In this document: piece after piece, positions 1 through 64,000 of the stretch
Position numbering within the stretch: the stretch's first letter is position 1
How the letters are laid out: each line of letters starts with the position of its first letter
Source of the DNA: Promethearchaeota archaeon
Lineage (GTDB): Archaea > Asgardarchaeota > Hermodarchaeia > Hermodarchaeales > Hermodarchaeaceae
Reading direction: 5' to 3'
Length of the DNA stretch: 64,000 nt
NCBI GenBank assembly: GCA_048938385.1
Contig: JBHLMG010000008.1
Span: 1 to 64,000 of the forward strand
Program-made: the position numbers and the translations under genes
Notes under the pieces: generated by a model
Told to the model about the DNA's origin: nothing
The model's input: the letters and a program-made list of their open reading frames with translations, nothing else
The model's database searches: none

Positions 1-236
1 CTATCGTGGGTGCTTGTAGATTAACTCCCTCTTTTCCTGGGTGTTTCCCATTTGAACTCGATCGAGTTGATGGGCTTGACGATTTCGTTGAGGGATTCCG
101 ATCGTTCATTCCTGTCGAATACGATTACATCCGCCTTACTTTTACTGATAATCCTGACTTGGCGATAATACTGGATGAGCGACAATGCAAACTACACCAT
201 CGATTATTCCGTATGCGATTAGAATTGACTCCCTGA
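1..236 (+). CDS. 3' end of a hypothetical protein (probably truncated by the window edge)
   Basis: Frame open from the window start to TGA at 234-236; no recognisable motif. Confidence 0.4.
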   Translation, partial: IVGACRLTPSFPGCFPFELDRVDGLDDFVEGFRSFIPVEYDYIRLTFTDNPDLAIILDERQCKLHHRLFRMRLELTP

Positions 237-345
237 TGAGTTCGTATAACTGGACAGATGCTTATCAACCTCACCTTCGATAAGGCTAAAATACACCCTT
301 CACTTCCAGTTCCGTATAGCACCAATTAGTAGAGGTCAACAGAGT

Positions 346-1671
346 ATGTCACCAAAAGACCCTCTCCCTATTGAAAGCCAACCAAATGCCCTACCTGACG
401 AGATTGACTATGAAAAATATGTAATCGCTACCTACTATGTTGGAGCACCGATTGGACTTCCAATAAAAGATATCGCAGAGATGGCGGCTGTTGAACAAAG
501 CACTGGTACCTGGGTACTAGTACCAGGTGAAACACCAGCTATGCGGAAGAAGTATGTAGCCAAAGTCATCGGAATCTACGAGGGACCTTACCCAGAGTAT
601 AGCGAACCCAAAGATGTGACCCACCGACACTATATCATACAAGTCGCCTTTCCATGGGTTAACTTTGGACAACAGATCCCTATGTTACTATCCACGGTGG
701 TGGGAAACATCAGCATGGGTGGTCGTGTGAAAGTGTTAGATCTCCGCTTTCCGAAAAGCTGGCTGAAAGGATTCCAAGGTCCAAAGTTTGGCACTGAAGG
801 TGTCTTCAAAGTATTAGGCGTGAAGGGTCGTCCACTCCTAAACAACATGATCAAACCTTGCACCGGCTATACGCCTGAAGTGGGCGCTGAACTCCTGTAC
901 GAAGCTGCACAGGGTGGAGCGGATATTATCAAGGATGACGAACTCATTGCTGATCCAGTCTTTAATAGAATCACCGAAAGGCTACCCTTGTATATGGAGG
1001 CCATCGATAAAGCCAACTCTGAGAAAGGGGAAAAGACCCTTTACACCATTAACATTACTGACCGGATTCCTAGGTTGATGGAAAACGCTCAAGCCGCTAT
1101 TGATCATGGCGCGAACGCCCTTATGATTAACTACCTCGCTGTGGGCTACAGCGCTGTTCGACAAGTGACAGACGATCCCAGCATCAATGTTCCCGTACTT
1201 GGACACATGGATATTGCTGGTGCCCTCAGCTACTCACCTATTAGCGGTATCTCCACCTCCCTTGTTATCGGCAAATTCCCACGACTGGCTGGGATTGATA
1301 TCGAAGTCTTTCCGGCACCTTATGGGAAAGCTCCACTGTTAAAGCAGAGATACATTGAGATGGCGCGAGCAATGAACTATCCACTCCATCATATCAAACC
1401 CACCATGCCCATGCCTAGCGGAGGCATCACTCCAGGGCATGTTCCAATGGTGATTGAGGATCTTGGGCCTGACATCATGATTGGAACCGGAGGAGGCATC
1501 CATGCCTTCCCTGCGGAACATGGTGGTCCATCTGCAGGCGCTCGGGCGTTTCGTCAAGCCATTGAAGCAACCATGAAAGGTATTTCACTGAAAGACTATG
1601 CTGAGGACCACTCTGAGCTTAAAGTAGCGTTGGATAAATGGGGAACTGGAAAAACAGGCTTTGAAATGTAA
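346..1671 (+). CDS. RuBisCO-like protein (form IV RLP)
   Basis: EQSTGTW, VGNIS, GPKFG, IKPC, IKDDE carbamylation motif, PSGG and GGGIH; K177 and R295 equivalents are replaced. Confidence 0.9.
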   Translation: MSPKDPLPIESQPNALPDEIDYEKYVIATYYVGAPIGLPIKDIAEMAAVEQSTGTWVLVPGETPAMRKKYVAKVIGIYEGPYPEYSEPKDVTHRHYIIQVAFPWVNFGQQIPMLLSTVVGNISMGGRVKVLDLRFPKSWLKGFQGPKFGTEGVFKVLGVKGRPLLNNMIKPCTGYTPEVGAELLYEAAQGGADIIKDDELIADPVFNRITERLPLYMEAIDKANSEKGEKTLYTINITDRIPRLMENAQAAIDHGANALMINYLAVGYSAVRQVTDDPSINVPVLGHMDIAGALSYSPISGISTSLVIGKFPRLAGIDIEVFPAPYGKAPLLKQRYIEMARAMNYPLHHIKPTMPMPSGGITPGHVPMVIEDLGPDIMIGTGGGIHAFPAEHGGPSAGARAFRQAIEATMKGISLKDYAEDHSELKVALDKWGTGKTGFEM

Positions 1672-1729
1672 CTCTAGATCTGAAAGTCTGATACTTAGCT
1701 TTATGCAAAAAAGTATGGATGGTATCTCC

Positions 1730-2896
1730 TCATGGAGATACCTTTTGTTGTTTACGACGGCGTACAACGAAGATGGCACCTAAGGAAAGAAGAAGCCCAA
1801 GGGCAATTGCTTCGATGGGAAATCCAGGAATATTCGGCCAAGTAATTGGTGGAATGGCTACAACGACATCCTCCACATTACTCCAGGGACCTGCAAGCGA
1901 ATTATTATCAATTGCTCGAACTCGGAAGTAATAGGTTCCATTGACTAAGAAGACAAAGGAGCCGTTCGTTGTCGTTGTGGTATCCGTTTGACCAATAATG
2001 CTAAACCCAGCATCCGTACTGGCCTGATATTCGTAATGGTCGATGATTCCATCAGTATCCGTCGCAGCACTCCATGAAAGGGGAACGATGAAGGATTGAA
2101 TCGTCGTACCAGGGTCGTTAAGGGTAGGGGCTGAAGGAGGCTGGTATAACCGAATGGCGTTACCAAGGATTTTGTCTGTTTCGGAGTGTCTATCGTAGCA
2201 ATCGAACCCCATCAGAACTAGGTGTCCAACGCCAATTGGTTTATGGATGAGGATTGGTTGACCGATAATGTCTACTGAAGCTATACTTGTCGTTTCTGAT
2301 GTGTCGAAACCAACTGTACCATCAGGACCAATGAAGGGTACAACGCCATCTACTAGAGGGTTAGTAGGCTCGTCGATGACAATACTGTCACCTCTTCGGT
2401 CTGTTAAAGCGCTAAAGGTAAGAAGGCCCGTTTCGTTTAAGATACGGGCTGTTAGGCCATAATCGCCCTGTGCAAGGGAATAGAAGGTCATGGTGAGGAT
2501 GATTCCACCATCGGCTAGGAAAGTATTGAGTGGGGTCTGCCAGGCTGCAGCAACATCTGTGACATTCTCGGAGTAAATCAGTTCTTGTTCGATGATGAGG
2601 AAAATGTCATGGTTCGGGAGTTCAGTGGCAAGATCCAGATAGGATGTGAGGTTCGTTCGCATATAGTTAGTTCCATGTGTTGCGTTAATCGCTGCCCAGA
2701 CATTCGCTGCTTCGCCAATGGGCGTGTTATCAGCAAACTCAGTATAGTAAAGGATTCGGGGTGTAAGGGTGGGGACTGGTGGTATCGCTGAAGTTATAGG
2801 TGGTGTCGATGGTACCATCAAAAAGTTACTTGCAAAAAGTGGGAAGATGAAAGTAAGTAGAGCCAGAATGAATATACGATTTCGAGTAGCACTCAT
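1730..2896 (-). CDS. Secreted surface protein with fibronectin type III domain and PGF/Loki-CTERM-like anchor
   Basis: N-terminal signal; FN3 motifs LSWSAA and YYFRVRAIDN...WS; C-terminal IPGF + TM + RRRK. Confidence 0.8.
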   Translation of the reverse strand: MSATRNRIFILALLTFIFPLFASNFLMVPSTPPITSAIPPVPTLTPRILYYTEFADNTPIGEAANVWAAINATHGTNYMRTNLTSYLDLATELPNHDIFLIIEQELIYSENVTDVAAAWQTPLNTFLADGGIILTMTFYSLAQGDYGLTARILNETGLLTFSALTDRRGDSIVIDEPTNPLVDGVVPFIGPDGTVGFDTSETTSIASVDIIGQPILIHKPIGVGHLVLMGFDCYDRHSETDKILGNAIRLYQPPSAPTLNDPGTTIQSFIVPLSWSAATDTDGIIDHYEYQASTDAGFSIIGQTDTTTTTNGSFVFLVNGTYYFRVRAIDNNSLAGPWSNVEDVVVAIPPITWPNIPGFPIEAIALGLLLSLGAIFVVRRRKQQKVSP

Positions 2897-3003
2897 ATGT
2901 ATAACCTCGATATTCTCAGAATTACTCGCTGGCGAGTAATCATTGAATGATTCGTAAGCGAAAACTTAAGTCTATCTACGATTTCTGCCTAGTTTAGTTT
3001 TAT

Positions 3004-3708
3004 ATGGGATGCGGCAGTAGGGCTGTTAATATGGTCTCACTTGATGGGCAAATAAGCCGGGTTTTGCGTTCAAGAGAACAAGCGAGACAGACCTACGACC
3101 GATATAGTCGCTTGTATGATTTAATTGGTGGTCAATTCGAGAGAAAGTATGCCCTATTGGGTGTGCAGCAACTCCGACTCCAATCAGGTGAACGGGTACT
3201 TGAAATCGGATATGGAACCGGGCACATGCTCGTAGCGATGGCAGAGGATGTGGGGGAAACTGGTCATGTATACGGCATCGATATTTCATCTGGCATGTAT
3301 CGTATCGCCAATCAACGGTTACACAAAGCCGGTGTGGTATCGCAAGTTACAATCGTTGTTGGTGATGCACTAGAACTCCCTTTTCAATCGAATTTCTTCG
3401 ATGCTGTATTCATGAGTTTTACTCTGGAGCTATTTGATACACCAGAAATTCCCTTTTTACTTCAACAGTGTAAACGCGTGCTAAAACCCACTGGTCGATT
3501 GGGGGTTGTTGCTCTAGCAAAGAAACATCCGGCAGGGCTGGTTCAACGAGTCTATGAAAGTTTGCACGACTTCTTTCCACACTGGGTTGATTGCCGCCCG
3601 ATATACCCTAGTAAAATCCTCCAAAAAAACGGCTTCATGATCATCAATAACTATCAATTACCTATGTTTGGGCTTCAAGTAGAACTCGTACTAGCGAGAA
3701 ACCGTTGA
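3004..3708 (+). CDS. Class I SAM-dependent methyltransferase (UbiE/MenG-like)
   Basis: VLEIGYGTG, GIDIS, GDALELPF, FDAVF, VLKPTG. Confidence 0.9.
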   Translation: MGCGSRAVNMVSLDGQISRVLRSREQARQTYDRYSRLYDLIGGQFERKYALLGVQQLRLQSGERVLEIGYGTGHMLVAMAEDVGETGHVYGIDISSGMYRIANQRLHKAGVVSQVTIVVGDALELPFQSNFFDAVFMSFTLELFDTPEIPFLLQQCKRVLKPTGRLGVVALAKKHPAGLVQRVYESLHDFFPHWVDCRPIYPSKILQKNGFMIINNYQLPMFGLQVELVLARNR

Positions 3709-3958
3709 AAGATTCATCGAAGAAGAGTCCAGATTGGAATGTAACTCACAACACGGGTTGTCTGAGATACAGACCTAATTGCAAATCTTGGATGTTGCCA
3801 AGGCATTCGCCGATATGATAGCAACTGGGTAGCTTGGTCAAATTATTTTCAAACGATTGAAAAAAGTCAGTACCCAAGGTCTTGTCTAAACCGAAGGGAA
3901 CTAATACGACGCATGTCATATTTTATGGGTTTTCAAGTTAAAGCAAATATTTTGTGGG

Positions 3959-4639
3959 GTGGTTTCGATGCTCACCTTTACATATTACGGACTAGCATGC
4001 ATAGAACTGGAATTCAGGGTGCGTCTACTTCTTAATCCAGGTACAAGCCCACATGAAGAGCTGGAACTCCTTGTTACGGCAGATCCTGATTATGTTCTAG
4101 TGAGTAACTCTGCAGATGAGTACATGGGGTATATCCCTCAACTTCAAGCTAACCCAAACAGAGTGATTTTTGCCAATGTTCAAGTAATCAACTATCTCCG
4201 AGAGCGAGGTTTTGAAACCAAACAGCTTCGGGTAATTTCGCATAAAGAAACCTTTGATACCAATCAGGGTGTCTTGATTACGGCCTACGAGCAGAGCTAT
4301 GAGGCGGATCAACTCTTAACCAATACGATGTATCATGTAACAAGCAATCAGACCAGTGTGTTACATCTAGGGCGGGCACGAGATCTCCATGGCTTACCTG
4401 ATTGTCGTCCTCATCTACTGTGCATCCCCATCGCTGGTCCCAGGTTCGGAGCATTTTCACCTCAAGCTGCTGCAGAAGCGGCTGTACGCCTTGAACCCAG
4501 CTATGTGTTACCGTTACTGGGTGATATTGCTCAGTCAACCCAATTTGACATTGCAGTTGCAGCCCAAAAAAAGAAAATCACACGGTTGTTCCCCGCCGAA
4601 GGCGAAGCCTATACTGTACCCATTTATGACATGAAGTAA
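3959..4639 (+). CDS. Metallo-beta-lactamase-fold protein, degenerate active site
   Basis: TYYGLACIEL..LLLNP, DYVLVS, LHLG, IPIAG..F.SPQAAAEAA as in UPF0173-type MBL proteins; HxHxDH absent. Confidence 0.65.
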   Translation: MVSMLTFTYYGLACIELEFRVRLLLNPGTSPHEELELLVTADPDYVLVSNSADEYMGYIPQLQANPNRVIFANVQVINYLRERGFETKQLRVISHKETFDTNQGVLITAYEQSYEADQLLTNTMYHVTSNQTSVLHLGRARDLHGLPDCRPHLLCIPIAGPRFGAFSPQAAAEAAVRLEPSYVLPLLGDIAQSTQFDIAVAAQKKKITRLFPAEGEAYTVPIYDMK

Positions 4640-4652
4640 AACGAAGCAGGAC

Positions 4653-5006
4653 CTAAGAAATCAAGGATTCGATACCACGCAACCGAAGATAACTCGCCTG
4701 AAACCGCATTTCCGCAGCTAATTGGGTATCACCAGCCTTTTCATAGATCTTGGCAAGTTTTTCCAGAGCTTGTGCGGCTTCTGAGAAGTCTTCGATGCCC
4801 AAACTGTGTTGAACTTGCATTTCAAAGCAAGCTAGGGCTTGAGTCTCGTATTTACGAGGACTGCGGTTCGCCTTTAAAGCAATTCGAGCAGCTCGTTGGT
4901 ACATCATACCGGCTGTGTAGTATTCGTGGAGGTTCTCGTGTTTCCGTGCCTCCCTAAGGTATCCACGGATTTTTGCTGCGTACAGTTCAGTACTCATGCT
5001 CTCCAC
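4653..5006 (-). CDS. Small all-helical TPR/SNAP-like protein
   Basis: Helical-repeat pattern (AGMMYQRAA, AAQALEKLAKIYEKAGD). Confidence 0.6.
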   Translation of the reverse strand: MESMSTELYAAKIRGYLREARKHENLHEYYTAGMMYQRAARIALKANRSPRKYETQALACFEMQVQHSLGIEDFSEAAQALEKLAKIYEKAGDTQLAAEMRFQASYLRLRGIESLIS

Positions 5007-5072
5007 AGCCTAGTTAAATGGATTAACTTCCGTTCTCAGCCCTAAATACATACAGTATTGAACAGTGCATAA

Positions 5073-5095
5073 GTGTTTCTTTTGCAGGTTTTACT
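5073..5095. repeat. 23-bp exact direct repeat, copy 1 (GTGTTTCTTTTGCAGGTTTTACT)
   Basis: Identical to 8530-8552, with patchy similarity continuing downstream. Confidence 0.85.
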
Positions 5096-5464
5096 GAACA
5101 TAGATGAAACCATGAGTTTCCAATTTAGAATATATCCGCAAGTTCTTATACAGGGTTTTGAGGAATAACTGATTTCAAGCGAACATATTAGATTCGGGTT
5201 CAACTCATTCTATGGTTATTATCAAGGGAGTTTGATCGTATCTTAGGGGAGATACTCTAGCATTTAACTAACAAGTTGTTGAGATATCTGTCCGCCTGTA
5301 TATTGTCGTGGCACTGACCCGATAGATGATAAAACTGAAAGACTTAACTCTGTGTCAATACTGAACATCTTTTTAACCACTTTTGACATTAAGGTTCAAG
5401 GCCTCCTTTGACAGAAAGATTAGAACACATTGTTTCTTTATACAGATGAGGGAATAGATTATCC

Positions 5465-6349
5465 ATGAGCTTTTTGTTCTCTGAAGAATGGAAAGAGCCC
5501 AAGATCCAACGCATTCTTGTTCCGGTTCAAGGATTTCCCGCTGAAGTGAATGCCATTAATCTTGCCTTCTACTTGGCAGAATATTCAGAGGCAAAAATTT
5601 CCGTCTTACATTGTAAAGAACGCTTTAGTCAAACAAGTGAATACTGGCTCAATCGCTTATCAGGGCACGTAAAATCTCTTTCTGTTCTTCTACAAGTTCC
5701 ATTTAATTTTGAGGAAATAACGCGTTTCAGAGCCTCAGATGCGATTCTGAGATCAAGTCATAAACAAGAATGCGATTTGATTATCATGTCAGCTGCACAG
5801 AGACCTGATTACAAGTACATATTCGGATCCACGGCTCGTCGGGTAGCAAGGAAAACCAAGGTACCATTGCTAGTAATTGCATCATGGTTGGAGGATTTCG
5901 CTGAACACCAAGAACCAGTACTTCGAAAAATCCTAATTCCAATTCGAAGTAAACATCAAGACTTTTCAGCCCTTCATTTAGCTGCAACCCTAAAGAGAAG
6001 TTCTGCAGCAAAAACCGCTCAGCTAATTGCCCTGAATATTACGCTCTTACCTCTAGTAACAAGTCTAACAGCGACTGATGCACCTGAAATCCAGCTTGAA
6101 CGCGAACGGTTCATAGAGGATGTGACTATTTTTTCTAACCAAACTGGAATCAAAATTATACCTAGACATGTAGCAGCTAGGAAACTTAGTAATGCAGCCA
6201 TTGAGATTGCTAACGAGGAACAAGTTGACCTAATTATTTTAGGCACCCAGCAGAAACCACGCAGATTTGGTGGCTTTTTAGGCCGGCTCTCTCGCAAAAT
6301 CGCGACTGAATCTAATGCGGCGGTTGTCTTGATTTTTGGAACAGAATAG
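5465..6349 (+). CDS. Tandem universal stress protein (two USP domains)
   Basis: RILVPV...DLIIM...FGS.ARRV and KILIPI...DLIILG...FLGR. Confidence 0.88.
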   Translation: MSFLFSEEWKEPKIQRILVPVQGFPAEVNAINLAFYLAEYSEAKISVLHCKERFSQTSEYWLNRLSGHVKSLSVLLQVPFNFEEITRFRASDAILRSSHKQECDLIIMSAAQRPDYKYIFGSTARRVARKTKVPLLVIASWLEDFAEHQEPVLRKILIPIRSKHQDFSALHLAATLKRSSAAKTAQLIALNITLLPLVTSLTATDAPEIQLERERFIEDVTIFSNQTGIKIIPRHVAARKLSNAAIEIANEEQVDLIILGTQQKPRRFGGFLGRLSRKIATESNAAVVLIFGTE

Positions 6350-6379
6350 TCAAGAAAAACAAATCCGAGCTGAGTAAAC

Positions 6380-7816
6380 ATGACTACTAAACCCCAAAAG
6401 CTCCAAGAAGAAAAAGAACCAGTGAGCTTGGTTAAGACACTTGGGTTTTGGGGGAGTTTTGGTATGGGGTTTGCTGATATTGGAGCAGATATTTTCTTAG
6501 CTCTCGGTGTTGTTGTTATGTGGGCTATGGGTGCCACACCACTGGCATTTCTCATAGCATCTATATTATATGCGTGTACAGGTCTCAGCTATACTGAGCT
6601 TGCATCCACTTACCCTATCGCTGGTGGAGGGTCTGTATATGCGCGGAAAGCGTTTGGGGACATCGCAGGCTTCGTTGCAGGATGGGGATTACTTCTTGAT
6701 TATACGATCTGCATCCCTTTGTTTGCTTTAATAGCGATTGGCTATCTAGGATTCTTTTTTCGACCAATTATATTCGCACATATCTTAATCGGACCTTTTC
6801 TCATCAGCGTGATGGGTATCATAGCAGCCATTCTTGTGGTTTTTCTAATCTTCTTAAATTATTTAGGAATTCGAGAAAGTGCAAACTTAAATATCATTTT
6901 TGTAATCCTCTGCCTTGTCGGACTCGTTATTTTTTTGGTAATTGGATTTTTCACCGTATGGAATTGGGCATTTCTACTTGAGCAAATTCAATGGGGTGTA
7001 GCCCCCACAATTAACAGTTTTCTTTACTCTGTCAGTGTTGCCACTGTAAGTTTCATTGGACTAGAATCTATCTCAGAAGCTGCCGAGGAGACTAAAAATC
7101 CTGGAAAAACTATTACCCGATCAACGCTTGCCCTTATTGTTTGTATAATTTTCTTCACTTTGACTGTGTCCCTTCTTGCATTGGGGGTTGTCCCATGGCC
7201 GCTCATCGCTGAGGGAACGGCTAATCCGCTGGCAGTTGTTGCAAGCTACTTACCTTGGGCATTTATTCTTGCACCTTTCATTGCGATTATTGGTGTAACT
7301 ATTAGTTATGTTAGTGCAAATTCTGGAATAGTTGGTGTAAGTCGAGTATCGTATGAGATGAGCCGATCTAAGCTCATTCCTCAATGGTTTAATAAATTAC
7401 ATTCAAAATATCGTACACCTTACCGCAGTATAATTCTCTTCTCTACAATTGGTGTGGGGCTAGCATTTCTCGGCGATCTAAATTTACTGGTTGACTTGTA
7501 TGCCTTTGGCGCCCTGATAAGTTACATCATGGTAAATCTCGCATTGATACAACTCCGAAATACTCAACCTGATCTACAACGACCTTGGCGTGTGCCAGGT
7601 ACAATCAATGTACCGTGGCGCGACGGTAGAAAAATTAAAGTTCCCTTACCCGCGGCGATTGGCGTTGTTTCATGTTTTGCTGTGTGGTTGATTGTTGTCT
7701 TGTTTAAAGAATTTGGACGCTTGGCAGGATTCATCTGGTTTCTAGTAGGCTTCTTACTCTATTTCATTTATCGGAAATCTCGTGGTTTATCACTCCGGAC
7801 CCTAAAACCCACATAA
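6380..7816 (+). CDS. APC family amino acid permease
   Basis: About 12 TM helices; YTELAST.PIAGG, FIGLESISEAAEE, RPWRVP. Confidence 0.92.
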   Translation: MTTKPQKLQEEKEPVSLVKTLGFWGSFGMGFADIGADIFLALGVVVMWAMGATPLAFLIASILYACTGLSYTELASTYPIAGGGSVYARKAFGDIAGFVAGWGLLLDYTICIPLFALIAIGYLGFFFRPIIFAHILIGPFLISVMGIIAAILVVFLIFLNYLGIRESANLNIIFVILCLVGLVIFLVIGFFTVWNWAFLLEQIQWGVAPTINSFLYSVSVATVSFIGLESISEAAEETKNPGKTITRSTLALIVCIIFFTLTVSLLALGVVPWPLIAEGTANPLAVVASYLPWAFILAPFIAIIGVTISYVSANSGIVGVSRVSYEMSRSKLIPQWFNKLHSKYRTPYRSIILFSTIGVGLAFLGDLNLLVDLYAFGALISYIMVNLALIQLRNTQPDLQRPWRVPGTINVPWRDGRKIKVPLPAAIGVVSCFAVWLIVVLFKEFGRLAGFIWFLVGFLLYFIYRKSRGLSLRTLKPT

Positions 7817-7982
7817 GGGTTGCTTGTCTTCATAGAGGTGGTATTAGTTCAACTATTTATCTGCCAACAAGCCATATCGGGAGTTCACGAACGCACTCGT
7901 TTAGGTTGTGATGCTTATGTTCAGCATAATCGTCATTTGTGTTTTTTGATGTATTCCGTTTTTATCCTTCTAAGATAGCTTG

Positions 7983-8456
7983 TCAAGTCTTAAGTTGAGT
8001 TGCGATTTTCATTCCGAAATCTTTGCATTTAGGAAACTCTCCATCTGTGACTGGACCTTTCATTCCGTCAACCCTTATTGACAGCCCAGAAGTTATTAGC
8101 TTCAATCTGGGAACCTTTTCGCTTATCCTCTTCTCCATCTTCTTCACAGATTTTTCGAAGTCTTCTCCCAGATAGGTGTCGAAAAAAGCAACCCATTTCG
8201 CTTTCAAATCAAGTCTGCCAAGGTTATCAATGAACTTATTAATACCCCTAACAGGTCCCCCAAAATGCGTTGGTGACCCTATCAATATTGCATCATGCTT
8301 GGCTGCTTTTTTAGGATCGATATCCTTGACATCACTGATAGCAGTTTCTATTCCTTCGACTTCACCTATTCCCTCCAGAATCTTTTCCGCTACAAGCTTT
8401 GTGTTGCCATACTTTGTGTCATAAACGACAATAACACTTACCATTTCGTTCACCAT
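7983..8456 (-). CDS. Flavodoxin domain protein
   Basis: VYDTKYGNTKLVA, IGSPT, FFDT. Confidence 0.9.
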   Translation of the reverse strand: MVNEMVSVIVVYDTKYGNTKLVAEKILEGIGEVEGIETAISDVKDIDPKKAAKHDAILIGSPTHFGGPVRGINKFIDNLGRLDLKAKWVAFFDTYLGEDFEKSVKKMEKRISEKVPRLKLITSGLSIRVDGMKGPVTDGEFPKCKDFGMKIATQLKT

Positions 8457-8529
8457 TCATTATACCTAATCTCTTAATTTTTATGATTTGTTGTTTGTTT
8501 TTTGCTTATACTCGGCAGTGTCTTGATTT

Positions 8530-8552
8530 GTGTTTCTTTTGCAGGTTTTACT
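8530..8552. repeat. 23-bp exact direct repeat, copy 2
   Basis: Identical to 5073-5095. Confidence 0.85.
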
Positions 8553-8833
8553 AAAAATGAGTGACGCCTTGAGTTTTCTAATTAAGATGCAAGATTAATG
8601 TCAGTAGTAACATTCTCTGAAAGTTTGGGTTTTTTATGAAGCAAAATTAGATTCCGATAAGCAGGGTACCTGAATTATTGATTATCACTGTTAGGAGTTT
8701 TTTGTGAAAGGTTGGACCTATTGCTGTTCAAATAGGTATCGATGTGAAACGCCCCAATACCTTTCAAATGTTTGATACCTATTCAACAAAATTCAGTAAC
8801 TGTGTGCATGGAAAGAGCCTGTAACTCCGTAAT

Positions 8834-9409
8834 TTAGAATTCCCTTCCGAGTTGATAGACTCTCTCAAGATACTGCTTTCGGGTTGCATCATCGACAGAC
8901 GACACCTGATAGAGAAGAACAGTTTCTGCGGATTTGATTCCTGTTTCAGTAAGTGTAGAATGGAGAATCTTGTTCATAGCCGCACCAAGTCCCGTTGTCT
9001 CATAGAATTCCTTGGGGTTTCCAGTAGTAAAGATATAGAGACCTTTCTTGTGCTTCAGATGTCCATACATTCCATCTTTGTCAGCTGTCCAGGCAAATCC
9101 CCACGACATAATTCGTTGTAGCCACCCTTCCATGATCGCAGGAATAAACCATCCAAGAACGGGTCCAATGAGGACTAATGCATCAGCGTTCGCTAATTTC
9201 TCTTGTTCAGCTTGAACATCAGTTGGCATAGATTTTCCTTGGAATTGAAGAAAGTCCGCACTTTGAAAACTAGGATTGAAATTCTGAGCATAAAGATTTG
9301 AAACCTCGAAAGAATGGCCTCCGTCTTTCAACCCTTTGGTAAATGATTCTAACACAGCATTGTTAAACGATTTCGGGTTCGGGTGCCCGAACACAACTAA
9401 CACTTTCAT
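8834..9409 (-). CDS. NAD(P)H-dependent quinone oxidoreductase (flavodoxin-2 family)
   Basis: GHPNPKSFN, LYAQNFNP, EQEKL..AD, PAIMEGWLQR. Confidence 0.9.
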   Translation of the reverse strand: MKVLVVFGHPNPKSFNNAVLESFTKGLKDGGHSFEVSNLYAQNFNPSFQSADFLQFQGKSMPTDVQAEQEKLANADALVLIGPVLGWFIPAIMEGWLQRIMSWGFAWTADKDGMYGHLKHKKGLYIFTTGNPKEFYETTGLGAAMNKILHSTLTETGIKSAETVLLYQVSSVDDATRKQYLERVYQLGREF

Positions 9410-9505
9410 GCTAAATTACCACAACTGCTTTTTTGAGAGTCCGTCCTTTAAACATTAGAAAACTAAAAAATGCTTCGCTGGCACCTCTTTTAGAAATTGT
9501 GACTT

Positions 9506-10000
9506 TTGGTGATGTGTATGCAGGTTGAGCCTCAAATACTCCAAATTATTTCAATAATTGTTGCGACAGGTAGTGTCATTGTTGCCTTCGTCATTGGGAT
9601 TCGTTCGATTCGGAATTACACAGTCTCTCGTAAAGCATCTTTGTTTATTAGCTACCAAGCTCAGGCTTACAACAAGCAGTTAATGATGGATCAGATGGAG
9701 ATTTTTAATAAGTGGTCTTGGAAGGATTATGATGATTTCTGGCAAAAATATGGACCGCAAACCAATCCAGAAGCTTATGCGAAGTTCATATCCGTAGCTG
9801 GATTTTTTGAGGGCTTAGCTCGTTTGTTGAAAAAGGGAATTATTGACGATGATCTAATCCCAGAAATGGTAGCCATAAGCATTGTTATGTTTCATGAAAA
9901 AACCCGCTCAATTCAAGAAGAAGTGTTTGGACGCTTAATACGACCGGAATCTGCTGGTCTTTTCGATTACCTATATAATTTAATCAAAGCTCAAAAGTAG
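9506..10000 (+). CDS. Membrane-anchored hypothetical protein (DUF4760-like)
   Basis: N-terminal TM; FFEGLA.L.KKGIID and FDYLY motifs. Confidence 0.7.
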   Translation: MVMCMQVEPQILQIISIIVATGSVIVAFVIGIRSIRNYTVSRKASLFISYQAQAYNKQLMMDQMEIFNKWSWKDYDDFWQKYGPQTNPEAYAKFISVAGFFEGLARLLKKGIIDDDLIPEMVAISIVMFHEKTRSIQEEVFGRLIRPESAGLFDYLYNLIKAQK

Positions 10001-10168
10001 CCATGAATCCTAAATGTATTGATTTAGGTTGAAATAGAACTTGTGCATATACACTCCTCAGTAACGCCTTGAATATGTCGAGATTAGCGTCAGAGAAACA
10101 TCGCAAATAGATCGCTGAAAAACTTACAACTGTAAAGTAGTTATATTTTCAGCAAGTAATGTTATTTT

Positions 10169-10375
10169 ATGCCAAACAATATTCCTATGGAGAAAGCTGT
10201 TGAATTATGTAGAGAGTACAGGGACAAGCACAAGGTTCGTTTGTTCAGCCAATGTTGGGGTTGCCTGAAATTTTCAAAAGAAGAACCCCAGAAAATGTGT
10301 TTTTACACTGAAAAAAATCCTGCTGAAAATCGTGGATGTAAATTTGTTAATAAATTGTTTGATAAATCAGTGTGA
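10169..10375 (+). CDS. Small Cys-rich hypothetical protein
   Basis: 68 aa with CWGC...C...RGC..VN pattern; ATG start. Confidence 0.7.
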   Translation: MPNNIPMEKAVELCREYRDKHKVRLFSQCWGCLKFSKEEPQKMCFYTEKNPAENRGCKFVNKLFDKSV

Positions 10376-10662
10376 GGGGCACTCGGGCGTTAACTTCGAT
10401 ATATTTTATCCCCTTAGTTAACTTGATCAGAAACTGGTGATGTTTTGTGTTTCTTAACTACCCAAATTTAAAATAAGTACGACTTCCCATTAATTCTAAT
10501 GTTGGAGATTAGTCAGTGTTTTTTTAAAATCCACTATTTCTGAGGCGGGTGATGGTGTTGTGTTCACATACATTATTTTACATATTAAATTTGTAAAAAG
10601 AAATATCAAATTATCACTTTAGGTGAAGAGGGTATAGCTTGAAGAAGAATATGGTTTTACCT

Positions 10663-11634
10663 TCATTTGCTTCGAGGTTTGAGTTCTGGGAGCCCAAGCA
10701 ATTTTCTTAAACCGCGACCCAATGGGTTTCGGGGCCACGCTGTCCTTGGATAGGTGACAAAATCTTCAAAGGCTGTGATGTGCGGGTTCGCTTTGATCTC
10801 GCGAATAATCGGGACCACTTGATTGGCATCGCTAATGATTAACCCCACATCTAAAATGGGCTCGTTGGTCGTTACACTCGACCACCAGAATTCGTCAGAG
10901 TAATTTTCTGCGATGACTGTGGCTAGCTCCGGACCCGTGGTTTGATTGGGATCCCACCAGATTTTCAATCGATATTCTATGTCACCAAGGGCAAAAATAT
11001 TGTAGCCATTACATAGGTGGACGCCACCACCCCATTGCAGGTCTGAGATGATTTTTCGCACGCGTCTTGGAGTTATGCCTGTCCGTTGGGCAATCCTTGT
11101 GACTGGCATTCGCATACTTTCCACTAGTTGGCGTAACACTAGTAATTGCTTTTGCGAGAAATTCACCTTCTTTCCACGAGTGTTCATGAAATAGTCAGGT
11201 GGCATGTTGGGGAACACAAAGTAGATGGGGCGCATCTCTACATGAATGACGCTGGCAAGGTTTTCCAGATTTTTTTTCAGACCTAATGCTTCGCTGGTTC
11301 CTGCGACCATGGCCCATAGCTCGTATCGGCGATCACCAGTTCGATAAATCTCGCAACCGGAGGGCTGGGTTGCTATCTCTTGCATGAGTTCGACTCCTTT
11401 TTCGGATCCATCGGTGGTAATTACTGTAATGATGTCTTCGACACCCACCATCTCCCTGCTTAATATTGCATACCCGCCTCCCAGCATTCTCTGTTCGCGC
11501 ATTCTTTTGATGCGGTTTTTTATAGTATTGGGTGAGACATTGAATTTCTTGGCAAGTGTTTGGTATGACAACCGTGGGTCGTATTCTAGTTCCCGAATCA
11601 GCGCCCAGTCCTGAGGATCCAACCAAATCATCAC
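10663..11634 (-). CDS. Tandem Lrp/AsnC-type winged-HTH transcriptional regulator
   Basis: Two wHTH units (LD..D..LIREL..DPRLSY..LA; MRMPVTRIAQRTGI). Confidence 0.85.
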   Translation of the reverse strand: MMIWLDPQDWALIRELEYDPRLSYQTLAKKFNVSPNTIKNRIKRMREQRMLGGGYAILSREMVGVEDIITVITTDGSEKGVELMQEIATQPSGCEIYRTGDRRYELWAMVAGTSEALGLKKNLENLASVIHVEMRPIYFVFPNMPPDYFMNTRGKKVNFSQKQLLVLRQLVESMRMPVTRIAQRTGITPRRVRKIISDLQWGGGVHLCNGYNIFALGDIEYRLKIWWDPNQTTGPELATVIAENYSDEFWWSSVTTNEPILDVGLIISDANQVVPIIREIKANPHITAFEDFVTYPRTAWPRNPLGRGLRKLLGLPELKPRSK

Positions 11635-11975
11635 CCATCATTTCATGCAGGAAATGTTTGCAATCAGATCAGTTGAACACTGGTCATGTGATTGGCCTCT
11701 GCCTGTACAACTAGTGCTGTAGTGTTGCGGAATTTTATAAAAATTCCCTATTTGAGGTCAATTTCCGCAAATGATGAAGCTGTTTTGTGCAATTAGAAGG
11801 GATGTTTTGTCATTTTGTAATTGTGTGGACTCCCATCGATTGATATTCTGGGTTACAGATAGTGCTGTTGCATCACACCGGTTGTTGCGAAAAACCGGGT
11901 GTATTGCACCACTGCTGAGGAGCAGTTGTCTTGCTAAATCTATGGTTCCTAGCCATAGCAAGGGAGGTGAACAAG

Positions 11976-12473
11976 CTGAAAACTAAAACTTTAGTCAAAC
12001 GCGTGAGCGTTGTGTTACTGGCAGTGGCCTTCCTATTCGCCTTCATACCTAGCGCCCAAGCAAAACAACTTCGAACTGAAATGCATGTCTACTTCAATCC
12101 TAAAGTGTTCACAGATCCGACTGAACCCATCTGGAATGGCACAGTGAGTGGGGACATCAACGGTGAGATGTTATTCTGGGCCACAGGACCCATTCCAGCC
12201 AAAGATCTGGGGCATCCACCTGACTTCCCATGGCGAGTGCACTTCTTCATGGAATATTGGGAAATCACTGATGAAGACGGCGATATGATCAAAGGAACTG
12301 ACCAGGGAATTACCGGATCTTCCAATTGGTGGTTCCGGATGAACGGGATAGTCGTAGACGGAACTGGAAAATACGAGGGGTTAGAGGGTCACCGAGTCCA
12401 CATGCATGGTCAAATCGAGTGGACCAGTGTATTTGAGGTCGGTGTCGCTATTGGTCCCATCATCATAACCTAG
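11976..12473 (+). CDS. Secreted hypothetical beta-rich protein (probable CTG start)
   Basis: GGAGGTGA 5 nt before CTG at 11976; this start gives a signal peptide KTKTLVKR-hydrophobic-AQA. Confidence 0.75.
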   Translation: MKTKTLVKRVSVVLLAVAFLFAFIPSAQAKQLRTEMHVYFNPKVFTDPTEPIWNGTVSGDINGEMLFWATGPIPAKDLGHPPDFPWRVHFFMEYWEITDEDGDMIKGTDQGITGSSNWWFRMNGIVVDGTGKYEGLEGHRVHMHGQIEWTSVFEVGVAIGPIIIT

Positions 12474-12496
12474 GAATACACGAAAAGGCTGGAAAC

Positions 12497-12536
12497 GAGA
12501 GGTTCTTGGAATCATCCAAGAACTCTCTTCTTTTTT
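12497..12536 (+). terminator. Hairpin plus T-tract terminator
   Basis: GAGAGGTTCTTGGA...TCCAAGAACTCTC followed by TTCTTTTTT. Confidence 0.7.
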
Positions 12537-12605
12537 ATTTGGTGTTTCAAAGGCGGTGACAATCTGCAATGAGGTTGGAGGGGTGAGGCTCAATAGACCG
12601 ATAGG

Positions 12606-13634
12606 ATGATAAGCCAAACAATGCAGGGATGTGAAAGAATGCCGGGTGAGAAGATGGTTGTGGTATCTATCGTGCAGGATTCTGAGGTAGGTGTTGCAGT
12701 ACGAAAAACCCTTGAGGTTCTAGGCGGAATTGAGAATTTTATTAAGCCACATGATAAGGTGGTAATTAAACCGAATTTAGTATTCGCACTTCGACCTTTT
12801 ACCGGATTTACTACTGATCCACCAGTGATTCAAGCAATCGTTGAGTTGTGTCAGAGCATGAAACCCAAAGAAGTGGTTATCGCTGAAGGTTCTGGTGGTA
12901 TTGATACTCAGTTGGCATTTTTGAGTTGCCGGTACACTGAAATCGCACAGCGATATGGTGTTGAATTGGTGGATCTAAATACCGCTCACACAACAAAGGT
13001 GGAGGTTCTTAACGGGATAGTAGTGAAGGAGCTAGATATCCCTGACCTTATTCTCGAATGTGATGTGTTAATCAATGTGCCCAAGCTTAAGCTCTACAAG
13101 CAAATTCCTGGAAGTAGGGATTGGGCAAGTCTGGCAGTGAAGAACCTTTTAGGGACTATTCCTGGGAGAGGTGAATACTCATCAACCCGACCTTCAGGAA
13201 TGGCAGTTGAATGTTCCCGTGAATTCTGGGCACCCGATGGCGAATATTACCATCCCTTTTACAGGCAATGGTGGAGCCCTAGTGGTCAAAGGAAACGGAT
13301 TCATGCTAACCTAGCCCAAGGGTTAGTCGATGTGAATATGGTAATCAAACCCGCCCTTAACATCATGGATGCGTTCATTGTCAGTGATGACATCAACATG
13401 ACCACAACTAAAGCGAAGAAACCTGTTGCACTCAACACCATCCTTGCCAGCCGAGACCCGTTAGCTCTCGATTGCATTGCGACAAAAATCATTGGAATTA
13501 ATCCCTTTGACACATTATATCTCAAACATGCGGCAGAACGGGGGATTGGTGAATCAAATTATGCCCTGATTCAATTAAAAGGAACTCCACTAGAAAAAAT
13601 AATACGCGCCTGGAATGCTGCGTTCAAAAGCTGA
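12606..13634 (+). CDS. DUF362 family protein
   Basis: VVIKPNLV, TTDP.V, IAEGSG, INVPKLK, AVKNLLG, DPLALD. Confidence 0.88.
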   Translation: MISQTMQGCERMPGEKMVVVSIVQDSEVGVAVRKTLEVLGGIENFIKPHDKVVIKPNLVFALRPFTGFTTDPPVIQAIVELCQSMKPKEVVIAEGSGGIDTQLAFLSCRYTEIAQRYGVELVDLNTAHTTKVEVLNGIVVKELDIPDLILECDVLINVPKLKLYKQIPGSRDWASLAVKNLLGTIPGRGEYSSTRPSGMAVECSREFWAPDGEYYHPFYRQWWSPSGQRKRIHANLAQGLVDVNMVIKPALNIMDAFIVSDDINMTTTKAKKPVALNTILASRDPLALDCIATKIIGINPFDTLYLKHAAERGIGESNYALIQLKGTPLEKIIRAWNAAFKS

Positions 13635-13682
13635 AAACATAAAAAGCACTACAACAGGATTATCTATCTGAGGTGAAGGGAT

Positions 13683-13976
13683 ATGCCAATTTACATCACC
13701 CTCATGAAATTAACTGAAAAAGGAGTAAAAGAGATCAAGGATGCTCCGAAACGGATCGAATCTGGCATCAAGTATTTAGAAAAACTTGGTGGAAAGTTAC
13801 TCGGCTTCTATGTCACTTTAGGAGAATACGATTACATCGGCATAGCGGACGCACCCAATGACGAAGTCGTGATGCGATTCTTGCTAGGTTTAGGCATGGC
13901 CGGTAATGTCCGTACCACAACCCTCAAAGCGTATTCGAAAGAGCAAATGGGCGAAATTATCAAGAAACTACCTTAG
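13683..13976 (+). CDS. GYD domain protein
   Basis: TLGEYD motif, GNVRTTTL; SD GAGGTGA. Confidence 0.9.
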   Translation: MPIYITLMKLTEKGVKEIKDAPKRIESGIKYLEKLGGKLLGFYVTLGEYDYIGIADAPNDEVVMRFLLGLGMAGNVRTTTLKAYSKEQMGEIIKKLP

Positions 13977-14049
13977 CTCCAAAGCCCCACTTCATCAATC
14001 TGGTTGCAGTCTGAAACCGAGAAACATGATGCAGTCAGTAGTCTATTAT

Positions 14050-14730
14050 TTATTCTAAAAAAGTTACAATGCGGGAAAAGATCCTCTTCCATGCACCCTG
14101 GCTAAGCCGTCCGGTTTGTGTGTTTTGACGACTAGGGTGATAAGACGCTATCAAGATTGGACTATCACGAATTTCATAAGTTTTGCCATGCTGAAAAGTT
14201 GGTTTCGGTCGAGAAGCTGGATAAAGATAACGTAGACAGACATCAAACGCAATGTGACCAAGGGCTAAGATCACTTTGATGTTCTTCAATAATCTCCACT
14301 CCTTTAGCAGAAAATCACTACAATTAGTAATCTCTTGTGAGGTAGGACGGTTCTTCGGTGGAGCACACCGAACGGGTGCCGTAATAAAGGCATCACGCAA
14401 GATGAGTCCATCATTCCGGCTCTGGCTTATAGGTTGATTCGAAAAACCTGCATCGAAGAGGGCTCTTATCAACCAATCTCCAGAACTGTCGCCAGTGAAC
14501 ATTCTTCCAGTCCGGTTCCCTCCATGGGCTGCAGGTGCTAAACCAATAATGAGTAACCGACCATTAACATCTCCAAAGCCAGGTATGGGTTTCCCCCAGT
14601 ATTTTTCCTTCTGAAACCGTCGAACCTTAGTTTCTGCCACTGCATGGATATAATTTACAAGGCGTGAACACCGATGACATTGTATAATATGTCGGTTAAG
14701 CATCTCCCAATTAGAGTTATTTTTTACCAT
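14050..14730 (-). CDS. udgB: Uracil-DNA glycosylase family 5 (UdgB)
   Basis: CxxC, GLAPAAHGGNRTGRMFTGD, RCAPP.N.P, HPSRQNT. Confidence 0.92.
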   Translation of the reverse strand: MVKNNSNWEMLNRHIIQCHRCSRLVNYIHAVAETKVRRFQKEKYWGKPIPGFGDVNGRLLIIGLAPAAHGGNRTGRMFTGDSSGDWLIRALFDAGFSNQPISQSRNDGLILRDAFITAPVRCAPPKNRPTSQEITNCSDFLLKEWRLLKNIKVILALGHIAFDVCLRYLYPASRPKPTFQHGKTYEIRDSPILIASYHPSRQNTQTGRLSQGAWKRIFSRIVTFLE

Positions 14731-14924
14731 ATTCGAGCCATCCCAACTGGGTTAAACTCACAGAGATATAAATGCCATAAAAGATCCTAATGGTGTTCTA
14801 CACACCATTCCAGACAAATCTCTGTGAACTAGCATCCTTTAATGATGTAAGACAAGCTGTAACGGATGCGTTCAAACCACGCCTTTCCCTTTTATCGCTT
14901 CGAAGGCTTGGAGGAGTTCTAAAA

Positions 14925-15272
14925 TTAGGGGAAAAGAAACACTCCTAGTAAGCCAATGACTAGGAGGAGGGCTCCTGTTACGAGAATAACTACTCCGCTC
15001 TGGGATTGTTCCCGGCGACGGTCTGAGTAACCTCGAACGGTGTCCCGAGTAACCTGAGGGTTCACGGAGTATCGTGTCGTTGCCATTGCTTCAACAAATG
15101 GTGTTCGTAAACATGCGCCAAAGACGAGGAGAATGATACCCATGAACAGTACGACCATAAAAAAATTCGAAATGGTCCAAAATTGAAAAAGAAGAAATGT
15201 AGCAAGCCAAGCTATTACAAAACAGACGGGCAAAACAATCGCTAATCGTTTTCCGAGGGATTTCCAATCCAC
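14925..15272 (-). CDS. Small membrane protein (3 TM)
   Basis: Hydrophobic segments; GGAGG SD before GTG. Confidence 0.75.
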   Translation of the reverse strand: MDWKSLGKRLAIVLPVCFVIAWLATFLLFQFWTISNFFMVVLFMGIILLVFGACLRTPFVEAMATTRYSVNPQVTRDTVRGYSDRRREQSQSGVVILVTGALLLVIGLLGVFLFP

Positions 15273-15430
15273 TTTGAAACCTCCATAGTGATAGACATCA
15301 ATTCGTGGTCAAAAAGTTAAGGAATGGAGATATTTGATTTCTAGGGTGGGCGCTGAAGTTTTCGTGGGTGGACAAAGATCGGTTTTCCAATCTCTAAGAC
15401 AATGTTTCTGTGGTCAGATGCTTTGGTCAC

Positions 15431-16459
15431 TCACTGTTGTGAAGTGAAAGAATACTCTATGTTGTGGGACTTAAATTCGTTCTTACATGGTGGACCTTGA
15501 CTGATCCATGCCTCTTTGGATTGTGGGGATAGAATCCATGACCAACAAGTTCCAAATGTTCCATTTGGGGCTTTTTCATGGTAGTGAAGTTGGTTCTCAC
15601 AGGACTTCAGTGCGGCGAAGATTGTTTCTTCTTTGATGTTACCTTTGTGTTCTTTAAACCACTGATTGAGAAATTGCCGACGAGTGTTAAATAAGTCGAG
15701 AATGTCTCGTGTTTCATCTGGGATGAATAGTCTCATCTCTGGGTCTTCGTAAGTTAAGGTGATCATATCGAACCCATTAGCTGGATAAGTGACTAAGGTC
15801 TTTTGACGGTGAGTTTCAATCTTGGCAAGGGTGTCGTGCTTGTCAATGATCAGGTAATTGTTTCCCCAGACTTTCGGAATTTCTTCGATGAATTCTACTG
15901 CGTCTTCGGTTGTTTTGAAGTTATCAAGAATCCATCTCGTCGCAATATTGAGCATCACTCCTGGCCCAGAATTGACGAATGATGTTGTAGCTGAAGAAAT
16001 CGTAAGGCCTGCTTCGTTGATGCCACCATAACGTGATAAGAGTGGCCAATGAAAAGTAAATCCAAAACTCGCTATCTTGCGATTCGGCTTCACAGTGCAG
16101 ATCGTAAGATATTTGCTATCTTCTTCTAGCCATTCGTGATTCCTTACTAGTAATGATCTCCCGGATTGAGTGTGTTCACCTGTGATGGCAAACACCAAGC
16201 ATGACGGGTTCAGCCTGTATGGTGTAAGTTCTAGTGCTACAAGCACTTGATAATTAACACCACAGCTTTCTGCCATACCACGCAATTCATCCAACAGATC
16301 AGGGCAATACGCATGAACTACCTTTTCATAATCTTTAGATCGTTCGAGGTTTTCCCTAGAAAATTTTGGTGGAAATCCCCTTTCTCTTTCGGCGATAAGT
16401 TGTTTACCATTACTCAACCCGATCTCATAATATGAGCCTTTGAAGCAAATCCGATACAT
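15431..16459 (-). CDS. Peptidase C45 / acyl-CoA:6-APA acyltransferase-like Ntn hydrolase
   Basis: GSYYEIG..G, ELRGMA, nucleophile Cys (SCLVFA), RNHEW, GINEAGL, GPPC. Confidence 0.88.
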   Translation of the reverse strand: MYRICFKGSYYEIGLSNGKQLIAERERGFPPKFSRENLERSKDYEKVVHAYCPDLLDELRGMAESCGVNYQVLVALELTPYRLNPSCLVFAITGEHTQSGRSLLVRNHEWLEEDSKYLTICTVKPNRKIASFGFTFHWPLLSRYGGINEAGLTISSATTSFVNSGPGVMLNIATRWILDNFKTTEDAVEFIEEIPKVWGNNYLIIDKHDTLAKIETHRQKTLVTYPANGFDMITLTYEDPEMRLFIPDETRDILDLFNTRRQFLNQWFKEHKGNIKEETIFAALKSCENQLHYHEKAPNGTFGTCWSWILSPQSKEAWISQGPPCKNEFKSHNIEYSFTSQQ

Positions 16460-16651
16460 GAAGCTAGGTCTGATGGATGATACATAAGCATTTTTTGTTG
16501 AGCTTCAATGTTGTTAATCGCAATTCTCATGGGATTATTTGCAGTAGAATAACTCCCGGAATTGATTTTTTATCAGATTAGTTCGTGCGGCTAGATTTTA
16601 AAACAAGTTATACACTTTCGCGCATCAAACTACTCCTCTGGAGGAAGAAAT

Positions 16652-17290
16652 ATGGCTGGAGAAGAATTACTCGTCTTTTGGATTATGGCTGCGATCTTTG
16701 GTATCGCAACTGTGATGTTTACCTTGCTTTCGTTCCGTTCTGGAGCGCATCAATTTCTTTCCTTCGTTGATATTCTTGTTGCCTTCATAACCACTATATC
16801 TTATGTTCTGATGGCCCTTGGCTTCCTAATGGTGACCTCAAGTTACCTTGAACCAATATATTGGAGCCGTTGGCTATTTTACATGGCTAGTTGTAGCCTT
16901 CTAACCGTATCGGTCGCTGTCATTCTCAAACAGACACACACTGTCACGCTTTCAAAAATTCCGATCTTGACGATGCTTGTAATGTTCTGCGGTTTTTTGG
17001 CGGCTTTTATCACAACTGTTGAGCGCTGGTGGTTCTTTGCGTTCAGCTCTATTGCCTATGTTGCCCTCCTCATTACACTATTCAAAGGTGTACCCCAGGA
17101 AGGGATGAATTCACAAATCATGTGGTTTATTCTCATCTTTTGGTCACTGTTCCCTCTAGTGTTCGTCCTTGCACCAACAGGCTTTGGGTTGATTAACACA
17201 CTCATCGCGGTCATCTTGTATGCTGCCTTAGATGTGATAACGAAAATCATCTATGGGCTGATCATTCTCTTCCGCGTAAAGGAAGCATAA
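16652..17290 (+). CDS. Schizorhodopsin-type microbial rhodopsin (variant FSS motif)
   Basis: 7 TM, 212 aa; helix C YWSRWLFYMASC, helix F FWSLFP, helix G LDVITK with retinal Lys198; SD GGAGG. Confidence 0.9.
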   Translation: MAGEELLVFWIMAAIFGIATVMFTLLSFRSGAHQFLSFVDILVAFITTISYVLMALGFLMVTSSYLEPIYWSRWLFYMASCSLLTVSVAVILKQTHTVTLSKIPILTMLVMFCGFLAAFITTVERWWFFAFSSIAYVALLITLFKGVPQEGMNSQIMWFILIFWSLFPLVFVLAPTGFGLINTLIAVILYAALDVITKIIYGLIILFRVKEA

Positions 17291-17513
17291 CTGATCCGAA
17301 AAATTCCTTGGAATTCAATGGCGTTAACTTGCAAGTAGTGAACCTGCTTTTATTCGGGGGCGATATTTCGATAAATAGCCGTCTCATGGTATTTGATTAG
17401 ATAGTTTTTTAATAAGAAGAATATTTATATAGTACTTACAATCTTAACACCGTTAATACCGAGAATGATTGAACATCACCATCCTCGGGTCAAAATTCAA
17501 GGATGGATGTGAA

Positions 17514-17915
17514 ATGGAAAATATTGTAAAAATTGCAAAAGATGCAGGCCAGTTTAACACCCTGTTAACGGCTGCAACCGCGGCTGGTCTAGCCGAAACA
17601 TTGTCAAATGATGGACCCTTTACGGTTTTCGCCCCAACAGATGATGCATTTTCAGCACTTCCAGAAGGCACGATTGATGCGCTTTTAAAAGATACTGAAA
17701 AGCTGAAAACAATTCTCCTCTACCATGTGGTGGCAGGGAAATACAAGGCTGAAGAAGTCGTCAGTCGGGATGAACTCAAAACTGTCCAGGGTCAGAGCAT
17801 CCATATTGACGCCACTGACGGTGTCAAAGTTGATGAAGCACGCGTTATCAAGGCTGACATTGAAGCTGAGAACGGCGTGATCCATGTCATCGACAAAGTA
17901 ATACTCCCTAATTAG
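17514..17915 (+). CDS. Fasciclin (FAS1) domain protein
   Basis: FTVFAPTDDAF, ILLYHVV, NGVIHVIDKVILP; ATG at 17514; no signal peptide. Confidence 0.95.
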   Translation: MENIVKIAKDAGQFNTLLTAATAAGLAETLSNDGPFTVFAPTDDAFSALPEGTIDALLKDTEKLKTILLYHVVAGKYKAEEVVSRDELKTVQGQSIHIDATDGVKVDEARVIKADIEAENGVIHVIDKVILPN

Positions 17916-17935
17916 GATGCAATGAATCCAAATGT

Positions 17936-17959
17936 AATGAGGGGAAATTTCCCCTCATT
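17936..17959. terminator. Perfect 24-bp inverted repeat (terminator or operator)
   Basis: AATGAGGGGAAA|TTTCCCCTCATT followed by a T-rich tract. Confidence 0.65.
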
Positions 17960-17995
17960 TCTTTAATTTGTAAAGAAAAAACACACAACCTTGAG

Positions 17996-18460
17996 GTGAT
18001 CGGTATGGTTATGCCTAAAATAGATCGGTTAGCACCTGATTTTACAGCTCCCACCGATGCGGAATCGGATTTAACATTAAGTCAACTTCGTGGAAATATC
18101 GTGGTTTTGTATTTTTATCCTCGTGCTGGTACTCCAAGTTGCACAAAAGAGGCCTGCTCCTTCCGTGATAATATGATTCGCCTAACGGGAATGGGCGTTA
18201 AAGTGGTTGGTGTAAGCACTGATAGTGTTAAACGACAAGCTGGGTTCAAGGAAAAGAATGCCCTGCAATTCCCACTAATCGCAGATAAGGAACAACGAGT
18301 TGTTAAGCTCTATGATGTTCTTAAACCTGAAACTGGTTCTGCTCAACGAGCCACATTTCTAATTGATCGTGAAGGAAAAATACGATTTATCTGGCCGAAG
18401 GTACGAGTCCCAGGGCATGTCGACGAAATCATCGCAAAAATCCAAGAACTAAAACTCTAA
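17996..18460 (+). CDS. bcp: Peroxiredoxin Bcp/PrxQ
   Basis: YFYPRAGTPSCTKEACSFRD, GVSTD, RATFLID. Confidence 0.93.
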   Translation: MIGMVMPKIDRLAPDFTAPTDAESDLTLSQLRGNIVVLYFYPRAGTPSCTKEACSFRDNMIRLTGMGVKVVGVSTDSVKRQAGFKEKNALQFPLIADKEQRVVKLYDVLKPETGSAQRATFLIDREGKIRFIWPKVRVPGHVDEIIAKIQELKL

Positions 18461-18491
18461 AATAACATCGTTAAAGGCTTTGGGGTTACGA

Positions 18492-18950
18492 ATGGCAAGA
18501 CTCAAACCAGAAAAGCTGAATGTACGCGTTATTCCTCCACTCCCACTAGTCGGTTTACATTTTCCTCGTCGCTACACACTCACTCATTCAGATCGAACTG
18601 GTGACCTTTTTCTCACAATAGGACAAGACTACGATTATTCACAAATCAAAGGTTGGTACACGAAGTTGATGCGAGATGAAGTTCTTGCTGAAATGGTTCA
18701 AGAAAAAGAACGAATCGCTCTTCATGTATATTGTCAAGTTAGTCGTGGGTTAGGCACACGAGGGTTCCGTGAAACCATTTTCAGGCGAGAATTACCTCTT
18801 GTGCTAGAAGCTATTCGCCTTGGAGATCGTGAACTCTTTGATAGAGAGCCACACTTGGATCAATTAGATGTTCTAATTCATTTTTGTACAAAAACACCAG
18901 AGAATGACATTGTCGAGAACTGGGGTCCAATAAGTCAATATAGGATCTGA
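18492..18950 (+). CDS. STAYGREEN-family protein (Mg-dechelatase homologue)
   Basis: PRRYTLTHSD.TGDLFLTIG, MRDEVLAE, IF.RELPLVLEAI..GD, WGP. Confidence 0.9.
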   Translation: MARLKPEKLNVRVIPPLPLVGLHFPRRYTLTHSDRTGDLFLTIGQDYDYSQIKGWYTKLMRDEVLAEMVQEKERIALHVYCQVSRGLGTRGFRETIFRRELPLVLEAIRLGDRELFDREPHLDQLDVLIHFCTKTPENDIVENWGPISQYRI

Positions 18951-19037
18951 CTGGATGAGATTTGAGTTTGGGTCATGCTACCTTTATAATTTCAGTTTAA
19001 ATTCTTACAAGGAAATGATAACCGAATGGTAATATGG

Positions 19038-20753
19038 TTAATGTGCGTGTTTGAGGGTTTTTTCTAACTTATCCGATGCTAGTGTATTTATCACCGAATT
19101 CGATTTCACCCATCCTCGGCGGGCAGTTGCGACACCGTAGATCATCGCATCCAGCTGTGAAATTTGATGGGCATCACTGTTGATGGCGAGCTTGACATCC
19201 TTTTCTTGGGCAAATCGGGCTGCTGTGTCCGGTAAGTCAAGGCGATCTAAGGCATTGATTTCGAGTGTAATATTGTAGCGTTTGGCTGCGCTGCATAATT
19301 CATCGAGATTGACCTCGTAAGCTGGTCGTTGGGCCACAATTCGTCCTAGTGGATGGGCTAAAATATCTACGAATTGATTTTTCATTGCTTGGATTAGCCG
19401 ATCAGTCATTTCTTCTTCAGAAGCTTTAGTCCTGTAGTGAAGAGCTGCAACAACGAGGTCTGTTTCAGCTAAGACTTCTTTGGTAAGATCTAAGCTACCA
19501 TCTGAAAGAATTTCCACTTCTATTCCGGCGAGAAGATGTAAACCTCGAATTCTTTTATTCAGTGTGCGAATCGTAGCGATTTGCTCACGGAGTTTCTCTT
19601 CATCTAGACCGTGTGCAATCCGTATCTGTTTGGAATGATCACAAATACCTAGGTATTTGTAACCACGCTTCTGAGCGGCAGTGGCCATCGCTTCAATTGT
19701 GTCGTTACCGTCACTCCATTTAGTGTGTACATGAAGGTCGCCCTGTATATCACTAAGGGTAATCAGGGTGGGTAATTGCTTCCTAAGTGCAGCATGAATT
19801 TCACCGGTATCCTCTCGAAGCTCAGGAGGAATCCATTTCAATCCCAGTTTTTTGTAAATCTCTTCTTCCGACGAACCTGCAATTCTTTGATTTGTTTTTT
19901 GATTGAAAAGTCCATACTCGCTTAGCTTCCAACCATGTTTCAGCGCAAGGCGACGAAGTTCGATGTTATGTGTCTTTGAGCCTGTGAAGTACTGTAATGC
20001 AGCTCCAAAGGCTTCGAGTTCAACTACTCGGATATCTACCTGAATGCCATCCTCTAGCATGACGCTTGATTTTGTTATTCCTTGTGCTAGCACTTGAATA
20101 ACTGAAGGGAGGCTTACAAATCTTTGCATGATGGGGAGGGGGTCATCAGACGCTACGAGTATGTCGATATCTCCTACAGTTTCTTTCCAGCGTCGAAGGC
20201 TACCTGCGATCTCGATTTGTTTTACTTCGGAGAGCCTGCTAAGCTGTGTTTTTATTCGCTGAGCGATAGGAGCTGCTTTCCCAATGAAGAAACGCTCTTT
20301 GTATTGAAGGAACAGCTCTAAATTGTGCCGGATATTCTCTTCCGACCGTTCGCCAAAGCCAGGAAGATTGCTAAGTTGATGAGATTCTAGGGCTTGTTGG
20401 AGTTGTCGAATATTTTGGACACTTAATTTATCTCGTAGCAGCTTCGCCGTTTTTGGGCCGATACCAGGTATGGCTAATAACTCCACGAGATCGCTAGGAA
20501 GTCCCTCTCGAAGTGAGTCAAGGTATGTGAGTTTGCCTGTATTAAGCAGCTCATCTAATTTCTTTGCAATTCCTTTCCCAATACCAGGAATCTTTTCTAG
20601 CTCTCCACGCGCTGCAATATCTTGGAGACTTTCAGATAAACCTTCAATAGATCGAGCAGCACGACGATAGGCTCTTGGTCGAAACGATACCTCCTGTAAT
20701 TCTAGCAAGTCTGCAATTTCATTAAGAACCTTGACGACTTCTTTGTTTTCCAT
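19038..20753 (-). CDS. polX: DNA polymerase X / PHP 3'-5' exonuclease
   Basis: HhH motifs; [27 protein letters not shown]; PHP motifs DLHVHT, DHS, SDAH. Confidence 0.95.
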
Positions 20754-21032
20754 AACCTTACACCTATAACTGGCAAAACGCTCTATTCAGTAATAGGTAG
20801 TGATCATCTAATTAAACGAGTTTGGCGGTTCATTCTTTACTATCTCGAGGTTTATGTTCTTTTATTCTATATGCAATTTAAAATGTCTCGAAATTAACTA
20901 CATTTTAATCAATGATTACGTGCACAAGGAACCTATGATGCTGGCTTAAGTTTGCAAGGCATTTATTCATTTCACAGTATTTTTCTATTTAACCATGAGT
21001 TTCGAGTATACTTCTGGATTGGGGGTGAAAAC

Positions 21033-21878
21033 ATGATCGAATTACCTGAGGCTATTACTATTGCGAGACAAATTAACGAAGAACTAAAAGGGCATGAAAT
21101 TGTGTTTGCTCAACGAGGATATTCACCTCACAAATTTGCCTTCACCGGTAAATATTCTCACGAAGAGTTTGCTAGAATGGTGCCAGGTAAGACTATCGAT
21201 GGAGCCCGAGCGGATGGATGGGTAATCTTACTTGATTTAGAACCTGGCTATCTACTTAGCTTAGGTTGTGGTGGAGAACGGATACTATTTCACGAGAATG
21301 AAAAAACCCTGCCTAAGAAACACCAACTCATACTGGGCTTCCATGATAATAGTTATCTCACGGTCACTATTACTGGATGGGGTGAGGTTCGGCTGCTCGA
21401 ACAATCTGACCTCTCTAATCATCCACACATTAAGAAGGATGCAATCTCACCCCTCAGCAAAGCCTTCACTTTCGATTACTTTAACAAGCTGTTCGATTCG
21501 TTACCAGAAAAAAAGCAGACACAGCAAACCAGTGCTAAATACTTCATCATCAGCGAACCCGGCGTTTGGGGGGTCGGCAACGGATGCCTGCAGGATATTC
21601 TCTATCGTGCTAAGATTCATCCCAAACGCCAAATGCTGAGTCTCTCAGCCAATGAACGAAAAACTCTATATCATGCAATTGTGCAGACCCTTACCAAAAT
21701 GGTGGAGCTTGGGGGAAGGGACAGCGAGTATGACCTTCACAATCAACCAGGTCGCTATAACCGAATCCTTCAAAGCAAAAGCGTGGGTCAATCCTGCCCA
21801 GAATGCGGAGCCCTGATCGCCAGGATTTCCTACCTTGGTGGAACTGTTTACTTCTGTTCCTCCTGTCAGGTCGAGTAA
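21033..21878 (+). CDS. Fpg/Nei family DNA glycosylase-like protein
   Basis: N-terminal MIELPE, H2TH GVGN..QDIL..AKIHP, C-terminal Zn finger CPEC...CSSCQ; SD GGGGTGA. Confidence 0.88.
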   Translation: MIELPEAITIARQINEELKGHEIVFAQRGYSPHKFAFTGKYSHEEFARMVPGKTIDGARADGWVILLDLEPGYLLSLGCGGERILFHENEKTLPKKHQLILGFHDNSYLTVTITGWGEVRLLEQSDLSNHPHIKKDAISPLSKAFTFDYFNKLFDSLPEKKQTQQTSAKYFIISEPGVWGVGNGCLQDILYRAKIHPKRQMLSLSANERKTLYHAIVQTLTKMVELGGRDSEYDLHNQPGRYNRILQSKSVGQSCPECGALIARISYLGGTVYFCSSCQVE

Positions 21879-21969
21879 ACACTTGTTATCCGCCTTTGAT
21901 TCTCAACCTCAATCACACATCACCTTGGTGTGTGAACACAAGCCAATAATAGGAGGTTCGTAGAAAGAG

Positions 21970-23079
21970 GTGGAACTGATTGCTATGAAAACCATCAAAG
22001 TAGGTACTGCGAAAAGTGTGCCCGGTCACCTAAGATATGGATTCATCAAAACCCTTGACCTGCCCATTGGGTATAGTCATCAAATCCCAGTAATGATTGC
22101 TCAGGGAAACAAACCAGGTCCAACTTTTTTTCTTACAGCCAATGTTCATGGTAATGAATTAACAGGAATTGCAGTTATTCACGACTTAGTCACTGATGAG
22201 CTAGCACAGGAGCTAAAAGGCACAGTGGTAGCGATTCCATCCTTAAACCCCACAGGGTTACGTGCATATGACCGCTCACCTGATTTTGATCCGAAGGATC
22301 CGAACAAGCTTTATCCCGCTGGTAAATTCGCAAAGAAGGAAGATGAAGACGAGGATACAAAATTTCCTGTTCGGTATGAGTTGGTTGCCAAACGTATTTT
22401 TGCTCACATGAAGAAGTATGCTGACTTTCATTTGGACATTCACAACCATTCACTTCGATCAATACCTTACTCGATTTTAGATCGAATTTTCTACACCAAT
22501 AATGTGGATAAGAAAAAGGCAGAGGCACTTGCCCAACAACAGAAAGCTATGGTCGAAGCATTTGGCGTATTCTATGCGGTTGACTTTCCTGCGAAGAAGT
22601 ATCTCCGAGTCAAATACCATCGATCCGTATCAGGTGCAGTTCTTAACACTTTACGCAAACCCGCCTTCACCGTGGAGCTAGGATCTAATAATGTTCTTTA
22701 CCCTGATATCATTGCAGGATCAGTAAAGGGGGTGCGGAATGTTCTCAAATGGGCGGGACTGCTCGAAGGGTCTTTTGAACCGATTAGTGAGTTCCCAACG
22801 ATGGTGTCAGAGCAACGATATCGTCGGATTGAACATCCGCGGACGAAACATTCAGGTCTTATTCGGTTCTTGGTTGATCCCGGTGACAAGGTTGAGGAGG
22901 GGCAACCTATTGCTCGAATTACTAATCTTGTTGGGCGTGCGATCGGTGATGGGTTCATCTACACAGAGCATGCTGGTTACATGATTGCCTTATACTCTGA
23001 AATAGTGAAATACGAGAATGATGTGATTGCTGAAATGGCTATACTGGATGATGAGGACTTGTTTTCACCTTATCCATAA
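21970..23079 (+). CDS. Succinylglutamate desuccinylase/aspartoacylase (M14) family protein
   Basis: HGNE..G, DPNK.YP, DIH, VELG. Confidence 0.88.
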   Translation: MELIAMKTIKVGTAKSVPGHLRYGFIKTLDLPIGYSHQIPVMIAQGNKPGPTFFLTANVHGNELTGIAVIHDLVTDELAQELKGTVVAIPSLNPTGLRAYDRSPDFDPKDPNKLYPAGKFAKKEDEDEDTKFPVRYELVAKRIFAHMKKYADFHLDIHNHSLRSIPYSILDRIFYTNNVDKKKAEALAQQQKAMVEAFGVFYAVDFPAKKYLRVKYHRSVSGAVLNTLRKPAFTVELGSNNVLYPDIIAGSVKGVRNVLKWAGLLEGSFEPISEFPTMVSEQRYRRIEHPRTKHSGLIRFLVDPGDKVEEGQPIARITNLVGRAIGDGFIYTEHAGYMIALYSEIVKYENDVIAEMAILDDEDLFSPYP

Positions 23080-23093
23080 AGCAAACTAGCTGA

Positions 23094-23588
23094 TCATTTA
23101 GCTACGATATTTCGAGCAAACACCCGGGCTTCATTCAGGCTTTTGGCATCAGGAAACCCTCTCGGAGCTTTCTCTGCTTGCTTTGCCCATTCCATTAATT
23201 GTGGGTTTCCAGAATTGGACATCATTGCGATGAGTTGTTCACTCATGTCCCCTCTACAATGGAATAACCCTATAATTTCTGCATCCTTAGCGGCATCACG
23301 ACATTTCCCTAGCCATTCCTGGAGAGGTGGGGCATCAGCAGGTGATCCGTGTGTAATCACTAATACGATCCGTTTGTCTTTTACATGCTTGGCGAGCCAA
23401 TCCTTGGATTCGCGGCTAGGTCCAAACATTTCAATTGGAAACCCTACAAATGTCAAATCAAAACCTTCCAAGGATTCGGTGTCGCTCCAACTTTTGAGTT
23501 CTTTTTCAACTTGCACCTCGTCATACATCGCTTCAACAATCTTTTTCGTGTTACCAGTTAGGGTACGATATGTAAAGAGGACTTTCAT
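23094..23588 (-). CDS. Flavodoxin family protein
   Basis: YRTLTGNTKKI, VGFPI, ITHG, FHCRG. Confidence 0.85.
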   Translation of the reverse strand: MKVLFTYRTLTGNTKKIVEAMYDEVQVEKELKSWSDTESLEGFDLTFVGFPIEMFGPSRESKDWLAKHVKDKRIVLVITHGSPADAPPLQEWLGKCRDAAKDAEIIGLFHCRGDMSEQLIAMMSNSGNPQLMEWAKQAEKAPRGFPDAKSLNEARVFARNIVAK

Positions 23589-23637
23589 TGAATTATCTCC
23601 GGTTGCATCGGAAATGGTATTGTGTTTATTTGTCTTG

Positions 23638-24372
23638 TTATATGAGGGTTTTAAGCGTTTCAATTAATTCTGCATGGCTCTTAACGGAAAAGTCATATTG
23701 GTCAGCGGATACGGCTGGTGCAGGAGTATCAGGATACTCCTCTTGATACCAAGTACAATAAACAAATGTTATTCCTAAGTGGCGGCATGCTCCATCCTGA
23801 TTAATGCTGTCGCCTACATGGATGACTTTGTTCGGGTCTACATTCAGCTCATTGAGGGCTCTTTGAAACGGTTTCAAGGTGATCTTAAGCGCTCCAGCTT
23901 TTTCGGATGACATGACTAAATCGAAGAAGTGTCTGAGACTCAACTGGTCTAGGTAGCCTTCAAGTTCTTCTTGATACCAGTTGGATATTACTGCTAGTTT
24001 CAACCCCCGGTCTCGAATCCATTGCAGCATTTCTAAAGTTCCTGGATAGGACTTGGTGATAGTCCGGTGATACTGCCATCCTTCTTCTGAGATTGCTCGG
24101 ATTTGTTCAATTGTTAAGTGTGTCGGACCCATCTTGTCGATCACGAGCTTCAAGAAAGGAGTGGTTTCCGAACGGGGTTTTATGGGTGGGATGATGTAGT
24201 CTTGCTCTTTCTCAGCAAATACTTGTGACCGAGCATGTTCGAAGTTAGCGTAGGTGCCTTGGGTGCCAAGTTCTTTAAGCTTTGGCCAGATAAATTCACG
24301 ATTCATGTCTTCAACGGAGAGGGCGCTTACTAGGGTTTGACCATGATCGAAAAAGATGGCATCAAAAGGGAT
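23638..24372 (-). CDS. HAD-superfamily hydrolase (probable ATC start)
   Basis: Motif I FFDHGQTL lies in frame upstream of the ATG at 24306; ISN, K..KP, HVGDSINQD. Confidence 0.85.
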   Translation of the reverse strand: MPFDAIFFDHGQTLVSALSVEDMNREFIWPKLKELGTQGTYANFEHARSQVFAEKEQDYIIPPIKPRSETTPFLKLVIDKMGPTHLTIEQIRAISEEGWQYHRTITKSYPGTLEMLQWIRDRGLKLAVISNWYQEELEGYLDQLSLRHFFDLVMSSEKAGALKITLKPFQRALNELNVDPNKVIHVGDSINQDGACRHLGITFVYCTWYQEEYPDTPAPAVSADQYDFSVKSHAELIETLKTLI

Positions 24373-24463
24373 GGTAGGTCGCTCCTGTTTGACTTTTTTA
24401 AAGTGATTTTAGGTCTTTACTTATTTGGGTTTTTTTAAACCGTAAGAGTTAAAAGCGATTTAG

Positions 24464-24508
24464 TATAATGATACTACGGATTATAATGATTATATTCGTT
24501 ATAATCAT
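24464..24508. promoter_or_regulatory. Three TATAAT(G/C)AT repeats at an 18-bp period, upstream of the AbrB-like gene
   Basis: Copies start at 24464, 24482 and 24500. Confidence 0.6.
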
Positions 24509-24531
24509 CAATAATTGCTAAGTGAAAAAGC

Positions 24532-24813
24532 ATGTATGATGAAGAAACGCCTAAACCCCCTGAATCCAAGAAGCCACCGTTTCATCGAAGACCACCTCAT
24601 CTTGAGCGAAAAAGAATTCGCATTATTGTGAAAGGGTACATGCGCCCCGATGGTTCTACCTACCATGTGGTTATACCCAAACAGATCCGTGAGATGATGC
24701 GACTTGAGGGCGGGGAACACTTCATGATAGAGGCCAGCCCTCGACGAAGCATGATTCATCTCAAGAAGGTAGAGTTCTCCATGGAAGACTTCGACGAGGA
24801 ATCGAAGAAATAA
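24532..24813 (+). CDS. AbrB/MazE/SpoVT-family DNA-binding protein
   Basis: GSTYHVVIPKQIRE.M.LEGGE.F swapped-hairpin pattern. Confidence 0.8.
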   Translation: MYDEETPKPPESKKPPFHRRPPHLERKRIRIIVKGYMRPDGSTYHVVIPKQIREMMRLEGGEHFMIEASPRRSMIHLKKVEFSMEDFDEESKK

Positions 24814-24923
24814 GAAAGATTGTCCGTTCGAATCTTGGTTTGACCATAATAGTGCAATTTGGTTACCAAGTGTATAACTCTATGTAAGATGAAAGGTTCC
24901 TTAGACCAACAAATCATGCTGTG

Positions 24924-25331
24924 TTATTCATTTGCCAAGGGCATGATTGTGTAAGTGACTTGGTGAAGCCCTCGCATTGCTCGGATACGGCTGATGAACT
25001 CTAAGATAGTGTCTGCTTCTCCCTCGGTGATAAACACTTCAAGGCAATAGTGTTTCCCCAAATGCAGGTGCATATTACCTGAGACGATGTGATTGTACTC
25101 GTGGCGGAGTCGAGTTAAGCGTTCATCAACACCGGGTAATTCGTGCGCTGAAATTGCTGTAATTGTGGCCGTAACTCGTCCTTTTTCAAATCGGCTTAGG
25201 TCGAACTCTGACAGGGTAGCTCGCACTGCATCACGGATAGCCTCTGAGCGACTTGAATACCCGCGTTGTTTCATGAACCTATCCAATTGTGTTAGCAACT
25301 TAGTTGTCATCGAAATGCTAATGATTGGCAT
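24924..25331 (-). CDS. nikR: NikR-family (ribbon-helix-helix + ACT) metal-responsive regulator
   Basis: ISISM, GYSSRSEAIRDAVR, H.Y...HLHL...CLEV; start at ATG 25331. Confidence 0.85.
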   Translation of the reverse strand: MPIISISMTTKLLTQLDRFMKQRGYSSRSEAIRDAVRATLSEFDLSRFEKGRVTATITAISAHELPGVDERLTRLRHEYNHIVSGNMHLHLGKHYCLEVFITEGEADTILEFISRIRAMRGLHQVTYTIMPLANE

Positions 25332-25449
25332 GGAGTCACCTTCATAATTCATAGCACTGATATTATTAATATTTATTATTTTTAGGCATGATTTTAGCAC
25401 TAAGCTAATAAATACTAAAGTTTTCGGTTCTTCATTAGTAACTGATCGT

Positions 25450-27432
25450 TTGTTGAAGGGATTGAGCGTGCGTGAATCCACTGAGGAAAATACTTGTAAC
25501 ACTTGTGAGGTGGATTACGCTCAAGTTGATACTTCTGCTTCTTTGTGGAGTAATAAACGGTTCATCATTCTCCTCGTATCCGCCATTTTCTTTAGTCTAG
25601 GACTTTTCCTCGAATTCCTGTTAGGTCAACCTCTCTTTGCATGGGTGTGCTTCATCTTAGCAGCTTGTATAGGTGGGTACTTCATTGCCAAAGCTGGAAT
25701 CACTGGTCTTATCTTACGACATCAATTGAACATTTCCTTCTTGATGACCATTGCAGCCATCGCTAGCTTCTTCATTGGGCACCCTGCGGAAGGAGCTGCT
25801 GTGATGGTTCTGTATTTCATCGCAGAATTCCTCGAAAGGAGGGCAAAGGAGGATGCACAGCGATCAGTTGCATCGCTAATGAAGCTCGCTCCGGAAATAG
25901 CTACAGTGAAACGTGCGAATCAAGAGGTAAAGGTTCATGTGCACGATGTGCAAGTTGATGAAACGGTACTTGTTCGTCCAGGTGAAAAAATTCCTTTAGA
26001 TGGTGTCGTGAGAAGCGGAACTTCGAGCGTTAATCAAGGTCCCATTACAGGTGAATCTGTTCCCGTACTAAAGCAGACCAATGATGAAGTTTTTGCTGGT
26101 ACCATTAATAATGAAGGCTTTTTAGAACTCCAAGTCACACGGCTTTCCCAAGACTCAATTCTCTCTAAAATTTTGATCCTCGTGGAGGAGGCGCAACAGG
26201 ATAAATCTCCCACAGAGTATTTCATCAATAAAGTCGCTAAGTTCTATACACCGACGATTGTCATTCTCGCTTTGTTATTCGCCCTAATTCCCCCTTTGAT
26301 ATTTGGCTTCCCGTGGTTGGATTGGATTTACCGAGGACTCGTACTCCTAGTTATTTCCTGCCCATGTGCTTTTGCTATCTCAACTCCTGTTGCCATGGTG
26401 TCTGCTCTAACTAGCGCGACACGAAGGGGTGTACTGATTAAGGGTAGTCGGTATATTGAACAACTCGGTAATGTAAAAGCAGTAGCATTTGACAAAACAG
26501 GAACGCTAACCACAGGACAATTAGTAGTGACTGATGTTGTTTCAGTAAAAGATTCATCTGATACGATCCTTGAGATTGCTGCTTCGTTGGAGAGATACTC
26601 CGAGCATCCAATTAGTCGTGCAATTGTTACGAAGATGGGCAATCCTGGTGTAACTTTTCAACAAGTTAGAGATTTCTTTTCTATACCAGGTCGTGGTGTG
26701 ACTGGAGAAATTAATGGAGAACAATTCTTTGTTGGAAGTGAACAGCTATTCACTCAATTGGATATTCCCTATTCACGGATAGTCGTCGATCGCCTCGAAC
26801 GAGAGGGTAAGACCGTTGTACTCGTGGGCACTGAAAAGGAAGTAATTGGTGTTATTGCAGTTCAAGACATTGTGAGAGCTTCTGCCCTAGAAGCGATTTC
26901 AGCGTTGAAAAAAAGGGGCATCACGCCCATTATGCTGACAGGTGATAATGAAGAAACCGCAAGAGCGATTGCGTCACAAGTAGGTATTGATCATATCTAT
27001 GCAGAGCTCTTACCCGTAGATAAGGTGGAGGTCATCAAATCACTGCAAGAGATGTTCGGGTTAATAGCAATGGTAGGTGATGGAGTAAATGATGCTCCTG
27101 CTTTGGCCGCAGCTGATGTTGGCATTGCAATGGGTGCTATTGGTAGTGATGCCGCTATCGAAACCGCTGATATCGCGTTAATGCAAGATGATCTTTCAAA
27201 ATTACCGTATCTGTTCCAACTGAGTAACAAGACAAAGCAAATCGTTCGCCAAAATGTCATTGCATCTCTTTTAGTGAAGTTCAGCCTTACATTTCTCGTA
27301 ATTCCCGGATTCATATCGCTCTGGGCCGCTGTTGCTGTGGGTGATATGGGTCTATCCTTAGCTGTGATCCTAAATGCCATGCGACTATCAAGAATTCGGG
27401 TGGAAGGTAAAGGTCTAGAGCTTAAGTTTTAA
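25450..27432 (+). CDS. Heavy-metal translocating P1B-type ATPase (ZntA/CadA-like)
   Basis: TGES, CPC, DKTGT, SEHP, GDGVNDAP; short N-terminus with CNTC. Confidence 0.93.
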   Translation: MLKGLSVRESTEENTCNTCEVDYAQVDTSASLWSNKRFIILLVSAIFFSLGLFLEFLLGQPLFAWVCFILAACIGGYFIAKAGITGLILRHQLNISFLMTIAAIASFFIGHPAEGAAVMVLYFIAEFLERRAKEDAQRSVASLMKLAPEIATVKRANQEVKVHVHDVQVDETVLVRPGEKIPLDGVVRSGTSSVNQGPITGESVPVLKQTNDEVFAGTINNEGFLELQVTRLSQDSILSKILILVEEAQQDKSPTEYFINKVAKFYTPTIVILALLFALIPPLIFGFPWLDWIYRGLVLLVISCPCAFAISTPVAMVSALTSATRRGVLIKGSRYIEQLGNVKAVAFDKTGTLTTGQLVVTDVVSVKDSSDTILEIAASLERYSEHPISRAIVTKMGNPGVTFQQVRDFFSIPGRGVTGEINGEQFFVGSEQLFTQLDIPYSRIVVDRLEREGKTVVLVGTEKEVIGVIAVQDIVRASALEAISALKKRGITPIMLTGDNEETARAIASQVGIDHIYAELLPVDKVEVIKSLQEMFGLIAMVGDGVNDAPALAAADVGIAMGAIGSDAAIETADIALMQDDLSKLPYLFQLSNKTKQIVRQNVIASLLVKFSLTFLVIPGFISLWAAVAVGDMGLSLAVILNAMRLSRIRVEGKGLELKF

Positions 27433-28066
27433 ACTGAGCTGAATTGGCTTTTGCGTCTTGAAGGAGCTCTTCGTCGACTTCAAGACTTTGAAAGATAACA
27501 GGGGCAATGCCTTTGACGAGTCGCAGCATCTCATTAGCAACAGCTCGAATTTCATATTGGGCGGTTCGATGCAGTCGTAAGGGAAAAAAGGATTCGAGCA
27601 GGGTGCGAGCATTGAAGGTTGTTATTATGGCTGTTTCTGAACCCATGGGGGCAAGGTATCGGGCGTCTTCCATAGGAACGCCGCGGCGATAATATTCGCG
27701 GTAGAGGGTTTCAGCTGCATTTCTTAACTGCTCAGGATCTTCTGCAGCTTCAATCACTGATTTGGGGAGAATGAGGTTTTTTATTTTGGTTCGACGAAAC
27801 GATTTTTGTAAGTAACTAGCTATTCGGTGGCGGACAAACTGGTGGGTGAATACTCGAGAAACACCAGTAATCTCGAAGGTGAATACAGCATGTTCAAGAA
27901 CGGAGGTATGTCCCATTTGGATGACTTTTTTGAGAAAGACTTCCCATCCACCACTAGGTTTTTTTCGGTCGATTTCATCCCAGGTCTCAGACACATTAGA
28001 GTATCGACCAATTTTTGCACACAATAAATCTGGGTTCTCGGTTGCTGAGAGGATCCTGATTTTCAT
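27422..28066 (-). CDS. thyX: FAD-dependent thymidylate synthase
   Basis: GH.SVLEH, RHRIASYLQKS.R, EDARY..P, AQYEIR. Confidence 0.92.
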   Translation of the reverse strand: MKIRILSATENPDLLCAKIGRYSNVSETWDEIDRKKPSGGWEVFLKKVIQMGHTSVLEHAVFTFEITGVSRVFTHQFVRHRIASYLQKSFRRTKIKNLILPKSVIEAAEDPEQLRNAAETLYREYYRRGVPMEDARYLAPMGSETAIITTFNARTLLESFFPLRLHRTAQYEIRAVANEMLRLVKGIAPVIFQSLEVDEELLQDAKANSAQFKT

Positions 28067-28206
28067 CGGTGGTGTTCTCCTTTTCTTCAATCAATGGCGG
28101 AGCTTCTAGGGGTTTGAGGTAAAACACCTAGTGGAACTAGGATTCTAAAAGCTCTTTTATTCTTGTTTTGCCACAGGTTAATTTGGAGATAAGGTGAATC
28201 TAAGGG

Positions 28207-28710
28207 TTGCAATATATTCCTTTCGTAGTATATGAACTCCTTTTCATTTTTGCAATCCTACTCCTTTATGGGATCTACAAGCTCTGTAAGTCTGATGAAG
28301 AAAGACCATCTAGCCCCACACAAACACGCCCCTCATTTGTTGGTACTTCATATCGGTCTCCTTCTGAGAACCAATCCACGGATTTAACTCAGAGCGGGTT
28401 AGAAACTTCAGATAGATCATCAAGTCCGATTGGTGGTTCGTGTCTGCATTGCGGCACTGTGATTACTGAGGAGACCTCATTGCACTGTCCGGCTTGTGGT
28501 CAGGAACATCAACGATGCCCAATTTGTCAGCGCTTTGTCGCAGGTGGTCAGTATTTACTAGCATGTCCGTATTGTCAGATGTTAGGCCATGCGAACGAAA
28601 TGGAAGAATGGGTGCAAAAGCGGTCAAAATGTCCACATTGTGCAAAAAAATTAATGGTACATCAGCTTCGAAAACAAGACCAGTTCAAGATCAAGAGTAA
28701 ACGGGCTTAA
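28207..28710 (+). CDS. Membrane-anchored zinc-ribbon + RING-like protein
   Basis: N-terminal TM; CLHC..CPAC; then CPIC-x12-CPYC-x4-H..E..W...CPHC. Confidence 0.75.
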   Translation: MQYIPFVVYELLFIFAILLLYGIYKLCKSDEERPSSPTQTRPSFVGTSYRSPSENQSTDLTQSGLETSDRSSSPIGGSCLHCGTVITEETSLHCPACGQEHQRCPICQRFVAGGQYLLACPYCQMLGHANEMEEWVQKRSKCPHCAKKLMVHQLRKQDQFKIKSKRA

Positions 28711-29723
28711 CAAATCCCTGGGACCTTTGGAAAAGGTGAGCATTCCCAAATATGTGGCACTCCACAAAGATATCGTGTAAGTCTTTCAAGACCTATACCA
28801 AATCCGGCTGAAGGAGGAATACCTTCTCGTAGCATTTCCAAGTACCATCCGTATTGGCGGGGGTCTTGACCAGAGGTTCTAATACGCTCAGTAACGCCTT
28901 CTAGAGTGAATTCGCGTTCACCTCCACTTGAGATTTCACCAAATCCTTCAGGGAGTAGTAAATCCATCGATCGAACCTTCTCTGGATCATTCGAATCACG
29001 GAGGTAATAAAATCCTCGAGCTGTTTTGGGATAATCAGTGATCCAGAATGGCGTGTCGAAGAGTGAGGATAGGTAATGTTCTGCTTCCCAAGGAATTTCT
29101 TCACAGGATTTGATACAGAATTCATTAGTAGTTAATATCTCAATGGCTTCTGCATATGTAATGCGAGGCAGCTGTCTTGGGGGAATTGGAAGGGTGCGTC
29201 CTAAGGTTTCTAAGGACTCTTTGCATTTTTTGCGTACAGTGGTGATGACCTCGTACAACAACGTGTCACCGAGCTTCATCATACCTTTGCAAGTACCGTG
29301 CGCAACCTCCAAATCAAGTTGATAAAACTCTGCTAAATGGCGACCTGTGCTTTGACTTGATGGTGGCTCCAGTCTGACATTGGGAGAAAAAGCGTATACG
29401 CGGGGAATACTCGCCATAGCCATCTGCTTATGAAAGATCATGCTAGTCATTAGCACATAAGGTTCGCCGTAATAGGGCACAGTAACAGATTCTGCACCTC
29501 TGATACCAGGATCCGTAATTGAACCAATAATTGGAGCGAGGATCTCGATGAAGCCTGTTTCATCAAGGATTTGACGACACGCACGAGACTGAATATGTTG
29601 GACCTTAAGTATTGCGCGGGCGCGGGGGGAACGGATGGAAAGGTAACGCTTCCGAACTCCTTGTTCCACTTCTTCTACTACCTTGCTTGCGGGCTGATGT
29701 TGCGGAATGAGTTCGGATATCAT
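28707..29723 (-). CDS. asnA: Archaeal asparagine synthetase A (AsnRS-catalytic-domain-like)
   Basis: No anticodon domain; TDPGIRGA, SMI.HKQ, SPN.RLE, RHLAEF.QLD.E, SGGERE, GFGIGLERL. Confidence 0.88.
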   Translation of the reverse strand: MISELIPQHQPASKVVEEVEQGVRKRYLSIRSPRARAILKVQHIQSRACRQILDETGFIEILAPIIGSITDPGIRGAESVTVPYYGEPYVLMTSMIFHKQMAMASIPRVYAFSPNVRLEPPSSQSTGRHLAEFYQLDLEVAHGTCKGMMKLGDTLLYEVITTVRKKCKESLETLGRTLPIPPRQLPRITYAEAIEILTTNEFCIKSCEEIPWEAEHYLSSLFDTPFWITDYPKTARGFYYLRDSNDPEKVRSMDLLLPEGFGEISSGGEREFTLEGVTERIRTSGQDPRQYGWYLEMLREGIPPSAGFGIGLERLTRYLCGVPHIWECSPFPKVPGIC

Positions 29724-29831
29724 TGGGACGCACCCTAGGGTGTCCCCCGTAGACCAAGCATATTATCTTTTTGCTAACGGCAATGGTAAAATGACGAAAT
29801 ATAACAATAATTATAAGTTAAAATTAGCATA

Positions 29832-30284
29832 ATGCTAATCATGATTGATGAAATAGATTTCAAAATTTTACAAGAGCTTCAACTTGATGCTAGTCAATCA
29901 GCTCTTCGCATCGCACGAAAAATGAACATACCCCGATCGACCATCCAACATCGAATTGAACGACTGAAAAAAAATCAGATCATCAAACGAGTTGTAGCTA
30001 TTCCTGATTATGCACGAATTGGCCTGCCAGTAACAGCTTTTGTGCTAGTCAATTTCTCACCTTCGAGTAAATCCACCCAACAGGCTGTAGCCCAGAAGAT
30101 TGCTCAGTTAGAAAATGTAGTAGAAGTCCATGTAGTTGCAGGGCAATGGGACTTCATCCTCAAGGCACGAGGCGCATCCTTACAAGAAATCGGAGAATTG
30201 GTCGTAAATCAGTTACGACAAATTCCTGGTGTTGGTCAAACTGTAACTTCGGGAATTTTCTTTACAATCAAAGAAGAGCCATAG
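29832..30284 (+). CDS. Lrp/AsnC family transcriptional regulator
   Basis: IDEIDFKIL.EL..DA, HTH, VAGQWDF; divergent from asnA. Confidence 0.92.
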   Translation: MLIMIDEIDFKILQELQLDASQSALRIARKMNIPRSTIQHRIERLKKNQIIKRVVAIPDYARIGLPVTAFVLVNFSPSSKSTQQAVAQKIAQLENVVEVHVVAGQWDFILKARGASLQEIGELVVNQLRQIPGVGQTVTSGIFFTIKEEP

Positions 30285-30785
30285 TTACTTCATTTTCTTG
30301 AGTAATGGTCGAAGTTTAGTATACCTCTTATCACTATTGATGGTTTCAGTGATAGTGTCTTCTAGGGCCCGTTCAATCGATTCCTTAAGTTTTTGAATTG
30401 CAGCCCTTTCCTGTTCCAATTCTATGAGCGCCCAAGCATGATTAAGAAATATCGTTGGGGAAGGATTAGGAAGCTTTTCTGCCTTCGCATAGCATTTCTC
30501 ACCCTCTTTCCATTGGCTTTGTGAAAGGTAGAGAAATCCCAGATTATTCCAATGCTGAAGGTTTTCTGGATCTAATTCTGTGGCTTTTTTTGCGGCTTCG
30601 ATGGCTTTCACTGATTGATTACTCTGCTGGTAAATATTTGCAAGGAGTCCCCAACCGTCAACATTCGATTTGTCCTTATCGAGGAGTTCTTTAGTAAGTT
30701 TTTCAGCACGATCGAAGTCTTCATCACTTAAAGCAATAACTGCCCGCTGAAATAAGTCGCTTGCAGATCCCATAGCCAGCACCAA
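30285..30785 (-). CDS. Tetratricopeptide repeat protein
   Basis: TPR consensus (W..LA..Y, A.ELDP.N...WNNLG). Confidence 0.85.
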   Translation of the reverse strand: MVLAMGSASDLFQRAVIALSDEDFDRAEKLTKELLDKDKSNVDGWGLLANIYQQSNQSVKAIEAAKKATELDPENLQHWNNLGFLYLSQSQWKEGEKCYAKAEKLPNPSPTIFLNHAWALIELEQERAAIQKLKESIERALEDTITETINSDKRYTKLRPLLKKMK

Positions 30786-30932
30786 TTATACTATTTCCTA
30801 TTGCTTCCTCTTAAATCACTCTTTGCATAGATAAACAATAACCTTTGTAATTATACTTTAAATGGAAAATAAAACGAATGTAAAGAAAGTACCCATTTCT
30901 GACCTCAAAAATGACAAACGGGGCTATGTACC

Positions 30933-31838
30933 ATGGATGCAATTGATAAGGGCATTCTCCAGCATCTCATCGCTAACTGCCGGATTACATACCGAGAACT
31001 AGCCACCATCTTCAATTTATCGTCTAACGCTGTAAAAAAACGAGTAAAAAAATTAGAGGAAACAGGAATCATCAAAGGCTACCGAATTGATCTCTCGCCT
31101 GCCATGGTGGGTACAAACCACCTGTTTGGAATGCTTGCTACTGATGGATCAAGAGATGAAGCAGAGTTCATAGAGGAACTTGGAAGCGACGATAAAATCA
31201 TCGCTGCAGCCTCTTACACTGGTGGCAATTATGCGCTCGTTGCTGAATTTCGTGAACCCCGAGATCTCTGGAATATCGGAGCACATATACGAAGCTTCGA
31301 TTGTGTGAAAAGCATTGAGACACATCAGCTCTTAACTGAATCCGGCTCAACAATGAAGTTCTCAGCACTGCACATTCGCGTCTTGAAAACATTGATTGAT
31401 GATCCACGAAAATCAATTGTTGATATTGCTAATCAATCTGGTTTATCTGCTCGACGCGTACGGAAACTAGTCAATGACCTTGTCGAGAGTCAAGCCATAA
31501 GATTTAGTGTCTATTTGGGACTGGGCGCACGAGGAAGTATTCCTTTCTTGATGAGAATCACCTTGGATGAACGATCAACTGACTATCAAACAATGATTTC
31601 TTGGTTAAAGGAGACTTTTTCTAATTCAGTGTGGGAAATCTATACTTCGGTGGAAGCGCCGGTTTTGATAGTTCTGCTTACCGGTGAAACTCTACAAGAG
31701 GTAGATACTATGGCGCGAACGACAAGGCGTCATGAGCATGTTCCCTCAGTCATTATACACATTTCAAAGCACCATAACTACTTTCCGAGTCTTCGTACCC
31801 AGGCTTTGCAAAAGCTCATTGAAGAGGTGGCTGATTGA
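30933..31838 (+). CDS. Tandem Lrp/AsnC-type winged-HTH regulator
   Basis: MDAID..IL..L..NCRITY..LA and a second HTH DPRKSIVDIA; paralogue of 10663-11634. Confidence 0.87.
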   Translation: MDAIDKGILQHLIANCRITYRELATIFNLSSNAVKKRVKKLEETGIIKGYRIDLSPAMVGTNHLFGMLATDGSRDEAEFIEELGSDDKIIAAASYTGGNYALVAEFREPRDLWNIGAHIRSFDCVKSIETHQLLTESGSTMKFSALHIRVLKTLIDDPRKSIVDIANQSGLSARRVRKLVNDLVESQAIRFSVYLGLGARGSIPFLMRITLDERSTDYQTMISWLKETFSNSVWEIYTSVEAPVLIVLLTGETLQEVDTMARTTRRHEHVPSVIIHISKHHNYFPSLRTQALQKLIEEVAD

Positions 31839-31970
31839 CCTCCATGAACTTCTACTTTCAAACACTCTATCTTGAAGGCTGCTCAATTCTTACAAATATT
31901 TTAGGAATGAATATGGCTTAATTTTTGTTGGTTTGCTCTGTGGGTTCCCGTCAACCTCTTAAACTCTAGT

Positions 31971-32732
31971 GTGGATGTAAACTTTGAACACAGGGACAGA
32001 GTATCCGAATCTAAATTGGTAAGACAAAGTTTGAGTGTGATTATTGTGGTAAGTATTCCTGTACTTGTAGCAAGTCCTCAGGGGGAGAAGGGAGAGACTG
32101 CAATAATCGCAAACGAGTTCGTTGAAGAACTCACTCGTGTGGGGTTTCGAGCCAAGATTCAATTTACGCCAAAGATGAGCTTCGCGGCCTGTGGTGGCTG
32201 TCAAGAATGTGAACCAGAGGGGCTTTGCATTGTCAAAGATGATGTACAGGACCTTCAGGCAAAAATAGTCAATTCCCCAGCGTTTGTCTTAGCCACGCCC
32301 GTTTATCTAATGGGACCTCCTGGGCGCCTTAAATGCTTGCTGGATCGATTTTGGCCTTGGACCCTTCGCCCTCAGCTTTTCGGAAAATATGCAACTACTA
32401 TAGTAACCGCTGGACATTTTGGAGCGTTGAGTGTTGCTGAGTATTTAACTTCCATTTTGGAATCTTGGGGGCTACAAGTCATCTCTCCATTAACGGTTAT
32501 ATATTCTTCAAAAGATAAGGTTGCAGAGCGCAAGAAAGCCTTAGTAAACAGTCGACTGTTAGCGCGACGATTCATTGAGACAATGGAGAAGAAGAAGCGT
32601 ATGGGACTTTCCTCACAAGGTAAGCGTTTTATTTCACAGATATGGAGTTTGATTCAGGGGAATCGGGAGCAGTTTCAAAATTCATACAATTTTTGGATTG
32701 AGAATAATATCCCTAAACAAATCGGGATTTAA
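31971..32732 (+). CDS. Iron-sulfur flavoprotein / flavodoxin family protein
   Basis: ASPQG..G.T, CGGCQEC....C..KDD, ATPVY, LK.LLDR; true start probably downstream. Confidence 0.85.
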   Translation: MDVNFEHRDRVSESKLVRQSLSVIIVVSIPVLVASPQGEKGETAIIANEFVEELTRVGFRAKIQFTPKMSFAACGGCQECEPEGLCIVKDDVQDLQAKIVNSPAFVLATPVYLMGPPGRLKCLLDRFWPWTLRPQLFGKYATTIVTAGHFGALSVAEYLTSILESWGLQVISPLTVIYSSKDKVAERKKALVNSRLLARRFIETMEKKKRMGLSSQGKRFISQIWSLIQGNREQFQNSYNFWIENNIPKQIGI

Positions 32733-33115
32733 TCTTCCTCTAACTTATCAGTTGTTTCACTATAACCCATCATTTGCTGTAATCGTTTCTGATGCTCCTT
32801 ATCCATTCGTTCGAACCGCTTACGAAATTCTCTTTTAAGAAAAGACTCCAACACGAAGTACGAGATCGCAACGGTTATGCCAACACCCACTGACACATAG
32901 ACGATGATGAGGGCTAATATTTGAACGCCTAAAGCCATACCAGGTAAACCCATTTGGTATAACACGAATCCAGCTGCGTAAAGAGTAATGGCCGCGATTA
33001 CAAGAATTCCAAAAAGAAGCAGGATGTCACGAATCCGTGTTCGGGAAGACGGTTCTTCAGAGCGCTCCGAAGGCACTCGGCGTGGAGGTCTGTAAAACTG
33101 TATGGATTTAGGCAT
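32729..33115 (-). CDS. Hypothetical membrane protein (2 TM)
   Basis: Two hydrophobic helices and a charged tail. Confidence 0.7.
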   Translation of the reverse strand: MPKSIQFYRPPRRVPSERSEEPSSRTRIRDILLLFGILVIAAITLYAAGFVLYQMGLPGMALGVQILALIIVYVSVGVGITVAISYFVLESFLKREFRKRFERMDKEHQKRLQQMMGYSETTDKLEED

Positions 33116-33289
33116 ACTCGTTTCACCGAATGTTCAGTTTCCCCACAAACTGAAGATAAATCTCTTTGGGTCGCGGAAGACCAAAGAAGAGATTTTAAAG
33201 TGTGAAGAGCAGTTTAAAGGTAACGCGAAAACCTTTTACGGCAAGTTATGCCATGAAAGGAAAACCTCGTTTAACGGGAGTTTGAAATC

Positions 33290-33643
33290 ATGTCTATGAT
33301 GCAATATGTCAAACCGTTGACCTTTTGGGGTGCCATCATTGCGATTGTCGTAGGATTTCTTGAAATCGCTTTCTATGGTTTATCCCTCATACCGTTCTCT
33401 CTCTTGGGTCCGTTCTGGATATATGCTGCCGCATCTGTAATCGGATACATTGTTTTCAGTATCATCGCTATCATCTGCGGTTTTCTCGTCTGGCGTAGGT
33501 ATTTTCCGATGTTAGACGAAGATCCTAAGGGAATCGCCATATACTTAGTAATACTTGGAATCCTTTCCTGGGTGGCTATTGGTGGTATCTTAATCTTCAT
33601 AGCGGGTATAATCATCTTCCTTGAAAAAGAAGCAAAAGCTTAA
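33290..33643 (+). CDS. Small Gly-rich membrane protein
   Basis: 3-4 TM; similar to 33777-34127. Confidence 0.75.
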   Translation: MSMMQYVKPLTFWGAIIAIVVGFLEIAFYGLSLIPFSLLGPFWIYAAASVIGYIVFSIIAIICGFLVWRRYFPMLDEDPKGIAIYLVILGILSWVAIGGILIFIAGIIIFLEKEAKA

Positions 33644-33665
33644 GAGATAACAGTAGATAACAGTC

Positions 33666-33712
33666 GAGGAACTAGTGTTCTTCGAATGCTAGGTCCTCAT
33701 TTTTTCTTTTTT
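33666..33712 (+). terminator. Hairpin plus T-tract terminator
   Basis: GAGGAACTAG...CTAGGTCCTC then ATTTTTTCTTTTTT. Confidence 0.6.
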
Positions 33713-33776
33713 GAAAGTTTTTGAAGGGAGAGTACTAAATGATTATGACTTGCTTTCAACGAGGAAGTAGTTCATT

Positions 33777-34127
33777 ATGGACCTTATTAGAACATCTCGA
33801 ACTCTGGCAAAGGTGGGCGGCCTTTTAGGTATAGTGTTAGGAATTTTTTCAGCGATATTTTGGATTTATATTATAATTAGTCGAACAGGTTTTCTTCTTT
33901 GGGCCATAAACCTCTTAGACGCTACCATGAGTGTAATGAGTGTTTTGGCTATTCTAGCAGGTTATTATGTATATAACAAGGCTTCTGGGCAAATTTCAGA
34001 AAATCCGTTTAACTTCGGTCTGTTATTAGTGGGATTAGGTATTATTGTGGCAATCGGAGCATGGGGTTTTGCAGGTCTATTAGTTGTAATAAGTGGCGTA
34101 CTCATTCTCATTGAAGAAACCACTTGA
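33777..34127 (+). CDS. Small Gly-rich membrane protein
   Basis: 3-4 TM; tandem paralogue-like. Confidence 0.75.
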   Translation: MDLIRTSRTLAKVGGLLGIVLGIFSAIFWIYIIISRTGFLLWAINLLDATMSVMSVLAILAGYYVYNKASGQISENPFNFGLLLVGLGIIVAIGAWGFAGLLVVISGVLILIEETT

Positions 34128-34153
34128 AGTCAACTGATCACAATAGTCTAATT

Positions 34154-35251
34154 TTATATTGTGAGTTTGCCTTCCATTATTACAGCTTGGGGTCCAATGC
34201 TAACGATGGCATCATTAAGTGTATGTTCATAACAGAGGTTACTTTTACTATGACCCCCGATGAATGTGTTGTTCCCTAATCCTAGAGTAAGGGTCCCAGG
34301 AATTAGCGCATCGGTAACTTGTCCGAAGGGTGTGACTGCTTGAGGATTAATCCCGAAGACCAAACGTGTAAGTCGATCCTTGGAATCAGTGCCAGCGCGA
34401 AATGCACGTTCGAGTGTTTTTTCGCCTTTTTGGGCTCGAAGCCCAACGACTTGACCCTTTGTAAAATCAAGTCGAAGATTTTCAACTACATCTCCTAAAA
34501 ATGCACGAGAGAGCGTGAAGACTACGGTGCCTTCTGCACTAGATTCATTGATGGGAATAGACACAATACCTGCTGGTAATTGAGCCAGCACATTCTTTGA
34601 TTCAATATCTGCCTGATCAATGATACCGTCGTCAATAAGGGGTGACCCTGTTGTGCGGAATCGAAGGTCGGTTCCCCCACTGGAACTGATGTGAACCTCC
34701 CGGTGTTTTTTGAGCATAATACTAAGGCGCTGGCCCAAATCGATCATGGCTGCTTGACTACTAGACAAGCACTGCTTCACTTCTTGTGTCCAACTATCGT
34801 AGTCGAAATCATAGGTCTTTGCAGCTTTTTGAGTAATACCTGTCGTTCGGACAAACAAGGTCCTTACACGGTTGGCATACGCCTTTCCCAAGAGCTGATG
34901 TACAGTTCCTGTAATTGCTAACGCTTTTCCTTTCTCGGCATTTTTAAAGATACCAGGATCTGCAGGACCATCAAGGATGATGAGCGCATCAGCTGTTGTT
35001 GCGCCGGAAAACCAATGGCTTGGAGCTGTCGTAACCGTTTCTAAGGGCGCGTTTTTCAAGGCGTGCGTTGTCAGCCCTTCGGTTGAGAGGCTCAGCGCCA
35101 CAGCTGCTCCATGTAGCTGCGCCTGTTTAACGATTTCTTGAGCTAGCTCTGCTGTATGATTCCAAGAATGAACCCACACACATTCTTGGTCCCGAACTCG
35201 TAGTGCATCGCGAACAATTTGAAGAGCAGAGGGATCTGGCATCACTAACAC
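34154..35251 (-). CDS. Aminopeptidase M29/leucyl-aminopeptidase-like protein, probably inactive
   Basis: VHISS.GGTDLRF, DDG, LPAG, AEG.VVF, FGINP, LG.N...GG; metal ligands appear lost. Confidence 0.75.
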   Translation of the reverse strand: MLVMPDPSALQIVRDALRVRDQECVWVHSWNHTAELAQEIVKQAQLHGAAVALSLSTEGLTTHALKNAPLETVTTAPSHWFSGATTADALIILDGPADPGIFKNAEKGKALAITGTVHQLLGKAYANRVRTLFVRTTGITQKAAKTYDFDYDSWTQEVKQCLSSSQAAMIDLGQRLSIMLKKHREVHISSSGGTDLRFRTTGSPLIDDGIIDQADIESKNVLAQLPAGIVSIPINESSAEGTVVFTLSRAFLGDVVENLRLDFTKGQVVGLRAQKGEKTLERAFRAGTDSKDRLTRLVFGINPQAVTPFGQVTDALIPGTLTLGLGNNTFIGGHSKSNLCYEHTLNDAIVSIGPQAVIMEGKLTI

Positions 35252-35396
35252 CGTCTAGACGCGATTAACATGCCTCCACATAACAATGGCGCCTTAAAAC
35301 CTCTAGCCTTCTCGCTCCAAGGACTGCGCAACAGGGATTCACTTCGCAGTTCCTCTCTGTGAATATTTATGCAAGGATGTCTGAAGGTGTTTCCTG

Positions 35397-35513
35397 GTGA
35401 TCGAAGTGACTACTGACCCTCCTTTCAACCCAGATCGACCATATCTTGATCCACGGTTCTGGCGCATAACTTACCTCCCAGATAACGAAACCGTTGTTGA
35501 TCTTGACCAATAA
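35397..35513 (+). CDS. Putative 38-aa protein (MIEVTTDPPFNPDRPYLDPRFWRITYLPDNETVVDLDQ)
   Basis: TATA-like ATATTTAT near 35363, SD GAAGGTG, GTG start, TAA stop, downstream hairpin. Confidence 0.5.
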   Translation: MIEVTTDPPFNPDRPYLDPRFWRITYLPDNETVVDLDQ

Positions 35514-35638
35514 GCCACGACTTGTTCTAATTTCGCTGTTTCCTACCCTCAGGAGAGGGGGGAGTAGGGGGAACACGGCGTATGTTCTATTTTACAAATC
35601 TCAAAGGTGAGACTTTCTAGATTGGACGAAATCTAGTT

Positions 35639-36031
35639 TTATGAATAGTAATAGATTATCATTGAGATGTAGAAGATGACCATTCCAAATATCCAGAGGC
35701 CGAACAACCATATACCATAGAATACTCCTGTCTGAGTGGGTAAGAACATAAAGGCGATGCTCATAAATGGAAGAGTCATTACAACCATCCAAAAAGCGTT
35801 CCTGGCAGATTGCTTGAGAATAAGTTGCATCCTTTCATCGGGTTTTCGACGAAGTGCAATATAAGTCCCGATCAATCCCCCTATAATGCCTGCCGCCATA
35901 CTAGGAACTGCCCTCGCTAGCAATAGCGCAACGCTGATGGGCGTTAAAAATTCTAACACAAGGAAGAAGATTACTAGGGCAACTCCCCCTATGATATTTC
36001 CCACAATAGCTCGTTTTAACTCACGTTTCAT
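35639..36031 (-). CDS. DUF2178-like membrane protein
   Basis: TM helices flanking the DER...I..SARNAF motif; overlaps the XRE gene stop. Confidence 0.75.
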   Translation of the reverse strand: MKRELKRAIVGNIIGGVALVIFFLVLEFLTPISVALLLARAVPSMAAGIIGGLIGTYIALRRKPDERMQLILKQSARNAFWMVVMTLPFMSIAFMFLPTQTGVFYGIWLFGLWIFGMVIFYISMIIYYYS

Positions 36032-36266
36032 CTTCCTTACCTCGGTAGGTGAATAATTCTTCAATGCTGACATTGAACACTCGAGATAATTTGAAGGCTA
36101 GCTCAAGAGATGGGTTGTAAGTGCCTTTTTCAATGGCAATAATGGTTTGTCGACTCACATCCACCCGTTGGGCAAGCTCTTTTTGGGTCCATCTAGAGGG
36201 CACTGAATTCATTTGCATATGATGTTCGCGCAGTTCTCGTATTCGATTTGTAATCATGGCTTCCAC
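36021..36266 (-). CDS. XRE/Cro-family HTH regulator
   Basis: NRIRELR...TQ.ELA..V.VSRQTIIAIEKG.YNPSLELAFKL. Confidence 0.93.
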   Translation of the reverse strand: MEAMITNRIRELREHHMQMNSVPSRWTQKELAQRVDVSRQTIIAIEKGTYNPSLELAFKLSRVFNVSIEELFTYRGKEDET

Positions 36267-36280
36267 AGCCGTTCACTAGT

Positions 36281-36323
36281 GTTAACTTTACTTTACATCC
36301 AGATAATGTAAAGTTTACTTGAC
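36281..36323. promoter_or_regulatory. Two imperfect palindromes GTAAAG-N4-CTTTAC (putative XRE operators)
   Basis: GTTAACTTTACTTTAC at 36281-36296 and GTAAAGTTTACTTGAC at 36308-36323. Confidence 0.7.
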
Positions 36324-36446
36324 ATAAGAGTGTTCCGGTTGTTACCAATCATCCCACTCCAATTGAATTTCTATCCGTGTTGTTATGAAGGGTAATATTT
36401 AAAAAGAAACTAAAATCGGCGGTGAACACTGAGGTGAACCTTCAAA

Positions 36447-37142
36447 ATGCGGGTATCGCATCAGTTTACACTAATCTTGACTGTGTGCTTCTTATTACCT
36501 GTTCTTTGTTGGCAACCAGTACAATCAGCTGAAGGTTACTGGCGCCGAGTGGGTTACGAATACAGAGGTTTATATGAAACGCTACCCGGGTATTCCCAAT
36601 GGATTTTCAACCACACGCGCGGCCCGTATGATCGTTGGATTATCAACCTGACCCTCAGTGGTCATGGTTTCGCTCCCACAACCGTGCTTATCTGTGACTC
36701 AACAGGGTATGCCCTATGGCAAGCATCAGGCTCCACGAGTCAATGCCAACTCGTTGAATCCGTTAATGCTACCTTGGATGGTTGCGTTAATCTAACACAT
36801 TATAGTCGGTGGTATTTCATTCTGAACAATACAGGCTCTATACCACTCTATTTTACCTTAGATATCGCACACTATGAATGGTCTGCTGAACCGATCCCGA
36901 CGGTTCCTCTTGATGTATTTTCTAGTCTAAGCACACTTCTTGCGTATTTTCTAATTATCTGTATCATCATCGTAGTTATTTTTCCGTGTTTATGTAATTG
37001 TGGACTCTTGGGTCGTAGAAGAAATCGAAAACGAAAAACCCTTGATTCAGATATACACTATCGTCACATCGCCTTCTTGAATGTCACACCAGCACAACTC
37101 AAATCCCGAAATTCGACTGACGATAATGAAACCCATTCGTAG
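36447..37142 (+). CDS. Type I membrane protein with a beta-sandwich (GOLD/p24-like?) ectodomain
   Basis: Signal peptide; beta-rich domain ending WYFILNN; TM, then CLCNC and a polybasic tail. Confidence 0.65.
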   Translation: MRVSHQFTLILTVCFLLPVLCWQPVQSAEGYWRRVGYEYRGLYETLPGYSQWIFNHTRGPYDRWIINLTLSGHGFAPTTVLICDSTGYALWQASGSTSQCQLVESVNATLDGCVNLTHYSRWYFILNNTGSIPLYFTLDIAHYEWSAEPIPTVPLDVFSSLSTLLAYFLIICIIIVVIFPCLCNCGLLGRRRNRKRKTLDSDIHYRHIAFLNVTPAQLKSRNSTDDNETHS

Positions 37143-37264
37143 GTTGCCCTCTTGAGGGCTAGATCCCTAATTGGGGTTCGAACGAAGTAAAACGCAACGA
37201 GCACCAATCCAGTTAAAAGCCTACATAGAAAATAAATACTCAAGGTACTACTGACCCTGAAGGA

Positions 37265-38419
37265 GTGCACCCCATATTGAGCAAGCCCACGTATATCTTT
37301 AAATGCCCCGTTGCAGGTGATGGCGCGGTCGGGAAAACCAGTCTCATTGTCCGATATACTCAAGGAACATTCACAGATACCTACAAAATGACGATCGGTA
37401 CTTCCTTTGCAGTGAAAACAGTCGATTTAGGAAATGTAATGGTGAAACTTCAGATATGGGACCTCGCGGGTCAACCACATTTTGGTGGTGTGCGGCCCCT
37501 CTTTTACCAGGGCTCAACAGGTGTGATCTATGTTTTTAGTGTGATTGATCGTGCTTCCTTTGACCATCTATCAGGATGGCTGGAAGAAGCGCGGAAGAAC
37601 GCTGGCAATGTTCCTGGGATTTTGATTGGAAACAAATCCGATCTTTCAGATCAACGAATGGTGTCTCGTGAAGAAGCGGAAGACTTTGCCGCACAAACAG
37701 GATTAGCCTATCTTGAAACGAGTGCAAAACTCGACGAAAATGTGGGTGATGCCTTTCGTCAGATTGCTGTAACCATTATTCGGTCCAAATGGCCCGAATG
37801 GATACCCCCCGGCGAAGAGGTTGCTCCAGTATATCCTACACCATCTGAACCACCAACTCCGGCACCTGAGGTAATAGAAGAGAGCGCTGTAGAACCCGAG
37901 CCTACTCCAATCACCATACCAACAGAACCTATATCCCCTCCTGAACCGGAACCAATACCCCTTCCTGAACCCAGTGATGCACTTACATCCGAGCCACCCA
38001 CACCTTCTCCTTCCTCCCCACAACCTACGGTTGATGAATTGACCCAACCAATTGAACCACCTTCAAATGAGCTAGAAATACCTCCTGAACTGGTTCCTTC
38101 TGAACTTGAAGAATCAGTGACCCCTGAACCAATCCCTACGATTGCTTCCTCAGCTGAGCAAGAACCTCCTAGCGAAGTTGAACCAGTAGCTGAAGATATT
38201 GTGATTACTAGTCGTACTGAATCTGCATTAGTAGAGTTTGTAGGCGTAAATGTGCATGCTCTACACGATGAGGATTTTAAGAAACGCGCCCTTCATGCTA
38301 TGCAGCGTTTAGGGGTCAGTGAATCTGGGATCTTTGGAACTTTTCTACAAGGCTTAATGCTGCAGGGTCAACGGGATGTGGTAATTCAAAGCCTGGAAAG
38401 CTTACAAGAAGAACGCTGA
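37265..38419 (+). CDS. Rab-like small GTPase with Pro/Glu-rich linker and C-terminal domain
   Basis: G1 GDGAVGKTS, G2 YKMTIG, G3 WDLAGQ, G4 NKSD, G5 ETSAK. Confidence 0.92.
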   Translation: MHPILSKPTYIFKCPVAGDGAVGKTSLIVRYTQGTFTDTYKMTIGTSFAVKTVDLGNVMVKLQIWDLAGQPHFGGVRPLFYQGSTGVIYVFSVIDRASFDHLSGWLEEARKNAGNVPGILIGNKSDLSDQRMVSREEAEDFAAQTGLAYLETSAKLDENVGDAFRQIAVTIIRSKWPEWIPPGEEVAPVYPTPSEPPTPAPEVIEESAVEPEPTPITIPTEPISPPEPEPIPLPEPSDALTSEPPTPSPSSPQPTVDELTQPIEPPSNELEIPPELVPSELEESVTPEPIPTIASSAEQEPPSEVEPVAEDIVITSRTESALVEFVGVNVHALHDEDFKKRALHAMQRLGVSESGIFGTFLQGLMLQGQRDVVIQSLESLQEER

Positions 38420-38454
38420 ACCTCATTACGCGTCTTTTTCGAGGATTAGAAGGT

Positions 38455-38868
38455 TTATCGCTTCTGTTGACGGGCTGCCATCCACGCGATGAAAAGCAGT
38501 TGAGCAACAATGATCATGATGGGGTAGGAGATTGGATCAAAATAACCTACATCTGAGGTTACTAGAATTAACCCCACTTCATCGATAGCCAATCCAAGTC
38601 CGAGTCCGAAGAAAAGGGCGCTAAAAGCTTTTGCACGGCGACTTTCCCAGTACATCGCAATGAATCCACCAAAAGACATGAGGATAAGACCCCAGAGGAT
38701 ATGGTGGAAGTGGTAAATGCTGGTTTCAATGCTAATACCTGGACTCAAGACCTCTGTCACCAGGCGGGATACTACAACTGCAATCACATACCATACAAGA
38801 ACAAGTCCTGTTACTTGAGCAATCGACAATTCTTTTATTTTTTTACTCAGATCCACTGTTGTGCTCAT
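38455..38868 (-). CDS. Membrane protein with HFHH motif
   Basis: 4 TM; HFHHILWG, GLGLGLAIDE. Confidence 0.75.
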   Translation of the reverse strand: MSTTVDLSKKIKELSIAQVTGLVLVWYVIAVVVSRLVTEVLSPGISIETSIYHFHHILWGLILMSFGGFIAMYWESRRAKAFSALFFGLGLGLAIDEVGLILVTSDVGYFDPISYPIMIIVAQLLFIAWMAARQQKR

Positions 38869-39033
38869 TGGATCCGCTCCAATGAATGAGAAAGGAATGA
38901 TTACTGGTACAGTTGCCGGTTTGTATGATAAATAGCTTCGCTTCCTGAGTGGTGCTTTAACGATGCGGAGAGCATAGTTATTTAGGGGGGCTTCAACCTA
39001 TGATAGCCCACGAATCCTCAGAGTAGGTAAATA

Positions 39034-39434
39034 GTGTTGTTTCTCACTCCGCAACTATTGGCTGATTTTATAGCCTTTGGCATTGAAGTTGTGGTGGCCT
39101 TCGTTGCCTTCTTTTTGCAGGCCGCCTTTTAACTAGAGTAAATACCAAAATTACTGATGCCCTGTTTGTCGCATTACTGGGATTAATTGCACAACTAGTA
39201 ATCGACATCATAATGGGATACTACTTACCTCCCGGATTGAATCCACTTGTCGTTTTATCTTGGGATATTGTAGGATTACTCGCTACCTTCAGCATCTGGA
39301 TGATTCTTGTTCAGCATTTCTTTGATACACTCTTTTTCCGTGGTCTCACAATCGTTATCTTTGCGATTATTCTAATCGCTATCATTGACTTTGGAACTAG
39401 CTACCTTTTTCCTATATTATTTCCCGGACCATAA
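39034..39434 (+). pseudogene. Frameshifted membrane protein gene
   Basis: ORF 39034-39132 (hydrophobic) continues in the -1 frame from about 39117 (AGRLLTRVNTKITDALFVALLG...) into ORF 39213-39434; the junction is a T5 run. Confidence 0.6.
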
Positions 39435-39443
39435 CACAGCGAA

Positions 39444-39647
39444 TTAACGCTTGTAAAGATATGGTCTCGAGGATTCTTCATGTGTGTAGCGACCTGAGCA
39501 AAACGAGGCGATAATGAAAGCAACGAGAAGTATGACTAAACCGATGGCGAAAGGAAAAATTACGGGGTTAATGATTATTAGGATCCAAACAACAATAATT
39601 GCAATTAATACGAGGACGAGGGGGACTAAGATGTCAATAGTTCGCAT
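39444..39647 (-). CDS. Small 2-TM protein
   Basis: Two hydrophobic helices; ATG start. Confidence 0.6.
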   Translation of the reverse strand: MRTIDILVPLVLVLIAIIVVWILIIINPVIFPFAIGLVILLVAFIIASFCSGRYTHEESSRPYLYKR

Positions 39648-39788
39648 GTCAATTCCCTTTTTTCACATTTCAGATAATCTTTACGAAATATTCAGACTTC
39701 AAAGCGTTGTCATATGAAATGTAGAGTTAAAAGGTGTAAGGGCATATAGAATAAGAATCCATTCACTGGATACGCAATCTTAACGGAA

Positions 39789-40496
39789 GTGCCTAAGACA
39801 ATGACAAAAACGCAGATGATGCCAATTCACACATCTTGGTTTCAAGGTCCTTTAGCCTATACTAACTCTGAGATGACCCAAGTCATATTTACTCCTACCA
39901 AAGCTTGTTTTGAACGCCTACTCCCTAAGCCCTTGGCACCTGGACTTCTGGCGGGCGCTTATCTTGCAAGATTCCGAAACTCTCCTTTTGGTGACTTCTG
40001 GGAGGCAGCCATAGTTTTTCAGTGCACATTTGGAGAGCATTATGGTGTTTTTTGTACTTCGATGTATACTGATAACATTCCATCCTTGGTGGCCCATCGT
40101 GAGATCTGGGGCTTTCCTTCAAAACCAGCTAAAATCAAATACACCCGAAAAGAGAATCGCATTAAGGCACAAATCATCAGTAACAAAGTGCCAATCATGA
40201 AATTTGATGTTACCCTTGAAGGACCTGGAGAATGGATTGACACCGGTGATACTATCAACCTCAAAGTTATCCCCAGTGTTGATGGAAAAGGCACTGATGT
40301 GAAACATATTACCCGCGCAAAATTAGACTTCATAATCCATGAAGGGCAAGCAGGTGATGCAAAACTCATCTTTGGGCACACCCAAGAAGACCCCCTCGAC
40401 GAACTCTACGAAATCGAGAATATCGTTGCAGGCACATGGTTCCGAATCGACTTGACGACAAACCTCGGTTCTATACTCACCGAAATCAAAGAATAA
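39789..40496 (+). CDS. Acetoacetate decarboxylase family protein
   Basis: LLPKPL.P, FGDFWEA, REIWGFPSK, NLKVIP. Confidence 0.85.
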   Translation: MPKTMTKTQMMPIHTSWFQGPLAYTNSEMTQVIFTPTKACFERLLPKPLAPGLLAGAYLARFRNSPFGDFWEAAIVFQCTFGEHYGVFCTSMYTDNIPSLVAHREIWGFPSKPAKIKYTRKENRIKAQIISNKVPIMKFDVTLEGPGEWIDTGDTINLKVIPSVDGKGTDVKHITRAKLDFIIHEGQAGDAKLIFGHTQEDPLDELYEIENIVAGTWFRIDLTTNLGSILTEIKE

Positions 40497-40759
40497 TCCC
40501 TACGATTCGTATTCCCCCAGTATTAACCAACTAGATTGTGGTCCCAATCATTTTGTATCTTTGAATGGGGAGCTTTTAGGATTGAAAACACGAATAGCAT
40601 ACAATCAACATATGATGCTGATCCCTTCACAGAAAACCTAAAACGCTCATGAGCGGTGTGCAAGAAAGCGGTTGTCCTGAACGGCTAGTTGGGTACTTTC
40701 TTGCATGTCAGGTTGAGTCCTTTATAGCATGATGTGCATTTCAGCTAGCGGTGAGTCTT

Positions 40760-41077
40760 TTGGGGCGTACTGTACCCACTTATCGCTTGCAATTGGAAAA
40801 GGAACGTCGTTGCTGGGGTATGTTCCGTACAGCGCTTCGTGCCGATGAGCAGCCTGCCTTCGATAACCTCTTCACCTACGCTAGGACCTACGCTGATGCT
40901 GCAAGCGCGGTAGCCCGACCCTGCGCGTCGGAGGCTATTTTCATGTCGATGATTCTGGGGCTCTACCAAGAAGTGCAACGGCTTCGTTTAGCCCTAGCCA
41001 CCGTTGCTGGTGCTGTTAGTCCTGTTGCGAACACCAACTATCACCGCTCCATTCGACAGGTCCAGGCAGGACCTTAA
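40760..41077 (+). CDS. PolB2-associated small protein (PPB2/arCOG07300-like)
   Basis: MGRTVPTYR..LE.E...W..FR.ALR..EQ..FD.LF..AR..ADA......P...EAIFMS; SD GGTGA before TTG. Confidence 0.8.
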   Translation: MGRTVPTYRLQLEKERRCWGMFRTALRADEQPAFDNLFTYARTYADAASAVARPCASEAIFMSMILGLYQEVQRLRLALATVAGAVSPVANTNYHRSIRQVQAGP

Positions 41078-41140
41078 TCTGCTTGCCTGAATCGGTTAAG
41101 TTTTTAGTAGTAACATTGGGAGGTTGCCTGAATTGAGGCG

Positions 41141-42340
41141 TTGCCCTTGACTCCCAAACATTGGACCTTTTTTCTTTTGGTCGCTTTTGGTCTCTTCTCT
41201 TTAAGGCCTGAGGGTATCGCTGATTACACTCTCTTAGTTTCCCAAGTCCCTGATTATTGGCCTACCCAAGGTTGGCAAGTCTCATCCCCTGAGTTACAGG
41301 GGATGAACCCAATAATTTTGCAGGAGATGCATGCCTTCATTGAAGACGGCAATTTCCCATTGGAGGCTCTTTTAGTGGTCCGGCATGGATATCTCATCTA
41401 TGAGCATTATCCAAGTTCGTTCTACGATGAAGATGACCTGCACATCATCTATTCTTGCACTAAAAGCATCATATCGGCTTTGACCGGTATCGCCTTGCAA
41501 TACGGGTATCTAACAAGTATCAATCAGTTGGTAGTCGACATTTTCTCAGACCGAACTATCGCAAATTTGGATGCACGTAAGGAAGCCATCACAATAGAAC
41601 ATCTTCTAACTATGACGGCTGGTTTCGATTGGGATGATGATGTGAATTTCTTCGCAATGCAAAGTAGTGGAAACTGGGTTCAATATGTGCTAGATTGTCC
41701 TATGAGAGCTAATCCAGGATCAGAATGGGAGTATAATTCGGGAGCGTCACATTTGTTATCTGCAATGATTAATGAGAATTCGCTAACTGGTACGATGACC
41801 TTTGCAGAAATGAATCTCTTTGATCCCTTAGGCATCACCGATTACCTCTGGTTGACAGATGATCAAAATGTACCCTTTGGTGGCAGTTCTCTATTTCTTA
41901 CACCACGGGATATGGCTAAGTTCGGATTTCTTTACCTCCAGAATGGAAACTGGGCAGGTGAACAGGTTGTTCCTGAAAGCTGGGTGGAGGCTTCCACGAT
42001 ACCCCAGATATCTTTAGGGGGAAATACCGGCTATGGGTATCAATGGTGGACGAACGGGCAATTAGAATCCTTTGAAGCTCGTGGTTATGCAGGGCAGTAC
42101 ATCATTGTGATTCCCGAGCACGATATGGTAATCGTATTTACTGCAAATGATTTAGGATTTCAGGTTCCTGTAGGGACATTGATTTATGATTACATACTTG
42201 CTGCCATTCAAGAACTACCAATAGGTCTATTTGAACTCATTCCCTGGCCAGTGCTAGTTATTCTTGGCGTGGCAATAATAGGGCCCACAATTGTTGGCGT
42301 TGGGTATTGGTTCCTTCGACGCCGAAGGCAATCGATTTAA
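41141..42340 (+). CDS. Membrane-anchored serine hydrolase (class C beta-lactamase-like)
   Basis: SCTK (SxxK), LLTMTAG, YNS, GYGYQWW, ARGYAGQ; C-terminal TM + RRRR. Confidence 0.9.
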   Translation: MPLTPKHWTFFLLVAFGLFSLRPEGIADYTLLVSQVPDYWPTQGWQVSSPELQGMNPIILQEMHAFIEDGNFPLEALLVVRHGYLIYEHYPSSFYDEDDLHIIYSCTKSIISALTGIALQYGYLTSINQLVVDIFSDRTIANLDARKEAITIEHLLTMTAGFDWDDDVNFFAMQSSGNWVQYVLDCPMRANPGSEWEYNSGASHLLSAMINENSLTGTMTFAEMNLFDPLGITDYLWLTDDQNVPFGGSSLFLTPRDMAKFGFLYLQNGNWAGEQVVPESWVEASTIPQISLGGNTGYGYQWWTNGQLESFEARGYAGQYIIVIPEHDMVIVFTANDLGFQVPVGTLIYDYILAAIQELPIGLFELIPWPVLVILGVAIIGPTIVGVGYWFLRRRRQSI

Positions 42341-42373
42341 TAAGACATTACTCCACACAACATTCCAGAAGGT

Positions 42374-43030
42374 TTGGTAGAAGTTGTGGCGCCCATGATA
42401 CATGATGTCCTCATTGTCCATCGTCAAACTGAACTTCCTCTCTTTCATCATATTCCTGGCGAGAAGAGTAAGCTTGCAGAAATGGGTATGGATGCACAAT
42501 TATTCTCTCAGCTAGCGGTGACAATTGTTCGAGTTCTCCGCTCTGCTGGTGCGCTTGAACGGGTTCGACTATTACAGGCTAAAATGGCATTCAATGTCTT
42601 TGAAAACCTTGTGTTCGCGATTCTAGCTTCCAATGACCATGATGAGTTCGAGCTAAACCATGCCCTAAATAGGTTCAGTTCTTTGTTCTTGCAATCCTAT
42701 ACTCCTGAGATTATTCAGCAATATAAAGACCAACTTCTCAGCTTCAATGGCTTCGATGTTCGAACCATTTTCCGAAGTGATCGTGTGGTAATAAGCGATA
42801 CAGATACTTTGATGAAAAGTATGATACAACGCCTTGCGGATATGATTGCAGTTACAGGAAGACTGCAACAGGAAGCAAGTATGTTAGCTGAAAAACATAG
42901 CTTGGATGGCACGGTTATCATGAGCATAACTGCAATGCATCAGGAGCTAACAAATAAATTGGAGGCTTTTAAGTCACAAATGGACCAGTTTCCAGCGCTA
43001 TCTGGACCTCACTTCCCTGGATCGCACTGA
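42374..43030 (+). CDS. Longin/roadblock-like domain protein with coiled-coil tail
   Basis: MIHDVLIVH..T.LPLF, D.QLFS.L...I, F...F...Y......F..F pattern typical of Asgard longin-like proteins. Confidence 0.6.
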   Translation: MVEVVAPMIHDVLIVHRQTELPLFHHIPGEKSKLAEMGMDAQLFSQLAVTIVRVLRSAGALERVRLLQAKMAFNVFENLVFAILASNDHDEFELNHALNRFSSLFLQSYTPEIIQQYKDQLLSFNGFDVRTIFRSDRVVISDTDTLMKSMIQRLADMIAVTGRLQQEASMLAEKHSLDGTVIMSITAMHQELTNKLEAFKSQMDQFPALSGPHFPGSH

Positions 43031-43114
43031 ATACCAAATCATCGTATTAGCATTGTTGCAATATTGTTCATGAGCTATTAGATTAATAACTGGAATGGGT
43101 GTTATGTATCACAG

Positions 43115-43351
43115 GTGTTAGTGTTGCCCGTCGTTGTTTATGTGCTAATTCGGGTTGAAGCTGGAAAGGTATGGGATGTGGCCCAAGCCATTGGGAAGAT
43201 TCCGGGAGTCAACCGATCTAATGTTGTTACTGGCCCATATGATGTGATTGCTTATGCAGTCTTACCTTCCACGGAGGATCTCCGGAAGTTAATGGAAGGG
43301 ATTCATGGAGTTGATGGGGTTACGCGAACTGAAACATGCATCGCGATTTAA
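43115..43351 (+). CDS. Stand-alone Lrp/AsnC ligand-binding (RAM) domain protein
   Basis: YVLI.VEAG, VTGPYDVIA, GV.RTETC. Confidence 0.88.
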   Translation: MLVLPVVVYVLIRVEAGKVWDVAQAIGKIPGVNRSNVVTGPYDVIAYAVLPSTEDLRKLMEGIHGVDGVTRTETCIAI

Positions 43352-43364
43352 TGTTGCCTTGTGG

Positions 43365-44219
43365 CTAGTCCCGTTTATACTCTCTGCGAACCTTCTTTGG
43401 GATTAATTCACTAAATGCTTGAAATATTTGCTTTTTGGCGGGTTCCAAATCACCTATGATATTGATTTTATCGATGTTGATTTCACCTAACCCGCGAGCT
43501 TGAGCTTCTTGTAACACCGGCATCTTAGTTGTATCAAATCCCACCATATGTGCACCAACTGCTTCAACAGCAAAAGCGTCCTTGCCGACGATGAGGAGTT
43601 CTGGAGAGACGGTGATTCGTTTCTTCTCCCAGCCAAGAAAGACATGCGTTGCGTCTAAAACGGCAAGGTCAATACCGCCAACGGCTTCATACATGTCAAG
43701 AAGAGCTGTGGGTAGGTGGTCATGGAATCGGTGTTTGTTCATGTCAAGAATTAATCCTAGTAAGTTCTTGATGACGAATCCCATGTTCATCAGATCTTCG
43801 AGTCCCGCCTTTTCATAGCGTCGAGGTACATGTGTGCTGATGAAGGTTATAGGGTCTAACAGGGTTTGGGCAAAGGGAACCTGTTCTCCGGCCACTTCAA
43901 CCAGTTGTTTGTTCCTATCCCTTGATAGATTGAATGGAATTGCTTTGTCGGTATAACACTCATTCCAGACCTCTAATCGTTTTAAACCAGGTCCTGCTCC
44001 ACTATCTGATTCAACGATCAGAATTTCTGAAGCCTGATCGAAGGCTGCAATGATGGAGTTTAGAGTTTTCACTGTGGAGCATATACCTGTCTTGGGGTTG
44101 TAGATTCCAACTTTAATCACAACCCTTTGCTTCGGAGAGTTAAGGCCGTCTAGTCCACCTAAAGTTTCAATAGCCTGTGTGAATGAATCACAGTTAACAA
44201 CTACCACAGTGGGGTTCAT
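43365..44219 (-). CDS. DUF362 family protein (divergent)
   Basis: VVIKVG, IVESD, IKNLLG, AVLDA, DAFAVE. Confidence 0.75.
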   Translation of the reverse strand: MNPTVVVVNCDSFTQAIETLGGLDGLNSPKQRVVIKVGIYNPKTGICSTVKTLNSIIAAFDQASEILIVESDSGAGPGLKRLEVWNECYTDKAIPFNLSRDRNKQLVEVAGEQVPFAQTLLDPITFISTHVPRRYEKAGLEDLMNMGFVIKNLLGLILDMNKHRFHDHLPTALLDMYEAVGGIDLAVLDATHVFLGWEKKRITVSPELLIVGKDAFAVEAVGAHMVGFDTTKMPVLQEAQARGLGEINIDKINIIGDLEPAKKQIFQAFSELIPKKVRREYKRD

Positions 44220-44782
44220 TGGAAACAGCTCATTCTTGTTTTAATTTCTTCTAACCCTTGTTTGAGTTCACAGTGGTGACATAGGGTCCCAAAGGGGATC
44301 AACCTCCATGAAAACAAGGGTAAATTTCTCGTTATGTGCGAATATTAAATCATTAAGTAATATTTATTTCTTATTGTATAAGACTAATTGGGCGTTCTGA
44401 GGCCAGTAAGGAAAGAATAATCTGGTTACCAGACCATTGCTGTAAATCTCTTCCTTTAGCGGAGTTTGTAATAATCTTGCCCATATACTCAAACTGGACA
44501 CCTAACTATACCATTGACTCCAGGTATCTAACCGTGTCCTACGCTGAATTGACAGGTACCATTTACGCCTTCCTATGCAAGCACTCAAACAATCTGAAAG
44601 GCTTGAGGCTTAGTGATCATTAGTGGTTGGGCAGGAGCAAAGAGGGTTTTAATGGTTCGAACCTAACTATGCATTTTGGAGGTGGTGTCGCATACAAATC
44701 CGATCAGGGGGTTTTTTCGTTCACCACTGTAGCGATAATAACAAAGACTGTTCCTGTCAGGTTATTCGTCTCTCTGTTACTG

Positions 44783-46183
44783 TTATTCATGTTCATGATT
44801 GTGGGTGTGAACATGGCTGGGATCGTAGAGGTTAGCAAGAGTTGTTACAATGAGTTCGGTGAGTGCAGGATGAATGTGCATTCCTTGGGCTAGCGTCCAC
44901 ATGTTACCACCAATTGCCATGATATCTACGACTTCTTGAATGAGCATTGGGGCGTACGGACCGATGATGTGAAATCCTAGGATTTTGTAAGTTGCCTTAT
45001 CGACAATGGCTTTAGCGAAACCGTCTTCTTCGACCATGGCTTCTCCTTTGGCTACATCGGAGTATCGTGCTGTTCCAACGAGTATTTCGTGTTTTTGAGC
45101 GGCTTCGTTTTGGGTAAGACCAACACCTGCAATTTGTGGATAAGTAAAGACTGCATAAGGGACTGCGTGATATTCCATTTTTTGTTTTTCATCACGGGTG
45201 GCGTTGTTCCAGGCGATTTGTGCTTCACGGTTAGCTACATGTTTGAACATGTAACGCCCCGTGACATCACCGAGAGCCCAGATATTCTTCTTACTGGTTT
45301 CGAGGTAATCATTGACGATGATGAATCCTCGGTTATCCGTTTTGACTCCGGTTTTGTCGACTTTGAGGACATCGGCGTTTGATCGACGCCCTGTTGCAAC
45401 AAGTATGCGTTCTGCAATAAATTCAGCAAGTTCGTTAGTTTCTTGGTTTTTCCCGATGACAACATCGCCTTGCTTTGTGTGTTTTACTTCAATTGCGGAA
45501 GTATTGGTATGAATTGCCATTCGGCGCGAGAGGGCTTTAAGTAATGTAGTAGAGATTTCAGGTTCGTTGTTAGGTACTAAGCGTGGTCCGCGTTGAATCA
45601 TAGTCACCTGCGATCCCATAGCTGCAAGGAAGTGCCCGTATTCTGCGGCAATATAGCCCCCTCCAATAATAGCCACACTTCTTGGTAATTTATCAATCTG
45701 CAGTAAGGTTTCATTAGTTAGATAGTCTACGGTTTCTAGGCCTTTTATGGGCGGAATTGAAGGTCGTGCTCCTGCCACAATGAAGATTTTCTTGCCTCGT
45801 ATCTGTTCTTCTGCGACCTCCATTGTATAATCATCAATGAAGTAACCTTCAGTTTCATAGAAATCAAGATTTTTAGCATGTTGTAATCCTGCTCGCATGT
45901 GAGCTAGACTTTCATCGATCGGTCGGCGCATCCGCGCCATAATTGCTTTAAAATCAATGTTTTTTATTTCAGCATCAATGCCTAATCGATGAGCTTCTTG
46001 AATTTCAACGACGCGATCTGCTGGATAGATCAACATCTTTGATGGAATGCAACCTACATTTAGGCAGGTACCGCCGAGTGGTCCCCGGTCAACATATGCG
46101 ACCTTGAAACCAGCGCGGTAGGCTGAGTCCAGAATGATGCCTCCTGAACCTGAGCCGATAACAATGACATCAAATTCCTTCAT
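44783..46183 (-). CDS. Dihydrolipoamide dehydrogenase / mycothione-reductase-like flavoprotein disulfide reductase
   Basis: GSGSGG, GGTCLNVGCIPSK, GGGYIA.E, ATGR, GD, HIHPALTE; His-rich tail. Confidence 0.9.
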   Translation of the reverse strand: MKEFDVIVIGSGSGGIILDSAYRAGFKVAYVDRGPLGGTCLNVGCIPSKMLIYPADRVVEIQEAHRLGIDAEIKNIDFKAIMARMRRPIDESLAHMRAGLQHAKNLDFYETEGYFIDDYTMEVAEEQIRGKKIFIVAGARPSIPPIKGLETVDYLTNETLLQIDKLPRSVAIIGGGYIAAEYGHFLAAMGSQVTMIQRGPRLVPNNEPEISTTLLKALSRRMAIHTNTSAIEVKHTKQGDVVIGKNQETNELAEFIAERILVATGRRSNADVLKVDKTGVKTDNRGFIIVNDYLETSKKNIWALGDVTGRYMFKHVANREAQIAWNNATRDEKQKMEYHAVPYAVFTYPQIAGVGLTQNEAAQKHEILVGTARYSDVAKGEAMVEEDGFAKAIVDKATYKILGFHIIGPYAPMLIQEVVDIMAIGGNMWTLAQGMHIHPALTELIVTTLANLYDPSHVHTHNHEHE

Positions 46184-46401
46184 GAGGCTAGTTGGATACA
46201 CTATCCTTAAAATAACTTCATAAATTCCAACTCAAAGATCTGATAAGGTATTACTGAACGCATTTTCGTTGGGACTTCAGTGAGGTGTTTTGAATTTTAA
46301 TTACTCTAAGGAGGTAGCTACTTGGCTTTTTTTCGTGGGTACAGAACTTTTTCAAGGAGTATTGTGTTAGTGCTTATAGCTCCTGGGAGGATGGCTGTGC
46401 C

Positions 46402-47589
46402 ATGCCAACTTTGGTAAAAACTGCTGCGCGTTTACAATCAGTATCCCCTAGTGGGTTACGCGAATTTTTTGAAATTGGGGCTAAGCTTTCGGCCAAGGGA
46501 GTTGATGTGATTTCCTTGGGGATTGGTGACCTTGATTTACCTCTACCCACATTCCTTGGTGACGCGATCGCCGACGCTTTTGCTACTGGGCAAACTCATT
46601 ATTCTTCGAATGCTGGAGTTCTGGAATTGCGTGAGGCAATTGCTAATAGGTATGAGAGCACATACCAACTCGATTATACTCCTGAGGAAGTTTTAGTTAC
46701 TTGTGGTGCCTTGGAAGGTCTGCTAGATATTATGCTTGCGTTAATTGATCCTGGAGATAGGGTGCTAATCCAGGATCCAGCTTTTGGTTATTTTGCTAAC
46801 CAAGCCATTATGGCTGGTGCAGAAGTAGAACTTATTCCCATGACAGTGGATTTTGATTTGAATGTAAACGCGTTTGATAGGGCCATTGAGAAATTTGGAC
46901 CTAAACTAGTAGTGATTAATTCCCCCTGCAATCCTACAGGTTCTGTCGCCTCACGGAAGAACATCAAAGAGATAGTGGCACTCACTAAGGAACATGATTG
47001 CATACTTGTTTCCGATGAATGCTATGAGTTCCTGCGTTACGATGGACATAAACACACATGTTCTGCTGAGTTTTCACAAGAGAATGTCATCGTCGTCAAC
47101 AGCTTTTCAAAGGCTCTGGCGATGACGGGTTTACGCTTAGGTTATGTAATTGCTCCCGCACAGTTGATGCGTCCAATCTATCAGGTCCACCAATACAATA
47201 CGGCTTGTGCTCCAACGCCAATCCAGGTGGGTGCTACTAAGACGATTACCAATGCTGAGGCTTTTCAGGGAATCATTGATCTTCATCGGAATGTGTTAAA
47301 TGAGCGGCGAAAAGTAGCCATCGAATGTTTCAAGCCCCTTGAGGGGTTCACTCTCACCTATGATCCAATTGCCGGTTTCTACCTCTTTCCCGATGTAACG
47401 GATACTGGCATGACCGGTCCCGAATTTGCCATTACACTCCTTGAGGAAACGGGGGTAATTGTGGTGCCAGGTGACCAATTTGGAAAAGCCTATCCAGATA
47501 ATATTCGAATTAGTGTAGGGTCGACTCCTCCAAACAGAATTCGTGAAGCAGCTTCACGCATCTCTTCATTCCTTGAGAAGAAGTGCTAG
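46402..47589 (+). CDS. PLP-dependent aminotransferase class I/II
   Basis: NSPCNPTG, SDECY, NSFSK.LAMTGLRLG. Confidence 0.93.
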   Translation: MPTLVKTAARLQSVSPSGLREFFEIGAKLSAKGVDVISLGIGDLDLPLPTFLGDAIADAFATGQTHYSSNAGVLELREAIANRYESTYQLDYTPEEVLVTCGALEGLLDIMLALIDPGDRVLIQDPAFGYFANQAIMAGAEVELIPMTVDFDLNVNAFDRAIEKFGPKLVVINSPCNPTGSVASRKNIKEIVALTKEHDCILVSDECYEFLRYDGHKHTCSAEFSQENVIVVNSFSKALAMTGLRLGYVIAPAQLMRPIYQVHQYNTACAPTPIQVGATKTITNAEAFQGIIDLHRNVLNERRKVAIECFKPLEGFTLTYDPIAGFYLFPDVTDTGMTGPEFAITLLEETGVIVVPGDQFGKAYPDNIRISVGSTPPNRIREAASRISSFLEKKC

Positions 47590-49790
47590 CGGGTTCGAAG
47601 ATAAGCATCAAGAACTCCCTGATCCCGTTTTTCGATGAAATGCTCTACTAGTCGTTCATAATGCCAGCCCAAGGACGAGAGAAGCGTATCGGTGGCACGG
47701 AGGAGGAGTTCTGTGTACTTGTCTTTGTCGTACTGGGCTGCTGCCGAGGTATGTGGTAGAGCGACGCGCCGGTGAGGGTGTCCGGCTTTGGCGTTGGTGT
47801 GTACATACATCACCGGTTGACCGGGATGTACTTCTTGGCCATAACGAATGGCGAGTTCAGCGGCAATAGCCTGGCTACATTGTTGTTGATAGTCAGTGGG
47901 GGATCGGCTGATGTTCTGAGTAATAACGAGGTCTTCAACTGCGACGACTCCGCTACGCACGCGGTTCACATAGTCGGTGACGATGTCAAGCAGCAGGGGC
48001 AGCAGTTCCTGCATTTCTTCGAGGTCATCTGCTCCTGCCAGGCATGTGATGAGGTCAAGTTGGAGTTGCTTAATCAGTGGTGGCGTGTCACGGCGACGAA
48101 GTTCAATACCACGGACCTTGATGGTCCCGTCTTCTTTCACGCCACAGTACCGCGTGAGGGCTCCGTAGGGCTGCCCTCGGCAGGGAAGGAACATGATCCA
48201 GCGGTATCGTCCTTCGAACTCTATGTTGAGCCCTGTTGCCTCGCTTATGGCTTCGCCGACTTTGATGTAATCCTCCACGGAGGCGCCGGATTTTTGCAGC
48301 CAGACACAATCCACGATACCGTGGAGAACTTGGAAGCCCCGTCGCTCGCAGATAGTCTTCGTATCTAAGAGGACGCGACGACTAAAGGCGGTTACGCATT
48401 CGTAGGCCTCGACTCGACCAAACCGGGAGGCGCGAAATCCGAGGTAGCCAAATGACACAACTAACAACCATTTCAAGGCAGATTGTCGGGCTTCGTAAAT
48501 GGGGTCCTCGTGGCGATGCTGTTTGTAGAAAGTGCGTTTCTCAAGGATCGGCTGTAGGAAGGCGGGGACAATACCTGTCGTTCGTCGACATAACCAGTAG
48601 CCTAGTTCCGGCACGATGGTGGCGTCCTCGGGACAACAGTCGCAGAAGAGGGCTTCTGGCGATATGTTGTACTTGACCATCAACGCTGGGTACATGGACA
48701 GAAAGTCTAACTCGCCCACATCGCTGAAGATGCCGACTCGGGGAGTAATCACATGTCCTCCTCGATCAGCGTTGAGTAGTTCAATGCCCGTCTTGTACTG
48801 TTCCGGATCTGCCTTAGTCTCTGGAACCAGAACGCCACGGTACAGGGCTTCTTGCATCTGCAGCATGTTAATACCCGTGCCAGGACTACTCCGGGCCATC
48901 TGCTGCGGAGGAAAGGCGGTGAGCCGGCTCGCTTCGACTAACCCCTCGAAGTTGCCAAAAGTCATGTGCGATCGATCTAAGTGCAATCGGCCCCGCAAAA
49001 TGAAAGGATGCGGTCGATAGAAGACAGGTCCGCCGTATCGGAACACGGCGCGCCCAGCAGGCAAAGTCTTGTCATGGAAGGTGTGAGGGGTTTGGTCGCG
49101 ATTCAGCGAAAACTCTTGCACCATCCCCGCATCTTGGGCGCGTTGGATGAGGGCAGGAAAGACCTGTGCATCTCCGTGTTCGGTGAAGATGATGTCCGGA
49201 TCTTGAGCCGTAACCCAATCTTGGAGCATCGAGGGCTCGGTTGTGTGAAGCGTCTCGCCTTTGGAGCTGGTGGCAGTGAAGAGATCCTCTCCTTCCAGGC
49301 GCAGGTCTACGGTATCAAGGGGGGGCAAAGTATAATCCAGAGCCCAGCGGGAATCGCAAGAGTCGATCTGCGTCACACGGCGCCCCGAGGACTCGGTGTG
49401 AACCTCTACTTGCTCGAAGGGGAAGCGCCGCTGTTCAAGATACCACAGCTGCGTCGCGGAGAGATCGCCGTTGAAGATGCGAAATCGAGGGACGGCGAGG
49501 GCTTTGATTTCGCGAATAACACGAGCGAGCTGAGTGCAGGAGGAAACGGTCACAGCGATGACCGGGCGTGGCGGACCTCGCAGCTGTAGCGGGTGAAACT
49601 CGGGCGTCACGGCGCTTACTAGGGGGTGACTTTCGAACAGCGGCGCATAGTCTTCGAAGCGTACTCCCGGAGCGTGTAAATAGAACCGTGGCTGGTAGGA
49701 TACCTCTAGGGGCACAGTCGCTTTTTCCGTTCGTAGCCATAGGAGTAGGTGGTCGGCTCGAGGGGTGACATCGAGAATCATACCACGCAT
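47586..49790 (-). CDS. polB2: Family B DNA polymerase, PolB2 group
   Basis: Motif A DFLSMYP, motif B RQ.ALKWLLVVSFGYLG, motif C HGIVDC (PolB2-type), KVRGIE.RRRD; exonuclease motifs degenerate. Confidence 0.88.
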   Translation of the reverse strand: MRGMILDVTPRADHLLLWLRTEKATVPLEVSYQPRFYLHAPGVRFEDYAPLFESHPLVSAVTPEFHPLQLRGPPRPVIAVTVSSCTQLARVIREIKALAVPRFRIFNGDLSATQLWYLEQRRFPFEQVEVHTESSGRRVTQIDSCDSRWALDYTLPPLDTVDLRLEGEDLFTATSSKGETLHTTEPSMLQDWVTAQDPDIIFTEHGDAQVFPALIQRAQDAGMVQEFSLNRDQTPHTFHDKTLPAGRAVFRYGGPVFYRPHPFILRGRLHLDRSHMTFGNFEGLVEASRLTAFPPQQMARSSPGTGINMLQMQEALYRGVLVPETKADPEQYKTGIELLNADRGGHVITPRVGIFSDVGELDFLSMYPALMVKYNISPEALFCDCCPEDATIVPELGYWLCRRTTGIVPAFLQPILEKRTFYKQHRHEDPIYEARQSALKWLLVVSFGYLGFRASRFGRVEAYECVTAFSRRVLLDTKTICERRGFQVLHGIVDCVWLQKSGASVEDYIKVGEAISEATGLNIEFEGRYRWIMFLPCRGQPYGALTRYCGVKEDGTIKVRGIELRRRDTPPLIKQLQLDLITCLAGADDLEEMQELLPLLLDIVTDYVNRVRSGVVAVEDLVITQNISRSPTDYQQQCSQAIAAELAIRYGQEVHPGQPVMYVHTNAKAGHPHRRVALPHTSAAAQYDKDKYTELLLRATDTLLSSLGWHYERLVEHFIEKRDQGVLDAYLRTR

Positions 49791-49929
49791 AGGCGGTCAA
49801 GGCTGGTGTTCTTGGGGGGGTATAAAAAGCCGGAATCCTATGTGCAAAAGTGTTGTCAATGGAGGGGTATGATTTGGGGGTTTTTTGTGCTACAAACGGT
49901 GTACCTTGTCGGATAGTAATGTTACTGGG

Positions 49930-51867
49930 CTAGTCACGCATAGTGGAGGCTCCGCATGTAGGGCAGTACTGGGCTTGACTGGGTAGAAGAGCGCCACAGT
50001 AACCACAGAATCGTCCTGTTGGAGTAGTCGTTGGTTGCGTTGGAGTGTAGGTTGGGCCATATGGAGGGGGTGGTGAAGGTATGGATCGGCGCTTTATTGT
50101 AACGGCGATGATAATGGCTATAATCACGGCGAGTAATATTCCCCCGAGTAAAGCTGCAAGAAGCGCGGGACTAAAGGGTAGTGTAGGAAAGGTTGGGCCA
50201 TCTCCGCCGTAGAAGGTGATTTGAAAAACCCCTGCATCGGTGGTGCTTGGGAATGAAAACACCTCGAGATAGTAAGAGCTACCGGCTGATAGCTGAATTT
50301 GAATCTCTTCTGTTGAGTCTGCACTTATGGAATAATCGAGACTGTTGAGGCTTGAGTCGTAGATGTAAAGGTCGAAGTCGGTATCGTACTCAGGCCAGGC
50401 TGGAGCAAGGGTAATCGTGTAGTAGGCACTCGTTGTTGGGGTAAAAGTGAAGTAGACTGAGTCATCTTCGTCGTCAAGATAACCGTAATAAGTGCCGGTC
50501 GGACTGATTGTGCAGGCTGTGCTGTGGTGTTCCCCAAAATCGAGGAAAGCTTCAATGAACTCATCCCAGAGGGATTCACTTGCGAGGAAGAGCGGGTTGC
50601 TTCCATAGTCTGCTGTGTAGATACTTAGTCCCTTAGCTCCAGGCACCGCGGATAGATGACTTTCATTAAACACGCATAGAATCACTGCTGCCCCCAGTTC
50701 ATAGGCGGAAATATGGATGGCAGGGTAGCTGTCATTTGCAAACAAGTTAACTATTCCTAACGCAAAGCCTCCAAGGTCCACAAACTCTGGGGAGGAGAAA
50801 GTTTGCGTTGTGGCTAAAGACTGGCATACGCGATTATAGACATCAGATGACTGCGTTGGACTTTGAATTAAAGCAGCAAGTTCTCCAGCTAGGGTTTTCA
50901 AAGAATCAACAACCGGTTCAACTTGGGATGTATCAACTGCTGATAGGCAAGTGAAGCTAAAGGAAGGATCGTAGTATTGTCCACCAACATCATAGGCGTC
51001 CGTGTAAAAGAAGACTATCTGGGATGCCAATTGTGGTGGTGTCGTACTAGGATTGTTTGTAAGGTCTTGGAGAATGTCATCGTAAGGAAACCCGTTGAGA
51101 GGAATGCCCTCTTCGGAGAACACAAGATAATTGGTTGTATTACGAAGTTCATAAGCAACTTCAATTTGAGCCATAAGGCATGCATCAAAGGCTACAAGAT
51201 CGAGGTGTTGTACGGCGGAGTCATTGAGTGCGTAATAGACATCGCGAACATCCATGGCAGTTCCGCTAGTGTCATCAACACATAATCCAAGAGCACCAGC
51301 CCCATGGTCCCATAGTACGAGTAGGTATTGATCAGCGGGAGCATACGATTGACCAAAGACAACGAAATCACGGAGAGTTTGCCAGTTTCCCATATCAGGT
51401 TCAGAGGGCAATGAGGTTGAGAGCTCAATGGAATTAATGGTGTTTGTATTCATATCTTGTATCACTTCATAGCATTTGGCTCCTGAGTAGGGTGCATCCG
51501 ACCCCGACCAAAAGTCAACATACACAATGATTTTGACATCGGCGGTTGATCCCACGAGTTCCATTTCATTAAGATCGATGAAGGCATACTCTTCGAGATC
51601 ATTATCACCATCTAGGTATACTAGCACTGTCCAATTATCTCCTGGCTGAGGTGGTGGAATATCCATCGGATTCGGTGTAAAAGAATTGATACTGGATGTG
51701 GTTTGAAGTGAAAACTGTTTACTGTCGGTTTCGCCTTCTGAGGAGGGAATGACTGAGTATGGAGTCAATGAACTAATAACAGGTAAGAATAGGATCAACA
51801 ACAGAGTGAAGGTAATTGAAAAATTCCGAGGCATCATGATAAAGGTCTCCCGCTGAAATTGGACCAT
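49930..51867 (-). CDS. Clostripain-related (C11) cysteine peptidase with PPC-like domain, TM anchor and C-terminal zinc ribbon
   Basis: WTVLVYLDGDNDLE, WDHGAG, FDACLM..IEVAYEL; DFDLYIYD; TM; FCGYCG...YCPTCG. Confidence 0.88.
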   Translation of the reverse strand: MVQFQRETFIMMPRNFSITFTLLLILFLPVISSLTPYSVIPSSEGETDSKQFSLQTTSSINSFTPNPMDIPPPQPGDNWTVLVYLDGDNDLEEYAFIDLNEMELVGSTADVKIIVYVDFWSGSDAPYSGAKCYEVIQDMNTNTINSIELSTSLPSEPDMGNWQTLRDFVVFGQSYAPADQYLLVLWDHGAGALGLCVDDTSGTAMDVRDVYYALNDSAVQHLDLVAFDACLMAQIEVAYELRNTTNYLVFSEEGIPLNGFPYDDILQDLTNNPSTTPPQLASQIVFFYTDAYDVGGQYYDPSFSFTCLSAVDTSQVEPVVDSLKTLAGELAALIQSPTQSSDVYNRVCQSLATTQTFSSPEFVDLGGFALGIVNLFANDSYPAIHISAYELGAAVILCVFNESHLSAVPGAKGLSIYTADYGSNPLFLASESLWDEFIEAFLDFGEHHSTACTISPTGTYYGYLDDEDDSVYFTFTPTTSAYYTITLAPAWPEYDTDFDLYIYDSSLNSLDYSISADSTEEIQIQLSAGSSYYLEVFSFPSTTDAGVFQITFYGGDGPTFPTLPFSPALLAALLGGILLAVIIAIIIAVTIKRRSIPSPPPPYGPTYTPTQPTTTPTGRFCGYCGALLPSQAQYCPTCGASTMRD

Positions 51868-51917
51868 TCACATTTCAGTTATTATTTCTCCCTAATAAAT
51901 TCACAGATTCCTGACAA

Positions 51918-53261
51918 CTAATCTTTAACAAATTTTCCTAAACGGGTTCCAAACGCGCGTTCTTTGGGTTTTAATTCTAAGGGTTTTTTAATTAGTTTTT
52001 CTGCGTTTCGAAAGAATATGGCGTATAGTACAACTTGAAGGCCGTAGAAGATAAGAGTCAACCAGAAGGGCAAAAGGTACTGTCCTTGATCAAACAGTTG
52101 TCCGACAAATTGTACGCTGGTTGCGCGACCAAATCCTTGCGCTGACATATTGAGGGCTGCTAAATTCGATCGCCATCGGCGTGGTACTAATTCCATGCGA
52201 AGGGTTTGCCCTACTGGCATTCCTGAGTTCATCAACGCGTTGCGAAGGAGATAACTCGCAATAGCAATATACGGATTCAAAATAGTGGCTAGGACAATGA
52301 TAAAGGGTAATGAAAGTGCCTGTGTAATAACGACTGTCCGTACTTTTCCAATTCGCGTTGAGAGGATTGGTGATAAGAGAACGCCTGTTGCCATGGTTGC
52401 CTGCCCTGTCGCAACGATGAGCCCTACAATGGGTGTGGGTAGATTATAGAACTCCCAGAACCAGACATTAATTAGGGGAACAATGAGCCCTGCACCTAAT
52501 CCGATTAGAGCGCTTATCACGATGAAGCGAAGAACGATGGAGACACGGAACTCGGGTTCAGAATCTAAATTGGCACTCTGGTTGCTGTTTTTATCATGGG
52601 AGGTGTTCAACTTGTTCGCTAGAGAATTTACTTTTAAGAAGAGCAGGGGAAAGATGCCGATGATGTAGGGGATAAACCAGATAGTCAGTGCAATTTGAAA
52701 TGTAAGGGGGCTATCAAAGGGTAACACTAACCAAAGGGCAAATAGTCCAGGTAAAAAACCCCCAAGGGCGCTTCCAATGAAACTGGAGCCAATTCGTGAA
52801 GCCTGAGAAGTACCAAAGAGATGGGTGCGCTCGTATTCAGAGCTACTTTCTGCCATTAGCGGAGAGTAAGAGGAGGTCTGTAAGCTAGATCCGAAGTTAA
52901 ATAGTACTGTCATAAACAGCAGAATTGTTGGCTCGGGGTAAGCAACTTGAACGGCTGCGGTGACTCCGCTGATGAGGCTTGAAAGAATCAATGCGTTCTT
53001 TTCGCCGACTTTCCTTGTATATGGGCCTGCAACTAGAGCGCCTATAGCCATCGTGTAAATACCCAAAGCGAGGATTCCTCCAACGAATGTGGTCGAGTAA
53101 CCTAAGGAGAGTAGAAACAGATTGTAGATGGCTTGTCGGACGCCAAATCCTAATCGCGAAATGGCTTGACTGACAATTACCCACCGTGCGTTTGGCGTAA
53201 ATTGACGCACACGGTGCCAGTACGCTGCTACCTCACCTGTAAGGCTTTGAACCAGATTCAG
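51918..53261 (-). CDS. MFS transporter (probable CTG start)
   Basis: 12 TM; paralogue of 61203-62522; homology extends upstream of GTG 53210 to CTG 53261 after GGAGG. Confidence 0.88.
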   Translation of the reverse strand: MNLVQSLTGEVAAYWHRVRQFTPNARWVIVSQAISRLGFGVRQAIYNLFLLSLGYSTTFVGGILALGIYTMAIGALVAGPYTRKVGEKNALILSSLISGVTAAVQVAYPEPTILLFMTVLFNFGSSLQTSSYSPLMAESSSEYERTHLFGTSQASRIGSSFIGSALGGFLPGLFALWLVLPFDSPLTFQIALTIWFIPYIIGIFPLLFLKVNSLANKLNTSHDKNSNQSANLDSEPEFRVSIVLRFIVISALIGLGAGLIVPLINVWFWEFYNLPTPIVGLIVATGQATMATGVLLSPILSTRIGKVRTVVITQALSLPFIIVLATILNPYIAIASYLLRNALMNSGMPVGQTLRMELVPRRWRSNLAALNMSAQGFGRATSVQFVGQLFDQGQYLLPFWLTLIFYGLQVVLYAIFFRNAEKLIKKPLELKPKERAFGTRLGKFVKD

Positions 53262-53446
53262 TAGGAAACTCCTCCAAATGCGCTAGCTGAACGAACTGTA
53301 ATAAAGTGATGACTACATCGCTCTTAGCCTTCATGGCATGGCTTCTTAGCTTAAAAGTATTGTAAACTATCAACAAAAATCGAAAGAATCAAGAAGAAAG
53401 AGAAGCGACGTCGCAAGTCTTTGGGCCCAAGTGAATGTTATGAGGT

Positions 53447-53638
53447 TCACTTCTTCTCTTTTTCAATTTCCGCGATGCGTTCATCGATGTGCTTGAGGTA
53501 ATCCTCGAGCTTCGACTTTAGCGCTTCAAGACTCTTGATTTGGGTCTTTTTGCTTGGTTCGTACATCGGATAGCACACTCCACGGAAGTAGGGCATAAAC
53601 CCCATATGGGGATGATGATCTCTATCTCCGCACAACAT
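53447..53638 (-). CDS. Small coiled-coil protein (DUF5320-like)
   Basis: His/Gly/Pro-rich N-terminus + L..LK..LE..L..I..RI.E; SD GAGGTGA; follows PadR. Confidence 0.65.
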   Translation of the reverse strand: MLCGDRDHHPHMGFMPYFRGVCYPMYEPSKKTQIKSLEALKSKLEDYLKHIDERIAEIEKEKK

Positions 53639-53648
53639 GATTTCACCT

Positions 53649-54215
53649 CTATTCAGGTTCATTAGAACTCTTCAAATCCTCTAGGCGTTGTGCGACCCAT
53701 TTGAGCTCGCGTTCCAGATACTCGCGATACCGCTTCAGGTATTCCAGATGTCGTGGACCACAATGTCCTGGTTGACAATGACGCCGTAAGGCAACAAAAC
53801 CAAAGGGTGTGGGTTCTCTGGTTGACCATTCTAGTAGAGCGTCTTGAGCTTCGCCCTTAAGGCTGGTTCCTAAAAATCGCCAAAAATGGTCTTGCACTTG
53901 GAACTCGTCACCGAGGCTATGGAGCCCTTCTCGGAGTATCTTTTTGCCTTTCGGAGTTAGTTTGTATTCAATGGCGTCGGGGCGGTCTTCTTGTTGGACC
54001 TTTTCTTCGGAGATGAATTTTCGATCCCGAAGACTGTGGAGGGCTGGATACACTGTTCCGCTCTTGAGCCTCCATCGACCTAGTCGACCCTCAAGCCCTT
54101 GCATGACTCCATACCCGTGGGTTGGTTGTTGGTTAAGGAGGGTGAGGATAATTAACTGGACGAGGCTGATACTGCCTTCACTGGTTTTGATGCGACCTCT
54201 ACCACCGAATGCCAT
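53649..54215 (-). CDS. PadR family transcriptional regulator
   Basis: LIIL.LL...P.HGY, GTVYPAL..L, Y.LT.KG. Confidence 0.92.
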   Translation of the reverse strand: MAFGGRGRIKTSEGSISLVQLIILTLLNQQPTHGYGVMQGLEGRLGRWRLKSGTVYPALHSLRDRKFISEEKVQQEDRPDAIEYKLTPKGKKILREGLHSLGDEFQVQDHFWRFLGTSLKGEAQDALLEWSTREPTPFGFVALRRHCQPGHCGPRHLEYLKRYREYLERELKWVAQRLEDLKSSNEPE

Positions 54216-54231
54216 TATATAGACACCAACA

Positions 54232-54270
54232 TATGTCGAGTTCTATATACCCTATGTAGAAATCTACTTA
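54232..54270. promoter_or_regulatory. Two imperfect palindromes TATGTAGA-N2-TCTACATA (putative PadR operators)
   Basis: TATGTCGAGTTCTATATA at 54232 and TATGTAGAAATCTACTTA at 54253, 21 bp apart. Confidence 0.65.
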
Positions 54271-54461
54271 TATAAAGGTTACCTCGCGCCCACACAAATA
54301 CCCATAAATACCCTCAACCCTAACAACTCTACTGTAGTTCACCGCGGCTACGGCTACAGACTAAACGAAAAACAGATTTCAACAGCACCAATCGGGAAAT
54401 CGTATCTCAGACAAGATTGTGAATCTAGCCAAGGCGAGCTACATCGAGGTAGAAAACAACA

Positions 54462-56702
54462 ATGCGTCAAATAACCTTCACCTTAACTTGCCTTCTCTTC
54501 GCCTTAATGCTAGTCCAAGTATCGACGCCTTTCATATATTCTTATGCTATGTCGTCGGAGACCCCCCCTGCAGTGGCTCAAACACCGCTTGCGAATCCTG
54601 TGAATCTCAACACGCTAACGATGCTCACCCTCGACTATGATTCGGACAATCGGCAATACAGTCTCATTGTGTCGAGTCCAGGGCAATACAGCTTCAACAT
54701 GAGCTTCATCGTCGACTCTGCAGGACCCTGGCCACATGTAGACTTGAATGTATATCTTCGAGAAAACATGGTTCAGTATATTCCACACCTTCATGGCGAC
54801 CTTGATGGTATGAATGGCTTCCGGTCTTGGAGCTGGCTCTTCCGAAACACCGGGTATAGTGATAGCGAGTACTATGAGTTTGTAGCCATCCAACCTGGTC
54901 GAATCATCATTGATTTCCAAATGAATGCTCGAACATCCACAGACCAAATCTCTGTGAACTTCACTCTTAGTCAACTCTACACCTTTGCATCCGTTCCCTC
55001 GGTGGATTGGGATCAACCCCCTACACTAGATTTCACTAGCGATAATTCCTGGATGGGAACCCGGTTCGTACTTCCCCAGAACAACATGTATAACCTTTCC
55101 ATGTTTGCTGAGCTAGATTATGCAACGACAGCGGGTTGGGGTGGAAATCCCGTTTTTCAGCCGTTTAACAAACTTACACTGCTTACCGCTACCTATGGAG
55201 AGCGTAACACCATCGATACATACAATCCGGTATTTAGTATTCCAATCGGTGCAGGTTCTGGCTCCGTTAACTGGACCTCTTGGGATCTTTTCTCGCTTAC
55301 AACTGACACTTACTATCTCTTTGGGTACATCGATGATTTCGAGTTTCTAAACGGAAGTCAGGTAACAATTCAACTTGACATTACACCAGTTGCAGGTTCA
55401 ACCATTGCACCTGATGAATCCGTACGACTACGCTTCGATAACACCCCTGGCGGAAACAGTGCTTATGTTGGACTTACAGCACCGATTGGCTCTGATTACG
55501 ACATATTTTTTGATTCCCATGCTGGAGCTAACTGGACCGTACAAGCCTTTGATCCCTGGGGCGGTTGGGTTCCGATCATGTATACTTACTATGAGGATCC
55601 AACATCATACACCATTTCCGAAGACCGCTTTGAACAGGCCTTTTCCTTCATTCAACCTGGAATGATGATTTCGCCCACACCAACCTCTGGTGTTCTGGGA
55701 GATGCGTACATAGAACTTTATAATTTAGGTGGCTCAGATATCACCTATATCAATGATTCAGCGCAAGCGTTCTCTATGCACCCTGGGTTACTAAGCCCCT
55801 TCGACACTTACTTCATTCGAATTGATGCTTCCACTGCAGGCACTCCAACAACGACTTTCAATATCACGCTTCATCTCCAAGCCTCTACTATCCCCACTAT
55901 TGTTCCTGCGGTTCCTGAAGTGTTCGCAGTAAATCAAACTATCGGACCACTTTATCAGCGCTTCCAGCTTCCCATAATTAGTGGTTACATCTACGAAATC
56001 TCAGCCTGGGCTTCCGAGTATACCGCCTCGGGCGGTGTGAGCCTCTTCACTCTTCCTGGCCCAGCTGGGTACGCGGACTGGCAATGGGGCAACTACTTTA
56101 TCCCCCTGTATCATCATACGCCCACCTCTAGCTCACCTTATGATGTATCGGCGATAAATGAGACCGCCACAATGCGGTTTGTTGCTGTTCGCTCAACGAA
56201 TCTGTACTTCGGAGCACTTGGCGATGATATGTCAGGACCTCCTTCGGACACGACAGAGGTAACCGTCGAAGTAACCATCACCGCCCCTCTTCCCTACACC
56301 CTTGGTACAGTCGAAACGGCGACTATCAGTGATATGGACTTCAAGACCTATAGCTTCAGCATCATGGCAGGGGCATCGTATCAGGTGAGCCTCTCCTTAG
56401 ATTCTGCGGGGAATTACGGTCTCTTGTCTGTCTTCAACAGCTTCGGTCATGTACCCTTCCATGTCACTCTATCTGATCTTTGGTGCGAAGTCTCCAGTGG
56501 TTATCTGAACATGACGCGCACCCTATCAGCTCTAGTTTCAGGTGTTGTGACAATCGTGTTGGTTGCTCAGGGCACCGTTCACTTCGCGTTCAATGCGGTT
56601 GGAGAAGCACCTGGGTCTTTTGCTCTCGGCTTAATCATCGGTTTGATTTTCATGATCATGGCGATTATCATCGTCTATATCGTCATGCGACGCCGTTATT
56701 AG
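54462..56702 (+). CDS. Large secreted, C-terminally anchored beta-rich surface (glyco)protein
   Basis: Signal peptide; Ser/Thr/aromatic-rich, very Lys-poor; many NxS/T sequons; C-terminal TM + RRR. Confidence 0.8.
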   Translation: MRQITFTLTCLLFALMLVQVSTPFIYSYAMSSETPPAVAQTPLANPVNLNTLTMLTLDYDSDNRQYSLIVSSPGQYSFNMSFIVDSAGPWPHVDLNVYLRENMVQYIPHLHGDLDGMNGFRSWSWLFRNTGYSDSEYYEFVAIQPGRIIIDFQMNARTSTDQISVNFTLSQLYTFASVPSVDWDQPPTLDFTSDNSWMGTRFVLPQNNMYNLSMFAELDYATTAGWGGNPVFQPFNKLTLLTATYGERNTIDTYNPVFSIPIGAGSGSVNWTSWDLFSLTTDTYYLFGYIDDFEFLNGSQVTIQLDITPVAGSTIAPDESVRLRFDNTPGGNSAYVGLTAPIGSDYDIFFDSHAGANWTVQAFDPWGGWVPIMYTYYEDPTSYTISEDRFEQAFSFIQPGMMISPTPTSGVLGDAYIELYNLGGSDITYINDSAQAFSMHPGLLSPFDTYFIRIDASTAGTPTTTFNITLHLQASTIPTIVPAVPEVFAVNQTIGPLYQRFQLPIISGYIYEISAWASEYTASGGVSLFTLPGPAGYADWQWGNYFIPLYHHTPTSSSPYDVSAINETATMRFVAVRSTNLYFGALGDDMSGPPSDTTEVTVEVTITAPLPYTLGTVETATISDMDFKTYSFSIMAGASYQVSLSLDSAGNYGLLSVFNSFGHVPFHVTLSDLWCEVSSGYLNMTRTLSALVSGVVTIVLVAQGTVHFAFNAVGEAPGSFALGLIIGLIFMIMAIIIVYIVMRRRY

Positions 56703-56712
56703 CATCTGTAAC

Positions 56713-56765
56713 CACCGGACCTAGAGTCCTATGGGAGCCTAGCGTCCGGTGCGCCCCTCTTTTTT
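56713..56765 (+). terminator. GC-rich hairpin plus T-tract
   Basis: CACCGGAC-CTAG...CTAG-CGTCCGGTG then CTCTTTTTT. Confidence 0.65.
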
Positions 56766-56901
56766 CAGTACTATTGCCTTGAATGTTCCTCAGATAAGGG
56801 GGTACGGAATTTTATCACATCTTGCTCATTTCAGGTAATCAGTTTAGCTTACCTTTTAGCTAGTTCCTACTTGCTACTAGAAAATGTGTCCCGGATCTGA
56901 G

Positions 56902-57786
56902 TTAACCACCATGTCGATGGATTTCATCTTCTAATCCTTTAATAGACGCGGTGAGTCGTATTCTTTCGTTTACATACTCCTCACCACTAATTTGCCCTTG
57001 TTGAATCTTTTTATCTAGTTCTCCCAATTCCCGACTAAGCTTCAGGATTCGTTCTTTTAACTGGTCAACATAATTTACTGTTCCAAGATTAGCACCCATT
57101 TGAGCAGGCGTGTACGAACCCACTATGATTCCATCTTCTATCCGAAGAATTCGCCGACTCGCAGAAGCAACTATGGGGTTATGTGTGACGAGGATAATGG
57201 TTTTGTTGTAATCCTGGTTGATACGCAAAAGATAGTCAACAATAATTCGACTAGTTTCGGAATCTAATTCCCCTGTTGGTTCATCTGCCAGTATTATGGG
57301 TGGATCGTTCGCTAGCGCTGCAGCAATGGCTACTCGTTGTTGTTGTCCACCGCTTAATTCATCTGGTTTATGGGCTAAACGATCAGCTAAATCAACGATG
57401 CGAAGTAGTTCTTCTGCTCGTTGTCTACGAGTTGCTCGATTTGTTTCATTAAAAATCATAGGTAATTCCACATTCTCCAAAGCAGTGAGAGTGGGAATGA
57501 GGTTCAAATTTTGGAAAATATGTCCAACTATCCTACGGCGATAATTAACAAGTAGGGACGCAGGAGTAAAACCCAGGGACACATCATCGACCATGATTGT
57601 TCCTGCATTGGCTCTGTCTAATCCTCCAAGGATGTTAAGGAGAGTTGTTTTTCCGGAACCTGAAGGTCCCATAATTGAGATCATCTCTCCTTTGTCAACT
57701 TCCAAAGATAGACCTCGTAGTGCTGGAATTTCAATATCACCCATTCGATACACTTTCACAACATCTTTACAAGATATGAATGTCAT
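56902..57786 (-). CDS. ABC transporter ATP-binding protein (LolD/MacB-like) with C-terminal coiled-coil extension
   Basis: GPSGSGKT, LSGGQQQR, ILADEPTG, VTH. Confidence 0.95.
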   Translation of the reverse strand: MTFISCKDVVKVYRMGDIEIPALRGLSLEVDKGEMISIMGPSGSGKTTLLNILGGLDRANAGTIMVDDVSLGFTPASLLVNYRRRIVGHIFQNLNLIPTLTALENVELPMIFNETNRATRRQRAEELLRIVDLADRLAHKPDELSGGQQQRVAIAAALANDPPIILADEPTGELDSETSRIIVDYLLRINQDYNKTIILVTHNPIVASASRRILRIEDGIIVGSYTPAQMGANLGTVNYVDQLKERILKLSRELGELDKKIQQGQISGEEYVNERIRLTASIKGLEDEIHRHGG

Positions 57787-57796
57787 TTTTTCATCC

Positions 57797-60544
57797 CTAC
57801 CTGAGAACCTCAGCTCCTTTTTGGGCCTTATGAGAAGCTAGTAAAACTGGTATTATTGCAAATACGATGAGCAGGATTATCAATGATAAAAACTGCAAAA
57901 TTAGATTAGGAGAAATAAGGATAGATATTTCCCGTGGGGTAAAAGCGTCTAAAGCTGTTAAATTCGTAACTTGGGCGTAAGACGCAACAATTCCTACAAA
58001 CCCTCCAATTACCAAAGCAAACAGTATCCAAAATACTGTTTCTCCTAGCAGAAGTATTCGGGTCTGTCGCAGGGAGGATCCTCGGGCTGCCATTAATGCA
58101 AGCTCACGCTCCTTTTCTTTCAATGAGGCTGTAATAATTATGATTGTACCAGAGGAAGCAAGTATGAATGAAAAGAAAACTTCAATTCGTAGGATATTCC
58201 CTGGAGCACTAAGTAAAGGATTTTGTGAATACTCGGCAAGTTGGTTCTGAAAGGATTCGATGGTTGATATATTTGGATATGATTCAATTTCTGCTACGAT
58301 TTCATTTACTTGGACTTGTAAGTCAGTTCGAATTAGCAATTGACAAATTGAATCTTCAAGAATTCCAAATTGTTCGAGCAATTCAAAAGACACTAATGAA
58401 TAATCGCCACGATGTGAGTCTGTTTCTTGTGTTGAGAATTCAACTGGACCAAAAAACCCCTTGACCTCTAATGGAATTGATTGAAGCCCTCTCGACACGG
58501 TTATTGTGTCTCCTAGCCTCAATGATGTTTGGGCTGCAATTCCCTTTTGAAGGATAATGGAACGATTGTTGGATTTCAACGCTTCGAAGGCTTCTCTTGA
58601 AGACACACCGCTGAACCAATTTTCTTCAAAATAAGCAGTCTGGCTCCATTCGCTTGCATTGATGCCTCTGATGACTCTGTTTCCCACCATATTAACTACA
58701 ACAGAGCTCCAATATTCAGTAGTAACAGACTGAACTCCTGGAATATTTTCTATAGTTGGAAGCAATGTTGAAGCATTTGAAGAGGGAAAAATGGTTACGG
58801 CAATATCTGATCCAACATCTGCGTAATTTGTTCGGTAAACATAATCTTGGTTACTAGCAAGGACTGCTAAGGTTTGAAACCCGTAAGCAATAACTAAAGC
58901 CAGAAGAAAGACAATAGCTGCGGTTCGTGCCGGGCTCCGTTTTATACTCCGGGTTGCAATGATGCCGGTGCCACCCATAAACCGTTGTAAAATTTTTCCA
59001 GATGCGTGATAGATGATTTGAGTTCCTTGAATGAGTAATTTACTGATTCCATATAAGAAGAGCAAAAGCGCAATTGGCGACACAGCTAGATCAAAAATAA
59101 ACCATGTCGACAAGAGGATCAGTAATAGTATTGAAGGCATTCCTATCTCTGTAATTATAGCAATAGGAGTAATCCCTGTTACCCACATTATAATTTTGTA
59201 TGTACCCAGCATTAAAGCGGTCCATACGATTGCTTTACTGTACTCACTCGGATGCGATGCAGGGCTATATTCTCTTAATGCTTCAACTGTCGGTATTTTC
59301 ACCGCATGTTTAGCTGAACTATAAATCGAAAGTGATGCAATTAGAACGGCGAACACTAAGGTCAAAAACATTAGGGGTACAGAAAAATCTGAAACGGGCT
59401 TAAAAATCGTGATTGGTCCTAATATCATAGGAAGAATAACAAAGGCAACTCCAATACCTAAGATCCCTGCAATAACTCCAATTAACAACGATTCGCTGAG
59501 GAAGATTCGCAATATTGTAGAGCGTTTTGCTCCTTTTGTTACTAACAAACCGATTTCTCGTCGTCTTAAATTAAATGTAACATCACTCATCGTCACTCCC
59601 AAATAAAGTGCGATGAATAAAATGGGTATAGCTGATATGATGAATGTAATCAAATGGTTTAACGAATTTCCTGTAATAAGGTCAATGTTTTCACGCAAAT
59701 AGTTGTAAATCGCTATGTTGGGTGAATCCCAAATCTCAGTAATCTCGTTTTCTAGGCTAGTCAATCTAATGAATGATCCCTGAACATCCAAGGGGTTGAT
59801 TACTGCAGATCTATCAAGAATTATCATGATGCTGTGCTCAAAAGCATGAGGGAGTGGGTATCCAAGTGTCAAATGATATGTTTCCCGAATTTCGGTTGCA
59901 AAGGTCAAGTCCCAACTAGTAATGCAGAGGAACCGATTTGGAGTATTTTTCCAACTTTCGGGGTCTTCAACTAAAAAACTAAAGGCTTGGTCAGTAACAG
60001 TGACAAACCCAGCGACTTGTAATGTAAGGTTTCGTGTGTAGGTTGTACCCAGCCCAACGAATACATTAAATGTGACGTTGAACTCATCTAAGAGTCTCAA
60101 ATCCGGGCGCATCGTCGATGAATTCACAATCCAGACTTGATTAAATCCTAGGGTGTTATTTCCAGAAACTACATTGATCCCATTGAAGGCTCGCGAATTG
60201 TTCTCTATCCCTGAATACACTTCCCATTTTGAAAGCTCACCTCTTGGACCCCAATACTCACGATTTTGAACACGTGTCACAATTTCTGTGTGAAGAACTG
60301 ACGGTAATTGACCTATCTCCCTTTCAAGATACCTTAATTCACCTGGCATCCATCTGTCAATAAACGATCCAACTTCAACATCAATGGGGTATCCTTCATA
60401 GGCTTTGTCGACCATACTCAGCAGTAATGCATTTGTACCAAACATAATTGTGCTAAATGTTGCTGTGGAAATGAAGACGCCACTAAAGAGAATAATAAAG
60501 AGCGTTTTACTGCGTGAAACTCTCTTAATGGCGTAGTTAAGCAT
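57797..60544 (-). CDS. FtsX-like ABC permease (duplicated MacB-type domains)
   Basis: RRREIGLL..KGA and KERELALM.ARG repeats; two large extracellular domains. Confidence 0.9.
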   Translation of the reverse strand: MLNYAIKRVSRSKTLFIILFSGVFISTATFSTIMFGTNALLLSMVDKAYEGYPIDVEVGSFIDRWMPGELRYLEREIGQLPSVLHTEIVTRVQNREYWGPRGELSKWEVYSGIENNSRAFNGINVVSGNNTLGFNQVWIVNSSTMRPDLRLLDEFNVTFNVFVGLGTTYTRNLTLQVAGFVTVTDQAFSFLVEDPESWKNTPNRFLCITSWDLTFATEIRETYHLTLGYPLPHAFEHSIMIILDRSAVINPLDVQGSFIRLTSLENEITEIWDSPNIAIYNYLRENIDLITGNSLNHLITFIISAIPILFIALYLGVTMSDVTFNLRRREIGLLVTKGAKRSTILRIFLSESLLIGVIAGILGIGVAFVILPMILGPITIFKPVSDFSVPLMFLTLVFAVLIASLSIYSSAKHAVKIPTVEALREYSPASHPSEYSKAIVWTALMLGTYKIIMWVTGITPIAIITEIGMPSILLLILLSTWFIFDLAVSPIALLLFLYGISKLLIQGTQIIYHASGKILQRFMGGTGIIATRSIKRSPARTAAIVFLLALVIAYGFQTLAVLASNQDYVYRTNYADVGSDIAVTIFPSSNASTLLPTIENIPGVQSVTTEYWSSVVVNMVGNRVIRGINASEWSQTAYFEENWFSGVSSREAFEALKSNNRSIILQKGIAAQTSLRLGDTITVSRGLQSIPLEVKGFFGPVEFSTQETDSHRGDYSLVSFELLEQFGILEDSICQLLIRTDLQVQVNEIVAEIESYPNISTIESFQNQLAEYSQNPLLSAPGNILRIEVFFSFILASSGTIIIITASLKEKERELALMAARGSSLRQTRILLLGETVFWILFALVIGGFVGIVASYAQVTNLTALDAFTPREISILISPNLILQFLSLIILLIVFAIIPVLLASHKAQKGAEVLR

Positions 60545-60644
60545 TTATAGACATCTCTTCTGAATGGTTTGAGAAAATATTTGAGCGCCTTTCCTCAACG
60601 AATATTTATTTAACTGTGATTATATCTGCATTCGAAAAATCGCC

Positions 60645-61094
60645 TTGCAGGTACTTGAAATGTCATCAAAGGATTTAGTTTCTGAACATGTCAGTGAAAT
60701 AATTAAAGATTCCACAAAACGCTCGTTTAAGGAACCATTCCTCTTAATCCTTGCAGGTGTTTTTATTCTCGGAGGGAGTGCTTGGCAGTTATTCAACATC
60801 TCTGACTTGGTACAGTTTCTTCCAGAAGAACTTATACCCCTTCTCCTATCCCAGGCCGTCGAGGGATTCTATATTGGTATTCTTATTGGCGCATTATTAT
60901 TTCTTAGTAGTGCAGTGATGTATCTAATGAATAAAACCATAGGTGCTGTTGTAGGACTCATCTGTTCTAGCCTTGGTTTCTTTGTTCCAGGCGCAGGTTT
61001 TTTCATTGGTCCTATTTTTGGTCTTATCGCTTGCTTTAATGTTTTAATGGTTAGTAAACCCATTGCGGTTGGAGATCCAAACGAAGTTCTCTAA
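60645..61094 (+). CDS. Small Gly-rich membrane protein
   Basis: 4 TM; GAGFFIGPIFGLI. Confidence 0.7.
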   Translation: MQVLEMSSKDLVSEHVSEIIKDSTKRSFKEPFLLILAGVFILGGSAWQLFNISDLVQFLPEELIPLLLSQAVEGFYIGILIGALLFLSSAVMYLMNKTIGAVVGLICSSLGFFVPGAGFFIGPIFGLIACFNVLMVSKPIAVGDPNEVL

Positions 61095-61202
61095 CTAGAA
61101 AATAAAATGGATATTCTCACAAAGCCTATTGAATTTAGTTTTTGGCTCAGAAGGGTTTTTCAAAGAATCAGAACTGGTTTTGAAAAATCCAAATCGATAC
61201 CC

Positions 61203-62522
61203 CTAAGGGGCTCTAGCGTTGGGTACTTCGATCTTTTTTTCCATGCTCTTGGTTTCATTGTGTATGCGTTGCCGTGTTTCGATGTTCCGAAAGAACACGG
61301 CGTAAACGAGAGTGGATGCTGTGTAACTGGTCAGGGTGAACCAGAAGGGGAGAAGGTATAATTGGAGATCAAAGAGGGGCCCAGTGATGAGCGTACTGAT
61401 AGCCCAGGGGAAGTTCCACGAAAAACTGGAGACGGCGCTCATCGTGGGACGCCACCGTTCAGGGACGAGTTCCATGCGTAAGGCACTATCTACGGGTCCA
61501 GAGGCGTTCATAAGGACAACGCGAAAAATGTAGCTCGCAATTGCGACATACGGGTCGATGATGGTGGCAATAAGGAGAAGGAAGGGTAGGGAGAAGCTCT
61601 GGGTAACCACAACAGTTTTGACCTTACCAATTCGTGTTGAAAGCACTGGCGCTAGAAAGACTCCGACGGCAACGGAGAGGGAGCCTAATCCTTGGATAAT
61701 GCCCACTAAATGAGTTGGTAAGTTGTAAAATTCCCAGAAGAAAATATTGAGGTAGGGAATGACGAAACCCGCGCCTAATCCGATGAGGAGATTGACAATG
61801 CTGAATCGGAGGAGCAGTGGTTTTACTTCTTTTTGCAATACAGGGCGAAGCGTGCTAGTTTTGTCGGATAATTCAATTGTAGTAAATCTGTCTGTTTCTG
61901 AAATTAATAGAAGGGGAACTATGCTGAGTGCTAACGGAATTACATGGATGAACAAGGCGAGTTGAAAGGTTGGAGGGCTATCGATGGGTAATTCCAAGGA
62001 GATGGCAAAGATGCTGGGAAGATACCCGGCGAAGGTGTTCGAAATGAAAGAACTTAAAATTACTATTGCTTGGGATGTTCCGAATAAATGGGTGCGTTCA
62101 TAAGCAGTACTACTCCGGGCAAGGAACGGTCCCCAGGATACATTGAGCAGAGCAAGGGCTAATCCGCTTACGACGCTTAGTGTGAGAAGGACCTCTGGCA
62201 GGGGGGCTCCAACTTGTAAGAAGCCCACCATGACTGAGATAATCATGGCGCTAATGAGGGCGGGTTTGGTTCCTACTCGGGAGACATATGCTCCCATAAT
62301 TAAGGAGGCGATTGCCATAGAAAAAGCGTTAAGAGACATGAGGCCCCCGAGGAATGTTTTGCTGTATCCTAAACTAATCCAATATAAGTTGAGGAGGGTT
62401 TGAGTGATGCCCCAACCGAAAGCGCGTGTGATGTTACTAAGGATGAGTTTTTTTGCGTTAGGGCTAAACTGTCGGATGCGCTGCCAATAGCCATTGGCTT
62501 CTTCTCGGAGAAATGTTGACAC
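61203..62522 (-). CDS. MFS transporter
   Basis: 12 TM; YERTHLFGTSQA and FWEFYNLPT shared with 51918-53261. Confidence 0.9.
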   Translation of the reverse strand: MSTFLREEANGYWQRIRQFSPNAKKLILSNITRAFGWGITQTLLNLYWISLGYSKTFLGGLMSLNAFSMAIASLIMGAYVSRVGTKPALISAMIISVMVGFLQVGAPLPEVLLTLSVVSGLALALLNVSWGPFLARSSTAYERTHLFGTSQAIVILSSFISNTFAGYLPSIFAISLELPIDSPPTFQLALFIHVIPLALSIVPLLLISETDRFTTIELSDKTSTLRPVLQKEVKPLLLRFSIVNLLIGLGAGFVIPYLNIFFWEFYNLPTHLVGIIQGLGSLSVAVGVFLAPVLSTRIGKVKTVVVTQSFSLPFLLLIATIIDPYVAIASYIFRVVLMNASGPVDSALRMELVPERWRPTMSAVSSFSWNFPWAISTLITGPLFDLQLYLLPFWFTLTSYTASTLVYAVFFRNIETRQRIHNETKSMEKKIEVPNARAP

Positions 62523-62599
62523 TGAAGCCTTCCTCTGTAAGTCTCAGGGGCTATGCTCAAACATTAAAAAGAATTTCCATCAGTTGCTTGAACATATCT

Positions 62600-63760
62600 C
62601 TACAGATCGTATTCTTTGTATACTTCGCGTTGAATTAGAAAACGGAGGATCTCAGCGGTTCCGCCTCCTATGGTCATAAGTCGTGCATCTCGAAGATATC
62701 GTTCCACGGGGCGTTGCTTTGTGTATCCAATTCCTCCAAGTACTTGTAAGGATTCAGTTGCCGTGTCGATGGCTTTTTCGCAGGCATATAATTTGGCGAT
62801 TGCTGCATCTTTCGTGGCAGGTTGTCCGGCATCAATCAAACGTGCGGCTTTGTATGTGAGTAGACGGGCTGCTTCAAGCTTCATTGCCATGTCAGCGATC
62901 TTAAAGCTGATTCCTTCAAATTCTCGAATCTTTCGGCGAAATTGTACTCGCCAGTTACTGTAATGAATGGCCTCTTCCATCGCTGCTCGTGCAACGCCGT
63001 TCATTTCTGCTGCGAGAATCGTTCGTTCCGCATCCAATCCTGCCATGACCACACGAAAACCTCCATTCAATTCACCAAGTATGTTTGTTTCTGGAACATT
63101 GACATTGTCAAGCTTCAGGCGACCCACATGGGCACCATGCATTCCTAAGAGCTCGTATTCTTCGGCAACTTCAAAACCCTTCGACTTGGTTTCAACGATA
63201 AAAGCTGTCATTCCTTGTTTCGCCTTTACTGTAGGATCTGTAATTGTATAACAGAGGATGTAATCGGCAATTGGACCATTCGTGATGAACCGTTTCTCCC
63301 CATTTATCACATAGTGATCGCCTTGTTTTTTGGCTCGGGTTTCTGTTCCAGCTACATCGCTTCCGACATTTGGTTCAGTGATACCTAGTGCACCTATCTT
63401 TTCTCCGCGAGCTACTGGCTTGAGATATTTTTTCTTCTGTTCCTCGGTTCCAAATTCGAAAACGGGGTGGGCAAAAAGAATACAAGAAGCTACACGGGCC
63501 ATGTCTAGACCAGCGTTGACAGCACAAATTTCTTCAGTAACTAATACTTCATACATGAGGCCTTTTCCGATACCACCATACTCAGGAGGGTAACGAGAAC
63601 CCAAATAACCGGCTTTTCCGAATTTCCGGATAATATCCCAGGCTTCTCTTTTACCGGTTTCAATGTCGTCTGAATACGGTGCAAGATTTCGCTGAACAAA
63701 ATCCCTTGTCTCTTCTTGAAATTTAACTTCCTCTTCGGTGAGCATAGTCATTTTTGTCAT
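62600..63760 (-). CDS. Acyl-CoA dehydrogenase
   Basis: ITEPNVGSD, NGEKRFITNG, R.QF, GGIGY, RDAR...IGGGT.EI. Confidence 0.95.
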   Translation of the reverse strand: MTKMTMLTEEEVKFQEETRDFVQRNLAPYSDDIETGKREAWDIIRKFGKAGYLGSRYPPEYGGIGKGLMYEVLVTEEICAVNAGLDMARVASCILFAHPVFEFGTEEQKKKYLKPVARGEKIGALGITEPNVGSDVAGTETRAKKQGDHYVINGEKRFITNGPIADYILCYTITDPTVKAKQGMTAFIVETKSKGFEVAEEYELLGMHGAHVGRLKLDNVNVPETNILGELNGGFRVVMAGLDAERTILAAEMNGVARAAMEEAIHYSNWRVQFRRKIREFEGISFKIADMAMKLEAARLLTYKAARLIDAGQPATKDAAIAKLYACEKAIDTATESLQVLGGIGYTKQRPVERYLRDARLMTIGGGTAEILRFLIQREVYKEYDL

Positions 63761-63860
63761 TTGAAAAACACCTTCACTCGCTTACAGACTCAAACGAATT
63801 TCAAGGAACCAAGATGCTTAAAGAGCTTCGCAACCCGCAAAAAATGTAACTAAAATGCTT

Positions 63861-64000
63861 CTAGCGTTTTGATTTGTGTAGGGCGGTTACTGCTTGTTCG
63901 CGTGTTCTGCGTTTAATTTCCTCAATCCTTTCAATAGCAGGAAGGATCGTGTCCACTAATTCGCTTTTTGCTTGGATTCCTTCATGAGTCAAGAAGGCAA
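63861..64000 (-). CDS. 3' end of a CDS entering from the right edge
   Basis: Open frame ...AFLTHEGIQAKSELVDTILPAIERIEEIKRRTREQAVTALHKSKR* ending at TAG 63861-63863. Confidence 0.55.
   Translation of the reverse strand, partial: AFLTHEGIQAKSELVDTILPAIERIEEIKRRTREQAVTALHKSKR

Follow-up and report, generated by a model that had tools for sequence, protein, structure and literature searches.

A clade of Hermodarchaeia schizorhodopsins with serine at the E81 position and its possible proton release through a helix-B aspartate

Proton transport by archaeal schizorhodopsins (SzRs) is held to depend on a carboxylate of TM3, as the E81Q mutants of SzR1 and SzR4 do not transport and E81D does (PMC7148096, PMC8040798). 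[quoted passage not shown] Glu or Asp occupies this position in 58 of 63 SzRs (PMC7148096), so exceptions were already seen in 2020, without discussion. We analysed a window of 64,000 nucleotides (the whole stretch of DNA under study, from a Promethearchaeota archaeon of the class Hermodarchaeia) that contains a schizorhodopsin gene with the motif FSS. Because a Glu or Asp regarded as pump-essential is replaced by a conserved Ser, this protein tests how SzRs release protons. The case bears on whether the release charge can lie on helix B, whether a redundant carboxylate permitted the loss at the E81 position, and whether there are sensors within the family. Thorarchaeial SzRs were listed at the discovery of the family without functional comment (bioRxiv 10.1101/385732), and our literature search found no paper characterising an archaeal FSS SzR. 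An earlier, sequence-only reading of this DNA had named prior characterisation of FSS SzRs as grounds for refuting its proposal, and no such work came up for the archaeal proteins.

Family assignment and the residues of helix C

The gene (P0001) lies at 16652..17290 on the plus strand, as do all codons given below, and encodes 212 amino acids followed by a stop codon. Its ATG start is downstream of GGAGG, a Shine-Dalgarno-like motif that we read in the sequence at 16640..16644 on the same strand, its last base 7 nt 5' of the ATG. The product matched the Pfam family Bac_rhodopsin (PF01036, 6e-23). Its best solved relatives by sequence were SzR4 (7E4G, 1.6e-30) and AntR (Antarctic rhodopsin; 9OR2, 5.5e-27), and the next solved matches were sensory rhodopsin II and bacteriorhodopsin (BR), at about 1e-10. 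The AF2 model, which drew on 59 homologues, had seven helices and a pLDDT of 94.3. Foldseek returned SzR4 as its best match (TM 0.89/0.96, rmsd 1.3-1.7 A), with the AntR crystal structures next. In a tree of 131 rows, the protein was placed in the SzR clade, apart from other type-1 rhodopsins, with a support of 99 for the split between SzRs and the outgroup. Sequence, fold and tree thus all give a schizorhodopsin, as the sequence-only reading had assigned it. The photochemical core is intact, and the product is predicted to be a functional, light-sensitive membrane protein that binds retinal.

We re-read the codons and helix C residues reported in that reading and found them correct. Helix C runs R73-W-L-F76-Y-M-A-S80-C81-S-L-L-T-V-S87, so that the BR D85/T89/D96 positions are F76/S80/S87, and D194, K198 and D40 are intact. 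In the printed pairwise alignments, Ser87 (codon TCG, 16910..16912) stands opposite E81 of both SzR4 and AntR, and the absence of an acidic residue at the D96/E81 position was therefore borne out. The alignment with SzR4 further pairs R73, F76 (TTT, 16877..16879), Y77, S80 and C81 (AGT TGT, 16889..16894) with R67, F70, Y71, S74 and C75, the last two of which are both essential for transport in SzR4 (PMC8040798). L84 pairs with L78, the counter-ion D194 (GAT, 17231..17233; BR D212) with D184, and the retinal Schiff-base lysine K198 (AAA, 17243..17245) with K188. The protein thus has the type-1 rhodopsin fold of seven transmembrane helices with an invariant Schiff-base Lys on TM7, the RWxF(Y) motif on TM3 (R73-W74-L75-F76-Y77) with a single counter-ion, and Ser, Cys and Leu at the positions of BR T89, T90 and L93.

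SzR4 and SzR1, the reference inward H+ pumps of Asgard archaea, share with our protein the fold, the TM3 residues R, F, Y, S, C and L, the W and P of TM6 and the D, T and K of TM7, and they differ in overall sequence (about 33% identity) and at four sites: E81 against Ser87, N34 against Asp40 (GAT, 16769..16771), T195 against Ile205, and E95, a conserved cytoplasmic Glu, against Lys102 (AAA, 16955..16957). Asp40 lies in the cytoplasmic part of TM2, and its position is that of D40 in MtSzR (bioRxiv 10.1101/2025.10.20.683367). A compact build (about 200 aa) and a TM6 that is short on its cytoplasmic side are typical of SzRs. In the model of our 212-aa protein, TM6 spans residues 151 to 173 with P168, which leaves about 17 residues from the Pro to the cytoplasmic helix end; the corresponding published lengths are 13 for SzR4 and about 21 for the remaining type-1 rhodopsins (PMC8040798). 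The ICL3/TM6 region is 3 residues longer than in SzR4.

The FSS clade and the history of positions 87 and 40

We searched 5.8 billion proteins and obtained 105 relatives. The 38 clusters nearest to our protein, at 71-89% identity, derive from MAGs that carry the labels Hermodarchaeota, Hermodarchaeia, Thorarchaeota or Promethearchaeota, and every one had F/S/S together with R73, C81, D194 and K198. Among the full-length clusters, Ser at the BR D96 position, the change that defines the clade and where the canonical FSE and FSD pumps have Glu or Asp instead, was found in 37 of 37, and position 40 was Asp in 36 and Glu in one; S80, C81 and L84 were invariant. The 37 sequences were monophyletic in the maximum-likelihood tree of 131 rows (SH-aLRT 99) and nested within the core archaeal SzR clade (also 99), where the remaining members are described as FSD or FSE. 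In the genomes sampled, the FSS clade does not extend beyond a single genus-level group of Hermodarchaeia.

The deviation from the motif in the literature would, taken alone, point to an error of sequencing or assembly at codon 87, or to a pseudogene. Across nine genomes, codon 87 was TCG, TCT, TCC or TCA, that is, all four TCN codons, and this synonymous turnover indicates that serine itself has been maintained. The median dN/dS over the same nine genomes was 0.06 at a dS of about 1.6, showing strong purifying selection, and no stops or frameshifts were found in the rhodopsin gene of 11 genomes. In addition, contigs from two other studies (sediment and mangrove metagenomes) span codons 40 and/or 87 and are identical there. 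With the motif present in 37 clusters, an artefact or a decaying gene has practically no chance of being the explanation and was rejected; the sequence-only reading had likewise held a base error unlikely. These results showed that the gene is real and its product under selection. The FSS clade is a natural, clade-wide and selected replacement of Glu or Asp by Ser in archaeal SzRs, and the sister proteins that have the residue (FSD with D40, and the solved MtSzR) are an ideal comparison set.

The nearest outgroups of the FSS clade in the tree were P0039 and P0040 (FSD, D40, I205), P0042 (FSD, H40) and the group with MtSzR (P0043; YSD, D40, I205). Since the nearest FSD sisters and MtSzR already have D40, Asp40 predates the change of Asp87 to Ser. 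In the ancestor of the FSS clade, the cytoplasmic carboxylate of TM3, an Asp87 like that of MtSzR and the FSD sisters, probably gave way to Ser.

The sequence-only reading had suggested that Glu to Ser at position 87 might co-vary with Asn to Asp on helix B. Parsimony counted at least three losses of carboxylate 87 within the core clade (in the FSS clade, in an FSN clade with 8 rows, and in one FSV sequence), and all three losses fell on a D/E40 background, a pattern whose chance probability is about 0.08. Over 92 rows, 46 had an acid at 40 only, 20 at both positions, 26 at 87 only, and no row was without an acid at either position. The independent-pair test of 87 against 40 gave p = 1, and position 40 was mostly unchanged where 87 changes. 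Co-variation was thus rejected, leaving a weak "permissive background" pattern, and because D40 is ancestral, no change from Asn to Asp occurred on the FSS branch. The related premise that SzRs have Asn at this helix-B position holds for SzR4 (N34) and fails for the family: residue 40 varies among E, H, D and N in archaeal SzRs, and in the bacterial (AntR-like) clade it is mostly A. Bacterial-clade proteins of the FST, FSS, GSS and GSV types have A or P at position 40, and D/E40 is therefore not generally required where the carboxylate is missing. That a pre-existing second carboxylate made the loss at 87 tolerable fits the data and is only suggested by them.

A second profile search for SzRs added 33 sequences and no further independent loss in the archaeal clade. 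The FSN rows were P0059, P0070, P0073, P0076, P0078, P0079, P0084 and P0085, one of them labelled [Eubacterium] cellulosolvens, and the FSV row was P0091. The AntR-like clade held many FST, FSS, GSS, GST, GSV and GSH proteins (P0116, P0117, P0122, P0126, P0129-P0133, P0137 and others). Reviews present the "FSE" motif as more universal than it is.

Proton release through Asp40 and its alternatives

Solved relatives show what surrounds the acceptor. In MtSzR (Methanoculleus taiwanensis, cryo-EM), two water molecules link D40 to the acceptor D87, and salt bridges keep the acceptor of MsSzR in place (bioRxiv 10.1101/2025.10.20.683367). MtSzR is 55% identical to our protein, has the same residue numbering, belongs to the same core archaeal clade, and shares TM2 D40, TM7 I205, the hydrophobic cap region, the single counter-ion and the lysine. 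It differs in having Asp87 (YSD), water-bridged to D40, where the FSS protein has Ser87, and it keeps E102, S44, S118 and F201, all four of which have changed in the FSS clade. The FSN and FSV SzRs resemble the FSS clade as independent losses of carboxylate 87 within the archaeal-type core clade with D/E40, but they are separate lineages (about 50% identity) that keep E102, F201 and S44.

A helix-B acid replacing E81 is already known as a proposal for AntR. AntR E81Q transports like wild type, and the TM2 Asp D30, hydrogen-bonded to Y193 of TM7, was proposed as the substitute charge (PMC8040798). Furthermore, "GSS_AntR" is cited among expressed bacterial-clade inward pumps (bioRxiv 10.1101/2025.10.15.682728). 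Inward pumping independent of the TM3 carboxylate, which the sequence-only reading had offered as a different route, thus has precedent. AntR (9OR2, 9ORK, 9OT0) and the FSS clade both have a TM2 Asp and a TM7 Tyr; D30 corresponds to position 34 here and Y193 to position 202, and these sites are distinct from those of D40 and Y201. AntR and GSS_AntR differ also in belonging to a distant bacterial clade (about 35% identity), and AntR itself retains its Glu. The loop position opposite D30 in the pairwise alignment is Gln34 in our protein (CAA, 16751-16753) and Glu or Asp in 36 of 37 clade members.

Our favoured reading, to which we assign roughly one chance in two, is that the FSS protein still carries H+ inward, with D40, which was already present, supplying the charge for release. 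By the family's "untrapped release" route, the Leu84 gate would open after isomerisation of retinal, and the Schiff-base proton would exit to the cytoplasm via water. The negative charge drawing the proton out would be TM2 Asp40, one helix away, in place of residue 87, and Ser87, the new Ser37 and Tyr201 may provide hydroxyls for the water chain. The deprotonated state of D40, its succession to the role of residue 87 and pumping as such are our inferences. This reading is favoured because all transport-critical residues other than E81 are invariant, because the D40 site contacts residue 81/87 in two solved SzRs, because the ancestor had both acids, because three independent losses kept the TM2 acid, and because AntR demonstrates that a member of the family can pump in the absence of the TM3 acid. 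Against it stand the failure of E81Q in SzR1 and SzR4, the only archaeal SzRs tested (PMC7148096, PMC8040798), the chance level of the three-loss pattern, the pair test, and the A/P40 of the bacterial proteins.

The other substitutions of the clade also bear on the choice. Comparison of the 37 FSS rows with 55 other core rows revealed 22 positions fixed differently in the FSS clade: G12M, E/N27S, F37S, x38F, S44A, L58F, D/E87S, E102K, A104P, G108M, S118A, Y/F141I, G151, N153, I156L, V160I, W171F, L191A, V195, F201Y, T/S206L and x207F. An extra residue at position 98 lies outside this set. By the helix limits of the AF2 model, the cytoplasmic half holds 16 of the 22, against about 46% of the residues. 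It lost three acidic residues (27, 87, 102) and two conserved hydroxyls (44, 118), and gained Lys102 and three hydroxyls (27, 37, 201); the TM7 end became more hydrophobic. The hydroxyl of Ser37 lies one turn below D40 on the cytoplasmic side, and that of Tyr201 (TAT, 17252..17254), which replaces a family-wide Phe (SzR4 F191), lies one turn cytoplasmic of K198. Apart from W171F (BR W189 position), the retinal pocket and extracellular half are in essence as in pumping SzRs, and W171F is shared with the FAD (MsSzR-like) clade and the bacterial clade, both of them among those with pumps. The residues S80, C81, L84 and D194, whose mutation abolishes transport in SzR4 (PMC8040798), are clade-invariant, and R73, F76, Y77, W164, P168, T197 and K198 are likewise kept.

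The loss of E27 and E102 (now Ser and Lys) and of the S44 and S118 hydroxyls counts against release through D40, as it lowers the negative charge and polarity on which the release model relies, and it resembles the way in which sensory rhodopsins shed pump-specific residues. Sensory rhodopsins are likewise without the D96 carboxylate, with Ser at this position in Anabaena sensory rhodopsin and Phe or Tyr in SRII and SRI. A photosensor or signalling rhodopsin is the main alternative, one that we regard as possible and less probable than D40-based transport: net H+ transport would have been given up, and a long-lived photointermediate would signal light directly or via a partner. Together with the loss of the carboxylate required in SzR1 and SzR4, the E27S and E102K changes and the concentration of substitutions in the cytoplasmic half speak for it. 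The continued invariance of the transport-critical S80, C81 and L84 speaks against it. So does the conservation of the cytoplasmic loops, which showed no extra constraint of the kind expected for a partner surface: the ratio for the loops relative to the TM core was 0.72 in the FSS clade and 0.51-0.74 in the FSD, FSN and FAD clades.

A further alternative is some other light-driven activity, such as a weak or leaky H+ conductor or channel, transport in another direction or of another ion, or a pigment for photoprotection through local pH or redox change. Changes of pocket and pathway beyond S87 (W171F, L191A, V195, F201Y, G12M) are in its favour, and the physiological role of inward pumping is unknown across the family (bioRxiv 10.1101/2025.10.15.682728). 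We consider it improbable, since the clade retains F76 and D194 as its single counter-ion, the surroundings of the Schiff base have gained no charged or polar residue that would bind another ion, and W171F also occurs in clades that include pumps.

Xenorhodopsins also pump H+ inward, with acceptors on helices B and G (H48 and D220 in NsXeR) (PMC8040798, PMC13739731). They and Anabaena sensory rhodopsin belong to unrelated type-1 branches (about 17-20% identity) that retain the D of BR D85 and have Pro in place of BR D212, and the likeness implies no homology of acceptor sites.

Genomic setting of the rhodopsin gene

The source genome (2.48 Mb, 89.8% complete) has one type-1 rhodopsin, the FSS gene. 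A heliorhodopsin search gave no match in this genome, though the search was weak, as it gave none in control genomes either. Among the 19 genomes of the class, 11 of the 15 in the genus had exactly one rhodopsin, always FSS (79-100% identity), and none of the 4 in the sister genus had any. In the window, the rhodopsin is followed on the plus strand by genes for a fasciclin-domain protein (17469-17915), a Bcp-type peroxiredoxin (17996-18460) and a Staygreen homologue (Mg-dechelatase family, PF12638, 6e-42; 18480-18950), all of which travel with the rhodopsin in several relatives. Staygreen is 3' of the peroxiredoxin in 4 of the 5 relatives' loci with the fasciclin-peroxiredoxin block, L014 being the exception.

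The rhodopsin of relatives (L007, L010-L014) lies at the edge of a photoprotection island. The conserved order is the gene of an ATP10-like protein, rhodopsin, optionally fasciclin, peroxiredoxin and Staygreen, then photolyase, followed by a Pyridox_ox_2 protein, Fer4/FixC-like genes, crtI and crtB. The island of the source genome is on another contig (L021:4564-15060, G000:C25) and comprises photolyase, Pyridox_ox_2, Fer4/FixC-like genes, crtI, crtB, a crtD-like gene, two UbiA prenyltransferases and a CruF-type Caroten_synth. Judged by sequence, the carotenoid genes of this Asgard archaeon resemble a set for making bacterioruberin-type C50 carotenoids. Gene order indicates that rhodopsin, fasciclin, peroxiredoxin and Staygreen relocated as a block into the window, where they are flanked by an AAT/C45-family gene and PolX/Fpg. 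A sole rhodopsin tied to photolyase, carotenoid and peroxiredoxin genes bears on the physiology of inward pumping in Asgard archaea.

The same setting lends some weight to light sensing. The rhodopsin is the only one detected in the 11 genomes, and in relatives it lies within a light-related island beside photolyase and crtI/crtB. In each of the 7 relatives with enough contig 5' of the rhodopsin, the ATP10-like gene precedes it by about 110 nt in the same orientation (e.g. L012:7436-7891, P0287). The ATP10-like gene encodes a soluble, thioredoxin-like protein (PF05176; 150-157 aa, 152 in the conserved order) in which no redox Cys motif was seen. It occurs in 10 of 11 rhodopsin-bearing genomes of the class, the exception having its opsin at a contig end, against 0 of 8 rhodopsin-less ones. 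Anabaena sensory rhodopsin, with its Ser at the D96 position, has a soluble partner encoded adjacently. If the FSS protein were a sensor, its signal would control the linked photoprotection genes (photolyase, carotenoid synthesis, peroxiredoxin), a scenario that we hold possible and, like sensing itself, less probable than transport. More doubtful still is the fuller claim that the clade is the first sensory schizorhodopsin, switching on the island, possibly via the ATP10-like protein. The same low confidence attaches to an Asgard light sensor having evolved from an inward pump by shedding its cytoplasmic carboxylates.

Several observations weigh against sensing. No transducer, MCP, Htr, kinase or regulator domain was found fused or adjacent to the rhodopsin, among its neighbours here and in relatives. 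In the source genome, the ATP10-like gene (G000:C25:94043-94492 = L021:4029-4502) adjoins photolyase on a different contig from the rhodopsin, and its product is more diverged (63% identity, against 75-84%). The co-occurrence of the two genes may reflect presence or absence of the whole island in related, incomplete genomes. Prediction of a complex between the rhodopsin and the ATP10-like protein scored 0.00 with "no answer", which counts neither way. As for the chromophore, searches of the genome (89.8% complete) detected neither an RPE65-type carotenoid oxygenase (PF03055) nor a lycopene cyclase (PF18916), and no Blh/Brp (PF15461) emerged from a search that was weak, having given no match in control genomes either.

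DNA-repair genes surround the rhodopsin block in the window: a UDG-superfamily glycosylase (14050-14730), PolX with a PHP domain (19038-20753) and Fpg/Nei (20952-21878). PolX or Fpg homologues also occur near the opsin in L008 and L014. These surroundings fit a theme of light or oxidative damage. On contig C25, a Ras/Roc-family small GTPase (L021:850-1401) and a TackOD1-domain protein (L021:1415-2317) adjoin the carotenoid and photolyase island.

Follow-up and report, generated by a model that had tools for sequence, protein, structure and literature searches.

Schizorhodopsin, fasciclin, peroxiredoxin and STAYGREEN genes in conserved order in Candidatus Hermodarchaeum: a possible modular light-stress gene island

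Gene content and transcription of the locus

The window analysed here is a 64,000-nt stretch of contig JBHLMG010000008.1. Its source, which the original prediction had taken for an Asgard archaeon, is indeed one, Candidatus Hermodarchaeum (its genome is coded G000 below). Four consecutive and apparently intact open reading frames occupy the + strand at positions 16652-18950. Pfam matches to PF01036, PF02469, PF00578, and PF12638 bore out the gene identities proposed earlier: rhodopsin, here a schizorhodopsin (SzR), fasciclin (FAS1), peroxiredoxin (Bcp), and STAYGREEN (SGR). The features of the locus are as follows.

16592..16603, + strand: TATA/BRE-like box TAGATTTTAAAA of the SzR promoter, within a block conserved in the genus
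16640-16644: Shine-Dalgarno (SD) site GGAGG of SzR
16652..17290, + strand: schizorhodopsin-family opsin, 212 aa (PF01036, 6e-23; SzR4 7e4g, 1.6e-30)
17424..17457, + strand: FAS1 promoter, with TATA box TTTATATA (17424-17431) and operator-like palindrome CTTAACAccGTTAAT (17443-17457)
17514..17915, + strand: stand-alone FAS1 (fasciclin) protein, 133 aa (PF02469, 3e-41)
17936..17959, + strand: hairpin AATGAGGGG-loop-CCCCTCATT followed by a T-run; 10-bp stem, terminator-like match
18005..18460, + strand: Bcp/PrxQ-type atypical 2-Cys peroxiredoxin (PF00578, 1e-37)
18492..18950, + strand: STAYGREEN (Mg-dechelatase) homologue, 152 aa (PF12638, 6e-42; 7y5y, 8e-48)

Start codons (ATG at 16652 for SzR, 17514 for FAS1, 18005 for Bcp, and 18492 for SGR) were chosen by comparison with relatives and by SD sites, including a conserved SD sequence (GAGGTGAT) 5' of the Bcp ATG. 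A possible FAS1 start at TTG 17469 was discarded, the matches of relatives beginning at ATG 17514. The intergenic gaps are 223 bp between SzR and FAS1, 89 bp between FAS1 and Bcp, and, with the chosen starts, the predicted 31 bp between Bcp and SGR.

A single operon would have short gaps without internal promoters or terminators. However, the 223-bp gap contains a conserved TATA box and the operator-like palindrome, and the 89-bp gap contains a conserved hairpin and T-run. From this layout there appear to be about three transcription units (SzR; FAS1; Bcp-SGR), with Bcp-SGR as the only bicistronic-looking pair and probably co-transcribed. A block TAGA-TTTTAWA lies ~50-60 nt 5' of the SzR ATG in 10 genus genomes, the remaining spacer having diverged, and ~110 nt 5' of FAS1 are almost invariant in eight genus genomes. 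The FAS1 palindrome (TTAAC-N3-GTTAA) coincides with the expected transcription start. It recurs in the promoter regions of genes for a CopA-type ATPase, for TusA-DsrE-cysteine desulfurase, for XRE/cysteine desulfurase, and for ArsR/ABC permease, and is not shared by SzR, Bcp, or photolyase. ArsR-type (C37:37856-38098) and XRE-type (C2:35388-35750) regulators are candidates for binding it. Since it is common to copper-ATPase and sulfur-trafficking genes and not to SzR and Bcp, a single shared regulon is unsupported. The earlier proposal of a co-located regulon rather than one operon therefore stands as far as the hairpin and the separate promoters, all of them conserved, speak against one operon, but not as far as a single regulon is claimed.

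The inverted repeat reported after FAS1 is real: the 10-bp stem at 17936-17959 and its T-run fold with an MFE of -18.9 kcal/mol (z = -3.4), and the hairpin is kept in 8/8 genus genomes having the FAS1-Bcp junction, with a constant stem and a loop of 3-6 nt. A conserved stem with variable loop length is more in keeping with an RNA hairpin than with an operator of fixed spacing. The hairpin thus probably terminates or stabilises the FAS1 transcript, and a DNA operator is less likely given the varying arm spacing. It should be noted that the sigma-70 promoter scan is uninformative for an archaeon, and only the terminator-like match was used. An Rfam scan of the whole window found no RNA family.

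Predicted gene products

SzR has the features of its family, being a short (~200 aa) type-1 opsin with the helix-7 Schiff-base lysine and with known schizorhodopsins as its closest relatives. Lys198 and Asp194 align with SzR4, which is the best PDB match (7e4g, 1.6e-30); the next group, sensory rhodopsins, follows at 3e-10. The helix-C motif is F-S-S instead of F-S-E, with Ser in an ungapped alignment replacing Glu81 of SzR4 and SzR1, the cytoplasmic residue for inward H+ pumping. Ser occupies this position throughout the genus; the sister lineage g27 has Asp there, and Loki SzRs have Glu. The E81Q mutant of SzR1 is inactive, with pumping lost (PMC7148096). By sequence, family membership holds and pump function is not assured. 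SzR is the only rhodopsin in G000, in which a heliorhodopsin was sought and not found.

The FAS1 domain is full-length (141 bits against a cut-off of 22) and begins at residue 3, so the protein is without a signal peptide and is predicted to be cytoplasmic. Among solved single-domain structures it matches best Rhodobacter Fdp (1w7d, 8e-36) and CupS (6tjv/2mxa, 8e-34), a cytoplasmic subunit of NDH-1, while the carotenoid-binding AstaP (8c18) is a distant match at 1.6e-10. For gene Y, a sequence search for a solved relative found none.

Bcp has an AhpC/TSA fold and the motif TPSC-TKEA-C, read from the translation, which gives the T-P-x-C of BCP/PrxQ proteins with peroxidatic and resolving cysteines five residues apart. 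It matches BCP structures at up to 4e-35 (5enu) and does not reach the NCBIfam equivalog cut-offs (PrxQ, 108 bits against 260; PRK09437, 103 against 140); we place it in BCP/PrxQ at the family level only. The cassette gene is an extra paralogue, as a second Bcp, 68% identical, lies at C12:10252-10704.

SGR, a single-copy gene in G000, scores 143 bits against a Pfam cut-off of 27 over model positions 2-147 of 147, and 151 residues align with the Anaerolineae enzyme AbSGR-h (PDB 7y5y, E = 8e-48). In AbSGR-h, the catalytic Asp34 and Asp62, His32, and the structural Arg26, Tyr28, Thr29, and Asp114 have been described (PMC8531759). Every one of these essential or structural residues is conserved: His36, Asp38, and Asp66 correspond to H32, D34, and D62, and Arg30, Tyr32, Thr33, and Asp116 to the four structural residues. 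HemB was found in 0/19 genomes of the family, with 11/14 control genomes positive, so any Mg-tetrapyrrole substrate must be exogenous, consistent with the "chlorophyll debris" that had been suggested as substrate. No further chlorophyll catabolic enzyme was identified near the SGR locus, and TspO was sought in G000 and not found. Staygreen homologues from bacteria and archaea act as Mg-dechelatases in vitro; we know of no established natural role for them.

Conservation within the genus

The cassette recurs in the same order and orientation in at least seven independent assemblies with different flanks, which places the linkage beyond chance. Within the genus no genome departs from the order SzR>FAS1>Bcp>SGR, despite the differing flanks, and the content is nested (SzR alone; SzR-FAS1-Bcp; all four). 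All four genes are present in G000, G006, G009, G014, and the metagenome contigs L207 and L211, and also in G011, where the contig ends inside SzR. SzR-FAS1-Bcp is found in G001, G008, and L210, and in L206 on a contig ending in Bcp. Three genomes (G003, G010, G012) have SzR without the other three genes, and G007 has FAS1-Bcp-SGR without SzR. In G013, Bcp-SGR and SzR are on separate short contigs, and FAS1 was not found there (contig gaps). SGR of G001 lies elsewhere in the genome, unlinked to the cassette; FAS1-Bcp and SGR thus co-occur across genus genomes even when unlinked. The neighbourhood check proposed with the original prediction accordingly gave a fixed gene order across the genus, although the linkage is not universal even there, with SzR alone in three genomes and SGR elsewhere in one.

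Relatives carry the cassette flanked by a DNA photolyase on one side and, on the other, by a carotenoid cluster whose genes are of the bacterioruberin type (LyeJ-like UbiA, CruF, CrtD). CrtB and CrtI are ≤4-6 kb from the cassette in G006/L207 and G014/L211. The ancestral neighbourhood comprises photolyase, a PNPOx-like gene, FixCX, CrtI, CrtB, CrtD, LyeJ-like UbiA, and CruF. In G000, the cassette is relocated as a unit and lies beside genes for DNA repair (PolX, Fpg, UDG). These and AAT, which flank it in the window, were rejected as conserved partners, the flanks differing among relatives. An assembly chimera is unlikely to underlie the arrangement in G000, since the independent metagenome contigs L216 and L217 also join SzR to PolX-UDG-GYD.

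Neighbourhoods outside the genus

At the SGR, SzR, and FAS1 loci examined outside the genus, the complete four-gene set did not occur. The full set having been seen in a single genus, common ancestry accounts for much of its conservation. The four genes as a system are therefore kept within the genus but not widespread.

The light and photo-oxidative theme proposed for the locus was strengthened both by its position between photolyase and carotenoid genes in relatives and by SGR homologues elsewhere, which recur beside heliorhodopsin, photolyase, and TspO-like genes. We surveyed 80 SGR loci across prokaryotes, counting rhodopsins within 6 kb. A rhodopsin was present at 15/80, 14 of them heliorhodopsins, and at nine loci the heliorhodopsin lay directly upstream of SGR on the same strand, 20-139 bp away. 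Photolyase was found at 10/80 loci, TspO or a TspO-like gene at 11/80 (nine TspO-like and two true TspO), and DUF523/DUF1722 at 6/80; 33 of the 80 had at least one of these or a rhodopsin. The rhodopsin-linked SGRs are spread over at least seven separate clades of the SGR tree. Fpg adjoins SGR in two Loki loci. Bcp was rejected as a partner of SGR in general: the two are close together only in Hermodarchaeum and at one well-matched Thorarchaeota locus (L034), with two more distant, weak redoxin matches within ~2 kb elsewhere.

Of four lineages examined outside the genus, three have FAS1 orthologues beside photolyase, heliorhodopsin, or TspO. In G210 the setting is an island of photolyase and heliorhodopsin, in G258 heliorhodopsin is 5 kb away, and in G058 and G314 FAS1 and a true TspO stand back-to-back. 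In Asgard family f6 their context is unrelated (phosphoglucomutase, hydrolase, small GTPase). SzR relatives elsewhere occur with CrtI-type genes, heliorhodopsin, PNPOx, MFS, or TspO-like genes, and all other Asgard SzR loci examined have SzR without FAS1.

No paper linking heliorhodopsin with staygreen, stay-green, or dechelatase was found, and none of the ten results ranked highest linked schizorhodopsin with fasciclin or peroxiredoxin. The wider link of stay-green enzymes with light-sensing genes is undescribed in the literature searched. Hermodarchaeota and rhodopsin came up together only in work on Thermoplasmatota.

Carotenoid, retinal, and regulatory genes

Opsin and crt genes are linked in relatives and not in the window; G000 has CrtB and CrtI outside the window, on contig C25. 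A match to blh (PF15461) was found neither in G000 nor, above the cut-off, in 400 Asgard genomes including 26 with SzR, in searches without a positive control. RPE65 (PF03055) and heterodimeric lycopene cyclase (PF18916) had no matches in G000. Matches to the PF05834 "lycopene cyclase" model were discarded as non-specific FAD enzymes, since it also matches control genomes, such as E. coli, that are not known to make carotenoids. The blh/brp and lycopene cyclase of an opsin-retinal cluster are thus lacking among the genes found. The suggestion that retinal is scavenged, for want of blh and crt genes, agrees with finding no blh, RPE65, or clear cyclase, but the genome does contain crt genes.

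The genome-wide search for CarH/LitR proposed with the original prediction gave no CarH-like regulator in G000. The sole B12-binding_2 match is a 232-aa corrinoid-type ORF on C22, distant from both loci, and was rejected as a candidate.

Comparison with known systems

Operons of heliorhodopsins and their partners, such as the TfHeR operon with a class II CPD photolyase (PMC9769723), likewise encode a microbial rhodopsin by light-damage genes, and SGR directly follows heliorhodopsin in 9/80 loci. However, the cassette rhodopsin is a schizorhodopsin, a type-1 opsin of opposite topology, and is separated from SGR by two genes and separate promoters. Rhodopsin "photosystem" clusters of bacteria and haloarchaea combine an opsin with crtE/I/B/Y and blh/brp, often with photolyase. 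The cassette resembles them in adjoining crtB, crtI-type genes, and photolyase in relatives, but the carotenoid genes here are bacterioruberin-type, the searches gave neither blh/brp nor a clear cyclase, and FAS1, Bcp, and SGR are not part of such clusters. Bacterial light and singlet-oxygen regulons include CarH/LitR-controlled carotenoid-photolyase sets and RpoE-ChrR of Rhodobacter. They similarly group photolyase, carotenoid, TspO, fasciclin, and peroxidase genes as a light-stress response, whereas here the host is archaeal and a CarH-like protein was not found.

SGR shares its family and its essential and structural residues with plant and algal STAYGREEN and with AbSGR-h (PMC8531759, PMC11006732), but its Hermodarchaeum host is without chlorophyll and without tetrapyrrole synthesis (HemB 0/19). 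FAS1 has a single domain of ~130 aa like CupS (NDH-1MS), Fdp, and AstaP (PMC10147662, PMC7477208). It is predicted to be cytoplasmic like CupS and has a photo-oxidative-stress gene context like AstaP, to which its similarity is weak (1.6e-10, against 8e-34 for CupS).

Interpretation of the locus

On balance, we lean towards reading the locus as the Hermodarchaeum version of a modular light and photo-oxidative-stress gene island, and not as a four-protein machine. Cells would meet light together with traces of oxygen; SzR would use the light, as an inward proton pump or in an altered or sensory function given the Ser-for-Glu change, and the accessory genes would limit photosensitised damage. 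The extra Bcp copy may reduce (lipid) hydroperoxides via its Cys pair, and SGR may strip Mg from exogenous chlorophyll-type pigments entering the cell from phototroph detritus. An abundant cytoplasmic FAS1 could bind a hydrophobic ligand (tetrapyrrole, carotenoid, or lipid) or alternatively, like CupS, dock on a partner in the membrane. Shared selection and co-inheritance in light-exposed niches would tie the genes together, perhaps with partly shared regulation. Here we infer both the detoxification chemistry and any light sensing. Several points count against this reading. The full set is confined to one genus, SzR does without the other genes in three genomes, SGR is unlinked in G001, FAS1 orthologues of family f6 have unrelated contexts, the FAS1 palindrome is common to metal and sulfur genes, and Bcp is seldom near SGR elsewhere. 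Moreover, Mg removal by itself does not abolish photosensitisation, no enzyme for later steps of chlorophyll breakdown was identified, and several source samples, judged by contig names, are presumably dark sediments.

The genes might instead be accidental neighbours at a recombination hot spot by photolyase that gathers accessory genes, held together by recent common descent without functional connection. Presence and absence nested at one site, several contigs that break at the locus, separate promoters, an operator-like motif shared with unrelated metal and sulfur genes, and the confinement of the full set to the genus would all fit, and a block of only 2.3 kb leaves few random breakpoints expected inside. 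We nevertheless regard this as unlikely, because in distant lineages every one of the components has its own association with light or tetrapyrrole genes, the order survived at least four flank combinations including the relocation in G000, and FAS1-Bcp and SGR keep company in G001 even when unlinked. A more intimate arrangement, in which the F-S-S SzR is a light sensor directly binding or regulating FAS1, Bcp, or SGR, with FAS1 as a CupS-like docking or transducer subunit, seems improbable to us. Ser throughout the genus at the position whose mutation abolishes SzR1 pumping (PMC7148096), a leaderless FAS1 that, where present, always directly follows SzR, the kinship of FAS1 with a cytoplasmic complex subunit, the regulation by heliorhodopsin of operon partners such as photolyase (PMC9769723), and the nine loci with heliorhodopsin directly upstream of SGR would suit it. 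However, SzR does without FAS1 in three genus genomes and at all other Asgard SzR loci examined, G007 has the other three genes without SzR, and FAS1 has its own strongly conserved promoter. Nor do SzR and heliorhodopsin have related topologies, which makes a common partner interface unlikely. In addition, the sister lineage has Asp at the Glu81 position, and a helix-B Asp could rescue pumping.

A role of FAS1 and/or SGR in the chromophore economy of the rhodopsin, through carriage of scavenged retinal or carotenoid or through a Mg-free chlorin accessory pigment, is in our estimate very improbable. It would accord with the blh, RPE65, and heterodimeric lycopene cyclase searches in G000, with the lack of blh above the cut-off in the Asgard genomes, and with the link of SGR to two unrelated rhodopsin families, but the blh search had no positive control and SzR occurs without these genes in three genus genomes. 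We know of no microbial rhodopsin that uses a chlorin. The FAS1 protein AstaP can bind carotenoids; however, algal AstaPs acquired this ability by neofunctionalisation, a FAS1 homologue from a cyanobacterium lacks it, and binding is not yet predictable from sequence (PMC10147662). The cassette FAS1 is far nearer to Fdp and CupS than to AstaP. As the longest shot, SGR and leaderless FAS1 of non-phototrophic archaea and bacteria might represent rhodopsin-linked tetrapyrrole handling, in which a Mg-free chlorin, made by SGR from scavenged chlorophyll-type pigment and carried by FAS1 or TspO-type binders, is not merely detoxified but serves SzR or heliorhodopsin as an accessory light-harvesting or signalling pigment.

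Implications for Asgard archaea

The locus ties SGR to a second, unrelated rhodopsin family, and to photolyase and carotenoid genes, in a lineage without tetrapyrrole synthesis. This suggests that the common factor is light together with an exogenous chlorophyll-type pigment, and not a heliorhodopsin-specific contact. To our knowledge, the physiological role of heliorhodopsins and schizorhodopsins is not settled. The nested cassette (SzR; FAS1-Bcp; SGR) provides a natural "deletion series" of genomes, and its four small genes are directly expressible and assayable. If the modular light-stress island is real, heterotrophic sediment archaea would have dedicated defences against photosensitising pigments, which would bear on whether Asgard archaea partly inhabit lit, micro-oxic niches.

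Gene content and predicted products

The original observation of four consecutive plus-strand genes at 16652-18950 was confirmed, and each ORF has a Pfam assignment.

Features of the cassette
16652-17290, + strand: SzR (schizorhodopsin), Pfam Bac_rhodopsin 6e-23
17424-17431: FAS1 TATA box, within the nearly invariant upstream stretch
17443-17457: operator-like palindrome CTTAACAnnGTTAAT, at the expected FAS1 transcription start
start ATG 17514, + strand: FAS1 (fasciclin), Pfam Fasciclin 3e-41
17936-17959: hairpin and T-run 3' of FAS1, 10-bp stem, fold z = -3.4
second-last ORF, + strand: Bcp (peroxiredoxin), Pfam AhpC-TSA 1e-37
last ORF, to 18950, + strand: SGR (Staygreen homologue), Pfam Staygreen 6e-42

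The opsin's nearest relatives are schizorhodopsin SzR4 (7e4g, 1.6e-30) and Antarctic rhodopsin AntR, and it retains Lys198 (Schiff base) and Asp194. In helix C, an ungapped alignment places Ser at the position of SzR4 Glu81, giving F-S-S and not F-S-E. This equivalent residue is Ser in all genus members, Asp in the sister lineage g27 and Glu in Loki SzRs; in SzR1, the E81Q substitution abolished all transport (PMC7148096). Helix B carries an Asp (FVDIL).

FAS1 matches in all relatives begin at ATG 17514, and with the domain running from residue 3 the protein has no signal peptide. Among solved single-domain structures, Rhodobacter Fdp and the cytoplasmic NDH-1 subunit CupS match it best. The ability of a FAS1 domain to bind carotenoids in photo-oxidative stress is known from AstaP, where it is a neofunctionalised trait of algae (PMC10147662, PMC7477208); AstaP was a distant match only. 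The Bcp matched BCP structures and has an intact peroxidatic/resolving cysteine pair (TPSC-x4-C), with scores under the NCBIfam equivalog cut-offs; it is an extra copy, since contig C12 of the source genome (G000) encodes a second Bcp with 68% identity to it. SGR aligned over 151 residues (8e-48) with Anaerolineae AbSGR-h (7y5y), a characterised Mg-dechelatase (PMC8531759, PMC11006732), and its Asp38 and Asp66 correspond to the essential D34 and D62 of that enzyme (PMC8531759). His36 is also kept, as are the Arg, Tyr, Thr and Asp with structural roles.

Conservation within Candidatus Hermodarchaeum

The nearest public record is Candidatus Hermodarchaeum yapensis. Of 15 genomes of the genus, 11 yielded SzR, eight FAS1 and eight SGR; since completeness was 72-91%, absences are read as "not found". 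No genome departs from the SzR>FAS1>Bcp>SGR order and orientation.

Cassette genes in genus genomes and metagenome contigs
All four genes: G000, G006, G009, G014; also G011 (contig ends inside SzR)
SzR-FAS1-Bcp: G001, G008
FAS1-Bcp-SGR, without SzR: G007
Bcp-SGR and SzR on separate short contigs, FAS1 not found: G013
SzR alone: G003, G010, G012
All four genes, metagenome contigs: L207, L211
SzR-FAS1-Bcp, then photolyase directly, metagenome contig: L210
SzR-FAS1, contig ending in Bcp, metagenome contig: L206

The unlinked SGR of G001 nests inside the Hermodarchaeum SGR clade, indicating a relocated orthologue. The linkage is thus conserved in related genomes within the genus, but the four-gene set was not found elsewhere in the loci covered: 80 SGR loci drawn from all prokaryotes, 15 Asgard SzR loci outside the genus and 17 FAS1-orthologue loci.

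Genomic neighbourhood

In relatives, the cassette is flanked by gene Y, co-directional and invariably just upstream (5') of SzR, and by a convergent DNA photolyase. Past the photolyase lie a PNPOx-like gene, FixCX, CrtI-type, CrtB, CrtD-type, a LyeJ-like UbiA prenyltransferase and CruF, a bacterioruberin-type carotenoid set. We take this light island to be the ancestral setting. In G000, 61 bp separate the adjacent photolyase and Y genes on contig C25; on C34, the cassette is flanked by an AAT-family gene and PolX, and UDG and Fpg/Nei are nearby. An assembly chimera is unlikely, because the independent contigs L216 and L217 also join SzR to PolX-UDG-GYD; the arrangement is therefore read as a rearrangement. 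The block is unchanged within at least four different flank combinations.

Neighbouring features
14050-14730, - strand: family-4/5-type uracil-DNA glycosylase
19038-20753, - strand: PolX with PHP domain
20952-21878, + strand: Fpg/Nei
G000 C25:94028-94498 (L111:5029-5502): gene Y, 157 aa, weak ATP10 (PF05176) match

Three DNA-repair genes thus surround the G000 cassette, and Fpg also lies directly 3' of SGR in Loki loci L083 and L092. No solved relative of gene Y was found. A Promineifilaceae bacterium and two Loki genomes (L082, L110, L180) carry Y-like genes close to SGR or FAS1/photolyase. Elsewhere in the window, a family B DNA polymerase ORF (47586-49790, - strand, 734 aa) has 55-59% G+C against ~43% for the rest and may be foreign or mobile DNA.

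Transcription signals

A stretch of about 110 nt preceding the FAS1 ATG, within the 223-bp SzR-FAS1 gap, is nearly invariant across eight genus genomes. The hairpin after FAS1 is kept in 8/8 genomes with a variable loop, and is a predicted terminator or stabiliser at the RNA level. Bcp is preceded by a conserved ribosome-binding site, GAGGTGAT, and the 31-bp Bcp-SGR spacing was borne out. Given the promoter signals, hairpin and short Bcp-SGR gap, the cassette looks like three putative units (SzR; FAS1; Bcp-SGR), which fits the earlier view of co-located genes rather than one operon.

The TTAAC-N3-GTTAA palindrome has nine copies in G000, five of them in promoter gaps (17443-17457; C51:29284; C34:64400, just beyond the window end; C2:35771; C37:38103). 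The genes at these five gaps are FAS1, a CopA-type heavy-metal ATPase, TusA-DsrE-cysteine desulfurase, XRE-HTH/cysteine desulfurase and ArsR/ABC-permease. The shared motif suggests that these promoters may form a metal/sulfur/redox regulon, with a regulator of that kind rather than of light.

Components outside the genus

Unbiased clustering of neighbours at the 80 SGR loci ranked heliorhodopsin first among families (13 loci within 3.5 kb), directly 5' of SGR on the same strand and 20-139 bp away in 9/13. Photolyase came next (10 loci). A membrane family of 260-320 aa occurred in eight; of three members tested with Pfam, one matched TspO/MBR (30.6 bits, cut-off 24) and two had no match. Within 6 kb of SGR, we found rhodopsin at 15/80 loci, photolyase at 10/80, TspO-like or true TspO at 11/80 and DUF523/DUF1722 at 6/80, with at least one of these at 33/80. 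Rhodopsin genes number one or two per genome at most, so chance adjacency to SGR would be ~1% or less by our own informal estimate. Rhodopsin-linked SGRs spread over at least seven clades of the SGR tree (Hermod, Hod, several Anaerolineae, two Dehalococcoidia, Bathyarchaeia and several Loki).

FAS1 lies in an MFS-DUF1722-DUF523-photolyase-PNPOx-FAS1...Y-like...heliorhodopsin island in genome G210, 5 kb from heliorhodopsin in G258, back-to-back with true TspO (1e-46) in G058 and G314, and, at two Loki loci, 3-5 kb from SGR; its surroundings in family f6 are unrelated. SzR relatives elsewhere occur together with CrtI-type genes and heliorhodopsin (L213), MFS and PNPOx (L218), a TspO-like gene (G257), or MFS and an SGR fragment (G208). 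Cassette components therefore recur outside the genus in light and tetrapyrrole contexts.

The SGR homologue nearest the genus (L032:5986-6903; Thorarchaeota bin8, CP070658.1) reads as an ORF of 305 aa, double the normal length, perhaps through fusion or extension at its C-terminus. A conserved Loki SGR array (L107:2861-3853, L089, L180) comprises divergent MFS, SGR, a 200-aa methyltransferase and SDR, close to photolyase-associated DUF523/DUF1722, photolyase, PNPOx and FAS1; it may serve to process and export pigment.

Interpretation

We somewhat favour a modular light/photo-oxidative-stress island. The original light-stress interpretation is supported in part: gene identities, intact catalytic residues, conservation of the block, its neighbourhood and the cross-lineage associations stand, while substrates, light induction and any benefit of the cassette are inferred. 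Its weak points are that dechelation by itself leaves photosensitising power and that the FAS1 palindrome is common to metal/sulfur promoters. A hot-spot accident kept by descent, which has to be set against the intact block amid changing flanks, is unlikely, though the strongest of the alternatives. Photolyase is a known partner in heliorhodopsin operons (PMC9769723), and by analogy the cassette might be a sensor-partner module, which we consider improbable. Pigment supply to the opsin seems slightly less probable again. Blh, RPE65 and heterodimeric cyclase were not found in G000, nor was blh above cut-off in 400 Asgard genomes, a search without a positive control; relatives have carotenoid genes beside the cassette. 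Heliorhodopsin, TspO and a CarH-like protein were likewise not found in G000.

We found no paper joining heliorhodopsin with staygreen, stay-green or dechelatase, and no schizorhodopsin link to fasciclin or peroxiredoxin among the ten top-ranked matches. HemB (ALAD; porphobilinogen synthase) was found in 0/19 family genomes, with controls positive in 11/14, and the lineage very probably cannot synthesise tetrapyrroles, haem and cobalamin included, de novo; a Mg-tetrapyrrole substrate of SGR would then be exogenous. Among rhodopsin-centred light-response islands, this one stands out by having schizorhodopsin where others have heliorhodopsin, together with a leaderless FAS1 and an extra Bcp, as a nested cassette in a lineage apparently without tetrapyrrole synthesis. 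In the favoured light-stress island, SzR would exploit or report light, the extra Bcp would take away peroxides, SGR would demetallate exogenous chlorophyll-type pigments, and cytoplasmic FAS1 would bind a hydrophobic ligand or membrane partner. These modules would be inherited together, and perhaps in part regulated together, as they would be of use under the same conditions.
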